Shown in pieces: positions 1 through 64,000 of a DNA stretch of 64,000 nt (positions are counted from its first letter, which is position 1; each line of letters starts with the position of its first letter). This DNA is from Phallusia mammillata (Eukaryota). The notes beneath the pieces are model-generated. The model was not told the DNA's origin. It did no database searches and worked only from the letters and a program-made list of their open reading frames with translations. The position numbers and the translations under genes are program-made. The stretch is from positions 2,604,001 through 2,668,000 of the forward strand of contig OZ281501.1 in the NCBI GenBank assembly GCA_965637545.1. Reading direction: 5' to 3'.

Positions 1-557
1 AATGTATTAGCTGAATTGTAGGAAACTAAGATACGTTTGCAATTAAGGGCTTCGTTTGTATGTACAAGAACTGCACTTAGTTGAGCATTTATGTTGACAT
101 TTACAAAGACATTGTAAATGTCATATAACTCGGTATTGATAACTAGTGTTTCGATTAGTGCTCGTATTGGCAAAGAGCACCTTTTGTACTCCACTAAGCG
201 TAACTTTCGACTCAATTGAGCGACACTAAAGTCAAAACATAAACTCAAATTGTAGCGATACCCAAGTTATTAGAACTAAAGTTTTGTCATGTTGGGTATG
301 GACTCAACTACACGTAAGAACAGCACTTTAATTCAGCAGTTAAGTTAACTTTCCTCAAGTTTTAACTCACTTGAGGGCTAACACTTATCCTTAAGTGTAT
401 AAGTCTACGTCGTACTAAAGTAGTGGCATTTCACTGGATCAGATAAATTTGTGGTAAATCGGTTTCGATAAGTTGCAAAGGGAGTTTGAGCTGCAATTCT
501 CTAACTAGTAACTTCGACTTGTTTGTGTAGTTCTTTGTACAGACATAACATGTCGGC

Positions 558-3500
558 ATGGGTTTAAACAAGTGTGAACCAATCTTTTGTGTGATTCTGA
601 CTTTATGGATTACAACTGGGTCTACCCTGGTTGTAAATTCAGAGGGTAAGTGGTTAAATTTACTTGATGTAATCCTCTTATTTTTATTAAATTTTAACAT
701 AGATAATAAGGCCTCGTCCAAAATGGAATTTTTATACCGATTGCATTGCTTTCAGTTGTTAAGTTTTCAAAGTTCATTGACGCATACTGTTTATTGTCCT
801 TTATGTCTAGGTAATGGTGAATACATACGTCAAAAGAATACATGAAATAACAAAACATACTTTACCAACAGTCCACTATTATACTATACACTGTACGATA
901 CGCAAAGTATAGTCGGCTGAATGCCTTTTGTCTGTGGCTTTTGCTTGGTACTATTTAGACACAATTAGGCTATGCTTATGACTACACGTGTCAACGTTAG
1001 ATAACATTGTCCTATACATACTTTTCATTATTTTTTAGCCCCCCATTGCTGTAGATATGCTTCACACAACGAAAGATGTCAAGACACTTGTATACAGGTG
1101 AGATAGGCAGCTAGCACCAAAAATCTGTCCCTGCGGTGAAGCCCATATGCTATCGTGTTAAGATTTTGATGCGATAAATGCGGTTGCAAACGGGAAACAG
1201 CGTGAGTCATGTTTTCAGTAAGGACGATGGAATTTAGAAGCAGTTTATAAACTTGTTGAGTTTTTTAAACTATCAATGGCTGTTTTACACACGTAAGGGA
1301 AATGTTTATTCATTTTGATTGATTGAGTTTACTTTAATCGTAAATTAAGACTACAATTTTAGTTGGTATCAGGAGCACTGTCGTGGACTGTCTTCAAAAA
1401 CCTTTAAAAAGTCATTTGAAATTTAACCGGATGGGCCTTGTGAATTCTGCACGTTAATAATGAACAGATGTGCGTTTGATGTCTTCAATTTTAAACTGAT
1501 GTAGGACCAAAAAGCATGTCCGGTTTCGAACCACATTTCCTTCCTAAAACAAGTGTCCACAAAGTCACGACGGTTTGTTAAACCTCAATTGGTAACAACA
1601 TGCGTTTCTCGTGCACTACGAATCGTACCACAGATGCCAAAAACAGTCCAAGCACTTAAAACACTGCCCGTCTGCACGACTGTCTGCGACCCTCAACAAC
1701 ATAAGATAGCAAACCATCGACCCAATATTAGCCACAACGTGAAACAGGCGTATGCACTTGTGTAGCATGGCGCTCTTAGACAAGCTACAGGGGCAACTGA
1801 AGCCGAATTCCTTTGCTACTATCTTGTCATTGCCATGCTGCATGCATGTCAGTGGTGATAATGTTGACATTTGGAAATGGGTTTGCCTGACCGCAAGGAC
1901 AGTGATGTAATGTATATTGAGTTTATGTAATAAATAAATCACTGATGATGGCAAGAGCATTTGCCGAAACGTTTGAACAATAAAGCATGTCGCTTTTTAC
2001 GTCTATTTGGGCCGTTATTTTCACCATTAAACTTATGAACAGATCCGTATATAGTGTTCCAAATTACGCAAGTTTGTAGATTAAAGTTATACCTGGACAA
2101 AAACAATCTTGAAATCATTTTTTTTACTTTGATCAAAACCTTTAAAGATGGCACGGTCTTTAAAATACGGTAATTGTAGATTATAGTCCCACAAACACAC
2201 AGATTTCAAACAAAAATGAACGATATTATTACACTTATTTTGACAACTTTGTATGCGCAGATATTCAAGACACAAGACCCAGTATTTCGTCAAGAACTAG
2301 AAATTCGTTTTCCCGTTTCATGTCCAAGGAGCGAAAGACAATTGGTAAGAAAATAATTTACATTTACATTTTTCGTTACTTAAGTCTATACCAAATTGAA
2401 ACCTTGGCCTAATCTTTATTAGTTAACAAGACAAAAAGTGCACTGGAGACAAAAAATGTATATTTTATGCTATAAATATTGTCATATAGCTCAGAATGGC
2501 CGAATTTAAATCGTGTGTCAAGGCGCCTATCTTCAATATATAACACTGCCCGTGGATTTAAATCTATTTATCAAAGCATCTCCGGTTTCAAGATTATACA
2601 ATAGCTTTCTGAATCATACTTTGAGGCTAATTTTAGAGACCCCGCACCCGAGTAAAAGCCATGTTTTTAGCAAATAGACATGTTACACACTGTTTATGAC
2701 GTAATTTTGTTCTCATTTATGACGTTGCAATACTAATTCATTGTAATGCAATTATAATTACAACACAAAGTAATGGTTTTCGCTAAAGCGGCCATGTTTT
2801 AACGTGCATAAGTGTAGGAGGGTGATATAGTACTGCGAAAAACTGCTGAATATTAGGTTTATTTAGAGCAGGCTCGAATAAAAGATAATTATATCCAAAA
2901 GGTTTTTCACATTTGTCATAAAATGTGGTCTAACACTATAAAAAATAAAATAATTAATGGTAAATGTACCATGCCTTTAATATTCAGAGAGAAATAAAAC
3001 TTTATGGAAAACGTGCGTTACACTTTGAACTCTAACATGCAAGTTAGTAAGGTTTAAAAACTGCGTGGTAAGAATGACACAAAACTTTGTAAGGGCAAGT
3101 CCTAGCTATGGACAGTCTTATGAATGGACGTATTGTCCAATCAGCTGCCTAACGACTACAACATATTCTCACATTAACCGCCTACGCTGATGAAACTCGG
3201 AATGACGTGGTATTTGCGCAGTCGCTATTCCTGTCCTCGAGTGCTCAGTTTATTGCACTTAGGCGTCACGCATGAATGAACATGTCGTGAAGACCAGTTT
3301 GTCATCGTTAAGCGATGGAAAACGTTTACATATGTTTTGGTTTGGGAGAAATGTTGACACCCCAAATTTTCATTTTCCATGATGATTTTTACCAAATTTC
3401 TCCTAATAAAGACGTCGATTCTTTACAGATAGATAATACATTTACACGTAGTATTCTATACCCATATACCCTGTCCCCAATTTTCGTAAAAAACGCGATA

Positions 3501-6500
3501 CATTTATAACTATTCGTTTTTAAGTATATATATATACAATCCATAAAGGGCAGATGCCTTTATTTTATGCATTTTTCAGCGATTTTTGGTGCATATACAT
3601 ACACAATGGCCATTTTTCTGACATTTATTTGTAACGTTGGTGGTCTTGGGGATAAAAAAGTATGTTAGATACAGTACGTGGTACAATGCCACCTTTATCT
3701 AAATTTATGACCTTCATATTTTCAAAAAATCAGAACGCGAAGCCCATATTTGAATTACACACAAAAAGTGTTTGTGTTATCAACAGCAAACAAGCCCCAC
3801 AAATCCAGGGAATAAAAGGCCCCACTAATAGCCCCAAAGGTCCCAATCAATCGACAATTTGCACAAAGACCCCCCTGTCACGAGGGTATATATTATTGGC
3901 TGTAACTGTTGCCCAGTAAAGGAGCAATACGTGATGACACAATAAAGAAGCGACAGAAAACGTTCTTTGATCGGCGCCGAGCTGTCACGCCTGATTTGCA
4001 GTGAAAGCACGTGGTTGCTTACGTCATAGCGTCCGGAATGGGACCTACTCCTGCTAAGTTGGGGCCGACATTTTTTGTCTACCCCTAAAAGTGTCCATTA
4101 ATGCGCTAAAACCCTTTTATTAGACGCACTTTATTGGTTTTGCTAATCACTTTGGCAAGGAAGGTCTATTGACTGAAAATTTTCTCCTATCCCATAAAAT
4201 ATATTGGTTATCTTTTAGGCCGATTTAGTGTAGGGTAATTTGTTTTAGAGTTAACTTTGTATTCAAAATTTCATTATGCTAACTTTTTGGGCAAGAGGTT
4301 TTTGTTGTGGCAAAACATAAAATCCTACAGTTTAAAGAACGCAGTATACTTCTTTGGGTGCTTAATTCCGTGGTTAAAACACAATCATTTAATTGTGGGT
4401 TCTCATATGTTTAGCATACTTTCCAGTTGCTTATTAAAATAGAATATACTTCGAATGTATGAAGTTATCTGATACTGAATAACATTTTCAAAAAACTACG
4501 TAAACATGTGCAAATTCAGTGAATAAAATGGAATCTAATTTTTGTTGAAAGCAATTGCATGGCTGTGTGATGTCTTTGACCAGCAAGGACAGTCACAACA
4601 GAACAAACAAACATAAGAAAATACAACCAACATGGCTTATAAAGTTTGTCCAGTTTAGGCGAAACGCTTTCAAGTTTTAACTTAATTTTACCTGCTGAAA
4701 CATTTATAATGTATTAAAATTTGGCTGTATTTTTGTAAAACTAACTCCGTATTTCCAACCTATAAATTCGTCACACAATCCCAGTTCTCCAACGGCCACG
4801 TGGGGTCCGAACTTGTTGTCTCTGTGACAGGATAGGGCCATTGATGACGGACAATGGAAACGTTCCACAGTTTGCAACAAGCCTTCTAGAATAGCGAGTT
4901 TGTTTAAGTCCATTGTGACGTCACAGTGATGTTCCGTTCGACGCCAAGAGTTATTTGAGTTGGAAAGTAAGCTTGTTAGGCAGTGTACGAAGCACTGTAG
5001 ACCCATTGAATGGCCGGATTAGGGTTTTTAACTGTTTTGTTATCTTGTTGCGGTAACTTGAGGTCCAATATGTTGCGCTTACGTTCGAGTCGACACTAAA
5101 CGAAGACATATTCGCCAAATTCAGCTTTTAAAAATTGATTGACTGGATTTTTTTCACATTTGCGAATTTTTAAATGACGAGAGTTGCACATTTTTCCGTT
5201 ATGGTTGTGACGTCACAAAGAGTGTAGTGATGTCATATGAAGTCCACAAAGGAACATCTTTCATTTACAAAAGTGTCAATGCAGCAAAAAGTATTGTGTC
5301 CTACGTAAAGCGACAATGATGTCACCTGATAAAACTGTAGAATCATTTGATTATTGTCCATTAGTCGCCATTTAAATTTATTTATCTACGTCATCAGAAC
5401 ACGAATATACGCGTCATGTTTATATTTGTCGAGTCATGTCGCCAAACTGTGTAAAAATTATACGTTGTAGGCCTGTAGGGGTTAGACAACACATTTAGTT
5501 AGATTGTTTTCTCCCAAACTGTGGATTAAAAGTATTTTGGGCAAATGATGGCTTTCATATCGGCGACTTAACTTCGTTGGAATGTTGGCTGGCGAATTTT
5601 AATCGCATTTTACCACATTTCTGTTTATTTTATTGAGACTAACTGCAACAATCTTTAAATATGCTATGTAAACCCCCGTAAAAAACAGATTCGGTTAATC
5701 CGCACCTTCGACTAATTCGGACAAAACTTGAGGTGCAAATTATTTGTAATGTGGTAAGGCTTGAACTAATCGACATCGGTTAGTTTGGATCATCGCTTAA
5801 TCCGAACAATTTGTTGGTCCAAACTGGTCCGGATTAACCGAGGTTTATTGTATAACGGTTATATTGGTGTAAAATATTCCAAGTAAACCACATTTACTAT
5901 CTACTTAATAAGGCAATAAATGCGATATGAAGCACCGCTAATTTCTTATTTTTACCGGACACCGCATACATAAAGGTATGCTCGTAATTCAACGCTCACA
6001 AAAATCACTGATTGTAACATTCCTAGCAGTTCAGTATATAAATGTCCATATTTACATACTTGCGTATTTCAATGACAAGAATTTTCTTTTTGTAGAAAAA
6101 CCTCTGGACGTGTTTAGACCAAACGAATGGTGAGTGTTTGTGTTTTCATATTGTTGGTAAAATTGCTCCAAGAAAGTTAACATCGAGTATAGAAATTGAA
6201 ATTGAAAGATTTTAGTTTCAAACCTTTTTTTGCCTATACTTAATTGCAGAAAGAAGAAAAAAAAAAAAAAAACATTTGGCATTTCTTTTCCCAAAACACA
6301 CATGACCTTTTCGCATAACTTGCATTTATTGAACAAACTTCATTTGATTGGCATATTTTTTCTTAATGTTTTGCAAACAAATGCTTAAATGTGGTTAAAG
6401 TGAGGTTGTGGTGCAAAGAAAGCCAATTTGTACGTGGGAATGCTACGTTATTGAGGTATGTTTTTGTAAACATTGTTTTAACAACACAAATATGTTTTTC

Positions 6501-9500
6501 TGTTGAATTTAAACGAATCTTGTGACGGTATTTATGACGCTTTAGATACGTTTTACAATTATGGCGCTTTTCAAAACTCGGTTATAAACTGAGGCGATTT
6601 TTGAATGACTTTAACGTTTGAAATGAGCTTTAATAGAAGCTATTCTCTTGGACACGAGTTCTTTAAGTTAAATTTGCAATTTCTTTTCACACTATTTATT
6701 GTGCATATTTTTGGTAGTATTTTGCCGTAGTTGAAAGCACACAACTAGCTCAATAAACCCGATTTTAGCATTCAAAATTAATAATCTAAAATGCTCCTGG
6801 TCGCAATATTTGCATTCTATCCTAAACTATATGTTTTTATATTTATTACAGACTTTGAAATGCTATATACGGATCTGTTCATAACATTAAAGCCGAAAAT
6901 AACGGCCAAAATAGACGTAAAAAGCGACATGCTATATGCAAACGTTTCGGCAAATGCTCATGCCATCATCAGTGATATGAGATGGTCACGCCATTGATAC
7001 AGACTACTACGGCAAAAACGTTTTTCATTTAACAGTTCTGGTAAATCAGTAACTAGCAAGTTATTACCGGTCTTTATATAATGCGACTTTAATTAGTGGT
7101 TGTAATGGCCTCAATCGGTCGTATCAAAGAAACATTTTGTTTCTGAGATAAAAACACGCTTTTGTGTCATGTTATTAATCTCCAAAATCAGTAACGTTAC
7201 GATTGGGACGATTTGATTGGTTTATATTTTGCCGTTTGACCCGTCGTCTAATTTACTTTTATTTGTAGAAACAAATTGGTTTATGCGTGTTGGGAGGTTG
7301 TAAAAAAACACATAATGTTTTGGATTTTCGTACAACTAACATGGCATAAATATTTTTATAGAGTATTTCTTATTTTAAATTTATACATAAACTTCGTTAG
7401 TCGTGAGTTCAAACAACTAATTTAAAAATCAACAAAATATTACTTAAAACCGTGTATCGGTGATTCTGAGTTTTACAAAGTTGCTTAGTTATTAACATTG
7501 AATACTAACATTGGAAACGTGAGCTGCGTATGTTCTCCGTCACAGTCAGGAAGTCCAAGTCGTTATTTCTTACCTCACCGGACCCTCAGTATTGACTTGT
7601 ACAAGACATCTGTCAAAATATACTTAACCACTTGACTTACTAAGTCATTAGCCCAGTTGGACAGGTCGCTAACGGTGGTTAACCAGACCAGGCAAAAAGT
7701 CTTGATGTGTTTTTTATTCTGAATTATACGAACCAATACAAAATATTCCATTCAGTTTAATACGACAATCTTTTCATAATTTTTTTGCTTAATATTAATA
7801 CTCTTATAAATTAAAACACAAGTTATTGCATTATGAGGGTTTAACATAATGATCAGATAGTTTGTTTAAAAAACTGTCATACAAATTTGCTCCCCTCGCT
7901 ATAAAATTGACGGTCTTTTTCATCGGAATTTCGCCAGAAACTTGTTACCCCCGAAAAATGAAGTTAAGCCCTAATGACATACTGTTGCCCCTTTGGTATC
8001 TGCAAAACTCGCAATTTGGAACAATACCCCCTAACCTATAAGCCATGGAGACAATTATGGGGTTTTACTTGATTATAGTCCTCACGTATTATGAACACCC
8101 ACAATTTATGGCCAGTGCTATTGTATTAGCCTTGGGTATCTCCTAAATTATTTAACCGAATAGCACCTGATGTCATAGCGCAAAATCAGTGAGGCGTATC
8201 GCCGCCAAAACAATAACCTCAATTTTTAGGTACGTGTTGATAATGCGCATTTAACTGGCTTCAACGATTCTACGCCTGTTTGGCAATATGACGTGCGAAT
8301 GATAAAGTCGCGTCAATTACTTGAAAACTGCTCTTAATACTGGCATTAATTTGCCGTCCGCGGGCAAGTAGAGATGAATGCAGGATCTCAGAGCCATGTC
8401 TGCCCGTAATTTGTTTGTTGTTTCGACACACCCCGTACGGCCCCTTCGCCCTAATGTAACTATACGCATCCATTGGGGCCTGAAGTTTGGGGTTTCCTTG
8501 GCCCCAGTTCGTCGCTCCTGGGGCATGAAGAGACCCCAGCGGTCCAAAACATCGCGATTGACGATTTGTAACTGTGTGCTGTCGTCACGCCGATAATTCT
8601 TCATCTTATGTCACGCGCACGCTTATGGTTGTTTTTCTTAGTTTTGCAAATTTGCAAGAGAAATGTATACCCTAGTGCGCAGGCTAAAGCTTTTTCTTAA
8701 CTTTATATATGTGATAAATGTGCACGTTTTTGCTTTGTGTTTGATGGTGTTGTTTGTTTAAACAGGTTTTTACACTTTTCACTCACATAATTTTAAATAT
8801 ATTCCCATGTTATGTGCATTATGTTTGGGCAATTACTGCTCGACCAAATACCCAAGCGTATACATATTTATAACTTAAAGCCGGCAACTGAAGAATAACA
8901 GCAACGTAGGTTTTATGAAAGGCATACACCATTGTTGCCAAACTTAATTACAAGAATTCACATGTCATTCTGACTGAAAAATAGACTCTGTCTACATATA
9001 AGGCTCCATTTTAGACTCAATTTCTCCGTTTTTGTCTGCATAAGGTTACATACACATTTTATTGGGAAATTTGATAATATGGGCCTAGCCGTTTAAAAAA
9101 TTACGCTTGTAGTACAACTAAATGACATAAAAGTTAAGTTGCACCAATTGTTTTTGATTTTGCGACCATTTTCTCAACCACGCGCACAAAATCAACAAGC
9201 CCAGCCCCATCCGGTCAAAACTGCATAAGCCTTTGAACTTCGTACTTGAAGCGTGCTAAATCCGCTGATACCAGACCCGAGCTATTGAACGCAGCTTCCT
9301 TTGTGCAAGTCCTTCGAATTGAAGATCAAGGCTATTGGTTAAATCAACGGGATAAAACAGAACACGCGTGGTGGGAATTGTAACTGAATATGGCTTGATG
9401 CAAATAACTGAATTTGAATGTCTATGGCGATTTTTGGTTGATTTTCTGACTGATAAGGTGCTTTAAAGTTCGTTTGTTCGTTAGTTCGCTTGACCTTTAA

Positions 9501-12500
9501 TTAAAAGTTCACAAAATGTGGGGCCTTTTTTTAACTTTTCAGCAAAAGCAACGTGATGCCATACAACATAAACTAAAGGGTGCGACGCGATGTTAAAGAA
9601 AAAAAGAATTAGTCAGTGATAAAATACAAGCGGATTGGAGACAAAGACGTTTGTACCTGACGCATTGGCACGATAGTTAAACCTTTTGCCAACAGCATTG
9701 TGAACCCATATACCTGAACTTCATTGTTGACTACTGCGAGCATCTGACATAGTTGTAACTCAATCCGACTAAAATGCGCTTTAGTTGACATTGGCCTTGT
9801 CTAACCATCGGAATGTTGTGATGTGTTGACACTCTTGAGTTTTGTAAGTTGACACTGAAAACACGACTCATCAGGATTTGGCAGAACTCGCATTTGCCTA
9901 AGTTGACTGGAGTCAATTCGTGATCCTTGGGTCAACACATTCGCATTCATTCACAGCAGTTACTTAAGGTGGAAATGCATTTACAATTTTTGTACACATG
10001 AAGATGTTTTTAAGTTTGTTGGTGTTGTACCTAGGTTATAACTTGGCTTGCACAAATGGGTTAATTTCACAACATTAAGATTAATGAGATATAACAGCCC
10101 GAATTGAAGTAAAAAGCGACATGCTTTATTGTTTTGATGTTTCGGAAAATGCATATGCCATTATCAGCGATTTGAACATCAGTCACACCCGTTATATACA
10201 TATTATTCGTTTTGCTTATAGATTGTTTTTTGGTAAAGATTGTTTTGGGTGGCTTACCTAAATGCGTGTAAGTTATAAGATACTGCGTATTGACATCACA
10301 AAAAAGCATTTCGATATGCATGATTGAAAATAGGCATTTGAAAAGTTTTTTTCGGCTTGATTAATTTATGAATAACATACTCAGAAAACTTTAATGTGTA
10401 GACAAGTCGTAATAATTGATCGACTCATCACGTTTCATCATTGAAACGAACCGACGTGTAAATTGGCTTGAAAAGGCAAAACCTTGCTTCGAAAATTTTA
10501 ATGGTAAAGTTAAATAAGACCTAAAATAGTTAAACTCGGCTCACAAATATAAATGAAGCAAACGTTTTTAAGCTTAACGCGGTAAAATTAAAACTGATCC
10601 ATGAAAAGATTGCACGTGTACGTTTGATGACCTTGAACCGATCTGTACGATGACCTTCACGAATTTGTGGACGGTGGAAACAATTTTGGCCTTAACACAA
10701 GTCAATCACATGGGTTGACGCAAGTTTCGCACCACCACTGCATGTAATCGATTTAAAAGATAAAATCAAATATTACTAAATTTCGAGACCCGAAGACTTC
10801 AGGGCAAAATTTCAGTAAAACTTAACAACAGCATTATAGCGCTCAACTATATACTGTTAAATGTTGAAGAAACATTACCGTTATTAAAAGCGTTGCTAAA
10901 ACGAATAAATACCGTTTTTGTATTTGGTAAACTAAATTACGTAGTTTACGAAACATTGGCCTGATTAAAAGCGACGCCAAAACCGAATAAACACATTTGG
11001 TAAACAAATTTGCGTTAACTCGACTCTTTGAGCTAAAAGACTGGTCTAAAATGTAAAATATGCTGATAATTCCTTTTCACTACAGTGGATAAATAACCAG
11101 TAAATATAGATTTAGGCTTGCATATATCTTTAAAATAATGTAAAATTAAGCGTTTGATATTGGCGTTGGATGTAAATCTGGATATACTGAACAATTTCAC
11201 TACGAAAGAGGCCTTTGATTTTTGGGACATTAGACAAAGTTACATATGGTGAACATATGTTATTGCAGGTGTTGTTTTAGTCGTGGCTGTTGTCATCATC
11301 AGTGAAAAAAAAGTAGTAGTTAATGTATTTTATATTGCCCAAAATTGGTTCCCAATATCTGAAACCTTACCTCTAAAATTGTTTTACGAAGATTTCTCCC
11401 ACTGTCAAAACAAGTTAATTAACTCAACCAATAGTTGTCGGACCGTGTTTTGGGCGAATCGCTTGTTAAAATTCAGCGGTCGCCGGAGGCTGGCTTTTGC
11501 TTAATTTGTCAACACAACTTCCATCAACATTTACACCTCCGCAATAGCTTCAAGCAACCGTTCGCCCGGGAATGGAATGCCTCACAAACCCAACACATAT
11601 TACGATTAATAAGTCCCTTGAAATTAACAACCTTGCAACATATATAGTGGTCCATCTGTCTCTCTTTTCCTCTTTTCATTAAAGTGGCGTTCTTGGTATT
11701 TAAAAGAGATTGCGTTATTAACAAGTAATAAGTTGTTGACAAATAAAATTTTATGTACAACCCAAAGGACTTGATATAAAAACAATGGAAACATTGTATT
11801 GGTTATGACGTCACAGCGACGGTTATGACATCATATTGTCGCAGCACAATGATGTAACAATAAAAAGCCATGTTACATGAAATGGCCAAAATTTTGACTT
11901 TTTCAGAACAGGACGAAAACGATTTGTCAAAAAAATGTTTTTCAACAGTGACACTGACTTTCGTCATGGTCTGGTGAGCACGATTTGGCAGAACAAACCA
12001 TAACATTTCCTTGCGAAAAATACATTTGTGTTCGTGTCGCTCAAAAATGCAAACCGTCTCTCGAAACTCGCTGATTTCAACTCATACCGTAGCGAATCAT
12101 ATTTTTACAAAGAGGCAGCATTCTCAAATACAAATAGCAAAATTTTGATCAGGGGATTTAAATTTGAAATTTTAAGTAGTTTTTCAATTTTAATTTTTAT
12201 TTTATTTTATTTTCCTGTAAACTCCTGCATTCTATTATGACGTGGACGGTTGGTTGCTGACGTCATCAAATAAAACTTTTTTATCTTATTCTTTTCTTCG
12301 GGTGGTGGTTACATTGAAATTTTTACTGACGAAAAATTTAGTTTTACGTGGCCGCTAGTGGGCACAAGAGATGCATTTACAGAGAGTTGAATTCGAATGT
12401 TGGAACGTGAATTATTTACACTTTAACAAAGCAACGTGGTAATTTATCCGACGTCGATGTTCGTTTAATCCACGAAGACTTGTCCCCACATATTAAACAT

Positions 12501-15500
12501 GTACGACCTGTGTATTAATACAACACCTTTGTGTAGTGAAAGTTGATCGGTATCTCAATAACAATAAAGTCCAGGTGGCTTTATGATATCTTGTTGGTCA
12601 TCAAATAACAAAAGCATTTTTACACCTGTTACGCTTGTTATATATAGCTTCCACTTACTATAGTGGATTATATTCTTGTAAATTTTTTGACTTTAAAGAA
12701 TTTGTATCATTACCCCTTTACCGTACAAAACCATAGAATTGTTCTGTATCGAGAATCAGCCTGCGAAATTCTTGTTACATCTTGACCGCGTTTTTTGGCA
12801 TAAATGCGCTGTTTATTGGACTTATCTGAATAGCAATCAAATCCTTTTCCTTGATTCAATTTCTGGTATATTAGGGTCGCATCTTATGATTTGTAGTTGA
12901 AAAGGCAACGAGACTAGCCGCACATTAAGTTGTTGGCAAGTTAGCCAGCAATGATGTTGGAAAAGATAAAACGTTAAATTGGGTTGGGGCGTCTTAGTGT
13001 CAAATTGGTTGAGCACTAGTTTTAAGCATATCAAGGTGAGATCTTAGCTTGTCTGTCCTCGCCTGCTGAACAGCTTACTGTTGACAGAATTAAGCAGCAC
13101 CATTCCTTTTAATCACACCTTAACGCTTTCAAAAACAAGTGATTATTTTAGTAGAAACGAACTGACCGATGTATGTGGCTGCTGTGAGACTACAGCATTT
13201 GACGTGATAATGATTGCTAGGCAACGTTGGTCGCTGTTAGTTATTACTGCGGAAGTGGAGAGGCCGAGTGTCGAAAGACAAATAAGATACATATAATTCT
13301 ATTGCTTCCATCTGCAACCCTGTCCCCTGAGGGAATAATACTAATGCATTGGCCGTTGACTGATGCGGGCAATTAACTTAGTACACAGGCCATTTGCAAA
13401 ATATTTTAAATTATACGGTCAACAGTTTGGATGAATCTTCTTTTCTAAATAGATAAAAGAATATTTAAACGCGTTTTTTCGACAGCAATGACTTTTTGTT
13501 AAATATGGCATCGAAAAAAAAAGTATAATGGTTTTCTGGTGGAAAAAAAGTTTTATAGAAACTTGAAAACTTGAAAAATTGGCCTTTTGGGGGCACTTAA
13601 ATCCAATATAAAATACAAATAACAAAAAGTGTCTTTTTAGTTTGTTTTTCTTAGCGATTTCGGGATTCACTTTGGTGGCCAACTCGTAAAGCAAAAAACA
13701 ACAACGATATAACTTATTTAGTTGTTTGTGTATGTAGCATGGTCGCTAATGTCTTCACACAAAATTAAAAACATGACCATTTTCGTAAACAAATGACATT
13801 TGAATGAATAACAAATCAATAGAGATTTTAGAGAACCAAACCAAAACAAACCCTGCACATTTTCTTTGATGTTAAGTGTAAATGTATTAAAACGTGTATT
13901 GGCTGAACACTAATCCACTAGAAAAATATCAGTACATAGATCATATAATATCCTGTAATCCATAATAAGCACTTGTGTGGTATTAAAAAAAGACATCTCT
14001 AGACTGTTTGTAAATTGTATTTATATGTAACGATTAGTATATCTGTTAAACCGATATTAAATTAAATAAATTTCACGCAAATTTAATGCCCTAAAATTTT
14101 AGGTTTTCGATGTTTCTAAAAGTTACCTATCAAAAAAAAATTAAGCAATTCAAAGTAAAAATAGATAAAAATATTTGTCATAAGCAAAATTTGCTCAGTT
14201 TTGACTAAAATCGTGTGTATTCAAGTTCGAACACTTAACTTTTGAATATCCGAACTGTTTAAATTACCTTACATGAGAAAGAGCCAGTCAAATTACCGGC
14301 CAAGCCACATCACTGCCAAAAACAGCGATTATGGTAACGAGCCATTACTTCGGAGCAGTTGCATCACTAAAAGTCGACATTTCCAACTTTATATTGCGAT
14401 CGACATCGGCATGACCATCTCGTCGTGTCTCTTGTTTATTTATCCAATGATGTTTCAGATCTCTGGCCCAGGCGTTTGCGCTATTACCTTAGGGTCGAAG
14501 CCGCCTAATGTCAAACGACGGACCGTAATTGAGACTATTATCAATTGCTACGGAATGACTCGTTTGTGAAGTTTTAGAGGAGATGCGTTTAAGCTTAGGT
14601 GATAGAGAGATACACGCGCCAAGGCTTGAGTGAATTTTTCGACGGTGATATTTGATATTTATATGTTTATGATGGTGTGTAGTGGAGGGCGCGATTTGTC
14701 ATACGATATGTGTTTCATTCACCAAGTTACGTTGGTTTGTGTCTGGAGTGATTTACTGATTTCAGACTAAATCTAAGTGGCATAGGCCATATGTCTTTGG
14801 TATAATTCAACTACAAAGTAACTTGTTCAAGGAAAAGTTGTTATGTTACAGGAAAGGATGTTTTGCTTTGTACTTGATTTTTAGGAAGTATATATTTGTA
14901 GTAAAATAATAATTAGGGCGACCTAAAATGATTGCTTAAATTTGGAGCTGGTCAAAAGATATGAAACATTTGTTGTTGTTTTTTTAGTGTAGTTAAAATC
15001 AGTACCGTCAATGCTTTTTTGTAAAAAAAAACAATTTGGTGCAAAAATCTGTGAAATTAAGAAGCTTTTTAAATATCGTTTTGTCAATAGTTTTACCATC
15101 AAGCGGTTTTTATGTTTTACAATTAAACAGTTTTGTCATTTTAAGTTTCAAGTTTATGAAAAAAGGCTATCAAATCATTAGTAGGATTTGTTCCCTTGAA
15201 TTGTGTGGATTGTTTAAAGCCAAGTTTTTTTTTACATTTAATGTGGCTCGCATTTAATACAAGTGCAAACAAAGGCTACCACTTTTTAGACACAGTGCAT
15301 AATATGTTACCGTACATAGATAGCGGAAACGCTGTTCAGTTGAAACACTGTGTTTTACTTAGCACTTCTTATGTGGAAAATATTACACTTTGAACACTTT
15401 TCTGCATTCTCATGCATTCGCCATAATGTATACAACCACTTCAATCAAACACAATGTTCGTGTTAACAAATCGACACAAGCTCATTGTGCATCACTTACC

Positions 15501-18500
15501 AATTAGTAAGTTTACTTTAAATCGGACTTTAGCTCGAGATCGGAGCTGCAGAAACGATTCGACCGAACCCTAGGCATTGTGTGAACGGACAAAGTTAACT
15601 CATTGAGCTCTGTCAAAATTCAAACACTGTTTGTAGATGGATGGCCCCCATTTGTCATGTCAAGCAGCGATGAGATTATAACGGTCGGCTGACAAGACTT
15701 TAAAACCGAATCAAGTGAATGTTTAAACCTCGTGACCTTTTTGGGTTTTTTGTTTACGCGAAAAATATTTTTCTATTTGAATAAGTTTTACTAAAGAAAA
15801 ATTAACAAATATATTTTGCAAAATATGTGGTTAAAACAAACTTAAGACTTTGCTTTTCTAAGGAAAATAAAATTGTGTGCTTCCTTTGAGTTGTTTGTTT
15901 TTGATTAATCAAAGATTTCACAAATTTGGTAAAAACATAAAAAATGTTAAAAATAAGTTTCCTTTTCATTTTTAAGCATTTGTCGACTAGACAAACATTT
16001 AAAATCTTCTTACAGTTAGCTAGAAACAGTAAATTTTAAAGAAAACAATTTAGGTCCAAAACGAATTTTCTTTATTTGTTTTCACACCAAATTTTGCACC
16101 AGTTAGTTTATCAACCCACATAATTTTTTTGCACGCAATGTTTTTATAAGGACTGGTGACCACAAGGCACCATCCGTATTAACGTCCTGAGTTTGTGTAA
16201 AATCACCCAACTAAACTTATAACCTAGTTAACAGTTCCGATTGCGAATGAATAGACCCAATAGCTTCCCCTATAAAATCAATTCTTAAGGCGCACCTGAA
16301 ATATTCCCGAGTAATTGACGTTAATTTCGGTACTTCCGTTCATAACCATGTACGGCACGAGTGGAACTGACTGAAACCCGCTCCATTCGGCTCAAATCGA
16401 CCCAGACGAGTTAATTGCTTCCCTATATTTTTCCAAAGCACGTACATAAAGCCAAATGTAGCCTGGTTTCCTGGCGTGTTTACACCCAAGTGCGAAATTG
16501 TATTGTTCACTTGGGGGAAAATGTTGCCACATAAACTTTTCACGTCCAGCTTCCGTGACAGCTAAAACTTGCCAATGCAATGTATACGCGTTGACATATA
16601 GGTCCATTATACCCCCATTTTCACCCCCACAAACATTAGCATTTGCGAGAAAGGTTAAAATCGTAAAACGGTTTAGCGTGCGTGTTACTTGTTCGTATTA
16701 CCAGCGTTAATGATTTTGAATTCGATTTTAAAACTTTCTTAAAAAAATATAAAAAACAAAGTTTGTTTTTTCTTGAAAGATGTTTTGCAACAGAGAAAGA
16801 TGCGACTTTGGATGTGCTTAAATTGAAACATAGAAAGCTGTTCGAAAAAATGCATTTTTCCGTGATAAAAACGGTATAACGCCAATTTAACTTAATATAG
16901 ATTGTAATTACACAATAAAGAAGCTTTTCCAAATTTAGGGTCATAATTTGACTATGACGTCAGAGTCCCCTTTTCATGGGGTATTGTTACGCCACCTAAC
17001 GAGAGGATGTGTTTGCTTGTTTCCCAATACCGGGACAACAATGACAAATTATATTTCCGTGGTTTGGAAAGAGAGGTCTCTGCTTATCACCTGTGTTCGC
17101 CATTGTGACCGAACAATGACTATGACGTGGGCGCCATTGGGCCCTTGTGCGTAACAATGTTGTTTATTCTGTAATTGTGTCGTGACAAACCGACTGAGAT
17201 ATATTCTGGGCTGATATTCTGCGTAGTCGATTTAAGCGAGAAATTTTGTTTGCAGGCAATTTGACAAGGCCAGAACTTGCGATATATTTAAGCATTTGAT
17301 TTTTTTGCTGCGAAGAGCTTAAGAAGTCAACTAGTTTTAATTTTAAACTATTGCTAACCGTTTTTTTTTTATTCATGACTACCGGGCCTTTTTGCAATGG
17401 CGTGTTTCAATTATCGACGTTGTTTTTGGGGATAAATATTACATTTTTGCGGAAGTTTTAATCAAGATTATTAGTAAAAAAATCCGCATTTTGTTTAAAG
17501 TATTTTTCCAATAGTCGTTAGTGGTTTATTAGATTGTTTTGATTGTTGCAGTATTGCACACTACATTACAGAATTTGTTGTAATTCCATTGGTGCGATTA
17601 TTGGCGCAGAATGGCGCATGTAAACAGTTTAACAAAAAATGAACATATAGTTTGGTTTTACAATCACACATTACAAATGTTTTACTAGTGAACGAGCTTA
17701 AATAAATAGTCGTGAAACGTTCGCACCTGGGTCAGTGCAACGCTCCAACGCGTTTCATACAACCGGAATTGAACAGCGATAAATATTTAATACAACAGCG
17801 CACGATAAAAAACAAAGGCCTCTCCCGTGCCCAGACGAATATAAACACAAACGTCGTATCGGTGTAGCGGCCATTTGTCGACGACCGCCCCGCACTGAGC
17901 ACCGATATAATCTCAGTACAGTTTATAAACCGGTAAATTGGAAGTCCCTTAGGAGGTCTAGGACTCTGATACATATAGTTTCTTCTGCTGATTGTGTTAG
18001 TACTTAGTGTTGAGTATTTGCCAGATAAATGTTTCGTAGCTTTTTAGGTTTAATTGTCGAGGTTTGAAACTTTGTTCCCATGCCAGTCAAAAACGGTTTG
18101 TTTGGAATATTGAATGTAGCAAATTTTACAGGTTTGAAAACCTTCAAATGTTGACAGGTTTGGTTTTTCAAGTTTGTATAAGTTTTTTTTTCAAGTCGAA
18201 CTTCAATATTTTAGCTTAAAATAATGCCGCGAACAAATGATTTTATACAGTCGGACTTGTATTTGCAAAACATAGCTGATGGTACTGTTATTGGAAAGTT
18301 TTGCGCCCTAATTTGCCTATGTTACTTCAAATGCTATTGCTATTCTAAACTTTATTTAGATCACTATGCACTGGACACACATAACGCATATTAATATCAC
18401 AGTAAGGCTTTGAATTAAGTTGTATTGTGCGAGGTATATTTTAAGGCATTGCCATGTCATGTTTGTTCAGTGAAAATGCGTTGTCCGGTAAATATAAAAT

Positions 18501-21500
18501 TGCAGGGGCCTCTTCACGATTTGAAGTGTCGTAGATCAAAGAGAAATTAGTTTAATATCTACGCATCTTGACAACTGAGCTATCCAAAACGCGCGTGGAC
18601 AAGCCTATACCTATCATCTGTGCTATAAGTTAAATGCAAAAGTAGGCATCAGTTGAAGGACGCCATCAGTTGCTGATATTTCCTCTAACTTTGTAATTAT
18701 AAACCGGTCCTTAAGCAGGCACGCGGCGTAAGAATTAGGGGGTCGTACTTCTATGCACTTCAAATGGTTTTGTATCATTTGGGCGTTCGGTTAAGGTTAC
18801 CCAGTGAATCGGCGTTGTATTATAGCGAAGCGACCTTGTTCCGTGCTGGGGCGGCGTTCGTAATAGCTCGTATGCAGATGTCAGTGCATTTTGATTCGCA
18901 AGTGATGAGTTAATTAAACTGCGCCACGATGCAGGCATGAATAGAAAAACATCTGATATTGCGGAGCGCGTGGCCCGCAGAGGCGGTCTTGTATTCTCGG
19001 TAGAGAGCAGATTAACATATATACTAGGGACAAGGCATCCGGCTTTCGTGATTTCTGTTGTTGTTGGTAGTAAGATTTCACGCACGGGCCGAAAAAATCT
19101 AAATTGCCCTCTTTATAAATGCCAATAATCATTAAATACTGCGTTCTTTTAGCTTTTATAGATCATTCAGATAGAAAGAAGGACCGTTACATGTTGTGTG
19201 GTTTCTGAAATGAGAATATCTTCCTACAGTTTGCCGATTGTAAACTGCGTTTATTTACCGTGTTCAAATGATATAGATGAAAAGAAGGGCATTTTACATG
19301 TATTGAGGTGTCTGAAATGATGAGGTCTTCTTGCAGGCAGCTAAACAACACTGTAAAACGTTTATACCCAAAACGATCAACTATTACGCCAGGCAGAATT
19401 GTGCAAAAGCAGTGAAAAATGACTCTAAAACGTAACCTATAAAAAGTGTATGGGTGTGCCAGTATTAAACGCAGCTTACTGAAAGGATACATATACCCTG
19501 TTTGGAGATTTAGCGAGGACCTATAATACCTGTGGAAAGCGTATTGACGTGGCTCGTTAAGTTAATGACGGGACGTTTTTCGGCCCGTTTGAAGTAAGCC
19601 TGGATTGCAAACAGCAGGATTTGAGCTTCGTGTGGGTTATAGCTGTTTTGCAGTCGCCCTGTTGTGAACCAAAGTATCGCATAATCGCGAAGCGTGCCGC
19701 CTTTTGTCATCGGGTTTAGGTTATTGTGAAGGCAGTGTCGTATATCATGTCGTCTTGTGTTGCTTTACGCTAGGAGGTAACATGTGTATTTTTCCCACCA
19801 AGTGAGGTTTTGTTTTGCTAGAGACCAGCGCAAAGTGTTTTGGAAATTATTCTTAGTGGTGACTTTTATATTTGACAAAGGGGGTAAAAATGTCCAATTG
19901 TTTCTCATTACAAATTGGATACGTGAAGTCATATTTAGCACAAATCATCAACAAAGTTTTATCTTTAAGCACTACCAAAGCAGCTAGCAAGTTTTAGTTG
20001 TGTAGCGCAAAGTGTTTTTAAAACTACTTTTGCGAATGCTCGTTTTCTAATTTTTATTGCCAATTTCGGAAAACATGGTTAAGAGGATTTTTTTGCCAAT
20101 GTAAACAAAGACTTTGAACTTTCGCATTCGGCAGATTTCGCGTTCGGCTTAGAAGCAGAAAGTGACAACCCGGCCATATGCCTTGCAGTCATCAAAAAGG
20201 CGACAATGTAGGCACCTATGTTGTATCTAAACACAGCAGCGGCTGAGGTGAAGACGCCGTGAGTTAACAGCGACTGTCACGACGCAGCAGCTTTTCATTT
20301 GCAGCACGACGTGCGCTATCAATCACTGCGTCTCGGTCGTATTTAGTGGTAACTTGCACTTACAGCATAAGCGCTGCGTCGCTTATAGGCTACAGCAGGC
20401 AGTGCAGTGAAAAGCCAATCTGTTACACCGCTACATCCCATGAGACCACGATATACAGACGGACGAGCTGAACCGCGCAAATGATACGACCTGGAGAGTT
20501 TGACTGCTGTGTTGGTAACTCTGTTGTTTTTGCCTTTGACTTGTTCCTCTTGGGACGGACAGAGTTAAGGATAGGAAAAGTCTAAAGTTCTGCTGTATAA
20601 TTTGGACAACTGAATGGCTGAAAAATCTTTAACCTGCCTTTGAACCTCTGATACAAGCCGAGCGAAACGAAATGGATATTCAATCCTCTTGCAGTTTCAA
20701 CACCTTGCTCTTCACGTTACTGATGTTGCTGTCAAAAAGCGGTAATGCCAATCTGTCTGTCTTTTGAAGTGTCTGCCAGCCTTTAACAAATGCTATGACT
20801 TTTATAATTGACTTGAAAAGAGGGCTTCTGTTTTGCACACAGTCTATTTGCCATTGCAAATTGCTTTAATAATTGGTTTTAAACTTGTTTAACTGCTTTA
20901 AATGGCATGTACGTAAAGTTATACTGGGTCCAAACCTAAGAAAGATTGTTTGAAACTATCTTGGAGCATCACCAAAGCAGCTAATGCTTAAAAGTTGGTT
21001 TCAAGTAGATTTGTATATATGCAGACATGCATAATGTTTAAAAACGCTGGTTATTGACTGCAATGTGTTCGCACATATTACAAATATATGCCTAATCCAA
21101 TCAACCTATTTCAAATAATGCTAGAAGCTCTAACAGAATGAAACATTTTAACAGAAAAGTTTTCAACTTGCTTTGCAATTATTATAGTTTTTTGAAAGTT
21201 GCGTCACAACAAAAGCTGTTTAAAAACAGGCCATTTTATGTGTTTTGTTGTCTGTCTGTTCAAAAAACTGCCGTCCTTTTCAAAATTTGAAAGGCAGAGC
21301 CATTATCAGTTTGTACATAAACCAGTCAAATCCGGCATTTTGTATTTGACGTCAACGCAACACACACGCATTGCTACGTCATAATGGGGAGATTTTCTAA
21401 TCTGCGTGAGACTCCTTGTTGTCGCAGCAGGTATGCTTGTTACGACACAAATCTCTTTACGCGTCATTGCACCAGAACATTACCCTGTTCTTTGGGTGGT

Positions 21501-24500
21501 AAATCGTTTTGCCTTTCTGACCTAAAATCCTCTTACATGGCTTAAAAATGCCTTTTGAACAGTTTTTTTAATGATTTTATACAACAATATAATAACTAAT
21601 TTTGTGCACAGTTAAAGTTATTTCGGAATATCTGCATATTGTATTCTATGTACACAATTTCTCTTGTAATTCTGTTTTTGATTAAAGTTATTTAACGCTA
21701 TGACAAATCTATTGTGGAACGTTGGAACGCCGCCAAACGCGATTACAAACAATCGAACGACAATAGCTATCGTCAAACGCACTGAAATCGTTTTAGAAAC
21801 GCTTTGTTTTGGTGCTGACTTCGCGGCGCGAAAAACTCTTGTGTTTTGTTAACTGGCCGCGCGCGTGTAAACAATTGTTGAACAACATCCGTGATATTAT
21901 TGCTGGCAGTTGGGGGGACTTTTTGTTCGGATCAGCTGTTAATCGTGTTTGTTAATTGTGACGTAACAGATTACGTTGTTTGACGTAATGTGATGAACAT
22001 GCTTTATGGTTGTAATATGTTTTCTCTTTTGTGTAACTGATGTGCTCAAGAAAGTTTTAGCTTAAAGAGTTTCTGTCTAAAAGAATCACAAAAGTGGTCG
22101 TTTAATTGACCCAAAAACATTTTTAGGCACGGAAAACGTTTAAACCCCAATTCATAAGTCAAGTTATGTTATTTGGGCTATTATTGCACATTTTTAAATA
22201 CTTTTTATTTGAACGTTTTTGTGCACCTGTTTGTAAAAACAGAGAATTTACCTTAAACTTATAGTTAGTAAAGCGTGTTTTGCTATAATGTTCAGTTTTT
22301 CTCGAACCTTTGTTTATCAAAAATTCAATCACTTGAATTCATATTTCAAATTGTGTTCTGAAACAAAAATCTAAAGCAATCATGTTTTTATTTGCAGATG
22401 TGAACGGAACGTGGGTTGGACAAAAATGTTGCGAGGATGCGATGGTTGACCAATGCAGGTTCGCTTGTCTCCAGGTAAAACTTTTGATTGACAGTTCTGC
22501 GATGCAGTAGGGAATGTAACTAAGTAAATGCAAGTTAAAGGCAGCAAATTTGCAAAACAATAGAGTTTAAGCTTGGGGTAAAATGGCTTGAGGCTTCAAT
22601 ACCAATGAACATTTACTGCTTAAATTACTTGTAACCTTAACAAAGTAGCATTAATATTAAAGCGAAAATTAAATATTTTGTAATTCTGCAATAAGTTGTT
22701 GAATGATTTTAGAACTATTGCGCAATGCCGCTACGTCACATATTACCTCATTGCGATGTAAAATTCGGAATGTCATTTAGGAATACTAGCGTGACAGCCC
22801 CTTTCTCGCTAAAACTCCGCACAAAAACATATTTCTATAATAGCCGCCACTGGCATTGTTGTGGAAATTACGCACCCCATACAAAAATCACCCAAATGTA
22901 TAAAACCCAGCCCCAAAAAGGGTGATAAAATGCCAATCCCAAATGCCGAGCGACCTAATATTCTGGAGTGTTTTATGCGTCCATTAGGATGAATTATGGC
23001 CATTAAAAAGCCACGAATTTGCGCCTCAATTCATTGGCTTTGCAATAGGCGGCCTATAGAGGCGCCCAGAGCGAAGCGAGAACAGTGGTGGGTCCATAAA
23101 CATTTCCCCTCACTTGGGTGCGTTATACCTTGATGAGTGACGTATCCACAATGAAAACGGGCGACATTATGGCCTCACACTGTGGGCGTCGTTGTTTTTA
23201 CTGGGGATTTCGAATCGGGCGATCGAGTCGCTAATACATACACCTCTGGGCCTGCTAGAAGCAATAAGAAATCTTGAAGCGTGGAATACTATTCAAACAC
23301 CGAGCGATTCTGTGTATCTAAGTTGGCGCGCTAGTTGTTGTAGGGTCGTTGTTGCCCGATAACTGATTTTTCGAGGGTTTTTTGACTTGCTATACTCACC
23401 TGCGTTTTGTTGGTAAAGGTCTGAGCGATTTGCGGGCAGAAAATCTGACTTTGGTGTGTTCGCGATTTCTGTTTGTCCTGAGCTATTTGTTTGACCTTAT
23501 AATGTTGTTACTAATATATGAATGTTTTATGACACACCAATGTAATTGTTAACCCCACAAAAGCATTTTTTTCTCCCATGTTATGAACTGAAATTAATAA
23601 ACTTTAATTATTTTACTTGGCAAACTTTTATGTGAAAATTAAACATTTTTAAACGCGGCTTGGAATCCCAAAATAAATTCATGTCGATAGGGGATTGCTA
23701 TAATGTGTTTTCGCAAAGTGGTACAAACCAATAAACGATTTGGCCAAATTTAAGCACAAAACACAACTTTAAAATCGTTAGCTTTTCTCAAAACGACAAT
23801 AGTTTTGTCGAAACAGTTTAATTTGAATATGCCTACGTTTTACGCAATACAAAAGTGAGGTATATTTTTAGTTGCTGTCCAAATACCCAGCTTTTTTGGG
23901 TGGAGATTTGTTTTTTTTGGTTCCAAAAGCCATAAACCTCAATAGATTAACGCTAAAAACGTCAAGCCCTCGACTTGCAAACATCGAAAACCGCGTCAAA
24001 ATCCTTTATGTCGTTGCCTAAACATAACAAACACAGTTGTCATCACTACAAAGATTTCCACAATTTTATTGCTCGGGGGTTCTGTCACTGTATATGAGTC
24101 CTTGTCGTCAGTCGTCGAGTTTTAATTTCACGTATCCCGTTCAACGCAATTGCTTTTGTGATTGTAATTTGACCCCGAGTAACCGGGAAACTAGTGACGT
24201 AGGTTCCAAGGTGCCCATGCGTAGTTTTTTAAGTTTGGAACTTGAGTTTAGGTTTAAAATTTCTCAACGTGCGAAAAGATGTCTTCCGCAAGAATGTTTT
24301 AAAAGATGTTATCAAATAATTTCTTGTAATTCTGAAAACCCGTATTTCTCTAACTGGGGTTCGCGGACCCCCTAGGGATCAATGGGGTGGTTTTAGTGGG
24401 TCAGATAACGCCCGAAAGTCGATCGGGAACCACCACAAAGTTGTTTAAACGGAAGAATTACCAAACTTACGCACTGCTTTAATCTACACAAAATATTGTT

Positions 24501-27500
24501 TCATAACATAATGAGTAATTTTTGCTAAACCATACAAAAAATAACGTAAATGTAATCTTACGAAGACTTCACACAATAAGATTTTTGGGCGTCCAGACGC
24601 TAATATAGTAATATAGACCGGTTTGGGCGCCTTGTAAGTGTAGATGTGAGTCATATTCGTTCAATTTACCAACCTTGGCCGGAGAAATGACATGAATTAT
24701 TCATTAGGGTTTGTATTCGTTGACAGTTGTAAATGAAATGTCACATTATATTCAAACCTGACATTACACACAGAAAGTGTCCTTCATTTTTCTGCAGCAA
24801 AACTTTTTTCGTTCAAATTTAATGAGTTTAAGTAAAAAAAAAACATAAAACAAAAAACTCGTTTAAAATACTGCGAAGTCAGTCAAAAACGTGTTTGTGT
24901 CACATTTAAATGGATCTTAGCAACTTAAGACTCAATCAAAGACAGAACGATTTTTCGCACGAAAAAATTCTGGAGGGTTTAAATCTTTGCGTCCGCCATA
25001 ATATCACATCTCTGTCGAAATTCCAACTTTTCAAATTCTCATTAATCGTGATCCGCCGCATTTTCGGTGGCCTAAACCGGCAAGCACAAACAAACAGGCG
25101 CCCTGGTGGCCACTACTGTTTGCCTGGAAGGTAATAAACCGAGGTTAAAGTTTACTCAGCCAACTGCGTCCGTTTGGTTTCCATAAATTCCACCAACTAT
25201 CTTGTGGGTGTCTTGTCAGGCAAATGTTAAATATGTTGTTTACCAAATCATCGCTACTTTACGACCGAATTCTGATTGTCTCACGGCTTAAACCAGTGGT
25301 TCTCAACTCGTTTCAGGCCATGGGCCACCAGTTCAATTAAATGAATATCGTGAACCAGTCGATTGTTAAGTATAAGAATAAAGATAGCGTCCACAACAAG
25401 CATGTTGTCTTGAAACATTCGAGGGGTGATATCAAACAACTAACACCTAACAACAAATGTCCAATAACTTGGATAAGCTTTTTTCCTACTAAATATTCAA
25501 TAAATTATATGCAACTATTTTCAGTTTATAACCAAATTTAATTAACGTCCTGTGGACCACCTGAAAAGTCATCATGGACCACCAGTTAAACTTAAACAGT
25601 CGCCAGTTGCTACTAAGATAATTGAAAGCATTATCTAGAAATAAAAATTGACCATATTGTCCAAAACTATATTTTGGACTGTGTTTTGAATATTAAATTT
25701 GGATGAAATCTTCTGTATAAAAAAACCGATCGGATTTTGGTGGGTTAGACATCATGTAGGAGTTATCCAACCGTGACAAAAGTCGCGTGTGGCACGTCAC
25801 GCATCATTAAACACGCTAAAACTTTTCAAACGCCTTAATGCGATTATTTGAAATCGAACGATAACGATTTCTCTCCAGAGGGATAGAAACGGAAATGTAG
25901 GCGGGTTTCAAATTACGCAGATCTGTGTAACGCGTATTAAAGCTGGAAATAGTATCAAAATAATCCGAAAAACTGTTCATGTTTTACAAATGTTCACTTT
26001 GCAGTCTCTGAAGTGATTTAATATGGTTAATAAATAGACAATAAGTTGATATGAAATCGCAAAACATTTTGACCAAAAAATAATATAAAACTTGCATACG
26101 GTAAATATATTAACAAAACGTATGTGTGTGAGCGTTTTAATTACTGTTTTGAAAATCTGTACATTTCATTAAAATATGTAAGTTTGTGTCTCTACTGTTT
26201 CCAAGCAAAAAAGGTTTGAATAAGAAATTCCATCAGCAAACATAAAACATTTTCAAGTGCACGGATCCCGTTCTGGCAAAACGACTAGACAGTCGAAATC
26301 TAATCAAGCGAAACAGCCATTAACAATAGAAAACCAACGCGACACTGAAAATACGGTGCAATTTAATTTCTTGTTGACACCCAAACCGAGTCATTGTGAC
26401 GTCACATCACGTGGTCGCTCCACTTGACCTGCGCCTGATTCAGGAGGCAGGAGTGCAGCCTTTTGGTGGTGTACGATTTCTGGCGTTAAACTATTTTCCC
26501 ATGGATTCTAGCTGTGCGTGTGATTTGACTGTTTGTGTGCGTCTCGTGTCGATGTTTGTGTTTTAGACATGAACAAGTAAATGCAAAAAAAATACCGAAT
26601 CTTTACTTGCTTGCATGTGTGACTGTACAAAAAGCGCTTAACTATTACCTTATGTAGGCATTGAAATTTAAAAGTTATATTAACTGTAAGAAACGGAAAA
26701 CAAAACAAAATGTGATGCTACCAAACGTTTTAAGCGAAACATTACCTTTTTTCCATAACACCAAAAAATCTAGTTGCACATTGTAAACGTAGCGACGAAG
26801 TGATTTAAATTTTTACGGATTGGGGTATTTGTTTGTTCAATTAAATTTAAAGGTGTCCTTGACATATCAAAAAAAACTAGGGACACTTGATCTTAAGTGC
26901 TTGGGTGGTCTCTGCAAACCACACCACACTTTATTGTTTCCCAAATATCCAGTTCCCCTTTAATGGTCACTGGCATGCCTCATGCAAGTCTAGATGGGTC
27001 GCGTGTCATTTCGTGTTAACAAGCCCTACCATAGCGCCGACCTCATTTTTTGTAGCTAGTTGCCTTTGTCATACGACACGCGTCGTATCAGGGCGTTAGC
27101 TTACACAGTTTCGTGTAATTATTGCTAGCTACCGGTGTTCGGTCGTGACCTTTGCCCTATTTTGTGACATAAAGACGCTTTAAGCCGCGTGTTCACCAAG
27201 TACTGGGAGGGATTGCTTGACAAACTTACAAAATATGGGCGTTTTTACTCCTTTTTGCCCAATTGTACAACATTTTTTTATTTTTTTTACCGTTGTTGTA
27301 ATTGCTTTGGCCTGAGCAAAACGTTTCAATTTGAAATTTTGAATACAAATTATAGTTTGTTTGTTTTTTTCACAAATTCTAGTACCACAGAAATCTTTTT
27401 TCCCAGGTATCAATAGCATTGCTCTTCAGAACACACCCCTTGCAAAAGCAATACTTTAGGTGCATTCCCTCTTGCAAAACCCACCCCTATATCCTTGGCA

Positions 27501-30500
27501 CGCGTCCAAAATTTTCAATAGGGCGTATCGGCCATTTTGAAATGTGACCTACCCATTGACGCGATTGAGCAAACCGAATATTTGCACTAAATAGCTTGTG
27601 CACATAGCATTCCACGCAAGGTTGCGATTGACTTCACCCGTATCGGGAATCGGGTTCAAATACCGGGTTTTCTGCGGCATTTTCCCGTGACTTAACACAT
27701 AATGTTGATGCAAGGATCGGTGTGAAGTTTTCTTCTTCCGCGGTTTGACCTTGATTCGACTTTGAAGAAAGATCACACGATAAATTTTAAAACATAATAT
27801 CCTTGATCCATGAATTCCTCAGTCTTCTGCAGAAATGCTTTAAAACTTCCAAAATTGGTGCACAAATTCTGAAGAGCTTATTTACGGGGAATATACTTAA
27901 TTTATCCATTTAAGCAAACGCTATAATAATTACCATTGTGGTAATCGTTATTTGCTGAAAATACCCATCACGGTTGTTAAAAAGTCTGCATTGCTATGTA
28001 TTCACTTTATTAAACTTTTTGCAGTTTTTGATGAATCGTTTAGTTTTGGCTGAAAAAAATAAAAGTTTTGGTTGTAAATTGTAAAACGGCAACAAAGCAT
28101 TTTGTTTTATTTGAAATTTGATTGCAGTATTGACATCCAAAATTCATCCAAAAAGTTTTCTTAATAAGTCCACCAGTCATAGGTTTTACTGCTAATCCAG
28201 TGTTACATATATAAGGTACACGTTTGTCAATATTATTGTACGATAAATTATTCGTTGAACCTTTGCCATTGTATTTAAAGTGTCTAACTTAACACATGTA
28301 TAAACATTGGCCGTTAAACACTATCATTTTAATTTCAGGCCAATTCCAGATTTGAACTGATTGATCAGTGTCGAAACGATTACGAGGAAGAAATGTTTAA
28401 ATGCATTTATAAACAGGAAAGTCGGCAAAGGTGGGTAGAACTTATTGAAACAACAAAAATTTAACATAGGCTACCGCTACAGCACAAACTAGGAATGTGG
28501 ACACCGAATGTAATGTTGGAAGTAAAGTCCAATCATACAGTGGTGGGATTTAAATTTTTAGTCACCCGGTTCTATTACAAAAGTCTTTCAGCCGGTGCTG
28601 TTACAAAAAGTCCATCGACAGTAACCAGTAATGCTAACCGGTTCGCTGATATCCTAAAATGTCGTTGGACGTGCTGGTTCTATAGAAACGGTGCGTCCGA
28701 CTGAATCACATCACTGCAATCATATATGATACTGTAGCAACTTCCTATTTGGGGGTCTTTACGAGTTAATCTTTAAGTACATTTTAAAAATAATGTTTCA
28801 CTATTTTAAGTGTGTTATATGAGCTAATAGTCAAACGCAGTGGTTCTCACCTTTTTGTATTGTCGGGGCCAAAAGGTAGTTTTTTAAGTGTGTAAGGAGC
28901 CGCAAAAAACAATAAAAAAGGTGACCAGCAAACAACAAAAGTCTGAAGTTTCTTTTATAGCTGTGATGGTGATATTATAATCTTTGTTGATTTTCTGAGG
29001 TCTGATGGTGAGGGTCGCAAAATAAGTAGTTGGAAGCCGCATGCAGCCCTTAGAGCCGGGGTTGAGAATCACTAGTCAAAAGCATAAAAATAAGCACCCA
29101 AAAATTACCGAAACATCTTATATGTTTTGCAGATGCTGTGGAAGGAATAGAGAAACTTCAAGCAGTTGTCGTCATATGTGTGAACGAGCGTTCGGTAACG
29201 ATCGCCGATCACCCACACCCAACGACATTATTGCTGTAGTGGACGCACAGTGTGGAGATACGATGGAAAGATGTATGGAAGAATTTGCTAATGCCACCAA
29301 ACAGACCTTTATCGACAGTAAGTGAATATGATTTGTATAGGAAATTTTGATGGTTTTAGGCAGAGTGTGAAGTTAGGTCCGAATAAAGTCCGTCTTGTTA
29401 AAACCGAAACTCACACGAAAAATACACAACCTAAATTACATCTTTGTCACAATAGCGTCCCACTTTTTTACGCACATAATCATTCGTTGCCTAAAGACTT
29501 GTTGCACTTACAATATATTTAAAATTAAAAACTAGATTTTTTGAGTTCTTTAGGTTCTGCCCAAAACAAAATTACCAATATCTCATTGAAAAATATTTTT
29601 CTTTGAAATCCACAACAATACAATAGTTAGGCGTAAAAAGTGTGTCCATCCTACAACTTTTTCCCGGCATGCATCGACAGATTAAAATTGTGTTGTCACT
29701 GGTTCCTTGTAAATGCAAAACCTGACTCCTGTTGGATTGTGATTACATGCAGCGGTTTTCCATAAATTCTACGAAGAATCTCGTATCAGTTTTAAGCAAA
29801 GGAGTGTATGTTAAGCTTTGTAGTGTTGGCAGATGTACATGAAACCATGTACAAGCCCACACACATGTTAGGTTGTCAAAACTTCTAAAATCTAAAAGAC
29901 AAGAAAAATGGTAAAAACCGGCTGTTCCCAAATGGGACCCCCTGGTGCGTCGTTCCAAAAACAGTACGTTTACCTCAGCTAACAAGTCGTAGAATTTGGA
30001 AAACTTTCAGTAAAAATATCATAAACCCAATCAATATATGTCAAAATAAAAAAAAAAGATTTTTTTGTTAAAGGTTCATGTATTACCCGTAAAAAGTGTA
30101 CGGTACATCATTTACTCTAACATAGGGCGTTTCAGTTTTAACAAAAAAAAACGCATCAAAAAGTGATAGACGATTTTTATCAACTTTCAATTCAAGATTA
30201 GCGTCTAGGCCATGTTTCATCTATCAATATAGATGTTACTATCTTGAAAGCAAAATCATGTGTTCTATTGTCATTCATAAATCGAGTCGCACGATTCTTG
30301 TGCCCGAGCGCCGTTCAACAACCTAGTACTGTCAACACCCAGTAATTTTCACCAAACGCCATCTTGGGAGGGAGTTGATTTTCCAAAATTTTGCCTCACA
30401 TTCATTTCCGAGACGTTTAAACCCGAATATTGAGTTTAACTAGTAGCTAACAAAGCAATTTTTAAAATTTAATGAAGTATTCCAGCCCGTGAAAGTGTGG

Positions 30501-33500
30501 GTGTGCTTCCAGTATTCAAAAACAGGAAGTAGTTTTAACTAAGGTTGCATAAGTATAAATAAATTGGTAAATTATAAAAAAAAAATCTTGCACAATCGCA
30601 TAACCTTATTAAGGCAAATTTTTGTTCCATTATATCTGCATAATCGCATAACATAGCAATTTTATACTTAAATCGTAATTTTGACGGAAAATATAAGCCG
30701 TTCGTTTAGTATTTCCCTAGTAATGTGGACTGCAAAGGGCCTAAATGTTTGTCCTATCACTTGGGCACCTTGTATTTTATTCGACCAGAGTATGCTTGCT
30801 TGTATCGACAAAGGTAACCCAATTACTCTCATATACCGCCACATACCGTGTATAAGAAATCCCATCAAAGATCTGTTGTAAGAACATGCGAATGCGCACA
30901 GGCGGTGGCTTTGAAATTCCACAAAAGCTGATCGGAAATCGATGGGTGTTATATAAACGTATCTGAGACAGATGTAAGATCAAAGCCCGACTAGAGGTGT
31001 TGTTTTTGTAAGCTCCATTATGGCTGATGCAATTATACGTGTCATATACATAGTGCTATGGTATCCGCTTCTAGCTGGTCTCAAGGGTGAACGACCGGTA
31101 ATATAATCGCTTCGTTTGCGTTGATTCTTCAACGGATGTATAAGTGAATTATGGATCACAAAGCACTGTTGCATTGTGGCAGCGGCCATGCCCAGTGGTT
31201 ATAGATTAGGGATTCTAAAAAAACTTTTATTTTTTTATGTTTAAGTAACACGTTTATAACAAAACAAGGTTGTGCATGACAATCCTAAAGGAGAGATGAG
31301 ATGAGTTTATTTCTTTATTTGGTGAACTTAGCGACACAATTGCACTAAAACAATCACCAAGCCGGAAACGTATTTTTTAACGTATTTTTAACACTTGCTT
31401 ATTTTTAATTCATGTTTATAATATAAGTTAGTTCAAGATCTAACGTTGTTCGCCGGCTTCTGTTCGGTATTTTCACTCACTTTCAACCAATCATCTTTGT
31501 ATGCAGAACTTCCATGCTGCGATCTTTCGGACAATTCCATTTGTCAAAAATCGTGCAAAAAAATTCTCCAATCCGAGATTTCGCCCCAGGAACCCATCAG
31601 TCAGCTGGTAGAAGTTTGTGGCGAATTGATTCCCCACCTGCCCTTGTGGAAGTGTTTTATCGAAACAAATGTCCACGTGGAGGAGCCAGGGAGAGGCAGA
31701 ACCTTACCTGAGATGATGTGCTGTGATAAAGCATTGTCTGTAAATTGTAAAGATAACTGCAAAAAGGTGAGAATGTGTTTTTGTTAATGTTATATGAATT
31801 GTAATGTTTGGAATTGATAAGTTATGTAATGAATAATATTAGTGTAAGGAATTAACTTTTTGTTTTGCATTTGGCTTTTAAAAAAAAAAAATCCAAATAT
31901 TTTTTCTCTTTTTTTTTTTTGAAATAACCTAAAAATTGTTTTCAGTTGATTTAAATCAAACATTTTGAAAGTTAAACTTGTTTGTTTTTTCTTTTTTCGT
32001 GAGACACAAAGGTTCAAATCTCACGTAGGACCGATACGCTGCTCAGAACATTCTAACTCCATTTGCAAACTCCATTTGTACAATCACTTGCAATAAAAAT
32101 ACATTTCATTTCAAAGGTCTTTGCCAATCCCTGGCCCGAACCACCGGCTTGGGAGGATTTCCAGAATACGTGTGAATCTTATGAAAGAGAGGCAGAATTG
32201 ACTGGATGTCTTGAAGAAGGTATGTAAATAAAATCAAATAGACCAAATATTTTATTATCTGCGCTTAAAAAACGAACGTGATTTATTAATTTCTCTAAAA
32301 AAGGAAAGAAAAAACCTTCATTTTTTTGACATAAGCCTGCCAGCCTGATTTTAGAATTTGAAACAAATGTTTCTGAAAAAATCCAAGCCCGTTTTCTGAT
32401 TTTAAAAAATAATTTCATTGTAAAAATGCCAATTGTAGTTAATCAACGTTCTGAAAATACAAACAACTAATTAGATTCAATGGTTTAAAAAATTTTGTTT
32501 TCCCCCCACACAGCTGCGCGAACCACTTGCGCAGTGGCTTTCCGCCCCAGGAAGCCGCACCCGCCAAGTAATTTCGATTTAATCCGGGGCGAAGTCAAGC
32601 GTGCAGCCAACACACGCTAATAGCTTCATGTACATTAGGCTAACACCGGATAAGCACCGGATTTGAACCCGGGACCCTTTGATCTTTAAACCATCCTGTT
32701 TGAAATGACTTCCAGTTGTGCGTTCTTCACAACCGACAATCCTGAATGGACCTAGATTCCTAATGCAAATTATTGGCTGTTGTTATGTTACAAATTTTAG
32801 GACGTCTTAATTTTCACCACAATTTTTAACATATTAATCTATACAATTGCTCGCGTATTTGGTTAATTATGCAACAGTGCTTTGATTTTGCCGTTTTGTA
32901 AACAATTTTTTATGTTCAGTAATGAGGCACAGAAGAAATAGTTTTTTAATAATATTTACCCTACTAAACAGAAGACATAATATACCCAATTAAAAAAGCC
33001 CAACATGTTAATTATTGGGAAATAAATAACAGAAAAAAATAAAAAAGCAAACCTACCGTAAGTAATAACTAAAATCGTCAGAGCGCATTTAGTCAGACAA
33101 AGACCCGAACGCATAAATTGGTACTTAGGAAATGCAATTAATAAAGTCATAAATGTATTTTCTTGCAGTACGAAGCCCGTGCAAGATGGGTTGCCACGAA
33201 TTGTCGTTCTGTACAAACTTCAACAATAGACCTACTGAGCTGTTCCGAAAATGCGATGCAGACGGCGACACGATAGCTCGTCATTCGTACAAGTAAGATA
33301 TGAAATCTGTTGAACCTAAAGAAGTTACATATTAACTTGTTGTGGCTTTAAACTGTAAAGATTTAAAAACAATAAAAAATACTTTGCACTGATGATGACA
33401 ACAGTAATTGTTAAATCGTAATTAAAGTACAATGTTTTTTCTGTATACATGTTCACTGGCAGTTTTGTTTTGTATTTGAGCTAAAAGTTTGTCAATAATG

Positions 33501-36500
33501 GATTAAAAAAATCGAAAAATTGTTAAGAAACTTGCTTCTGATTTTTTTCGAATTGATTGTGATTGCTTAAACTCACGTTAAAGCACTATACTACTGGTCT
33601 TTGAGGTTTGAAATCTTGAGTAGCATTCACTTATGTTTAAGTTGAACTTATTTTTGTTTTGCAGTTCTTGGTTAAGTGGAGTAATTCGGATTCTTCACTT
33701 TAACATTTCGGTAAAAGATATAACCACATGTGAACCGGAAAAATGGAAAATGGTTGCATGTGCGATGAATATTAAACCGTGCAGTAAACGAACCGGGGAA
33801 GCCATTATTTGCAGGTATAAAAGGGTTCAGAATTTTTCTATTGGTTATGCTTGCTCACTTTTGCAATAACAAAATATTTTTAAAATGTGGCTTAGCTATG
33901 AGAAATAGTCAAAAACGAATAAAACTTGAAAATTTAAAATATGGAAAGTCTCAAACTTATGTAAAATCATGAAAAAATATGAAATAGGTAACTAAAGTAA
34001 ATTTTAAAAAATATCATTTATTCAACTAAAAATATATATTTCAAATAGTGCCTAAAATTACTAAAGTCGCTTCAAACACATTCTGTTTCAAGGTTTTAAA
34101 CATGTTTTTCATTTGTATCTTTAAAAAGGTCTGACTGCCTTGATCTGCTGAACAAGTGTGTCCACAAACATCTGTTACCCGCTGCAATTACTGTGGATCA
34201 AATTTGTGAAAGTTTATCGCCACATCATCTACAGTCAAAATGCATTTCAATTTCAACTTACACAAGTAAGAACTAAATTTTGAACCACACAAAAAGTCTG
34301 GAAAATACTAAACAAAGAATACATTGTATTGTAAATGTATTAGAATCTGTTATAGTTATACTAATAGATTTCAAAACAGTTTACTAAAAGGAGTAATTTT
34401 CAAGAAAAAACAACAATATAATATCGTGTAACAATAACTATTGTTTTTGCATTGATACATTTGCAGAAAGAACATTTGCAAAAGAATGCATTTACACCAT
34501 ACATGCTTTTAGGTATAGCTTTGTGTTCAATCAATCTCCTTTAGTTGGTCTTTTAATTTTTGTTTAAAAATGCTTTAAAAAACTTTTGTGTTTCCAGAAC
34601 CCGGACAGGTATCAAAGACAGTCAACGTCACTCAACCGTGTCTCCCCAACCCGTGTGAAAGTGGAGAGGTTTGCGTCATCAACAGGAATCCTTGTGACGC
34701 AACAAAGCCCTGTCCAAAATATTCATGTTTGCCAGGTAAGCCAAGTAAATGTTGTTTGTAGACCTGATAGATTGCTTAAATATATTGAAAAAGGTTCTAA
34801 TATTCAAATTGTACTGATTTTTGTGGCAATGATCGAACAATGTAAATGTAATAAATCTTGCAAATAAATTATGAGCTAGTTTATGGCAAAAACCACGTAG
34901 AACATGTAAACTCAAATTGCACAACGCTAAAGATTAGGAACACTTTTTACTAACTGGAAGTGAATTATTAGCATGTTAAAAGCAGAAAAAGAGATAAAGA
35001 AGGCCATTAAAATCTTTTAATTGTTGGCACTTTCGTTTACTAAAAAGCTGAAACAAGAAAATAAACTTGTATAGGCCTACTCTGACTAAAAACATTTTTA
35101 TGTCCAGGTTGCAAGATGGGACAGGGCTCCACTTTTGTGGTTCCGTATGGTTCCTTGGTTCGTGTGTTGGATCATACTAGAGGGGACGGCTGCTTCAAAG
35201 CCTGTACATGCACGAAATCTGGATCTCTAAGAAGATGCCACGCACTGCAATGCACAGATGGAAAAAGAGAATGCAATCTGGCTGGGCAATTGCGAAGTAA
35301 GGCTAAAATTATTTGATTTCGGCGTTTAGCTGTCAAAATGGTCTATACTTTGTTCATTAAAGTCTTTTTTAGTACATTTTAGTCAATGTCTAAATACTTC
35401 AAAAAAATTATACAGTTGTAATGTATTGTTTAAAAATGACTAAACATGAAATGCAATAGTGGATTTTAGCGGCAAAATTTTAAACTTTTCTAATGTTTTA
35501 GGTCATGGAAGTCACTTTTACGTTGACTGCAACTTCTGTAGTTGTTATAACGGGGTGGTGACGTGCACAAAACGTCAGTGTTTGACGTCAAAAAGTTCGG
35601 TCGAAGAAAAACGAAAATTCACAGGTAGGGTTACCACCAGGTTTTTTTTTAAAGTTTGGTTTGGGTGACCGCTAAGTAGTTTTAAGAGACCGCAAGTGTT
35701 TCATTTAAATACCAAAAAAGTTGCAAGTCCAAATTTTGGGAAACCGCTGGAGAAATTTGGGGGACCGTTTAAAATATTTCAATGTTCCTATTTCCTAAAA
35801 TTTAATACTTTCAGGCGTTCCTTGTGACTGTGAAAACAATTATTCTCCGGTTTGTGGGGCTGACGGTCGAACCTATCCAAGTTTGTGCCTGGCAGCTTGT
35901 TTCGGGATGCCGCCAAGTGATGTCACAATTGGAACTTGTAGCAGCCAGGATCCATGTCAGAATAATCCGTGCGGGGAAAGAGAAAGGTGACGAAAGATAA
36001 TTTTTTTGTTATGGTTATAAATGTATTTCAAAATTCAAAATATCTAACTCCGTTTTTTTGACAATACCGTTTAAAATTGTTAAATCGCGTTTAAATCAGT
36101 TGGGTGGAAAAATATGGGACAAAAACCGATCAAACCCAGTATAAAAGTGTGCTATTTCTAAAAGAAGCCACCCAAAATTAATATAAAGTTATTGTACTAC
36201 ATTTTCTGTTAAAAACTCAACATAACTTTATTTGCTTAAAAAAAAACTCTACCTTTACTATTAATAGATATTTTAAGTAGTGTTTTTTTCGCAAAGATTT
36301 GCCTAAAAATGTGTGTCAATGTATACGTTTGCACCAGTTAAATCTAGAAAGTAAAAGAGAAACAGATTTATTCTAAAATTTATAAAAACCTCTGAGCATA
36401 CGTTAACACACTATTCTTTAACAGGTGCGTTGCTTCGCCAAGAGTCTGTCTCACTCAAATTCACAAATGTCAGCAATACGAATGTATTCCGAGATTTCGG

Positions 36501-39500
36501 GTTTGCAGCAGGTGGCTCCGCAACGCCATTCAGCGGGCAACAGGAAGCCTGAAACCGTCGCATCGTCATCAACTTGTTCATGACGAAGAACAGGTAAAAT
36601 CTCAGTACAATGTAACATTTAGTTGAGATGTTATTAACATTTAAGTCTTGACTGACAAGTGCTCGAAAATACATGAATTTAGTACAAAAATAGATGTTGG
36701 CCACTTTTTAGTTTTGCACTTTTGCCCTTGACCACAATGATGGCCACAAACAGTTGTTAAAACGTCTGCAAAGATTGCATTCGCTGTCTACAAATTTTTT
36801 TGCTGTTTGTTTGGGTTGTGTTATGTAAAATTCAATGACATGTTGATAGCTTTGAAAAAACAATATGAAAGATATAAAAAACATGAAGAAAAAGAGGTAT
36901 ATACTAAACTCAAATTCTATTACACTCAAATCGGTCGGCGTTTTTTGTTATGTAATGTAAAATATAAAAATCGAGTTCTTGTTCAAGAACTGTGGATGCC
37001 AATATATCGGCGAAATCGATGTTATGTATGTGACATTACATAACGAAAAAGACAGACTGAATTGTACTAAAGGTTTCAGTTTAGCATATATCTGCAATTG
37101 GAATCGTGTGTTATGAGCGAGCAACTACGTCAGGCAAAGGCGTAAATTGCGTACTTTATCATTTTTTAACTGAACACGGTTCAATTGTCAGGTGATTCTC
37201 TCCTCCTCTCGTTTCTTCTCCTCCGCCGCATTTCTCTCCAACAATAGTGTCTCTTGTGACGTTAACAATCAGCAGTTCGATGACGTCTGCAAACTGATGC
37301 GCGCTAAACGAAGAAACTTGGCTTATACTGGAGAATGCAAGGTACGAAAAATTTGTGATTTTTATCAATTTTGCCTAGAACAGGTTCTGAACCAGCTTCG
37401 TGCAACTGACCGTGAAATATAATTGTTAATCTGATAATACACTTTAATGGTTGTATTTAAACTGGTCAGAAATCTTTGTGTATTAAATTTATTGAAAGAA
37501 ACCGTTGCAAAAAAAAAAGAAAATAAATAACTAGTCTGACTGTGTCATATGGTAGCGGTTTTATATTAAAAGACATTTTGGTTTTAGAGTACTTGCTCGT
37601 CTCATCACGGTCGACCGGTTTGCGGTCACGATCGTGTGACGTACAACAATTCATGCGTGGCTGAAGCCAACGGCGTGCTGGTTGACCACGTGGGGGCGTG
37701 CAAGAGCGTGGGATTGGCCGAAGGTAAGCTGCCATTCCAAAAAAAACGCTTGTTTCTGTTTTGTTGCTTTTTTATGACTTGTTTATTTACACAATTCAGT
37801 GTGAACAATTTACTTATACTGGTATGATTTACAATTACGCCCAATTTCTGTAACATTTAAGTCAATGGTAGTAAGTAGTAACTTTCAAAGCCATTACGTC
37901 ATCAAAACATGACGTGATTTCAACATCAGGGCATGCGCCAGACTGCAAAAATGTTTTACTAAATCTTATTGTTGTATAACAAGCATTTCCGCGCAGAAAA
38001 AATATGGTATGTTAAGCCTATGTTAAAACAATTTGCACCTTGGTGAGATGTAAACCCTTTACACATACTTCAATGCAGATCCCACTAATACACAATTTAT
38101 CAATACCAATATTCCATAAATTTTACCAAACCACACAATTGGTAAGTATGAAATAAAAGTTAACAACTCAATACGTTGCACACAGACAAAAAGAATGCAG
38201 AGGCCTGCGAAGATGTGATGTGTCCACCTCTCGCCAACACAAAGTGCAAAGCAATCCGACCACCGGATGAATGTTGTCCATTATGTGGTGGATTGCTTCG
38301 TGTAATGCTGAATAAACAACATCTTCGAGCGATAACTGAAGACGTTTGGAAAGGTACATACCTTGTTTACTTGTTTGCATTTGGGTGTTTTTGTCTGTGC
38401 AAGAAAAAATATCTGTGTGTTCTTATTGTAACGCAAGACATTCTACAAATAGCAGATTTGGTTTTGAACAACTGCATAGATTGGAGCAGGGTTTCAAAAT
38501 TGGGCATTTTTGTATAATTAGGTGGACGGTATGAATGCATAGGATTCAATGGATAAGAACCAGATTGTGGTCAAAAACCGTTTTCATTTGGGAAACAAAC
38601 AATGAAAACGATACAGAAGTTTTGGTGGAATAAATAGATTGAAGCCCTTGTTTAAAAGCATTTTTTTGTTTTGTTCAACTTTTTCAACGTTTCTAAATGC
38701 TTTTTCGAAAAGAATCATTTTATGCTGTTTGTTTTCATAATCACGAAATTCCCCTTTAACCGCGTTTTTCATTTGTCTAAAATTGCAAAACCTAATCAGG
38801 TCGCTATAGCAATCTTGATACACAGAGATAATAAAATTCCTTTTCCTTTATCAGGTCCAGTGACCGTTCACGACATCGTGTGGCAATTACGCAGTCGCCT
38901 CAATGTGCTCGAGTGCGCCATCTCTGGTCAGCTTACCACTGAAGGCGACCTTGCCATTCTTATCGTATCCAACGTGGAGAACCCGTCACTTGTTCAGGTA
39001 AATTTTGTTCAAACCATATAAAGACAATGAAATGATGTTTTTCGTATTGTTCACAAATCATTGAACTTAACACTTCAAGTTTCAAAAGTTGCTTATTGGG
39101 GGATTAAATACACAACTAGTAAACTTACAAACTATTATTGCCGTTTTTATGAGTTTTTGTAGAGGTATAAATTATACATATGTTGGATAATTAAACAAAA
39201 TAATATTTATAGCTGGAATAAGGCAGATCAAATAGGGACTAACTTAGCCTTACTGTGTATGCCAACAAAATACGTTACTTTTTTTAGAACTCAAAACAAA
39301 CACGGAAATACTAAACACAAATTAACCACATTTTGAAATCCCAGGTGGAAGCTTGTTCGCGGGAAGCAGAAAGACTCTCTCGTCTCATCAACTCCCGGAG
39401 TCCAACTCTGACTTCGTATCTAACTCTGTCTCCACTCACTGCAGCAACTCTCTCTACGTCAGACCACTTCAACGGGGCTGTGACGTCACGCGGAGGCCTG

Positions 39501-39563
39501 CTCTCTGTCGCCGTTGCGTGGCTGACGTATTGGCTCGCGACAAAAACATTACCTGTCACGTGA
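558..39563 (+). CDS. RECK: Reversion-inducing cysteine-rich protein with Kazal motifs; 22 coding exons, 999 aa (signal peptide, 5 CC domains, cysteine-rich region, Kazal motifs, GPI signal)
   Basis: Exons, all GT-AG and phase-compatible: 558-645, 1039-1097, 2261-2344, 6096-6129, 22398-22474, 28339-28430, 29133-29317, 31507-31766, 32117-32219, 33169-33292, 33665-33814, 34129-34265, 34598-34735, 35108-35296, 35502-35624, 35815-35986, 36425-36593, 37192-37341, 37588-37723, 38186-38353, 38855-38997, 39345-39563 (sum 3000 nt). RECK hallmarks: PHCCRYASHNERCQDTCIQ, WVGQKCCE, FCTNFNNRPTELFR, CEPEKWKMVAC, PVCGADGRTYPSLC, VEACSREAERL..LINS.SPTL, and a hydrophobic C-terminus. Confidence 0.95.
1938..2063 (+). 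repeat. Dispersed repeat, copy 1, headed by a minimal type-I hammerhead ribozyme motif (1939-1976)
   Basis: TCA-CTGATGA-T-GGCAA(GAGCAT)TTGCC-GAA-ACGT-T-TGA followed by AATAAA (1979-1984). Homologous to the copies at 6856-6976 and 10082-10171. Confidence 0.75.
5668..5853. mobile_element. Degenerate MITE, Tc1/pogo(Tigger)-like
   Basis: Inverted TCGGTTAATCCG (5691-5702) and CGGATTAACCGA (5830-5841), with internal variants of the motif. TSD not resolved. Confidence 0.45.
6856..6976 (-). repeat. Dispersed repeat, copy 2, with hammerhead motif (6975-6938)
   Basis: The reverse complement reads ATCACTGATGATGGCATGAGCATTTGCCGAAACGTTTG..GCATGTCGCTTTTTACGTCTATTT..TTATGAACAGATCCGTATATAG, about 85-90% identical to copy 1 by eye. 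Confidence 0.8.
10082..10171 (-). repeat. Dispersed repeat, copy 3, degenerate hammerhead core
   Basis: The reverse complement reads CTGATAATGGCATATGCATTTTCCGAAACATCAAAACAATAAAGCATGTCGCTTTTTAC; core G8 and helix II are mutated. Confidence 0.7.
12349..12365 (+). promoter_or_regulatory. CTCF-like binding motif in RECK intron 4
   Basis: TGGCCGCTAGTGGGCAC matches the CTCF core consensus TGGCCRCYAGNKGGCRC. Motif match only. Confidence 0.4.
25295..25585. mobile_element. Truncated hAT-like MITE
   Basis: Left end CAGTGGTTCTCAAC and internal GGACCAC(C) repeats; right TIR not found. Confidence 0.4.
28538..28716. mobile_element. hAT-type MITE, 179 bp, family A
   Basis: Imperfect TIRs CAGTGGTGGGATT / AATCACATCACTG; perfect 8-bp TSD CAATCATA (28530-28537, 28717-28724); homologous to 43959-44137. 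Confidence 0.85.
28838..29074. mobile_element. hAT/Charlie-like MITE
   Basis: TIRs CAGTGGTTCTCACC / GTTGAGAATCACTA; 8-bp TSD GTCAAACG/GTCAAAAG (7/8 match). Confidence 0.75.
32501..32700 (-). mobile_element. tRNA-derived SINE-like element in RECK intron 9
   Basis: Pol III B-box GGTTCAAATCC on the minus strand (32669-32659), followed by a GC-rich body in an otherwise AT-rich intron. Confidence 0.5.
35638..35756 (+). repeat. Dispersed ~125-bp repeat (second copy inverted at 45601-45728)
   Basis: CAGGTTTTTTTTTAAAGTTTGGTTTGGGTGACCGCTAAGTAGTTTTAAGAGACCGCAAGTG..GGAAACCGCTGGAGAAAT is near-identical to the reverse complement of the PHB1 intron 2 copy. Confidence 0.85.
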
Positions 39564-41074
39564 TGACTATTGTTTACGTCACAAAGGTGCTTAAACACGT
39601 GGAGTCTCGACACAGACTTTTCGGAGGTGGATTCGCTACAGCGAGTGATATAAGATGTCGATAGATTTTGTGTTGGCAAGTTAAGACGTTTTTTTGTTTC
39701 TATATTTATCTAACTTTTCAACGGTTTTAGGTGCACTTACGTTGACAAAAACACAACACAATATTTCACAAATGCAGTTCTGCGTTTTGGTTTTGCCCTT
39801 TTTACCGTCCAGCAATCGACAAAATGTATACCGAGGCGTCAACAGTTGTTTTTCTACCTGAAATATTTATATATATTTCCTTCTTACACTGTGTTGTGTT
39901 TCTTTTATTTTAATTTTTCACGTTTTTTTTGCCCGTTCCTTTGTTTTTCTTTTGTAACCTCATGCGCCAAAAACGTCGATGAAAAAATCCTTCTAAACTA
40001 ACATCTGACGAAATACACCAACTGATCAACACAAATGCCAAATAAATAGGTTACTACCATCCTAAACGAATCAACCAAGAATCTGCCTAAAATGTTCCAA
40101 CTATCGATAGCTATATGTTCATTATTGTTATTTTTTGCGATGTTCTTTTTGATAGATCGTTGTTTTCCGTCGTTTTTTACGTACTTGTTATTTGTAGATG
40201 ATTTTCACTAAATGCACAGTTTGCTCCACTGCCGCTGTGCCCGTGTTTTTGAATTCAACAAAGATGCGTGTATCTAAATTGTAAGTTTTCCAGACTAACA
40301 GTGATTTCAGGGTTATGCCAAGTGAAAAGGACAGATAACCGAATCACAATACACAAATTATTCCGACTAATAAGGCATAAAATACCAGCAGTTTAAAAAA
40401 GGTTAATTATTCCACATATGTATGGATTTGGGAACCATCAAAAACTTCAAAAGATTTTAAAAAAACAACTAAAGTAGCACTTTGTCTAGATTTAGAACCT
40501 GGGTACAATAATAAAGTTGATGGGTTTACACTGATGTTCTGTAACTTGCTGTTGTAAGAAAGTGTAGAGCAGTGGTTCCAAACGTTTAGAAGGCCTTCGT
40601 CTCCCAACATAATTTTAAGTTTATGCAGCACATGCGGTTTCCTAGAATATCCTCCAGTCAGACTTATTCAGCTGTAATTACTGGGTGACACGAAGAAAAG
40701 AACTAAAAAAGGTTATGTAGACTCAGAAAAAACTTACATCCGTAAAATTTAAAAATGATAGTCCCTGGTTTCAATGATAATGTATTGAGATATGCGTTAA
40801 TGCTGTTTGTTTTTATAATAGCGTTTGTTATGTATGTTTTTACACACACAACACAATAAGTCCATTGTTCAAATGAACCCAATTGAAAAGAGTTTATTGG
40901 CGAGTTCGACAATCTTTCTGACAAAACAATTGATAAGATTGAATTACTATTCACCAGACAATAGACTGACTGTTCATCGAAACAGATCAACATTCAGTCG
41001 TTTTCCAGTCAGCTGATATAACGTTTCAAAAACCTTCATCTAAAAACTAGGCAGTGCACAGCTGGGAACTTAAA

Positions 41075-43295
41075 ATGGGCTGTTTCGGTTCCAAAAGTCA
41101 GGTAGAAACAGCGGTTATTCCGCAAGAAAGTGGAATTGTTGGTAACAGGCAAAATAGTGCTAGTTCACAAGACAGTGGAATTGGTCTGTCCTGTCCAAAT
41201 CAGTCGTCTACTGGAGTTTTCACAGAATCTGAAGCAGTCCAAGGTCGTAACAGAAAAGGTTGGTAAAAAGAGATGGGTATTTTAAACTTTAGTAAGATTT
41301 GCTTTTAAAATCTTTGAAGACGAAACAAATTAATGTTAGAGAAGTATAATCATGAAAAAATTGATACATGCCTGACCAAAAGTTTAGATAAAACTGCACA
41401 GCCCACTGTTAAGCAAGAAACAACCTCAAAAAACCGTTTTTGTTGTATGGAACCTTAAATGCACTAAAACGTAGAAAATATCAAAACTATTTTGTTTCAT
41501 AAAGTCTCAGTACGTAATTTTTCATCTTTTATCGATTCTTATTTCATGTAGGAATTGCATTTGACATAACCGTTTCCAGAAAAGGAATAATCCAACAGCA
41601 CCCTCCAAAAAGACAATCAGTAAGTGTTTAGTAAAAACCATCATCACATTTACTTACAGTACATACAATATATCAAAAACATTTATTTCACAGTCCGGAT
41701 TAAGAGACAGGTCCGCGGGCAGTCGTTCAAATCGACTTCCATCTATTTCTCCCCAGCGGAAAGCAAAACCTCCGGCGAAATTGCTACAGCGAGAAACTCC
41801 GAAACAAATTAGCGCAGAAGACGTACGATTATTATTTTTTTATCTTTAAAATGTTTTTTTTTAAATAATGGTGAAGTATTGACGGGGACTTGGTACATAC
41901 AAATGATATACTGGGCCGCCAGGACAGCTGCGTTTCATGGGACATTACAATGCGACGTACTGGTGCTGAACAGTGTTTTGTTTCGTGGTCTCCTGTGTAA
42001 CTTGGTGCATTTTCTAGCTATGTTGCTTTGGACGAACGCTCCGACGGGCGCGAACCATACACAGACATAAAAACTTGACCGAAATCATCTCCGGGGGCGT
42101 CCTGGGTTCGAACCCCGTGCGTTGTTTTGACCTGAGTTGTAAACGGGCCAGAAAATTGGGCCCGAAACACGAATCGTTTTTGAGAAGCCCGTTTACACCA
42201 GACATTTTTTTTGACAAGCCTATATACATTGAAACCTCAGGAAAGACCAAAACAACAAACACAGCAGACAATTGGTCTTGAACAAGGCGTTTTAGGGCGC
42301 AAGGCGTGGATCATATCAAGCTAGTGTACTGCCATGCACCCGCAGTTTTGTTACCCATTGCTTTAAAAAAAACGCACGATGTAATTTCGACGCATTGTAT
42401 ACAATCTCATAGTTATGTCTAAAATACTTTTTTTGCAGCTCAAGCGTAAACAGGAAGAGGCTAAACGCAAACGAGAAATGGACAGACTAGCAACGATTGC
42501 AAGACTTCATCGGAGAGATCTACGGGCGCAGAAGATTCAAGAAAGAGTGAGAAAGCATTGGAGTTTATGCTAGAATAGCTTTGCTAGCAACGAGCAGGCT
42601 AATTGAGTTTTTAACCGACAGTTTCGTGTTGATTATTTTGCAGCGAAATCAGGACATATGGGGAAACGAAACAGACGAAGATTTGAGCGACGTCGATGAA
42701 ACCTTTAACAATGATGACAGTAAGAACCCCTTGTTTTTTTTAGTAAACATAAGGTTCATTATAGTCTTCATCCACCAAGCAACGAGATTCTAGTTTAAAA
42801 GTATACAGTATTGTTTTTTCGTGACCAAGGCTTGATTAACCAATAGGCAATGATAACTGATAAACAGAGATAATGAATGGAAACATCCTAGATTTTAACA
42901 TAGTTACGAAATGTCTCTAGCTTTCATACAAGGTGTTGTAACAAACATCAAATACCTTTTAACGGACTAGGAATCCAATGCATTCCTCAGTGTTAAAACT
43001 TACCTGTTAAATGCGCAACTTTGCACTTGTTACCCAATTTAACATTCCTGTGAGTTCAGAGCTATGCTATAGTTCTGAGCTGGCACAAACATGTCGAAAT
43101 GAGCTGATTTGGTAATAAAATGTTGCCAAAATATGCACGAATTATTATAGCTTTTGTTGCACTCTTATAAACAATGAAGTTAACCAAACAAGTAGAAACC
43201 TAACTTCAAGTCTAATGTGTGATACTTCGGCAGATTTTGGTTGGGATGATGAAAAATCACACAAGATTGCAAATCAGACAGAAGATGGATGGTGA
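41075..43295 (+). CDS. STMND1/CCDC198-like coiled-coil protein, 208 aa, 6 exons, N-terminal MGC lipidation motif
   Basis: Exons 41075-41258, 41552-41619, 41694-41822, 42439-42546, 42644-42719, 43234-43295 (627 nt, phase-compatible). MGCFGSK start; IAFDI..GIIQQHPPKR resembles CCDC198 YFDI..IIKRHPPQR; KPPAKL..ISAEDLKRKQEEAKRKRE resembles the stathmin-like helix of STMND1. The gene model is solid; the family call is from memory. Confidence 0.7.
42028..42119 (+). repeat. tRNA-derived repeat, copy 1
   Basis: Degenerate A-box, B-box GGTTCGAACCC; aligns with the minus-strand copy at 48040-48134 (about 70% by eye). Confidence 0.7.
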
Positions 43296-43732
43296 CAAAA
43301 GTGAAGCATCCAAGAGAATAGACGAAGCACAAGTAAACGAGATGAGCTAACACGAAGCTTGTGTCTTCGGAGAAAAATGTAAAAACACCAGGCAAGGATT
43401 GACTGGCTATTACAGACCTTGGCTTAACAGTTTTGTACTGTTATAAGCACCAGCACTACACTGCCTAGTAGTTCTAAAATTACAACAAAGTCCTTGCAGA
43501 TTCAAAACATTGCGATGCTATATAATATTGGCTCCGATTTTTTTGTTGAGAGTATTCAGAGCCATGCGTGGTATACCCTTGCCCATTTTTTGTTACATAA
43601 TTGACATTTTTTTATTTAACATTTTGCCTGCAACAATTATGAATACAAAGTGGGGGTAGATGTTGCAGAATAAATGGTGTTTGCAACTCAACTAAGTTCA
43701 GGTCTTTGGACAATGTTTTTCAATTCCTTGCA

Positions 43733-46339
43733 TCACTGGTTTGGATTCAGAGAAAGTAAAACGTTTTGACTGTTAGGCAGATAACTGACATTTCGTGATT
43801 TTGACATCAGACCAGCAATTTCTTCAGCAGCTTCCAATTTTCGCAGCTGGATTAAACCCTCTCCAGCTTCAGCTGTGAGCAAAATACACATAATTTGTGT
43901 TAATTTATTTTTCAGAATTTTGTTCAAAAAAACTAAACATTGGCTAATGGATCTTATGCAGTGGTAGGATTCAAATTTTTATTGCCAGCTGGTTTTATTA
44001 CAAAAGTCACATTTTTCAGTCAGTTCTGTTACAAAAAGTCCATTGACAGTAACCAGTAATGCTAACCAGTTCGCTGATCTTATAAAATTCGTGAGGTGGT
44101 TATAGAACTGGTGCAAACCGGCTGAATCTCACAACTGATCTTATGCTCACAAATTTTTCAGACAACCTACCAACAGATTTTGCAATCATTTCAGCAGCTT
44201 TAGCATCTCCCTCAGCGGTTGTAATTGCAGCAATTTTTTGTTGCTCAGCCTGCAATAACATTGCAAAATTTTAAGCAAACTTGTTTTCGGCTTTTTATCA
44301 CTTATTACTGAGTGCTTGGACTCTATAGTTCATGCATTAGCCACTATTTTTTATTAAGCTAGGTTATGTTTTTTTGAATCAACTTTACAGAAAGATGATG
44401 CAATAATTTGGCAGAATAGCCAATAAATTTTGACAAACCGCTGCGCTATGTAAGATATTTCATTGTTTCTGTACAGCTAGCAATTTTCTACTTTTGAGGC
44501 AATGATGACTGGACATAATTAAAGACAATACCTATGTTATTTACTACTAGCCCCTTGGTGGAAACACCATATTGAGGAAAATAACTTTATAATGACTGTT
44601 CTAAAGTAAAAAGGGCAAGGCCACAACACAGAGCATTGTCTAAACTGCTTCATATTGCACAAAAGTTTGCCAACCCTGCTATAGTGTACACAAAATGGGT
44701 AAATACCTTTTCCACAACAAAACGTGCTCTTTCAGCCTCCTGCTGTGCAACTTGTTTCTGTTCAACTGCAGTGGTGAATTCATGTCCGAAAGTCAAATGT
44801 GTCAAAGAAACATCATCCAAAATTAATCCGAATGAATCAGCCCGCTCTGCAAGGTCTTCACTTACCTTGAATGATGAAAAATAAGTAAACAACGAAAGGA
44901 CATGCAAATGCTATGTGGTAAACATACCTGTCTGGATACTGTTTCTCTTTGTGTAATAAGTTCACTGGCATCAAACCGGGCCTATAAAGGATAAAAAAAA
45001 ATTACAGCACAAACAAAACAGAATATTTTTTTCAGTAAAACGAACAAAAAAAGTATGTATCTTTAAGGCTAAAGTAGAACAGGTCATACCACAACTGCTT
45101 TCAAAACTTCATTTGTGATGGAAGGCAAGATTCGTTCATCATAATCTTCTCCGATTGTGGAGAAAATTCCAGGAAGTTTTGATGGTTTTGGTCGGAAGAG
45201 AATTCGCAAAGTAATGTGCACATTCTGCAAATCTGGAATAAAAAAGTGTAAAATGTGAGCTTTTTGATGGATTAAAGAACTTGGTTACAAAAAACTTTAT
45301 TTGCTTTAAAGCTGCTCTCTGCATTACAAAATCCAAAACATTATTTAACACGTACATTTATATTGGCAAAAATTCTTATTTATTGTGATATATGGATATT
45401 ATTTAAAATAGACATTAACGGCGCCCAATTGCTAAGTTATCAGTAGAAAAAGCTTTAAACACAAAGGATTAGGGTTGTGACCACAATATAACTTTGTACT
45501 AATTTATAGCGCTGTTGCTCTAAATCAGTTAAATTTAAAAGGTTCAATAATTTTTTGAGTCTTTTGTCTTTACACTGAAAATATAAAATACCTACAATCA
45601 ATTTCTCCAGCGGTTTCCCAAAATTTGGACTTGCAACTACAACTACAGCTTTTGGTATTTAAATGAAACACTTGCGGTCTCTTAAAACTACTTAGCGGTC
45701 ACCCAAACCAAACCTTAAAAAAAACCTGCCTACAATCAGATAAGCAATATGACAGTATTTTTAATGATTTTCACATTTTAGATAGCATTAAATACTTCGA
45801 ATTTTGCTTTTGATTAACAGAAGGAAACTACAAGACAGCCTTTACCTTTCGAACCAGTTACAACAGGGATATTTCTTGGTTGAGCTTTGCAATCAAATAT
45901 GATTGGTTTTTGAATGAGTGGAATAAGAAAATGTGTTCCTTCATCACTGACTGTTTGTTTGACTCCAGAGAAGCGATCAAAAATTACACCTCGACACCCA
46001 GCATCAACTGTAAAATGACAAAACATAAAAATCATTAATATTTAAAAATTGGCACACAATTTTTGTTTAAACCTTAAACACAAATTATTTTTTAAATATG
46101 AGTACATATTTGATTTTGACATAAAATTGAGTCGGATTTTTTATAAGATTCAAACACATTGTCTCCACTGTTAGGAATAATCTAGGTTTTAGTCTCAACA
46201 AGATTGGAAGAAAAATTGAAACGACCTTTTATATAGTTTACACTTTACACTTACCGTTATAAAGTGCAGAATTGACAATTCCTCCAGCAACTGCTAATCC
46301 CAAACCAAGCTTGGTTAATCTTGACATAAGAGCCTCCAT
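43733..46339 (-). CDS. PHB1: Prohibitin 1, 273 aa, 7 exons
   Basis: Exons (minus): 46255-46339, 45846-46007, 45090-45232, 44928-44981, 44707-44865, 44171-44249, 43733-43872 (822 nt). [49 protein letters not shown] and [11 protein letters not shown] match prohibitin. Confidence 0.96.
43959..44137. mobile_element. hAT-type MITE, 179 bp, family A (PHB1 intron 6)
   Basis: TIRs CAGTGGTAGGATTC / GAATCTCACAACTG; perfect 8-bp TSD ATCTTATG (43951-43958, 44138-44145). Confidence 0.85.
45601..45728 (-). mobile_element. 128-bp insertion flanked by a 10-bp direct repeat
   Basis: CCTACAATCA at 45591-45600 and 45729-45738; the body is homologous to 35638-35756; no TIRs visible. Confidence 0.7.
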
Positions 46340-46982
46340 ACTTGTGTCCTTGCTACTAGATTTGCTTTAATTAATAGCAATAGCAAAGAACTTCAATAAT
46401 AATAATAATATTGTATACGCTTTGCTTCGTGCAAAATCACCGAAAATACTATAGTAAACGCACGAAAAACTTAAAAATTAGAATTACCCAAAGACCAAAT
46501 TTAAGTAATAAAAAGTGTATAGCTAGTTTATAACAAAGTAGATTTCTCACCAACTTGAAACACTAAAAATGCAAGCTACAAATTAAAGACACAAAAACAA
46601 AACATTGTAGGTTTTGCAAACTCATGTACAATTTCCACGTGATTGCATAAGCATGAACAGGAAAACAATCCACAACGGCGCAGTGTGTTTTAGTACTTTG
46701 TTGATCTGGATTTAACGGTTCATTTTCGGCGTAAAATTACATTAAAATTACGAAACAGTTTTTACGCCAAAGATCGGATCGTCATAGGTATGTGTTTTAC
46801 TACAAACTACGTCAAAACAGACGCTTTTAACGTATGTGAACAGTCTGTAAAGATAACGCTGGTATTACAAACCGGAAAATGACGATTTTTGTTACTTTGT
46901 GTCGTAATATTTTTGGCGTACAAAAGGCAACACAAATTGTACGCCTGAAAATATCAAATGATTTTAGTCGAGTTGCAAAGTT
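46340..46982. promoter_or_regulatory. Putative bidirectional promoter, PHB1 / UBE2D-like
   Basis: Head-to-head ATGs about 640 bp apart, with a locally CpG-richer spacer. Confidence 0.5.
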
Positions 46983-47471
46983 ATGAGCCAGTCTAATCGC
47001 ATGTCAACTGCATATCGTAGAATAACGAAGGAGTTGCAACTTATGCGAGAAAGCCCAGACACAGAAATCTACGCAAATCCAACACAAAATGATGACTTAC
47101 TCAACTGGACAGCAACCATAAAAGGCCCGGCTGATACCCCATACGAAGGTGGTCTATTTCACGTTTCAATTGCTTTAGCAGTTACTTATCCGTTTACGCC
47201 TCCAAAAGTGCGTTTCACGACGCCTATTTTTCATCCGAATATCAGCTCAGATGGAAGAATTTGCTTGGACATTTTGACCACGACCTGGTCGCCGGCTTTG
47301 ACAATCTCAAAAGTTTTAATGTCAGTACTCTCATTGATGTCCGACCCTAACGTGAATGACCCGTTAGTGTTTAGAGTGGCCGAAATGTACCGGTCAGACC
47401 ACGAAAAATTTCAAGCTCAAGCAAAAAATTGGACGAAAAAGTACGCTATATCAAAGTCTGTCCAAAAGTGA
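46983..47471 (+). CDS. Intronless ubiquitin-conjugating enzyme E2, divergent UBE2D/Ubc4-like paralog, 162 aa
   Basis: Single ORF with GP.DTPYEGG.F, YPFTPPKVRFTTPIFHPNI (HPN motif), catalytic Cys in GRICLDIL, and WSPALTISKVL. The exact ortholog cannot be assigned. Confidence 0.92.
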   Translation: MSQSNRMSTAYRRITKELQLMRESPDTEIYANPTQNDDLLNWTATIKGPADTPYEGGLFHVSIALAVTYPFTPPKVRFTTPIFHPNISSDGRICLDILTTTWSPALTISKVLMSVLSLMSDPNVNDPLVFRVAEMYRSDHEKFQAQAKNWTKKYAISKSVQK

Positions 47472-48039
47472 CAGAATCTTTTGCATAAGATGGAAATAGT
47501 ATGTTGAAGGACGGATAAGGACGTTTGTGCAAATGATTGTACGCGTTACGACTCAAAATTTTTCTGTACCTGCTTTGTACCAATTTTATTTGGTGTGTTT
47601 TTCTGTTTTAGCGTATTATTGTCATCTGTGAACCTATGCATCTTAAAAAGTGCTGTAAACATGTTTTTTAATACAGTGCGCTCCCATCAAAACGAAGTCT
47701 TTTAAAAGTTTTCTGCTTTTTACGTTTATGTAAAAAATGCGTTTTTTCAATATCAACGGTGTACTGTGAGGTGCTTCTGTGTGACGAAATGTACTTTCAT
47801 TGATGACAAAAAGCTTGTCAAATTAATTCAAATGACGACATTTGCGTCATGATACGCACTTTGTGGTAACCAACGTCAAACATTTTGTCATTTTTTTTAC
47901 GATTTTCTTACCTGACGGGTGAACCCTTCTGAAATGCTCATTATTGCTTTAGTTTAAGACTAACATTTTTTATCTGCATCGGATTTTATGTTAAACATAG
48001 TTAATAGAATTCAAACATTTCATTAAACTCCTTTTTTTT

Positions 48040-48134
48040 CACGGGGTTCGAACCCAGGACTCTCCCGGGGACGAATCCCGATCAGGGTTTTTTATGTCTG
48101 TATATGGGTCAGGCGCGCCGGACCATTCGGCCAA
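48040..48134 (-). repeat. tRNA-derived repeat or pseudogene, copy 2 (Leu/Ser class-II-like)
   Basis: A-box TGGCCGAATGG, B-box GGTTCGAACCC, anticodon-like stem CCTGA/TCGGG with a ~20-nt insert. The acceptor stem cannot pair, so it is not a functional tRNA. Confidence 0.7.
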
Positions 48135-48584
48135 GTTCCTGCCCCCTTTTATTTGAGCAAATTTGCTCTAATCCTCTACCACCTCTGACGTCTAAATTAA
48201 TCTCAGCGTTCCCAACTTACAGCAAACGTCCCCAAAGTGACGCTATCGCCTAGTTTTATGAACCACGGCTGTGGGCAAAGGAGCAATGACATAATTGAAC
48301 GAGCTGTACATGACACAATTTTTACGAAGGCATTTTTACAGTGTAAAAGATACTGTAGTCAATATTGTGTTGGTGTATAAAAAATGTAGCTAATCTTAAA
48401 GCAATCTTGACCTCAAAACACTTTTTTCTGTACACAGTAGTGAAAGTTTATGCACCAAATCAATGCCTGTAAGTACTTCAGAATCTGGCTAAAAATACCC
48501 CCTAATATGTAAACACATCATTGCCATGGTTTATGTAATAGAACTGGCACACTTTGAACAATTAAATTACACAGAAATTTTGAA

Positions 48585-49625
48585 TTACTGAGTATCCATT
48601 TCTTTGTCTTGGGCATTATCCAATTCACGAAGGAATGATCGGCATTTGGTCATTAGAATCTTTATAGACTCAGAAACCAGAACATTGGGTGCTAAACCAA
48701 CAGCGGACTCCACAGAATATATGAAATGGTCCTTGACCTTGCTCAACTTAACTTTGTCTTTTAAATTTGGATGTCTGAACACTTCTCTACTACATGTGTC
48801 CATCCGAGCTGAAACCACATATGCTTCTTCTTCACATTGATCATTTTGCTTGATTCCAATCACACCTGGAGAAAAACAGCTTTGCAACTCCTTGACATCG
48901 TCACCAGTAATTTTGCTGAGTAGTTTAATTTCTGGCAGCAATCTGTATGATGCAGTGGCGACAGGTGAAAACTTGGCATGGTCACGGCCCAATCCTTTGA
49001 CTGCTTGCATTTTGACATCAATCTCATGGCCTGGACGAAGTTTGGCAATAAGTATGTCATCATGGACTGGTTTTACACAAGACACATCACTTTGGTTGCC
49101 TTTAGGTATCCACACAATGTCACCAGAAAACACTTTGTGATGTTTGTACATCACATTAGGATCAGTTGCATCTTTCGGTGCAGATGGATTTTTGGTGCAC
49201 TTTATGTTAAGTTCAAGATCTAGTGTGTCCTCTGCTGTTCCTTCAAGGTCATCTGTTTGCCGAAACTCAAACAAGCGAGCATCAACGTCAAGAGGAATTA
49301 ATCCCAATCTGTGCGCCAATACTTCATCTTGAATTACACTGGTGTTATTGTACAAAAACACTTTTTCAATAGCCATTGTTGGAACTTCTGCAATTAAAAT
49401 TCTTCTGAAGGCATTAGCAATAGATGCATCGATTCCAATCATGTCAAACTGCATTTCCTTGTCATCTATTGAAATTATTTTCACTCGAAAATTAGAAATA
49501 AATTTTCTGGAATCCCAAGCATCATTGTAACCACTGTAACTTCCAGGAAAATCTGTTGTATGAACATTGCTGAGACCCTGTTCATTTAAAGTAAGCCGCG
49601 TTCGCATCTCTTCAATGTGATACAT
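48585..49625 (-). CDS. POLR1C: RNA polymerases I and III shared subunit RPAC1/RPC40, intronless, 346 aa
   Basis: [11 protein letters not shown] aligns with the human N-terminus [51 protein letters not shown] and [17 protein letters not shown] are present. The ATG at 49625-49623 gives an ortholog-like length. Confidence 0.96.
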
Positions 49626-49626
49626 T

Positions 49627-49827
49627 TTACTTGTTTCCAGCGTCAATTTGATCAGAACCTTGCGATATAGCTGGTTTCTTTTTGGTATCTGGTTGTGTAA
49701 AGGCTTGTTTTGTTGCATAAGCCAAAAGAGCTGCACTAAAAACAGTTAGTCCCATCAACGAGTACGACACACTCTTATGAACTCTATTCAAAAACAGCTC
49801 TTTACGTGCATCGGTCCACCAGGCCAT
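49627..49827 (-). CDS. COX14: COX14-like small single-TM mitochondrial complex IV assembly factor, 66 aa
   Basis: [19 protein letters not shown] aligns with human COX14 YKTFSTSMMLLTVYGGYL. One TM segment and a similar size. A strong 3' splice acceptor (TTTTGACTTTTGCACAG, AG at 49867-49866) lies upstream of the ATG. Confidence 0.65.
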
Positions 49828-50374
49828 TACCCATATAGGCTGGTTTCAAAACTGTTAAATGTAATCTGTGCAAAAGTCAAAACAAACATGTCACACAACG
49901 AAACGACAGGGGTAACAAAAACTACGGGCACACTTAAATGACATAAAAATTAATAATTTTCAAATATAAAAGACAATAAAAAGAAATCACGTTAAATAAA
50001 ATTAAAGTATTTACTTTCGCAAACGCAAAGAACAAGGTCATGCTTCCAAATGTGCCGTTCCGCATGAAAAATTTCAGTGTACTTTAACAAGTCACGCAGA
50101 ATGACGCAATGTTAAAAAAATATTTTTAAAACCAAGTATCTGGTCTATTTGTTCAAAATAAAACATTCTCAATACTTGACAACTCAAAATATATTAAAAA
50201 CTGTGTTGAACAACACTTAAAAAAGAGCGTATTGATAGTACACTTCGGAAATAAAATTTGATTTTTATGAACAAAACAGGGATTTGTTTTGTTTACCACT
50301 GGAAATGCAAAAACGTGAAAGACTACGTTGGCTTAAAATTTATTTGCACTAAAGTTGTCATTAAAATACGCAAA
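49828..50374. promoter_or_regulatory. Putative bidirectional promoter, COX14-like/POLR1C versus UBE2G2
   Basis: Head-to-head ATGs about 550 bp apart. Confidence 0.5.
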
Positions 50375-52215
50375 ATGGTTGGTTCTGCGTTGAAGAGATT
50401 AATGGCGGAATACAAACGTAAGTTTTTGCTTTGTGTTTTTTTAAATTAATTCAAGTATAAATCACATTACATTTTACAATACAATGTGTTACTTTTGACA
50501 ACCATAGTTATAAGTTATTGAAGGTATATTTTCTGTTGTAATATTTAAGAACAAAGTAAAGATTGTTAATATTGAATACGGGTGGTGAATATTGTTTAGT
50601 ACTGTAGTGTCTGTTTAGAAAAACAAGTTGTGTATATATTATACACGTTATTAAATGTAGTTATATTTCCAGAACTGTCTTTGAATCCCCCAGAAGGAAT
50701 TGTCGCTGGGCCTGTAAATGAGGAAAATTTCTTTGAATGGGAAGCACTCATTCTGTGGGTATTTGTTAATCAAACATTGTTGATATGTAGCAGTGGTAAT
50801 ATTGGTTTTTATCATGTGAATGTATTATGTATAGTGGGCCAGCAGAAACCCCTTTTGATGGTGGAGTTTTCAAAACATCATTGCTTTTCCCTACTGACTA
50901 CCCAATGAGTCCACCAAAGATGAGGTTTATCTCAGATATGTTTCATCCAAATAGTGAGTATTTAATGCTGTGTCTAAAAATATTGTATTGAATGGTGTAT
51001 AATCAGTTGAGGCTTCATACAGAAATGGTGGGATATGACTTTTCAGTCTGTTACTCCCAACAAACTGGCGTGCCGTTAGATAGCTGCACTAGCCAATACA
51101 GCCCGTGTTCTATCACCAGCTGCACTGATGAGACTTTTTTTACTGCTATGGACAGATTTCGATCAAGTTGTTTATTTTCAGTTTACCCTGATGGTCGTGT
51201 TTGCATTTCAATTCTACATTCACCTGGGGATGATCCAATGGGTTACGAAACGAGTGCTGAAAGGTGGTCACCTGTACAGAGCATTGAGAAGATCCTTTTA
51301 TCAGTCATGAGCATGTTAGCAGGTAAGCATACCGTTTGGTTATTGCAAAAAATGCTTTGGGGTAGATTCCAGGAATATACAAAAACTTACCAAAATACAC
51401 AGTAGGAATAGTTGCTTGTCTTTTGTAGGGCTGTTACACTTTCTTTTACATTTATTTTTATTTGTATGTTTTTATTTTGGTGTATGATATTTCTACTCAC
51501 ATTGCGCGAAAATCACTGTCTTGTAAGCTCCCATCACTTAACCCAGGGGCGGGCAACCTTTGTTACTGTGGGGTCAATTGCAAATGTAAAAATTGGATTG
51601 CGGGCCGCACATGTGCATCACACAAAGTGATTTTGCTTTGTTTCTTACCAAATATGCTTAACTACAAGTATAATTCGTATTTGATTCTAGCCACATTTTT
51701 GCCAGATCGCAGAAAACTAGCATGAGGCGCATTGATCAGCTCAAAAATATGTAATAATTGGACTCGTTTGCCAGTACTTCTGAAATCCAAGCATCTCTGC
51801 GGGCCGCAGGTTGCCCACCCCTGACTTAACCCTTTATAATGCAGTGTAGCTAAATGCGCTGATTTAATAATAATCCATCAAATGTGTCCTTCACTGTTTT
51901 GCGCTCAATAATGTTTTAATGTTGTGCAGTTATATCCGGCTTGGTGATTGCTTTAGTGTAATTATGCCACTTTGTGTTCTTTCACCAAGCAACATAAACT
52001 CAATGTATTTGCTTGAAGAAATTACGTGTAATTTCTTTGCATTCTGACATTTTACTTTTGTATGTTTAATTGTTTATTTATCATGTTTAGAACCAAACCC
52101 TGAGTCCGGAGCGAATGTTGATGCTTCAAAAATGTGGAGAGATGACAGAGAACAATTTGACAAACAAGCTGAACGCTTGGTTCGGAAATCCCTCGATTTA
52201 CCACCTGATTTATGA
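50375..52215 (+). CDS. UBE2G2: Ubiquitin-conjugating enzyme E2 G2 (Ubc7, ERAD), 169 aa, 5 exons
   Basis: Exons 50375-50417, 50673-50754, 50835-50953, 51182-51322, 52091-52215 (510 nt). [66 protein letters not shown] and [18 protein letters not shown]. Confidence 0.96.
51544..51823. mobile_element. hAT/Charlie-like MITE, 280 bp (UBE2G2 intron 4)
   Basis: TIRs CAGGGGCGGGCAACC / GGTTGCCCACCCCTG; perfect 8-bp TSD ACTTAACC. Confidence 0.9.
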
Positions 52216-52323
52216 TGTCTGTGTTCAACAAATATCTTTATGGCATATTACAGGGGCCGATGAAATCACTGGAAGGAGAACCCTTTTTTATTTTATTGTT
52301 TAAATAGTAATTTTGTGTTGTGC

Positions 52324-52329
52324 AATAAA
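52324..52329 (+). terminator. Candidate poly(A) signal of UBE2G2
   Basis: AATAAA about 110 nt after the stop codon, followed by GT-rich sequence. Confidence 0.4.
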
Positions 52330-53458
52330 CTCTTGTAAATACTGTTAATGTTGCATTGTGGTCTATGTAGGGTTTGTTTTAATGGGGTAGTTATGCTCAA
52401 CATGTATATTAATTAATACCAATGCTTCTTAACCTGTGGTATGTGTACCACTACTGGTATGCCGGAACTGATATGCAAGTAGCTTTCTGCTATACCTTAT
52501 TCAAGTCATATCATGCAATGCAATATATCTGACCCACCTGGATAGCTCTAATTTTTGAAAAATCTTGAACATTTGTTGGAATTGCTAACCTTGCTCTTTT
52601 TAAAAAATATGCTGTCCTGGCCAAAACGAATATGCCTATCTCTTAATCTACCCATTTAAACAGGTTTTGGGTGGTGTGTATTGAATGAAAATGCGGCCAG
52701 GTGGTACACGATCAGTAAAAGGTTGTAAACCACTGCCTTATATGAATGCCATTACTACATTTCATTTCTGCATAAGTAAAGATTCTGAAGTCAAAGTCAG
52801 ACTCTTTAATAGACAAGCAGGTCTTAATGTGGATTCATTTTTTTCAAATGCTGTTGAGTCTTTGCTATTTTAGGCAAATCTGGGGTTTAAAACAGCAATA
52901 AATTCTGCAAATGCAACAATGAAAGGCTTTGCTATTGGTCAGTGCAAGATTTTTTTGACAGACTCTGGAACTATGATATAAGTTGTCAAATTCTAAGATG
53001 ATTAGTTTTTGCAAAGCAGTGCTTCATAAAAAAATACTGCTGGTCCACAGGAACTATTTAGTGGACCTTTAAATTGCACTTTATAAACTGCCTAAGTTTG
53101 TTCCAGTTGGAAACAATTACCCAAGATATTCTTTAATGACCATAACAAGCCAAATCATGTGAATGTGAATTTTTGGATGTTTTTGTACCTGGTTTTATTG
53201 ACTCACTAAATGATCAGGTTTTAAAAATATATGACAAAAACAACTAGTTTTAAGTCCAAATTGGTGGCTGCGAAAGAATAAAGCACTGCACTGCTAGTTA
53301 ACAATTCCTAAAATTGTCAATACTGTAATTCAGCTTGAAAGAAATTGTCCAGGATGTATGAAAATGTATTGGCACTTGAATTGATCTCTTGTCACAGTAA
53401 AATTATACTAAGGTAAAAAAATATTAAGTTTTAAAGGTAAAACAAATATAGGTTAACA

Positions 53459-56400
53459 CTATAAAGATGGTAGTTGGTTTCGTTGAGGGTCGGCCAGTCT
53501 GCAGAACACACAAGTACTGATTTCAAGTGGGTCATCACATTGTGCAATGGAAAAGGGTTTGCTGCATTTTTCACACTGCAAAAACACATTTTGGCTTAAA
53601 CAGTGCATTTATTGTTAAAAAAAAGTTTAGTCAATAAATAGGTTCAAAATGTCCACAGTTTGGCTAAATCATTATTTGCCAGTACAAAACCTTTATGCTG
53701 TGGAAAATGAAGGTACTAATATAGGTTGTAACAATGTTGTTTTTAATTTATTTTGAATTTAAGCTTCCAGCAGTGCACACTGTTTCAACATACAAGGTCT
53801 TATCAGTGCATCTCGTAACAAGATATTGGTCTGAAAACCCATGCCTCACCAAATCTGTTTGATGCCACAACTGGACATAAACCACAGAGAAATGTGAGGC
53901 ATGGGTTTTCAGCCTGTTCCATAGCTAGAATACCATAAGATGGCTACACTAGCCTATATGTCTTGTCACCAACTGCACTGATGAGACCTTGTATGTCAAA
54001 TCACTGCCCACTGTCTGCAGATTACTTATCATTTAATGCAGGGGTGTGCAACATTTGTCTTGGGTGGGCCATATGACCAATGTTGGACATCAAGCAAGGG
54101 CCATACAATTTTTTTCATGTACGCAATAAATTTGTAATTCTTGCAAAGCATCAATACATTTATTTTCTGAAACATACAGAGTTTTGCCGCAACACTGGCT
54201 TTCACACACAAAAAATTGTTTACTTGCAAAGAAAATTATTACGTCACATTCGGTAAAGTACTTTTAAAATGCTGTATGGCCAACCGGTTGAAAAATGCTG
54301 ATTTAGCTTATACTTGTTACGTATAGTGTAGCAACTTAAGAGATTTACCAAAAACTAGTGAAAAATTTTGCTGAATTACCAAAAGAATTGCATTTTTTCT
54401 CTGAATCAGTGTGTTGGCGAGGACCACACTAAATAGCTTGGCGAGCCTGATTGTGGCATTTGCACACCCCTGGTTTAATGGCTCTATGTTTTTATATGTC
54501 TAATTTGTTGTCATGATTCAACTGGTCTCTGTTTTTTGACAAGTAAATGTTAACTCATTTCCACCAGTTCTACCCTCCAATATTTTGTGGTCTATGAAGT
54601 TTTACTGTTGCAGAGCTATTCCCAGCTTAGTGCTTGTGTTTTTTAAACTTAGTTTTCATACCTGGACAATTTTTAAACCCATTGCTCTTCTGTTTTCGAT
54701 GACTGCTGGAATATGATCTGCTGCCTCAATGTTCCAAACTCTTATAGTTTTATCCTAAAATGAATAGTTAGTGAATGTGATTGTGATTCCTTCAAAACCA
54801 CCAACAACACCTACTCCAGATGAAGATAAAATCCATTTTCCATCCAAACTAATATCAACCCCTGTCACCCATCCATCATGACCCTTCACGAATTAAAAAA
54901 ATGATTAAAAACTTTACAGTTTAACTTGCTTGCATATGGTTTTTAGTGCTGTTTGTTTTTAGATACTGATGATGCCTTGTACTTAGGTGAAATATATATA
55001 TCGAAACATAAAAAATAGTGGATGGCTTCAGACTTGTTTTCAGTATGTTGCTTAAACTTATTGAATTAATGCAAAACAGACATAAAGCATTGTTTTGAAA
55101 ACTGATTTTTATAACAATACAACAATTTAACACGTGCTTTATTGTGTAAAATGTTGTCTTTGAAAGTTCTGTTCTGTATTTATTCAGTATGATACAAAAT
55201 CATGTATTTTAAAGGTCTGAATAAAAGTAAATTTATGTGTTTTTCACTCACCTTTAGAACAATTTTCTTGCTTTTCTTTTCTGTTTCCCACACTATGATG
55301 GAACTGTCGTAACCACCAGAAACAACACATTGTCCTAAAATTCAAAATAGGTTGGTGTAAGTACGTAAAATTACAGAAATATTCAACAAAACTGACCATC
55401 ACTTGAAAATTTACAGCAGCTGACGGATCCGTCATGACCTTTCGTTAAGTTAATCGCTCCCTGGGACCTTTAAATATTGTTTAGGTATTTTATTGCTTTG
55501 ATAAAACAGGTATGCTTTATAAGAGTCACATGATTTTCAAGTCTAAACCAGTTTTAGTAGATAGTACAAACATGTTGTAGTTTCCAATCCTGTCTGGCCA
55601 GTGTGTTTTTCTCTTAACCAGAATGACCTGATTAAGTTATCAACTTTCCACATCAAAAATTCAAATAAACAATGGTTTAATGGACTTGCCACAAATTGTT
55701 TTTTGTGAGCATAATGCTTTACCATGATAAAAACAAAACGAACTGTGGTAGCTACGCCCCACTGTGGTATTATTACTTGGTCACTAAACAAGCAATTAGT
55801 ACCAGCCTTTATTGCTCTTTACTGGGGTAATTAAAATATGATGTTGAGTAAAAAACAAGCAGGACTTGCAACTGAATGTTATGCAGCAATATTGGAATTT
55901 AAATCTGTCAAAGGGATACTAAAACAAAGTTTAAAGTCATGTTTGTTCAGATTTTGTATTAATTCAAAGAGTTTAAATTTAGACTTTTTATTAGTTGGGT
56001 TTGTTTAGGCTGATCCAATCAAGAAAATGAATAGAGTTAACAAACCGTAACAAGAACATGAAAATACCTGAACATTCCAGTGGAAATATCCCAGATTTGC
56101 AAAGTTTTATCCCATGATGTTGTGCCCAGGTAACGCTCATTGGATGAAAAACAACAACTGGACACAATGTTTTTGTGGCCACTAAAGAGACAAAACATTT
56201 ATTAAAAATTGTCCATTTGGTCGCAGCTCCTTTAGCTACTCATTAAACAAAAGAAACATAACAATTGTCAACAAAATGTCAAACAGCTTGTGTATACTAA
56301 ATTCATCTTATTACAGACATTTGCTGATGTCATCATCAAAGTGTGTTTTTATGTGTCTGTACAATGCACGGTTTAAGCTATTTTGTCACCTTGTGATTAT

Positions 56401-59400
56401 GAAGACAAGAGCATTTTTTTAACGTCTGCCTTTGCAATCTGGCAGTAGTTTTGAATCAATATACTTTTAAAAAACAGTCTTTATTTCCAGTTTCACCATT
56501 AAATTTACCCAAACTGCAAAACACAAACCTTAACTTCACAGTGACACGTTGTGATAACAAATCCCATATTTTTGTTGTCCGATCCATGCTGGTCGTTGCA
56601 ATGCGCTGTGAGTTTGGGGAAAACACACAACAGGTAGGAGTTGATTGATGGTGTTCTGAATACATAAAAAACAAGTGTCACAAATATTGAAATCAAGTTC
56701 ACTTGTTCAAATCTTTGTCATTCAGTGTATTTTATTGCAATAGATAAATAATAAGTACATACCATTTATTGTAAATAATAATGCACCCTATTTGTTCTTT
56801 TGAATGCCCAATGGCTAATGAAAACACAATAGTTTGACACAATTAAAAATGTACTTTAATCTTTGCTAATGTGTCGCCTGGTGTTGACCAAAAGTCAGAA
56901 GTAAAAAAGTCTGGTTGTTATCACAATTTCCTTCTTTTTTATGATGACTTAAAAGTCTAACCTTGATAATTACACCTTGAATACAAATGCCCAAACTATA
57001 AATTTACAACAGCTTCATGGAGTGTAAATATTCCTGAAGTATTATTTAGGATTAGCCTTTGTGTAACGACTTCTCATCATTTAGATATAAGGTCACAAAT
57101 CAATAAAAAGAAACTGAATAATATTTACCATGCAGTTCTTGCACAAGCGAACCATCCCTTAAATCCCAAACCTTGACTGCATTATCGAAATCTGATGCTG
57201 ACACTGCCAGCTTTCCATCGCTTGAAATATCACAATATGTAACAATTCCTTCATGTAATGCTTGCCAAGTTACTTTATCATTTTCCATGTCCCAAAGTTT
57301 AATTGACTTGTCCCAAGAACTCGAAAGCATTCTGAAATACAATGGTTTAAAATAGGTTAGTGTTAAAAAGATGAAACAAAAAATAAAGCATGCCATGTGT
57401 AACAGAATATTTTGTCTGTATTTAATAAAGCAAAACATTCTTTTTCATTTGCTACTTTTTTTCTTTTACATCTTTTACGATTGCCAAGTACTTTTACACA
57501 AGTACAAAAAAGTCAGATAAAAATCAGAAAAGGGATTGACAAAGCATTTAATTTTGTAGTGGCTGGAGTATTTCTGTGTGCACTTACTTATTTTTATCAT
57601 TTACACACATCGTAGCTCTTGTCACTGGCAACATGTGGCCCTGGTATGTATGCACAACTTTTCCACGATCAGTATTCTGTTGCGCAAAAAAGAACTTACA
57701 AGTCATCTATACTCAACACAGGTTTTTATTGGTTAAAAACAGGAATTTGCTAAATCTAAACCTTTTGTTTGTATTTTTTTAAACTTTATTTCATAACAAT
57801 AAACAGAGATATTTACGTGATGAATAACAAAAAACATAACATGGTTAAAAATGGCAATTTTTTATTGTTCAGGCACATTTAATACTACAAAAACCGCATT
57901 GTTGACCTATGGAGAAGCATGTTTATCATAGTCTTAATCAGGGGTCACCAAACTTTTTTCACTGCAGGCCGGATAAGTTTAATATTGATTTGTGCGGGCC
58001 GCATAATTTACATGCCCTAGCGCCATCTTTTCAAACTTAGCCGGAGAGGCGATTTTTATAGGGGCGACACGATATGGTCTTTCTACAATCCCATTTAAAA
58101 TCTGGTGATGCGTCTGTTAAACTGTGTAGTCATTAGTGATGGGACGATACCAGATTTTGAAGCGAGTACCACATGTATATACCTTCGATACCGAGTACGA
58201 TTACCAAGTACTTAAGTGTAGTGTTGTATTAGTTGTATATCACTAGCTAATTTATCTGCCATGCTCGGGGTAAAGGCGTGCACACACACATGCCGAAAAA
58301 TGTAATCACCACGTGATAGCGAAAAAGACGTACGTAAACTGGCGGGACTTTTTTCCAATTTTGTACTGTCCGAAGCAAATATTGGCCAAAAGTTGCCTGT
58401 ATTCTTATGGTGTAAATCGGCCTTCGGTACTCGCACATTGGTATCGAAAACTGAGACAAAATATTTCGATAACGAGTACGAGTATCGATACCACTGAAAT
58501 CGTTCGATACCATCGATACCGAGTACTCGTCCCATCACTAATAGTCATCATCTTGCCATAATCTTATGAGGTACGTCACAAGTAACAAAAGAAGGCAATT
58601 GTTTGCACACAATTAACTCTTGTAGTATTGTCTGTGATGTAAAAAACTGGCTTTGGATCAATTGTAGGCATTGTAATCCTATGAAACTAGGTAATATCCA
58701 GAGAGCCAGAAAACCCAGCTAAATCGTGCAATGCACCAGGTTCTGACCTCCATGTTCACTTCAGGAAAACCAGGCAGATAGCTCAAACTATCAAGGGATT
58801 GCACATCCAATACCTGAAAGATGTTTGTGCAATGAAAAGATGCATTCTGTTCAGACATTTTAACGGAAGCGTTTGGTCGTTGCGCTCAAGCAAAGGAATA
58901 CAATAACAGATCCGGCCCACGGGTCGTAGTTTGGTGACCCCTGGTCTTAATGGACAGGTCTGTGTTGTGTTTTAAACAATACTTTGGATTAATATTTTTA
59001 ACTTGAGTTTTAATGAAGCAAAACACTTGCCCAAAGTCGAACTGTTCCATCTTTTGATGAAGTTAAAATGTTTTTTCCATCACAGCAAAACTGGCAACTT
59101 GTAACTCCAGACTGGTGACCTCGAAAAACTTTAAAGGGAATCTAAACAAACACAATTTATAAATTAGTGATTCTCCTGGTCAGAAGTCAAATAGTTTTTA
59201 GTAAATAGCGAAACAAAAGCATAACGCTAATTCACATTGAACCAATTTTTCAATGTATTGGTAGTTGATGTATGATTTCAGATTTGCTGTGGAAGGTAAC
59301 CGCAAACAAACAACCACATAAAGTTCCGACTTACTAAAACTCAAACACTATTTAAAATTGTTCATTTAGTATCCCGAACCTACCTGTGAAAGGTTTTCAT

Positions 59401-59464
59401 TTTCCCACAAATCAGTTGGTGGGGATTCCACTATAGATTTGCTTGAAGCGGAAGATAAAACCAT
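53459..59464 (-). CDS. WDR88: WD repeat protein 88-like with C-terminal CxxC..CxxC motif, 385 aa, 11 exons
   Basis: Exons (minus): 59384-59464, 59031-59141, 57588-57676, 57129-57331, 56529-56655, 56068-56181, 55397-55467, 55252-55334, 54815-54883, 54662-54754, 53459-53575 (1158 nt). IPFKVFRGH, HHQSTPTCCVFSPNSQRIA, GHDGWV and CEKCSKPFSI..CVFCR match WDR88. Confidence 0.88.
53831..53912. repeat. Short inverted repeat (19-bp perfect arms), mini-MITE-like
   Basis: CTGAAAACCCATGCCTCAC ... GTGAGGCATGGGTTTTCAG with a 44-nt spacer. Confidence 0.75.
54039..54472. mobile_element. hAT-like MITE, 434 bp (WDR88 intron 10)
   Basis: TIRs CAGGGGTGTGCA / TGCACACCCCTG; TSD ATTTAATG/GTTTAATG (7/8 match). Confidence 0.8.
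54962..55002 (+). ncRNA. Minimal hammerhead-like motif of a second sequence family (WDR88 intron 8, antisense to the gene)
   Basis: GATA-CTGATGA-T-GCCT(TGTACTT)AGGT-GAA-ATATAT-A-TATC: 4-bp helix I, palindromic helix III and the same extra U after A9. Confidence 0.5.
57939..58943. mobile_element. hAT-like non-autonomous element, ~1 kb including a nested insertion (WDR88 intron 2)
   Basis: TIRs CAGGGGTCACCAAACT / AGTTTGGTGACCCCTG; perfect 8-bp TSD GTCTTAAT. Confidence 0.9.
58134..58540. mobile_element. Nested hAT-like MITE, 407 bp
   Basis: TIRs TAGTGATGGGACGA / TCGTCCCATCACTA; TSD GTAGTCAT/ATAGTCAT (7/8); subterminal GATACC/CGAGTA repeats. Confidence 0.85.
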
Positions 59465-60186
59465 ATCAATTAAAAGTTTAAAACGCCGATCTAATTTTTC
59501 AGCAACCAAGCAAATACAGCGGCTTAGCTGATAATGCAACTTTCCTTTAATTAAAAATGATGTCAAATTACAGTGTTTTTGCTATTCTTGCCACTTAATT
59601 GTTTAAACTTTTAGTCAATTCATTTAAAAGCACGTTTCATTTTTAAAACTTAAAAAGGGGATTTTGTGTCGTTATGGTGATAATAATTCGGATAAGCGCA
59701 CAATAAGTTTACGAGCTTTTATTTATTTTCTACAATAAGATTTTTGTTTGTATATATTTGTGTGTCGTATATGCATTAACTAAGACACTGTAACACTTTA
59801 TTAGATTCATTTTAAAATAAACCTAAATAATTCATGATTCTTCAAAAATTATCAAATTAAAAACTGTCAAAGATCGGTCTGACACACCAACGCAAAATAC
59901 AGTGGTGACGAAAGAAAACTCTCAACGCAGTGCATTGCGTTACGGTTAAAGATGGTTTCAAGCTTGAATGCGGTCAGGTCAAAAGTGCTGCTTTGACTTG
60001 CTTCCTAAACGCCTTCAGCACAACGACATAGCCTTTCTTTTCCGGCAACGGCGCGCCCATTGTAATACAAACGCAGCCTTCAGTAATGCAACACGCAGCA
60101 GCCCAAGTCAGGTATTACTGTAGCGCCGAACAGGCTGCAAAAATGCTGTAAATCGCATTTATTGATTAGTATAGCGAGAAATAGTT
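59465..60186. promoter_or_regulatory. Putative bidirectional promoter, WDR88 / SLC16
   Basis: Head-to-head ATGs about 720 bp apart, with a CpG-rich segment near 59880-60180. Confidence 0.45.
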
Positions 60187-63100
60187 ATGTCAAGCATTGA
60201 GAATGTCAAGTATCGATGGATTGTATTGGTTGTGGCTTGTGTGGTCAACGCCTTAACTTGGGGTATGACTTATTCAGTCGGTATTTTGTATTCTGACTGG
60301 GTTCGTTACTTCGATTCGTCGCCAGCTTCCATTTCGTTTGTGGGTGGCCTGCCTACGGCTATGGGCTGTTTGGCAGGTAAATACAGTTAAAATTGTTTCC
60401 TTTGACTGCTTACAAACGTTGTAACACCAACTACACCATAATGCCAGTTATGCAATTTTAAAACCTGCTTACTATATACATTTATTTGCAATATTTATCA
60501 TGTTATAATTACTTTCGCTCAAGTCACAGCATTCAAGCAATGGTTTACGCTTATAAGCATCTAACTTTACACAGATGTAACCCAGAGCCCATAGGACTTA
60601 ATTAAATGACCAAATAACCCATTGGTCAGAGTTAGAAAGAAAGAAATTTTACTAAACCAGTGAAGTCAAGAGATAAAAACCTTGAAACCGAAGTTCAATG
60701 TAACAATGCATTATGAAAACGTTACAACAGTAGGCTAAGTGTAGAATATATAAGCTATTGCTGCCAGGCATAATATCAAATTTATAGAGCTCTTCTGGAA
60801 ACGTAAACAAGAGCTCTATAAATTTAATAAGTGTTGAATTTTTAACAAAACAAAAGAATCGTCTCTTCAATGACGTCATAGTGCCAATAGAGTTTGAATC
60901 TAAAAGAATAACGAATGCGCTTCCTTAACAAGGACATTTATTATCTCTTATAGTGTATTATATAACGTAGAATGTTCAATATGAATATGTATAACCACCA
61001 AACAATTAAAAATCTGATTTACATGCGAATATATTACAAAACGGCGTCTATAATTGTCAAATGTACTAAACTTCACTTTACAATTTAATTCCAGGTCCCA
61101 TCTACGGGTATATGGTAGGCAAGCTTGATCTCAGGCTCAGTGGATTCTTGGGTGGCCTTCTTGCCCTAATCGGTATGCTTGTGACGTCACTCGTGTCGTC
61201 AGTCAATCACTTGCTGATTGCGTTTGGAATCGTCACAGGTAAACATGTAAATACAAGCTTGAAGCAATTTATTGTAAGCTACTGTGCAATATTTTTCAAA
61301 TACATTCGTCATTTAAACCAGGGTTTGGCAACCTTTTTTGCACTGCGGACCGTTTTTGAAATTTAAATCTTATCGCTTAAAAAAACCGGCCTTAAAAAAC
61401 TACAAATATTTAGGAATGAAAACGCTTAAATCAGTTTATTATCCCCAGTGTGCATGGGCAAAATGTTTAAAAGTATTTTACCTGAAAAAGTATACAGCCC
61501 GGTAACGAACTTCTCGCGGACCGGCACCGGGCCATTTAGACTTTGTTACATCGATTTGTTTAAATGTCTGGGGTTCATATTTGTGTTTTTTTGCTCCCAT
61601 TGGTGCCATATGGTTTTATTGAAATAACTGATTATGGCAAAAACGTTACATTGATCGAAATGTAAACAGCCCTAAGGTGTACAGCACTTATTTAGACAAA
61701 TCGGTTAAAACTAACAAATGTTAATTTCTGAAAAAGGTTGCCCCAAAACCCAAATTTTAGTTTGATTGTTTTGTGTTAAATGTCAGCAATCTGATTTTAC
61801 TGGCTAAAATGAATAAATTTGCGCAGACCGAACTTAATGTTTGGCTGACTGCACACAATGAATATTGTTTATGTTAGTCGGTGTGGCGCAAACGCTTCCG
61901 TTATGTATGACTGTTGGGTTACGACTGTTCCGGGGAAGTCAGAATTTCGTTTCCAAAACAACATGGACTTAGTGTTTGGCTCAACTGATACTGTTACCAT
62001 TTTTATGTAACACTTTTCGGACAGTTATCAAATCGAAACAACAAGTTTAACACAACTTTCTTGGTGATATAATCTTGGGAAAAAACTGGAATACCACACA
62101 TTTGCCAACGAGCCCGAAATCTTGATTTAAACATGGCCCGAACCCGAATTTTACAAAAGATGTTTTTGTAAAAAGGTTTGATTCGCTAACTCTAGTACAG
62201 ATGTAACCCAGCTTTGTCAGGACTGTTTTCTAAAAGCTTATTAGAACTCGAAAAGCTTGTTCTTTTGATGTATAGAATTTAGCTTAAGAAAAGAGAACAG
62301 TTGACTATTTTTAAGAAGAAAAAAACTTTTTCAGGTTTTGGAGTTGGTTTGGCGAATTTTGCAGCAAGCGGAGGAATAAATGAATTCTTTCTTTACGATC
62401 GAGCATTCGCGGAAGGTATAGTCGGAGGAGGTGTAAGCGCTGGCATGTTTCTATTTTCATCTATTTTTCAAATACTTCGCAACGAATACACGTGGAGGGT
62501 AAGCATGCTGTTTTTTTATTAATTTTTATTCACGTTTTAAATTTGTTTTGGTGGAAGATTCATTTTCAAGCTATATATTTTGTCATATATTTCTACTTCA
62601 AAGGTCTATCTATAGCAAACGTTTTAATTGCTTGATACCATAAATTACTAGACAAGCACACATTGATTCAAATAAAACTAGAATGTTTTAATGTCATAAT
62701 TTTAATTGTATGACGTAACAATAGCCTAAACTTTAACATATTAAGACGTCATACGTTCCCTGTTGCATAAGACGCTTGGAGTTTGGCAAGAACGGTACAA
62801 TTTCAAAGAATGACCTTTTATTGTTGTTTTTTGATAATTTAGCAAATCTCTCCAAACCAATTTAAATAGAGTTCATTTAAACAAGAAAACAATGATTCCA
62901 AATAGTAGAATTATGTGTTTTTTCATCCAAAACTGACAAACGGAAATCTTTGGTTTAAGCCATGTTGTCAATGTTTTTGGATCCAGCAAAAGAAAATATT
63001 GGTTTTAAAGAAAGCATAAATATTGTATTTTTATCCATTGCAGGGTTCTGTTCTAATTTCTGGAGCGATTTGCGCCAACATCTGTCTCTGCAGTTTATTC

Positions 63101-63363
63101 TTTATTCGCTCCAAAGATATTTCTCATCATCCACTAAATCCATGGCGCCAACATGAAACAACATCAAAAAAACAATTAAAAGAAAATAAACATACTGCTG
63201 ACATAATCACTGAGGCCAATTCTAACGTGGTCGCTCTCCCTGGATTTTTCCACCGCTCATGGGATTTATGGCGATGTCCGCTTTTTCTTTTGATTCTTGT
63301 TGTGGATTTTTTGTCGTGGATCGCCACGTTTGTACCTTACGTCCATTTGATTGAACGAGCTCG
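60187..63363 (+). CDS. SLC16 monocarboxylate transporter (MFS), 5' part only; continues beyond the window
   Basis: Exons 60187-60376, 61095-61238, 62335-62498, 63044-63363 (phase-compatible). YRWIVLVVACVVNALTWG..YSVGILY (MCT TM1), FFLYDRAFAEGIVGGG, EYTWRGSVLISGAICANICLC. Confidence 0.88.
61318..61535. mobile_element. Truncated hAT/Charlie-like MITE (SLC16 intron 2)
   Basis: Left end CAGGGTTTGGCAACC and GCGGACCG motifs like those in the 51544 and 57939 elements; right TIR not found. Confidence 0.45.
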
Positions 63364-64000
63364 GTAAGTGATTACGTTTTGATGACGTACACAAATAACA
63401 GTCTCTACGATTGCGTACAGCACAGTTTAAGTGGACCTAAATCAGTATAGTACATGCCCCAAAACCGACCAATAGGCAAGTTGTTTTAAACCAAATGTGA
63501 TCCGGAGCGCTGATAAAATTGTGACATAAAGGAAACCGAGTGTATTAAGTCATGCCCGAATCAAGGCCATTTTATTAAAACCGACCCAAACCGGAAAGCC
63601 TGACTCGACTTTAGTGACATTGTTATAATGTTTTGCTCAATTTATTGAATTAAACGATTTAACCTTCACTTGGACAAAAAACAACAACATACATTTGGAC
63701 AATTTTTTTTCGGGTAAACACGTCTTACGCCCCGGTCGTTGAATTCTAAAAATAGTTTATCAGTTTTTCACAATTTTTCTCAATAAATCTACACTTAGAC
63801 GCTGACATGGGGTCCGAAACCATGTACACCTGCGCCAATTGATCCGTTATATGTAAATAGATATAGTTACATTACAGTTTCAGAAGTGCCACGTAAGGGT
63901 TCAAAGTCACTCATGGTAAAATCACGTATTCAATATTAAGTGAAAATTTCTCCTTTGGCATTACGCCATAAGCAAACTTAATAAAAAGCCACAAAAATCA

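What the first reader, a model, noticed from the sequence alone, without database searches (positions are those of the whole stretch)
48585..49827. Candidate bicistronic COX14-like/POLR1C locus: stop and start codons 1 nt apart (TAA-A-ATG)
Seen: on the minus strand a 66-aa COX14-like ORF ends at TAA 49629-49627, and the ortholog-length POLR1C ATG starts at 49625. That leaves no room for a 3'UTR, poly(A) site, promoter or intercistronic spacer. Both ORFs are intronless and sit below one strong acceptor (49867). Established: ascidian operons are normally resolved by SL trans-splicing; stop-start reinitiation is known from viral RNAs and a few bicistronic animal mRNAs. Inference: one mRNA may produce both a mitochondrial complex IV assembly factor and the shared Pol I/III subunit, probably by reinitiation, because several AUGs lie upstream of the POLR1C start. 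This would couple respiratory assembly to rRNA/tRNA synthesis.
Basis: partly seen in the sequence, partly recalled or inferred. Interest (0 to 1): 0.8.

Follow-up and report, generated by a model that had tools for sequence, protein, structure and literature searches.

The report
Conserved COX14–POLR1C two-gene mRNA
In the sea squirt Phallusia mammillata, a small mitochondrial assembly factor (COX14) and an essential RNA polymerase I/III subunit (POLR1C) lie one base apart on a single spliced-leader mRNA, and this pairing is kept in at least nine tunicate lineages; how the second protein gets translated is still untested.

Summary
On the minus strand a 66-aa ORF (49827-49627) ends in TAA, one A follows, and a 346-aa POLR1C ORF starts at 49625. 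The small ORF scores above Pfam's COX14 threshold. The large ORF is 100% identical to the UniRef RPAC1 of Phallusia mammillata.

RNA contigs from four studies run without introns across both ORFs. One contig carries the 16-nt ascidian spliced leader joined just after AG 49867-49866.

COX14 sits 1-33 nt upstream of an intronless POLR1C in at least nine tunicate lineages, seen in genome DNA and in transcript contigs. One transcript contig is SL-capped. Ciona intestinalis and one member of the Styela-like clade lack the pairing. COX14 is under strong purifying selection (dN/dS 0.04-0.11).

COX14 has no room for a 3' UTR of its own, so it must be made from the bicistronic RNA. Every assembled POLR1C transcript also contains COX14. 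How POLR1C is translated is not shown: reinitiation, leaky scanning and a minor internally trans-spliced mRNA all remain open. I found no conserved RNA structure or TURBS motif.

This scan earlier noted a second TAA-A-ATG gene pair elsewhere in this genome. My verdict is a real, conserved bicistronic locus: a new member of a known kind, of moderate interest.

The parts
49866..49867 (-). AG of the SL trans-splice acceptor (a T-rich tract lies upstream); the exon starts at 49865
   Evidence: in contig X1 the loose end is TSO tail GTACGGG plus ATTCTATTTGAATAAG joined to ATTACA. The SL sequence is as given for Ciona in PMC7986045.
49828..49865 (-). 38-nt 5' leader after the SL. It holds an out-of-frame uAUG (49834-49832, weak context) that opens a 10-codon uORF overlapping the COX14 AUG.
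49627..49827 (-). Cistron 1: COX14 homologue, 66 aa plus TAA, with one hydrophobic helix (about residues 20-38)
   Evidence: Pfam PF14880 at 28.8 bits, above cut-off. All 6 aligned orthologues hit COX14. dN/dS is 0.04-0.11 in a related clade.
49626..49626 (-). One-nucleotide spacer (A) between the COX14 TAA and the POLR1C ATG
   Evidence: Spacers in relatives are 9, 9, 12, 13, 13, 25, 28, 31 and 33 nt.
48585..49625 (-). Cistron 2: POLR1C/RPAC1, 346 aa plus stop, intronless
   Evidence: Pfam RNA_pol_L and RNA_pol_A_bac; 100% identity to UniRef RPAC1 of Phallusia mammillata; contigs are colinear with the genome.
49716..49718 (-). ATG in the POLR1C frame, inside the COX14 ORF, in weak context (C at -3). 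It would give the 377-aa form used by the public model.
48499..48584 (-). 3' UTR as far as the contig ends in runs X1 and X5. One run extends to 48263. There is no canonical AATAAA.
   Evidence: table 8

Best explanation
The stretch from 49865 to about 48499 (minus strand) is one intronless exon. It is SL trans-spliced at AG 49867-49866 and matures into a genuinely bicistronic mRNA: SL, a 38-nt leader, COX14 (66 aa), one nucleotide, POLR1C (346 aa), then the 3' UTR.

Shown here:
- Both ORFs belong to their families.
- One SL-capped RNA spans both ORFs.
- The arrangement is old and conserved in the tunicate clade that holds Phallusia, Clavelina and a group of planktonic tunicates.
- COX14 is under purifying selection.

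Inferred:
- COX14 can only be made from this bicistronic RNA. No stop-containing mRNA could end between the two ORFs.
- POLR1C is most likely translated from the same RNA by ribosomes that did not finish their work at COX14.

For POLR1C translation in Phallusia my split is as follows:
- About 45% termination-reinitiation at UAA-A-AUG after the 66-codon ORF.
- About 35% bypass of the COX14 AUG, either by leaky scanning or through the overlapping 10-codon uORF. All three internal AUGs have a pyrimidine at -3, whereas the POLR1C AUG has A at -3.
- About 20% a separate minor mRNA.

In relatives with a weak COX14 AUG context and no internal AUGs, leaky scanning is the more likely route.
For: -
- The runs are RNA, because the neighbouring plus-strand UBE2G-like gene shows GT..AG joints.
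- Single contigs cover 48499-49858 in X1 and X5 and 48595-49858 in X9. They cross the junction without a break, and the X1 contig carries the SL at the upstream acceptor.
- In X17 the contig that holds COX14 has depth 82.6 against 61.2 for the POLR1C body, so there is no excess of POLR1C-only RNA (a crude measure).
- L008 is a 1,839-nt metatranscriptome contig. It begins with an adaptor tail and the full SL, then carries COX14, a 9-nt spacer and POLR1C.
- L009-L015 are further RNA contigs and all are bicistronic.
- Genome DNA shows the same order in Clavelina (L004), L001-3, L016 (Tara metagenome), L017 and L018.
- The spacers of Phallusia, L001, L009 and L010 contain no AG, so no acceptor can lie between the stop and the start.
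- A collection scan for the SL within 30 nt of the POLR1C ATG of the planktonic clade found nothing. Both contigs retrieved by the POLR1C start pattern were bicistronic.
- dN/dS is 0.04-0.11 at dS 0.7-2.1.
- Every POLR1C AUG has a purine at -3, and every internal AUG has a pyrimidine at -3.
Against: - All RNA evidence comes from assembled contigs, which drop rare variants. A short SL tip at an internal acceptor would be pruned, so a minor monocistronic SL-POLR1C mRNA is not excluded.
- No poly(A) tail was seen.
- Translation of either ORF was not observed.
- The COX14 AUG in Phallusia is in strong context (G at -3, G at +4). Three AUGs intervene, exactly the number expected by chance (observed 3, expected 2.97). 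Leaky scanning alone therefore looks inefficient for an essential protein.
- Efficient reinitiation after a 66-codon ORF usually needs a special element. No conserved UGGGA motif and no significant structure (z from -0.24 to +0.87) was found.
- Ciona has a stand-alone POLR1C with its own acceptor.
Confidence: 0.68

Rival explanations
1. This is a Ciona-type SL-resolved operon used in an either/or way. Some pre-mRNAs stay bicistronic and serve only as COX14 mRNA. Others are trans-spliced at an AG inside or at the 3' end of the COX14 ORF (for example AG 49631-49630, directly before TAAAATG, or CAG near -47) and give a monocistronic SL-POLR1C mRNA that supplies the polymerase subunit.
For: - About 20% of Ciona genes lie in operons whose genes abut without intercistronic DNA, and single-exon 5' genes are typical of these operons (PMC1488885 and PMC2760879).
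- An AG lies immediately before the stop in Phallusia, L009, L010 and L016, and a YAG lies 33-51 nt upstream of every POLR1C ATG.
- The longer spacers of Clavelina, L017 and L018 contain AGs, two of them behind pyrimidine-rich runs.
- Contigs cannot show minor isoforms (tool note).
Against: - No contig in 4 Phallusia RNA runs, or in about 8 RNA contigs from relatives, starts with the SL near POLR1C, and none breaks at a candidate acceptor.
- The X17 depth of the COX14-containing contig is not lower than that of the POLR1C body.
- The sequence upstream of the Phallusia candidate AGs is purine-rich, unlike the verified acceptor at 49867.
- Under the Ciona rule, where poly(A) is added at the G of the acceptor AG, the upstream product would lack a stop codon.
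Confidence: 0.2
2. An internal promoter or TSS inside or upstream of the COX14 ORF gives a conventional, non-trans-spliced, monocistronic POLR1C mRNA.
For: Nothing direct. Contigs cannot exclude it. The public 377-aa model shows only that the transcript model extends at least 93 nt upstream of 49625.
Against: Contigs are continuous, with no depth step in favour of POLR1C. The 200-nt coding sequence is under protein-level constraint. Spacers of 1-33 nt leave no room for a core promoter outside the ORF.
Confidence: 0.05
3. The small ORF is only a regulatory uORF of POLR1C and does not give a functional COX14 protein.
For: It sits where a uORF would sit, and a short uORF lies upstream of it as well.
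Against: Its Pfam COX14 score is above the curated cut-off, and all aligned orthologues hit COX14. dN/dS of 0.04-0.11 with near-saturated dS shows that selection acts on the amino-acid sequence.
Confidence: 0.04

Closest known systems
Ciona-type SL-resolved operons (Satou et al. 2006, PMC1488885; 2008, PMC2760879)
   Same: The genes lie on the same strand and abut, the first gene is single-exon, the same 16-nt SL is used, and there is one upstream acceptor and promoter region.
   Different: In Ciona operons the upstream mRNA keeps its own 3' UTR and is polyadenylated at the G of the AG that serves as SL acceptor for the downstream gene. Here the two coding sequences themselves are 1 nt apart. 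No AG lies between stop and start, and no SL-bearing downstream mRNA was seen, so the RNA appears to stay bicistronic.
Human RPP14/HsHTD2 bicistronic mRNA (reviewed in PMC4705651)
   Same: One animal mRNA encodes a subunit of a nuclear RNA-synthesis or RNA-processing enzyme together with an unrelated mitochondrial protein. The translation mechanism is unproven ('likely leaky scanning and/or reinitiation').
   Different: The order is reversed, with the nuclear protein first and the mitochondrial protein in the 3' UTR. The proteins are different, and there is no spliced leader.
Green-algal exclusively bicistronic loci translated by leaky scanning (PMC11291117)
   Same: ORF 1 is short and ORF 2 long, with short inter-ORF spacers that sometimes overlap. 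Small mitochondrial proteins, including cytochrome c oxidase assembly factors (5 of the 22 mitochondria-associated loci in Auxenochlorella, e.g. a PET100 orthologue), recur at such loci. The planktonic tunicate relatives show the same signature: a weak ORF 1 Kozak context and no AUG before ORF 2.
   Different: Phallusia itself has a strong ORF 1 context and three internal AUGs. The lineage is different, and the RNA is SL trans-spliced.
Termination-reinitiation after long ORFs (calicivirus and influenza B TURBS; cellular cases in PMC3923131; review PMC10275272)
   Same: Stop and restart codons lie within about 20-30 nt of each other. UAA-A-AUG in Phallusia resembles UAAUG or AUGA junctions.
   Different: No conserved UGGGA 18S-complementary motif and no significant local structure was found. 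The spacer length drifts from 1 to 33 nt among relatives.

Membership tests
COX14 (Pfam PF14880) | Profile score above the curated gathering threshold | tested here: met
   28.8 bits against a cut-off of 25, E 1.1e-6. All 6 of 6 orthologues match, best E 2.6e-9.
COX14 (Pfam PF14880) | Small (about 60-70 aa) protein with a single membrane helix | tested here: met
   The proteins are 61-67 aa and share one conserved hydrophobic stretch in alignments A1. This was read from the sequence; no TM predictor was run.
COX14 (Pfam PF14880) | Mitochondrial inner-membrane location and a role in COX1 translation and assembly | not testable with these tools
   Needs localisation and loss-of-function experiments.
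POLR1C / RPAC1 | Rpb3/RpoA-like dimerisation domain with an inserted domain, and orthology to RPAC1 | tested here: met
   PF01193 plus PF01000. It is 100% identical to UniRef RPAC1 of P. mammillata and 57-73% identical to other RPAC1 proteins among the 120 best listed. It groups with tunicate RPAC1 in the tree.
Ciona-type SL-resolved operon | Same-strand genes less than 100 nt apart under one upstream promoter or acceptor | tested here: met
   1-nt spacing, and the SL acceptor lies only at 49867-49866.
Ciona-type SL-resolved operon | The downstream cistron receives the SL at the boundary | tested here: inconclusive
   No SL-POLR1C contig was found in any run or collection, but contigs drop rare forms and raw reads were not available.
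Ciona-type SL-resolved operon | A complete upstream mRNA ends (poly(A) on the G of the acceptor AG) at the boundary | tested here: not met
   No AG lies between stop and ATG in Phallusia, L001, L009 or L010. The nearest AG precedes the stop codon, so such an mRNA would lack a stop.
True bicistronic mRNA | Both complete ORFs on one mature RNA | tested here: met
   SL-carrying contigs span both ORFs in Phallusia and in L008. A poly(A) tail was not observed.
True bicistronic mRNA | Both ORFs translated from that RNA | not testable with these tools
   Needs ribosome profiling, proteomics or reporters.
TURBS-type termination-reinitiation | Stop and restart codons within about 20-30 nt | tested here: met
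   Spacers are 1-33 nt; the criterion comes from PMC10275272.
TURBS-type termination-reinitiation | A conserved 18S-complementary motif in a structured element upstream of the stop | tested here: not met
   UGGGA occurs only once, 129 nt upstream, and in Phallusia alone. Fold z-scores run from -0.24 to +0.87.
Leaky-scanning bicistron (green-algal type) | Weak ORF 1 start context and depletion of AUGs before ORF 2 | tested here: inconclusive
   Not met in Phallusia: GTAatgG context and 3 internal AUGs against 2.97 expected. It is a trend in relatives: TTTatgG context and 0 AUGs in the planktonic clade, 0 in Clavelina, with P(0) of 0.13-0.68 each. The lineages are not independent.

The most novel reading that the evidence does not exclude
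An essential RNA polymerase I/III subunit has been expressed for a long time as the second cistron of an obligately bicistronic, SL-capped mRNA behind a mitochondrial complex IV assembly factor. This holds across a major tunicate clade. The locus would be one example of a wider, uncharacterised class of unresolved 'zero-spacer operons' in ascidians. These would depend on reinitiation or leaky scanning rather than on SL trans-splicing; a second TAA-A-ATG pair was noted elsewhere in this genome.
Probability: 0.5. Interest if true: 0.7.

Novelty: new member of a known kind. Interest (0 to 1): 0.55.

Why it matters
Tunicate operons are usually described as resolved into monocistronic mRNAs by the spliced leader. 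This locus leaves no room for that resolution. It is also conserved, so it offers a clean natural test of how a chordate ribosome reaches a long, essential second ORF.

Natural variation among relatives supplies ready-made comparisons: spacers of 1-33 nt, strong or weak first-AUG contexts, and 0-3 internal AUGs. Phallusia and Ciona embryos can be electroporated with reporters.

The locus also adds an animal example to a recurring pattern, known from green algae and from human uORF or alternative-ORF proteins, in which tiny mitochondrial assembly factors ride on other genes' mRNAs.

On the practical side, gene annotation misses COX14 here. The public RPAC1 model of this species appears to be over-extended by 31 residues.

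Tried and rejected
- Word-based homologue search with the 66-aa protein alone found nothing. The alignment-based search found only close tunicate relatives.
- Exact look-up of both proteins found neither in the collection.
- PDB sequence search gave no meaningful hit.
- Rfam scan of 47500-50500 gave no family.
- Folding 150-nt windows around the junction in 5 species gave no structure beyond shuffled controls.
- A TURBS motif-1 search found nothing conserved.
The single-gap version covered only 0-30 nt upstream of the ATG and found nothing, so an acceptor at about -47 was not covered by that scan. It is covered only indirectly by the contigs retrieved and by protein look-ups.
- Assembly chimera was rejected. 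The same order is present in genome DNA of several species and in independent RNA assemblies.
- Chance ORF was rejected, on the Pfam hits plus the dN/dS values.
- A scan of the whole 64-kb window for other ORF pairs with gaps of 40 nt or less found no second genuine case.
- Contig L007 starts with a library adaptor 39 nt before its ATG, so it says nothing about its upstream region.

Full report
**Observation.** On the minus strand, an ATG at 49827 opens a 66-aa ORF that ends with TAA at 49629-49627. A single A follows at 49626, and an ATG at 49625 opens a 346-aa ORF that ends at 48585. The small protein hits Pfam COX14 (PF14880) at 28.8 bits, above the curated cut-off of 25. The large one carries the RNA_pol_L and RNA_pol_A_bac domains of RPAC1/POLR1C. 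The large protein is 100% identical to the UniRef entry 'RPAC1, Phallusia mammillata', which identifies the organism. That public model is 377 aa because it starts at an in-frame ATG (49718) inside the COX14 ORF.

**RNA evidence.** I laid contigs of four public runs from four studies on 47500-51500.
- The runs are RNA, because the divergent plus-strand UBE2G-like gene shows three GT..AG joints.
- Single contigs cover 48499-49858 (X1, X5) and 48595-49858 (X9). They are colinear with the genome and cross the TAA-A-ATG junction.
- In X17 the region is split at 49530 and 49781, most simply by polymorphism.
- The X1 contig continues beyond the genome match. In mRNA sense the extra sequence reads GTACGGG, then ATTCTATTTGAATAAG, then ATTACA. 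That is a template-switch oligo tail, the 16-nt ascidian spliced leader (sequence as given for Ciona in PMC7986045), and the first bases after AG 49867-49866.
- In X17 the contig containing COX14 has depth 82.6 against 61.2 for the POLR1C body. This is crude, but there is no sign of an excess of POLR1C-only RNA.

**Conservation.** Starting from POLR1C homologues, I fetched the encoding DNA of the closest ones. A COX14-family ORF of 61-67 aa lies directly upstream of an intronless POLR1C in the following:
- An unidentified ascidian that is sister to Phallusia in the tree (L001-3, metagenome DNA, 28-nt spacer).
- Clavelina lepadiformis (L004, genome, 31 nt).
- Two further ENA genome assemblies (L017, 33 nt; L018, 25 nt).
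- A clade of at least four diverged tunicates from marine plankton samples. L008-L015 are RNA contigs and L016 is a Tara metagenome scaffold. Their spacers are 9, 9, 13, 12, 13, 9, 12 and 9 nt.

L008 is a full-length-looking transcript. It begins with an adaptor tail plus the complete SL, followed by a 66-nt leader, COX14, 9 nt and POLR1C. L013 begins with the last three SL bases at the same junction.

All six aligned small proteins hit Pfam COX14. Within the planktonic clade, dN/dS of COX14 is 0.04-0.11 while dS is 0.7-2.1, so the protein sequence is under strong purifying selection. Spacers differ by indels that are not multiples of three, so the two frames are not linked.

In a POLR1C tree, all carriers fall in one well-supported tunicate clade together with Ciona. 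Ciona intestinalis itself (L005) and a member of the Styela-like clade (L006) have an intronless POLR1C behind its own good acceptor. Neither has a COX14-like ORF within 3 kb. The pairing is therefore old and widely kept, but it can be broken.

**What this is.** In Ciona operons the genes abut, yet each keeps its UTRs. Poly(A) of the upstream mRNA is added to the G of the very AG that serves as SL acceptor of the downstream gene, usually without AAUAAA (PMC1488885 sections 14 and 17). Single-exon first genes are typical (PMC2760879).

Here the coding sequences themselves nearly touch. In Phallusia, L001, L009 and L010 there is no AG between stop and start. The nearest AG in Phallusia (49631-49630) precedes the stop codon, so an upstream mRNA ending there would have no stop. 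COX14 can therefore only be made from the bicistronic RNA.

For POLR1C, every RNA contig I could find includes COX14: four Phallusia runs and about eight contigs from relatives. No contig starts with the SL near POLR1C. A collection scan for the SL within 30 nt of the POLR1C ATG of the planktonic clade found nothing. The two contigs recovered by the POLR1C start pattern were both bicistronic.

I conclude that the bicistronic RNA is the main, and possibly the only, mature mRNA for both proteins (confidence about 0.7). The limit is that contigs drop rare forms, so a minor internally trans-spliced or internally initiated POLR1C mRNA remains possible.

**How the second ORF may be translated (inferred).** In Phallusia the COX14 AUG is in strong context (G at -3, G at +4). 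Three AUGs lie between it and the POLR1C AUG, exactly the number expected from synonymous resampling (3 against 2.97). Together with UAA-A-AUG, this favours termination-reinitiation.

Two other observations point the other way or widen the options:
- All three internal AUGs have a pyrimidine at -3, one of them is in the POLR1C frame, and the POLR1C AUG has A at -3.
- A 10-codon uORF in the leader overlaps and bypasses the COX14 AUG. Bypass routes therefore exist too.

In relatives the picture is closer to classic leaky scanning:
- The planktonic clade has TTTatgG at COX14, no internal AUG in 213-217 nt, and ACCatgG or ACAatgG at POLR1C in three of the four sequences tabulated (GTGatgG in L008).
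- Clavelina has no internal AUG.
- L017 and L018 have one weak internal AUG each.
- The probability of zero AUGs given the protein sequence is only 0.13-0.68 per lineage, and the lineages are not independent. This is a trend, not proof.

No conserved UGGGA motif and no local structure beyond shuffled controls was found. A TURBS-like or IRES-like element is therefore unsupported. Spacers of 1-33 nt fall in the range where coupled reinitiation works in viral systems (PMC10275272).

**Comparison with known systems.**
- The closest tunicate system is the Ciona-type operon. This locus fails one defining feature, because a complete upstream mRNA cannot end at the boundary. The test of a second feature, an SL on the downstream cistron, was inconclusive.
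- As a true bicistronic animal mRNA it resembles human RPP14/HsHTD2, which pairs a nuclear RNase P subunit with a mitochondrial enzyme and whose mechanism is likewise unproven (PMC4705651).
- In layout it resembles green-algal bicistronic loci. These are translated by leaky scanning and are notably rich in cytochrome c oxidase assembly factors (PMC11291117).

I found no paper describing a COX14-POLR1C pair or unresolved bicistronic mRNAs in tunicates. These searches cover open-access text only.

**Earlier notes of this scan.** Two notes concern other DNA of the same genome, and I did not test either. One is a TMEM234/NR2C2AP pair with the identical TAA-A-ATG junction, which a follow-up agent read as an extreme sea-squirt operon. 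The other is a NEDD8/TRAPPC1 pair 23 nt apart. They suggest that this locus belongs to a class.

**Verdict.** The reinitiation mechanism and the idea of functional coupling remain untested. The locus is a new member of a known kind, bicistronic animal mRNAs. It is unusual for its age, for carrying an essential second cistron, and for occurring in a lineage that normally resolves operons by trans-splicing.

Noticed in passing
window 48032-48146 (minus strand): A roughly 115-nt element with a tRNA-like T-arm (GGTTCGAACCCC) and an A-run at its end. In the RNA contigs it has very high summed depth (up to about 1,800) and many different flanks, so it looks like a dispersed, transcribed tRNA-derived SINE. 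Rfam gave no hit.
   Followed up: partly
window 50315-51322 (plus strand): A divergent UBE2G-like ubiquitin-conjugating enzyme gene. Exons 50315-50417, 50673-50754, 50835-50953 and 51182-51322 are confirmed by GT..AG joints in RNA contigs. Its 5' end lies only about 450 nt from the COX14/POLR1C SL acceptor, so 49868-50314 probably holds a shared bidirectional promoter and the outron.
   Followed up: partly
window 46983-47471 (plus strand); L004 5882-7050: An intronless 162-aa UBC-fold E2 ORF lies convergent to POLR1C. Clavelina also has a UQ_con gene convergent downstream of POLR1C, which suggests conserved microsynteny.
   Followed up: no
window 44650-46035 (minus strand): ORF fragments with prohibitin-like sequence (recognised by eye, not tested) lie further downstream on the same strand as POLR1C.
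   Followed up: no
L001 2782-2792: In the Phallusia sister species the leader holds a minimal start-stop uORF, ATG-TAA, whose last A is the first base of the COX14 ATG (ATGTAATG). Short uORFs also precede COX14 in Phallusia, L008, L009, L010, L016 and L018.
   Followed up: partly
window 49716-49718; P0001: The public UniRef RPAC1 model of Phallusia mammillata (377 aa) starts at an in-frame ATG inside the COX14 ORF. It is probably 31 residues too long. COX14 itself was not found as an exact sequence in the protein collection.
   Followed up: partly
L005 (Ciona intestinalis) 1-7038: In Ciona, POLR1C sits between a GAF/PDEase gene and UFL1 on the same strand. UFL1 starts about 390 nt after the POLR1C stop. 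POLR1C has its own acceptor 35 nt before the ATG. This is a different neighbourhood from that in Phallusia.
   Followed up: no
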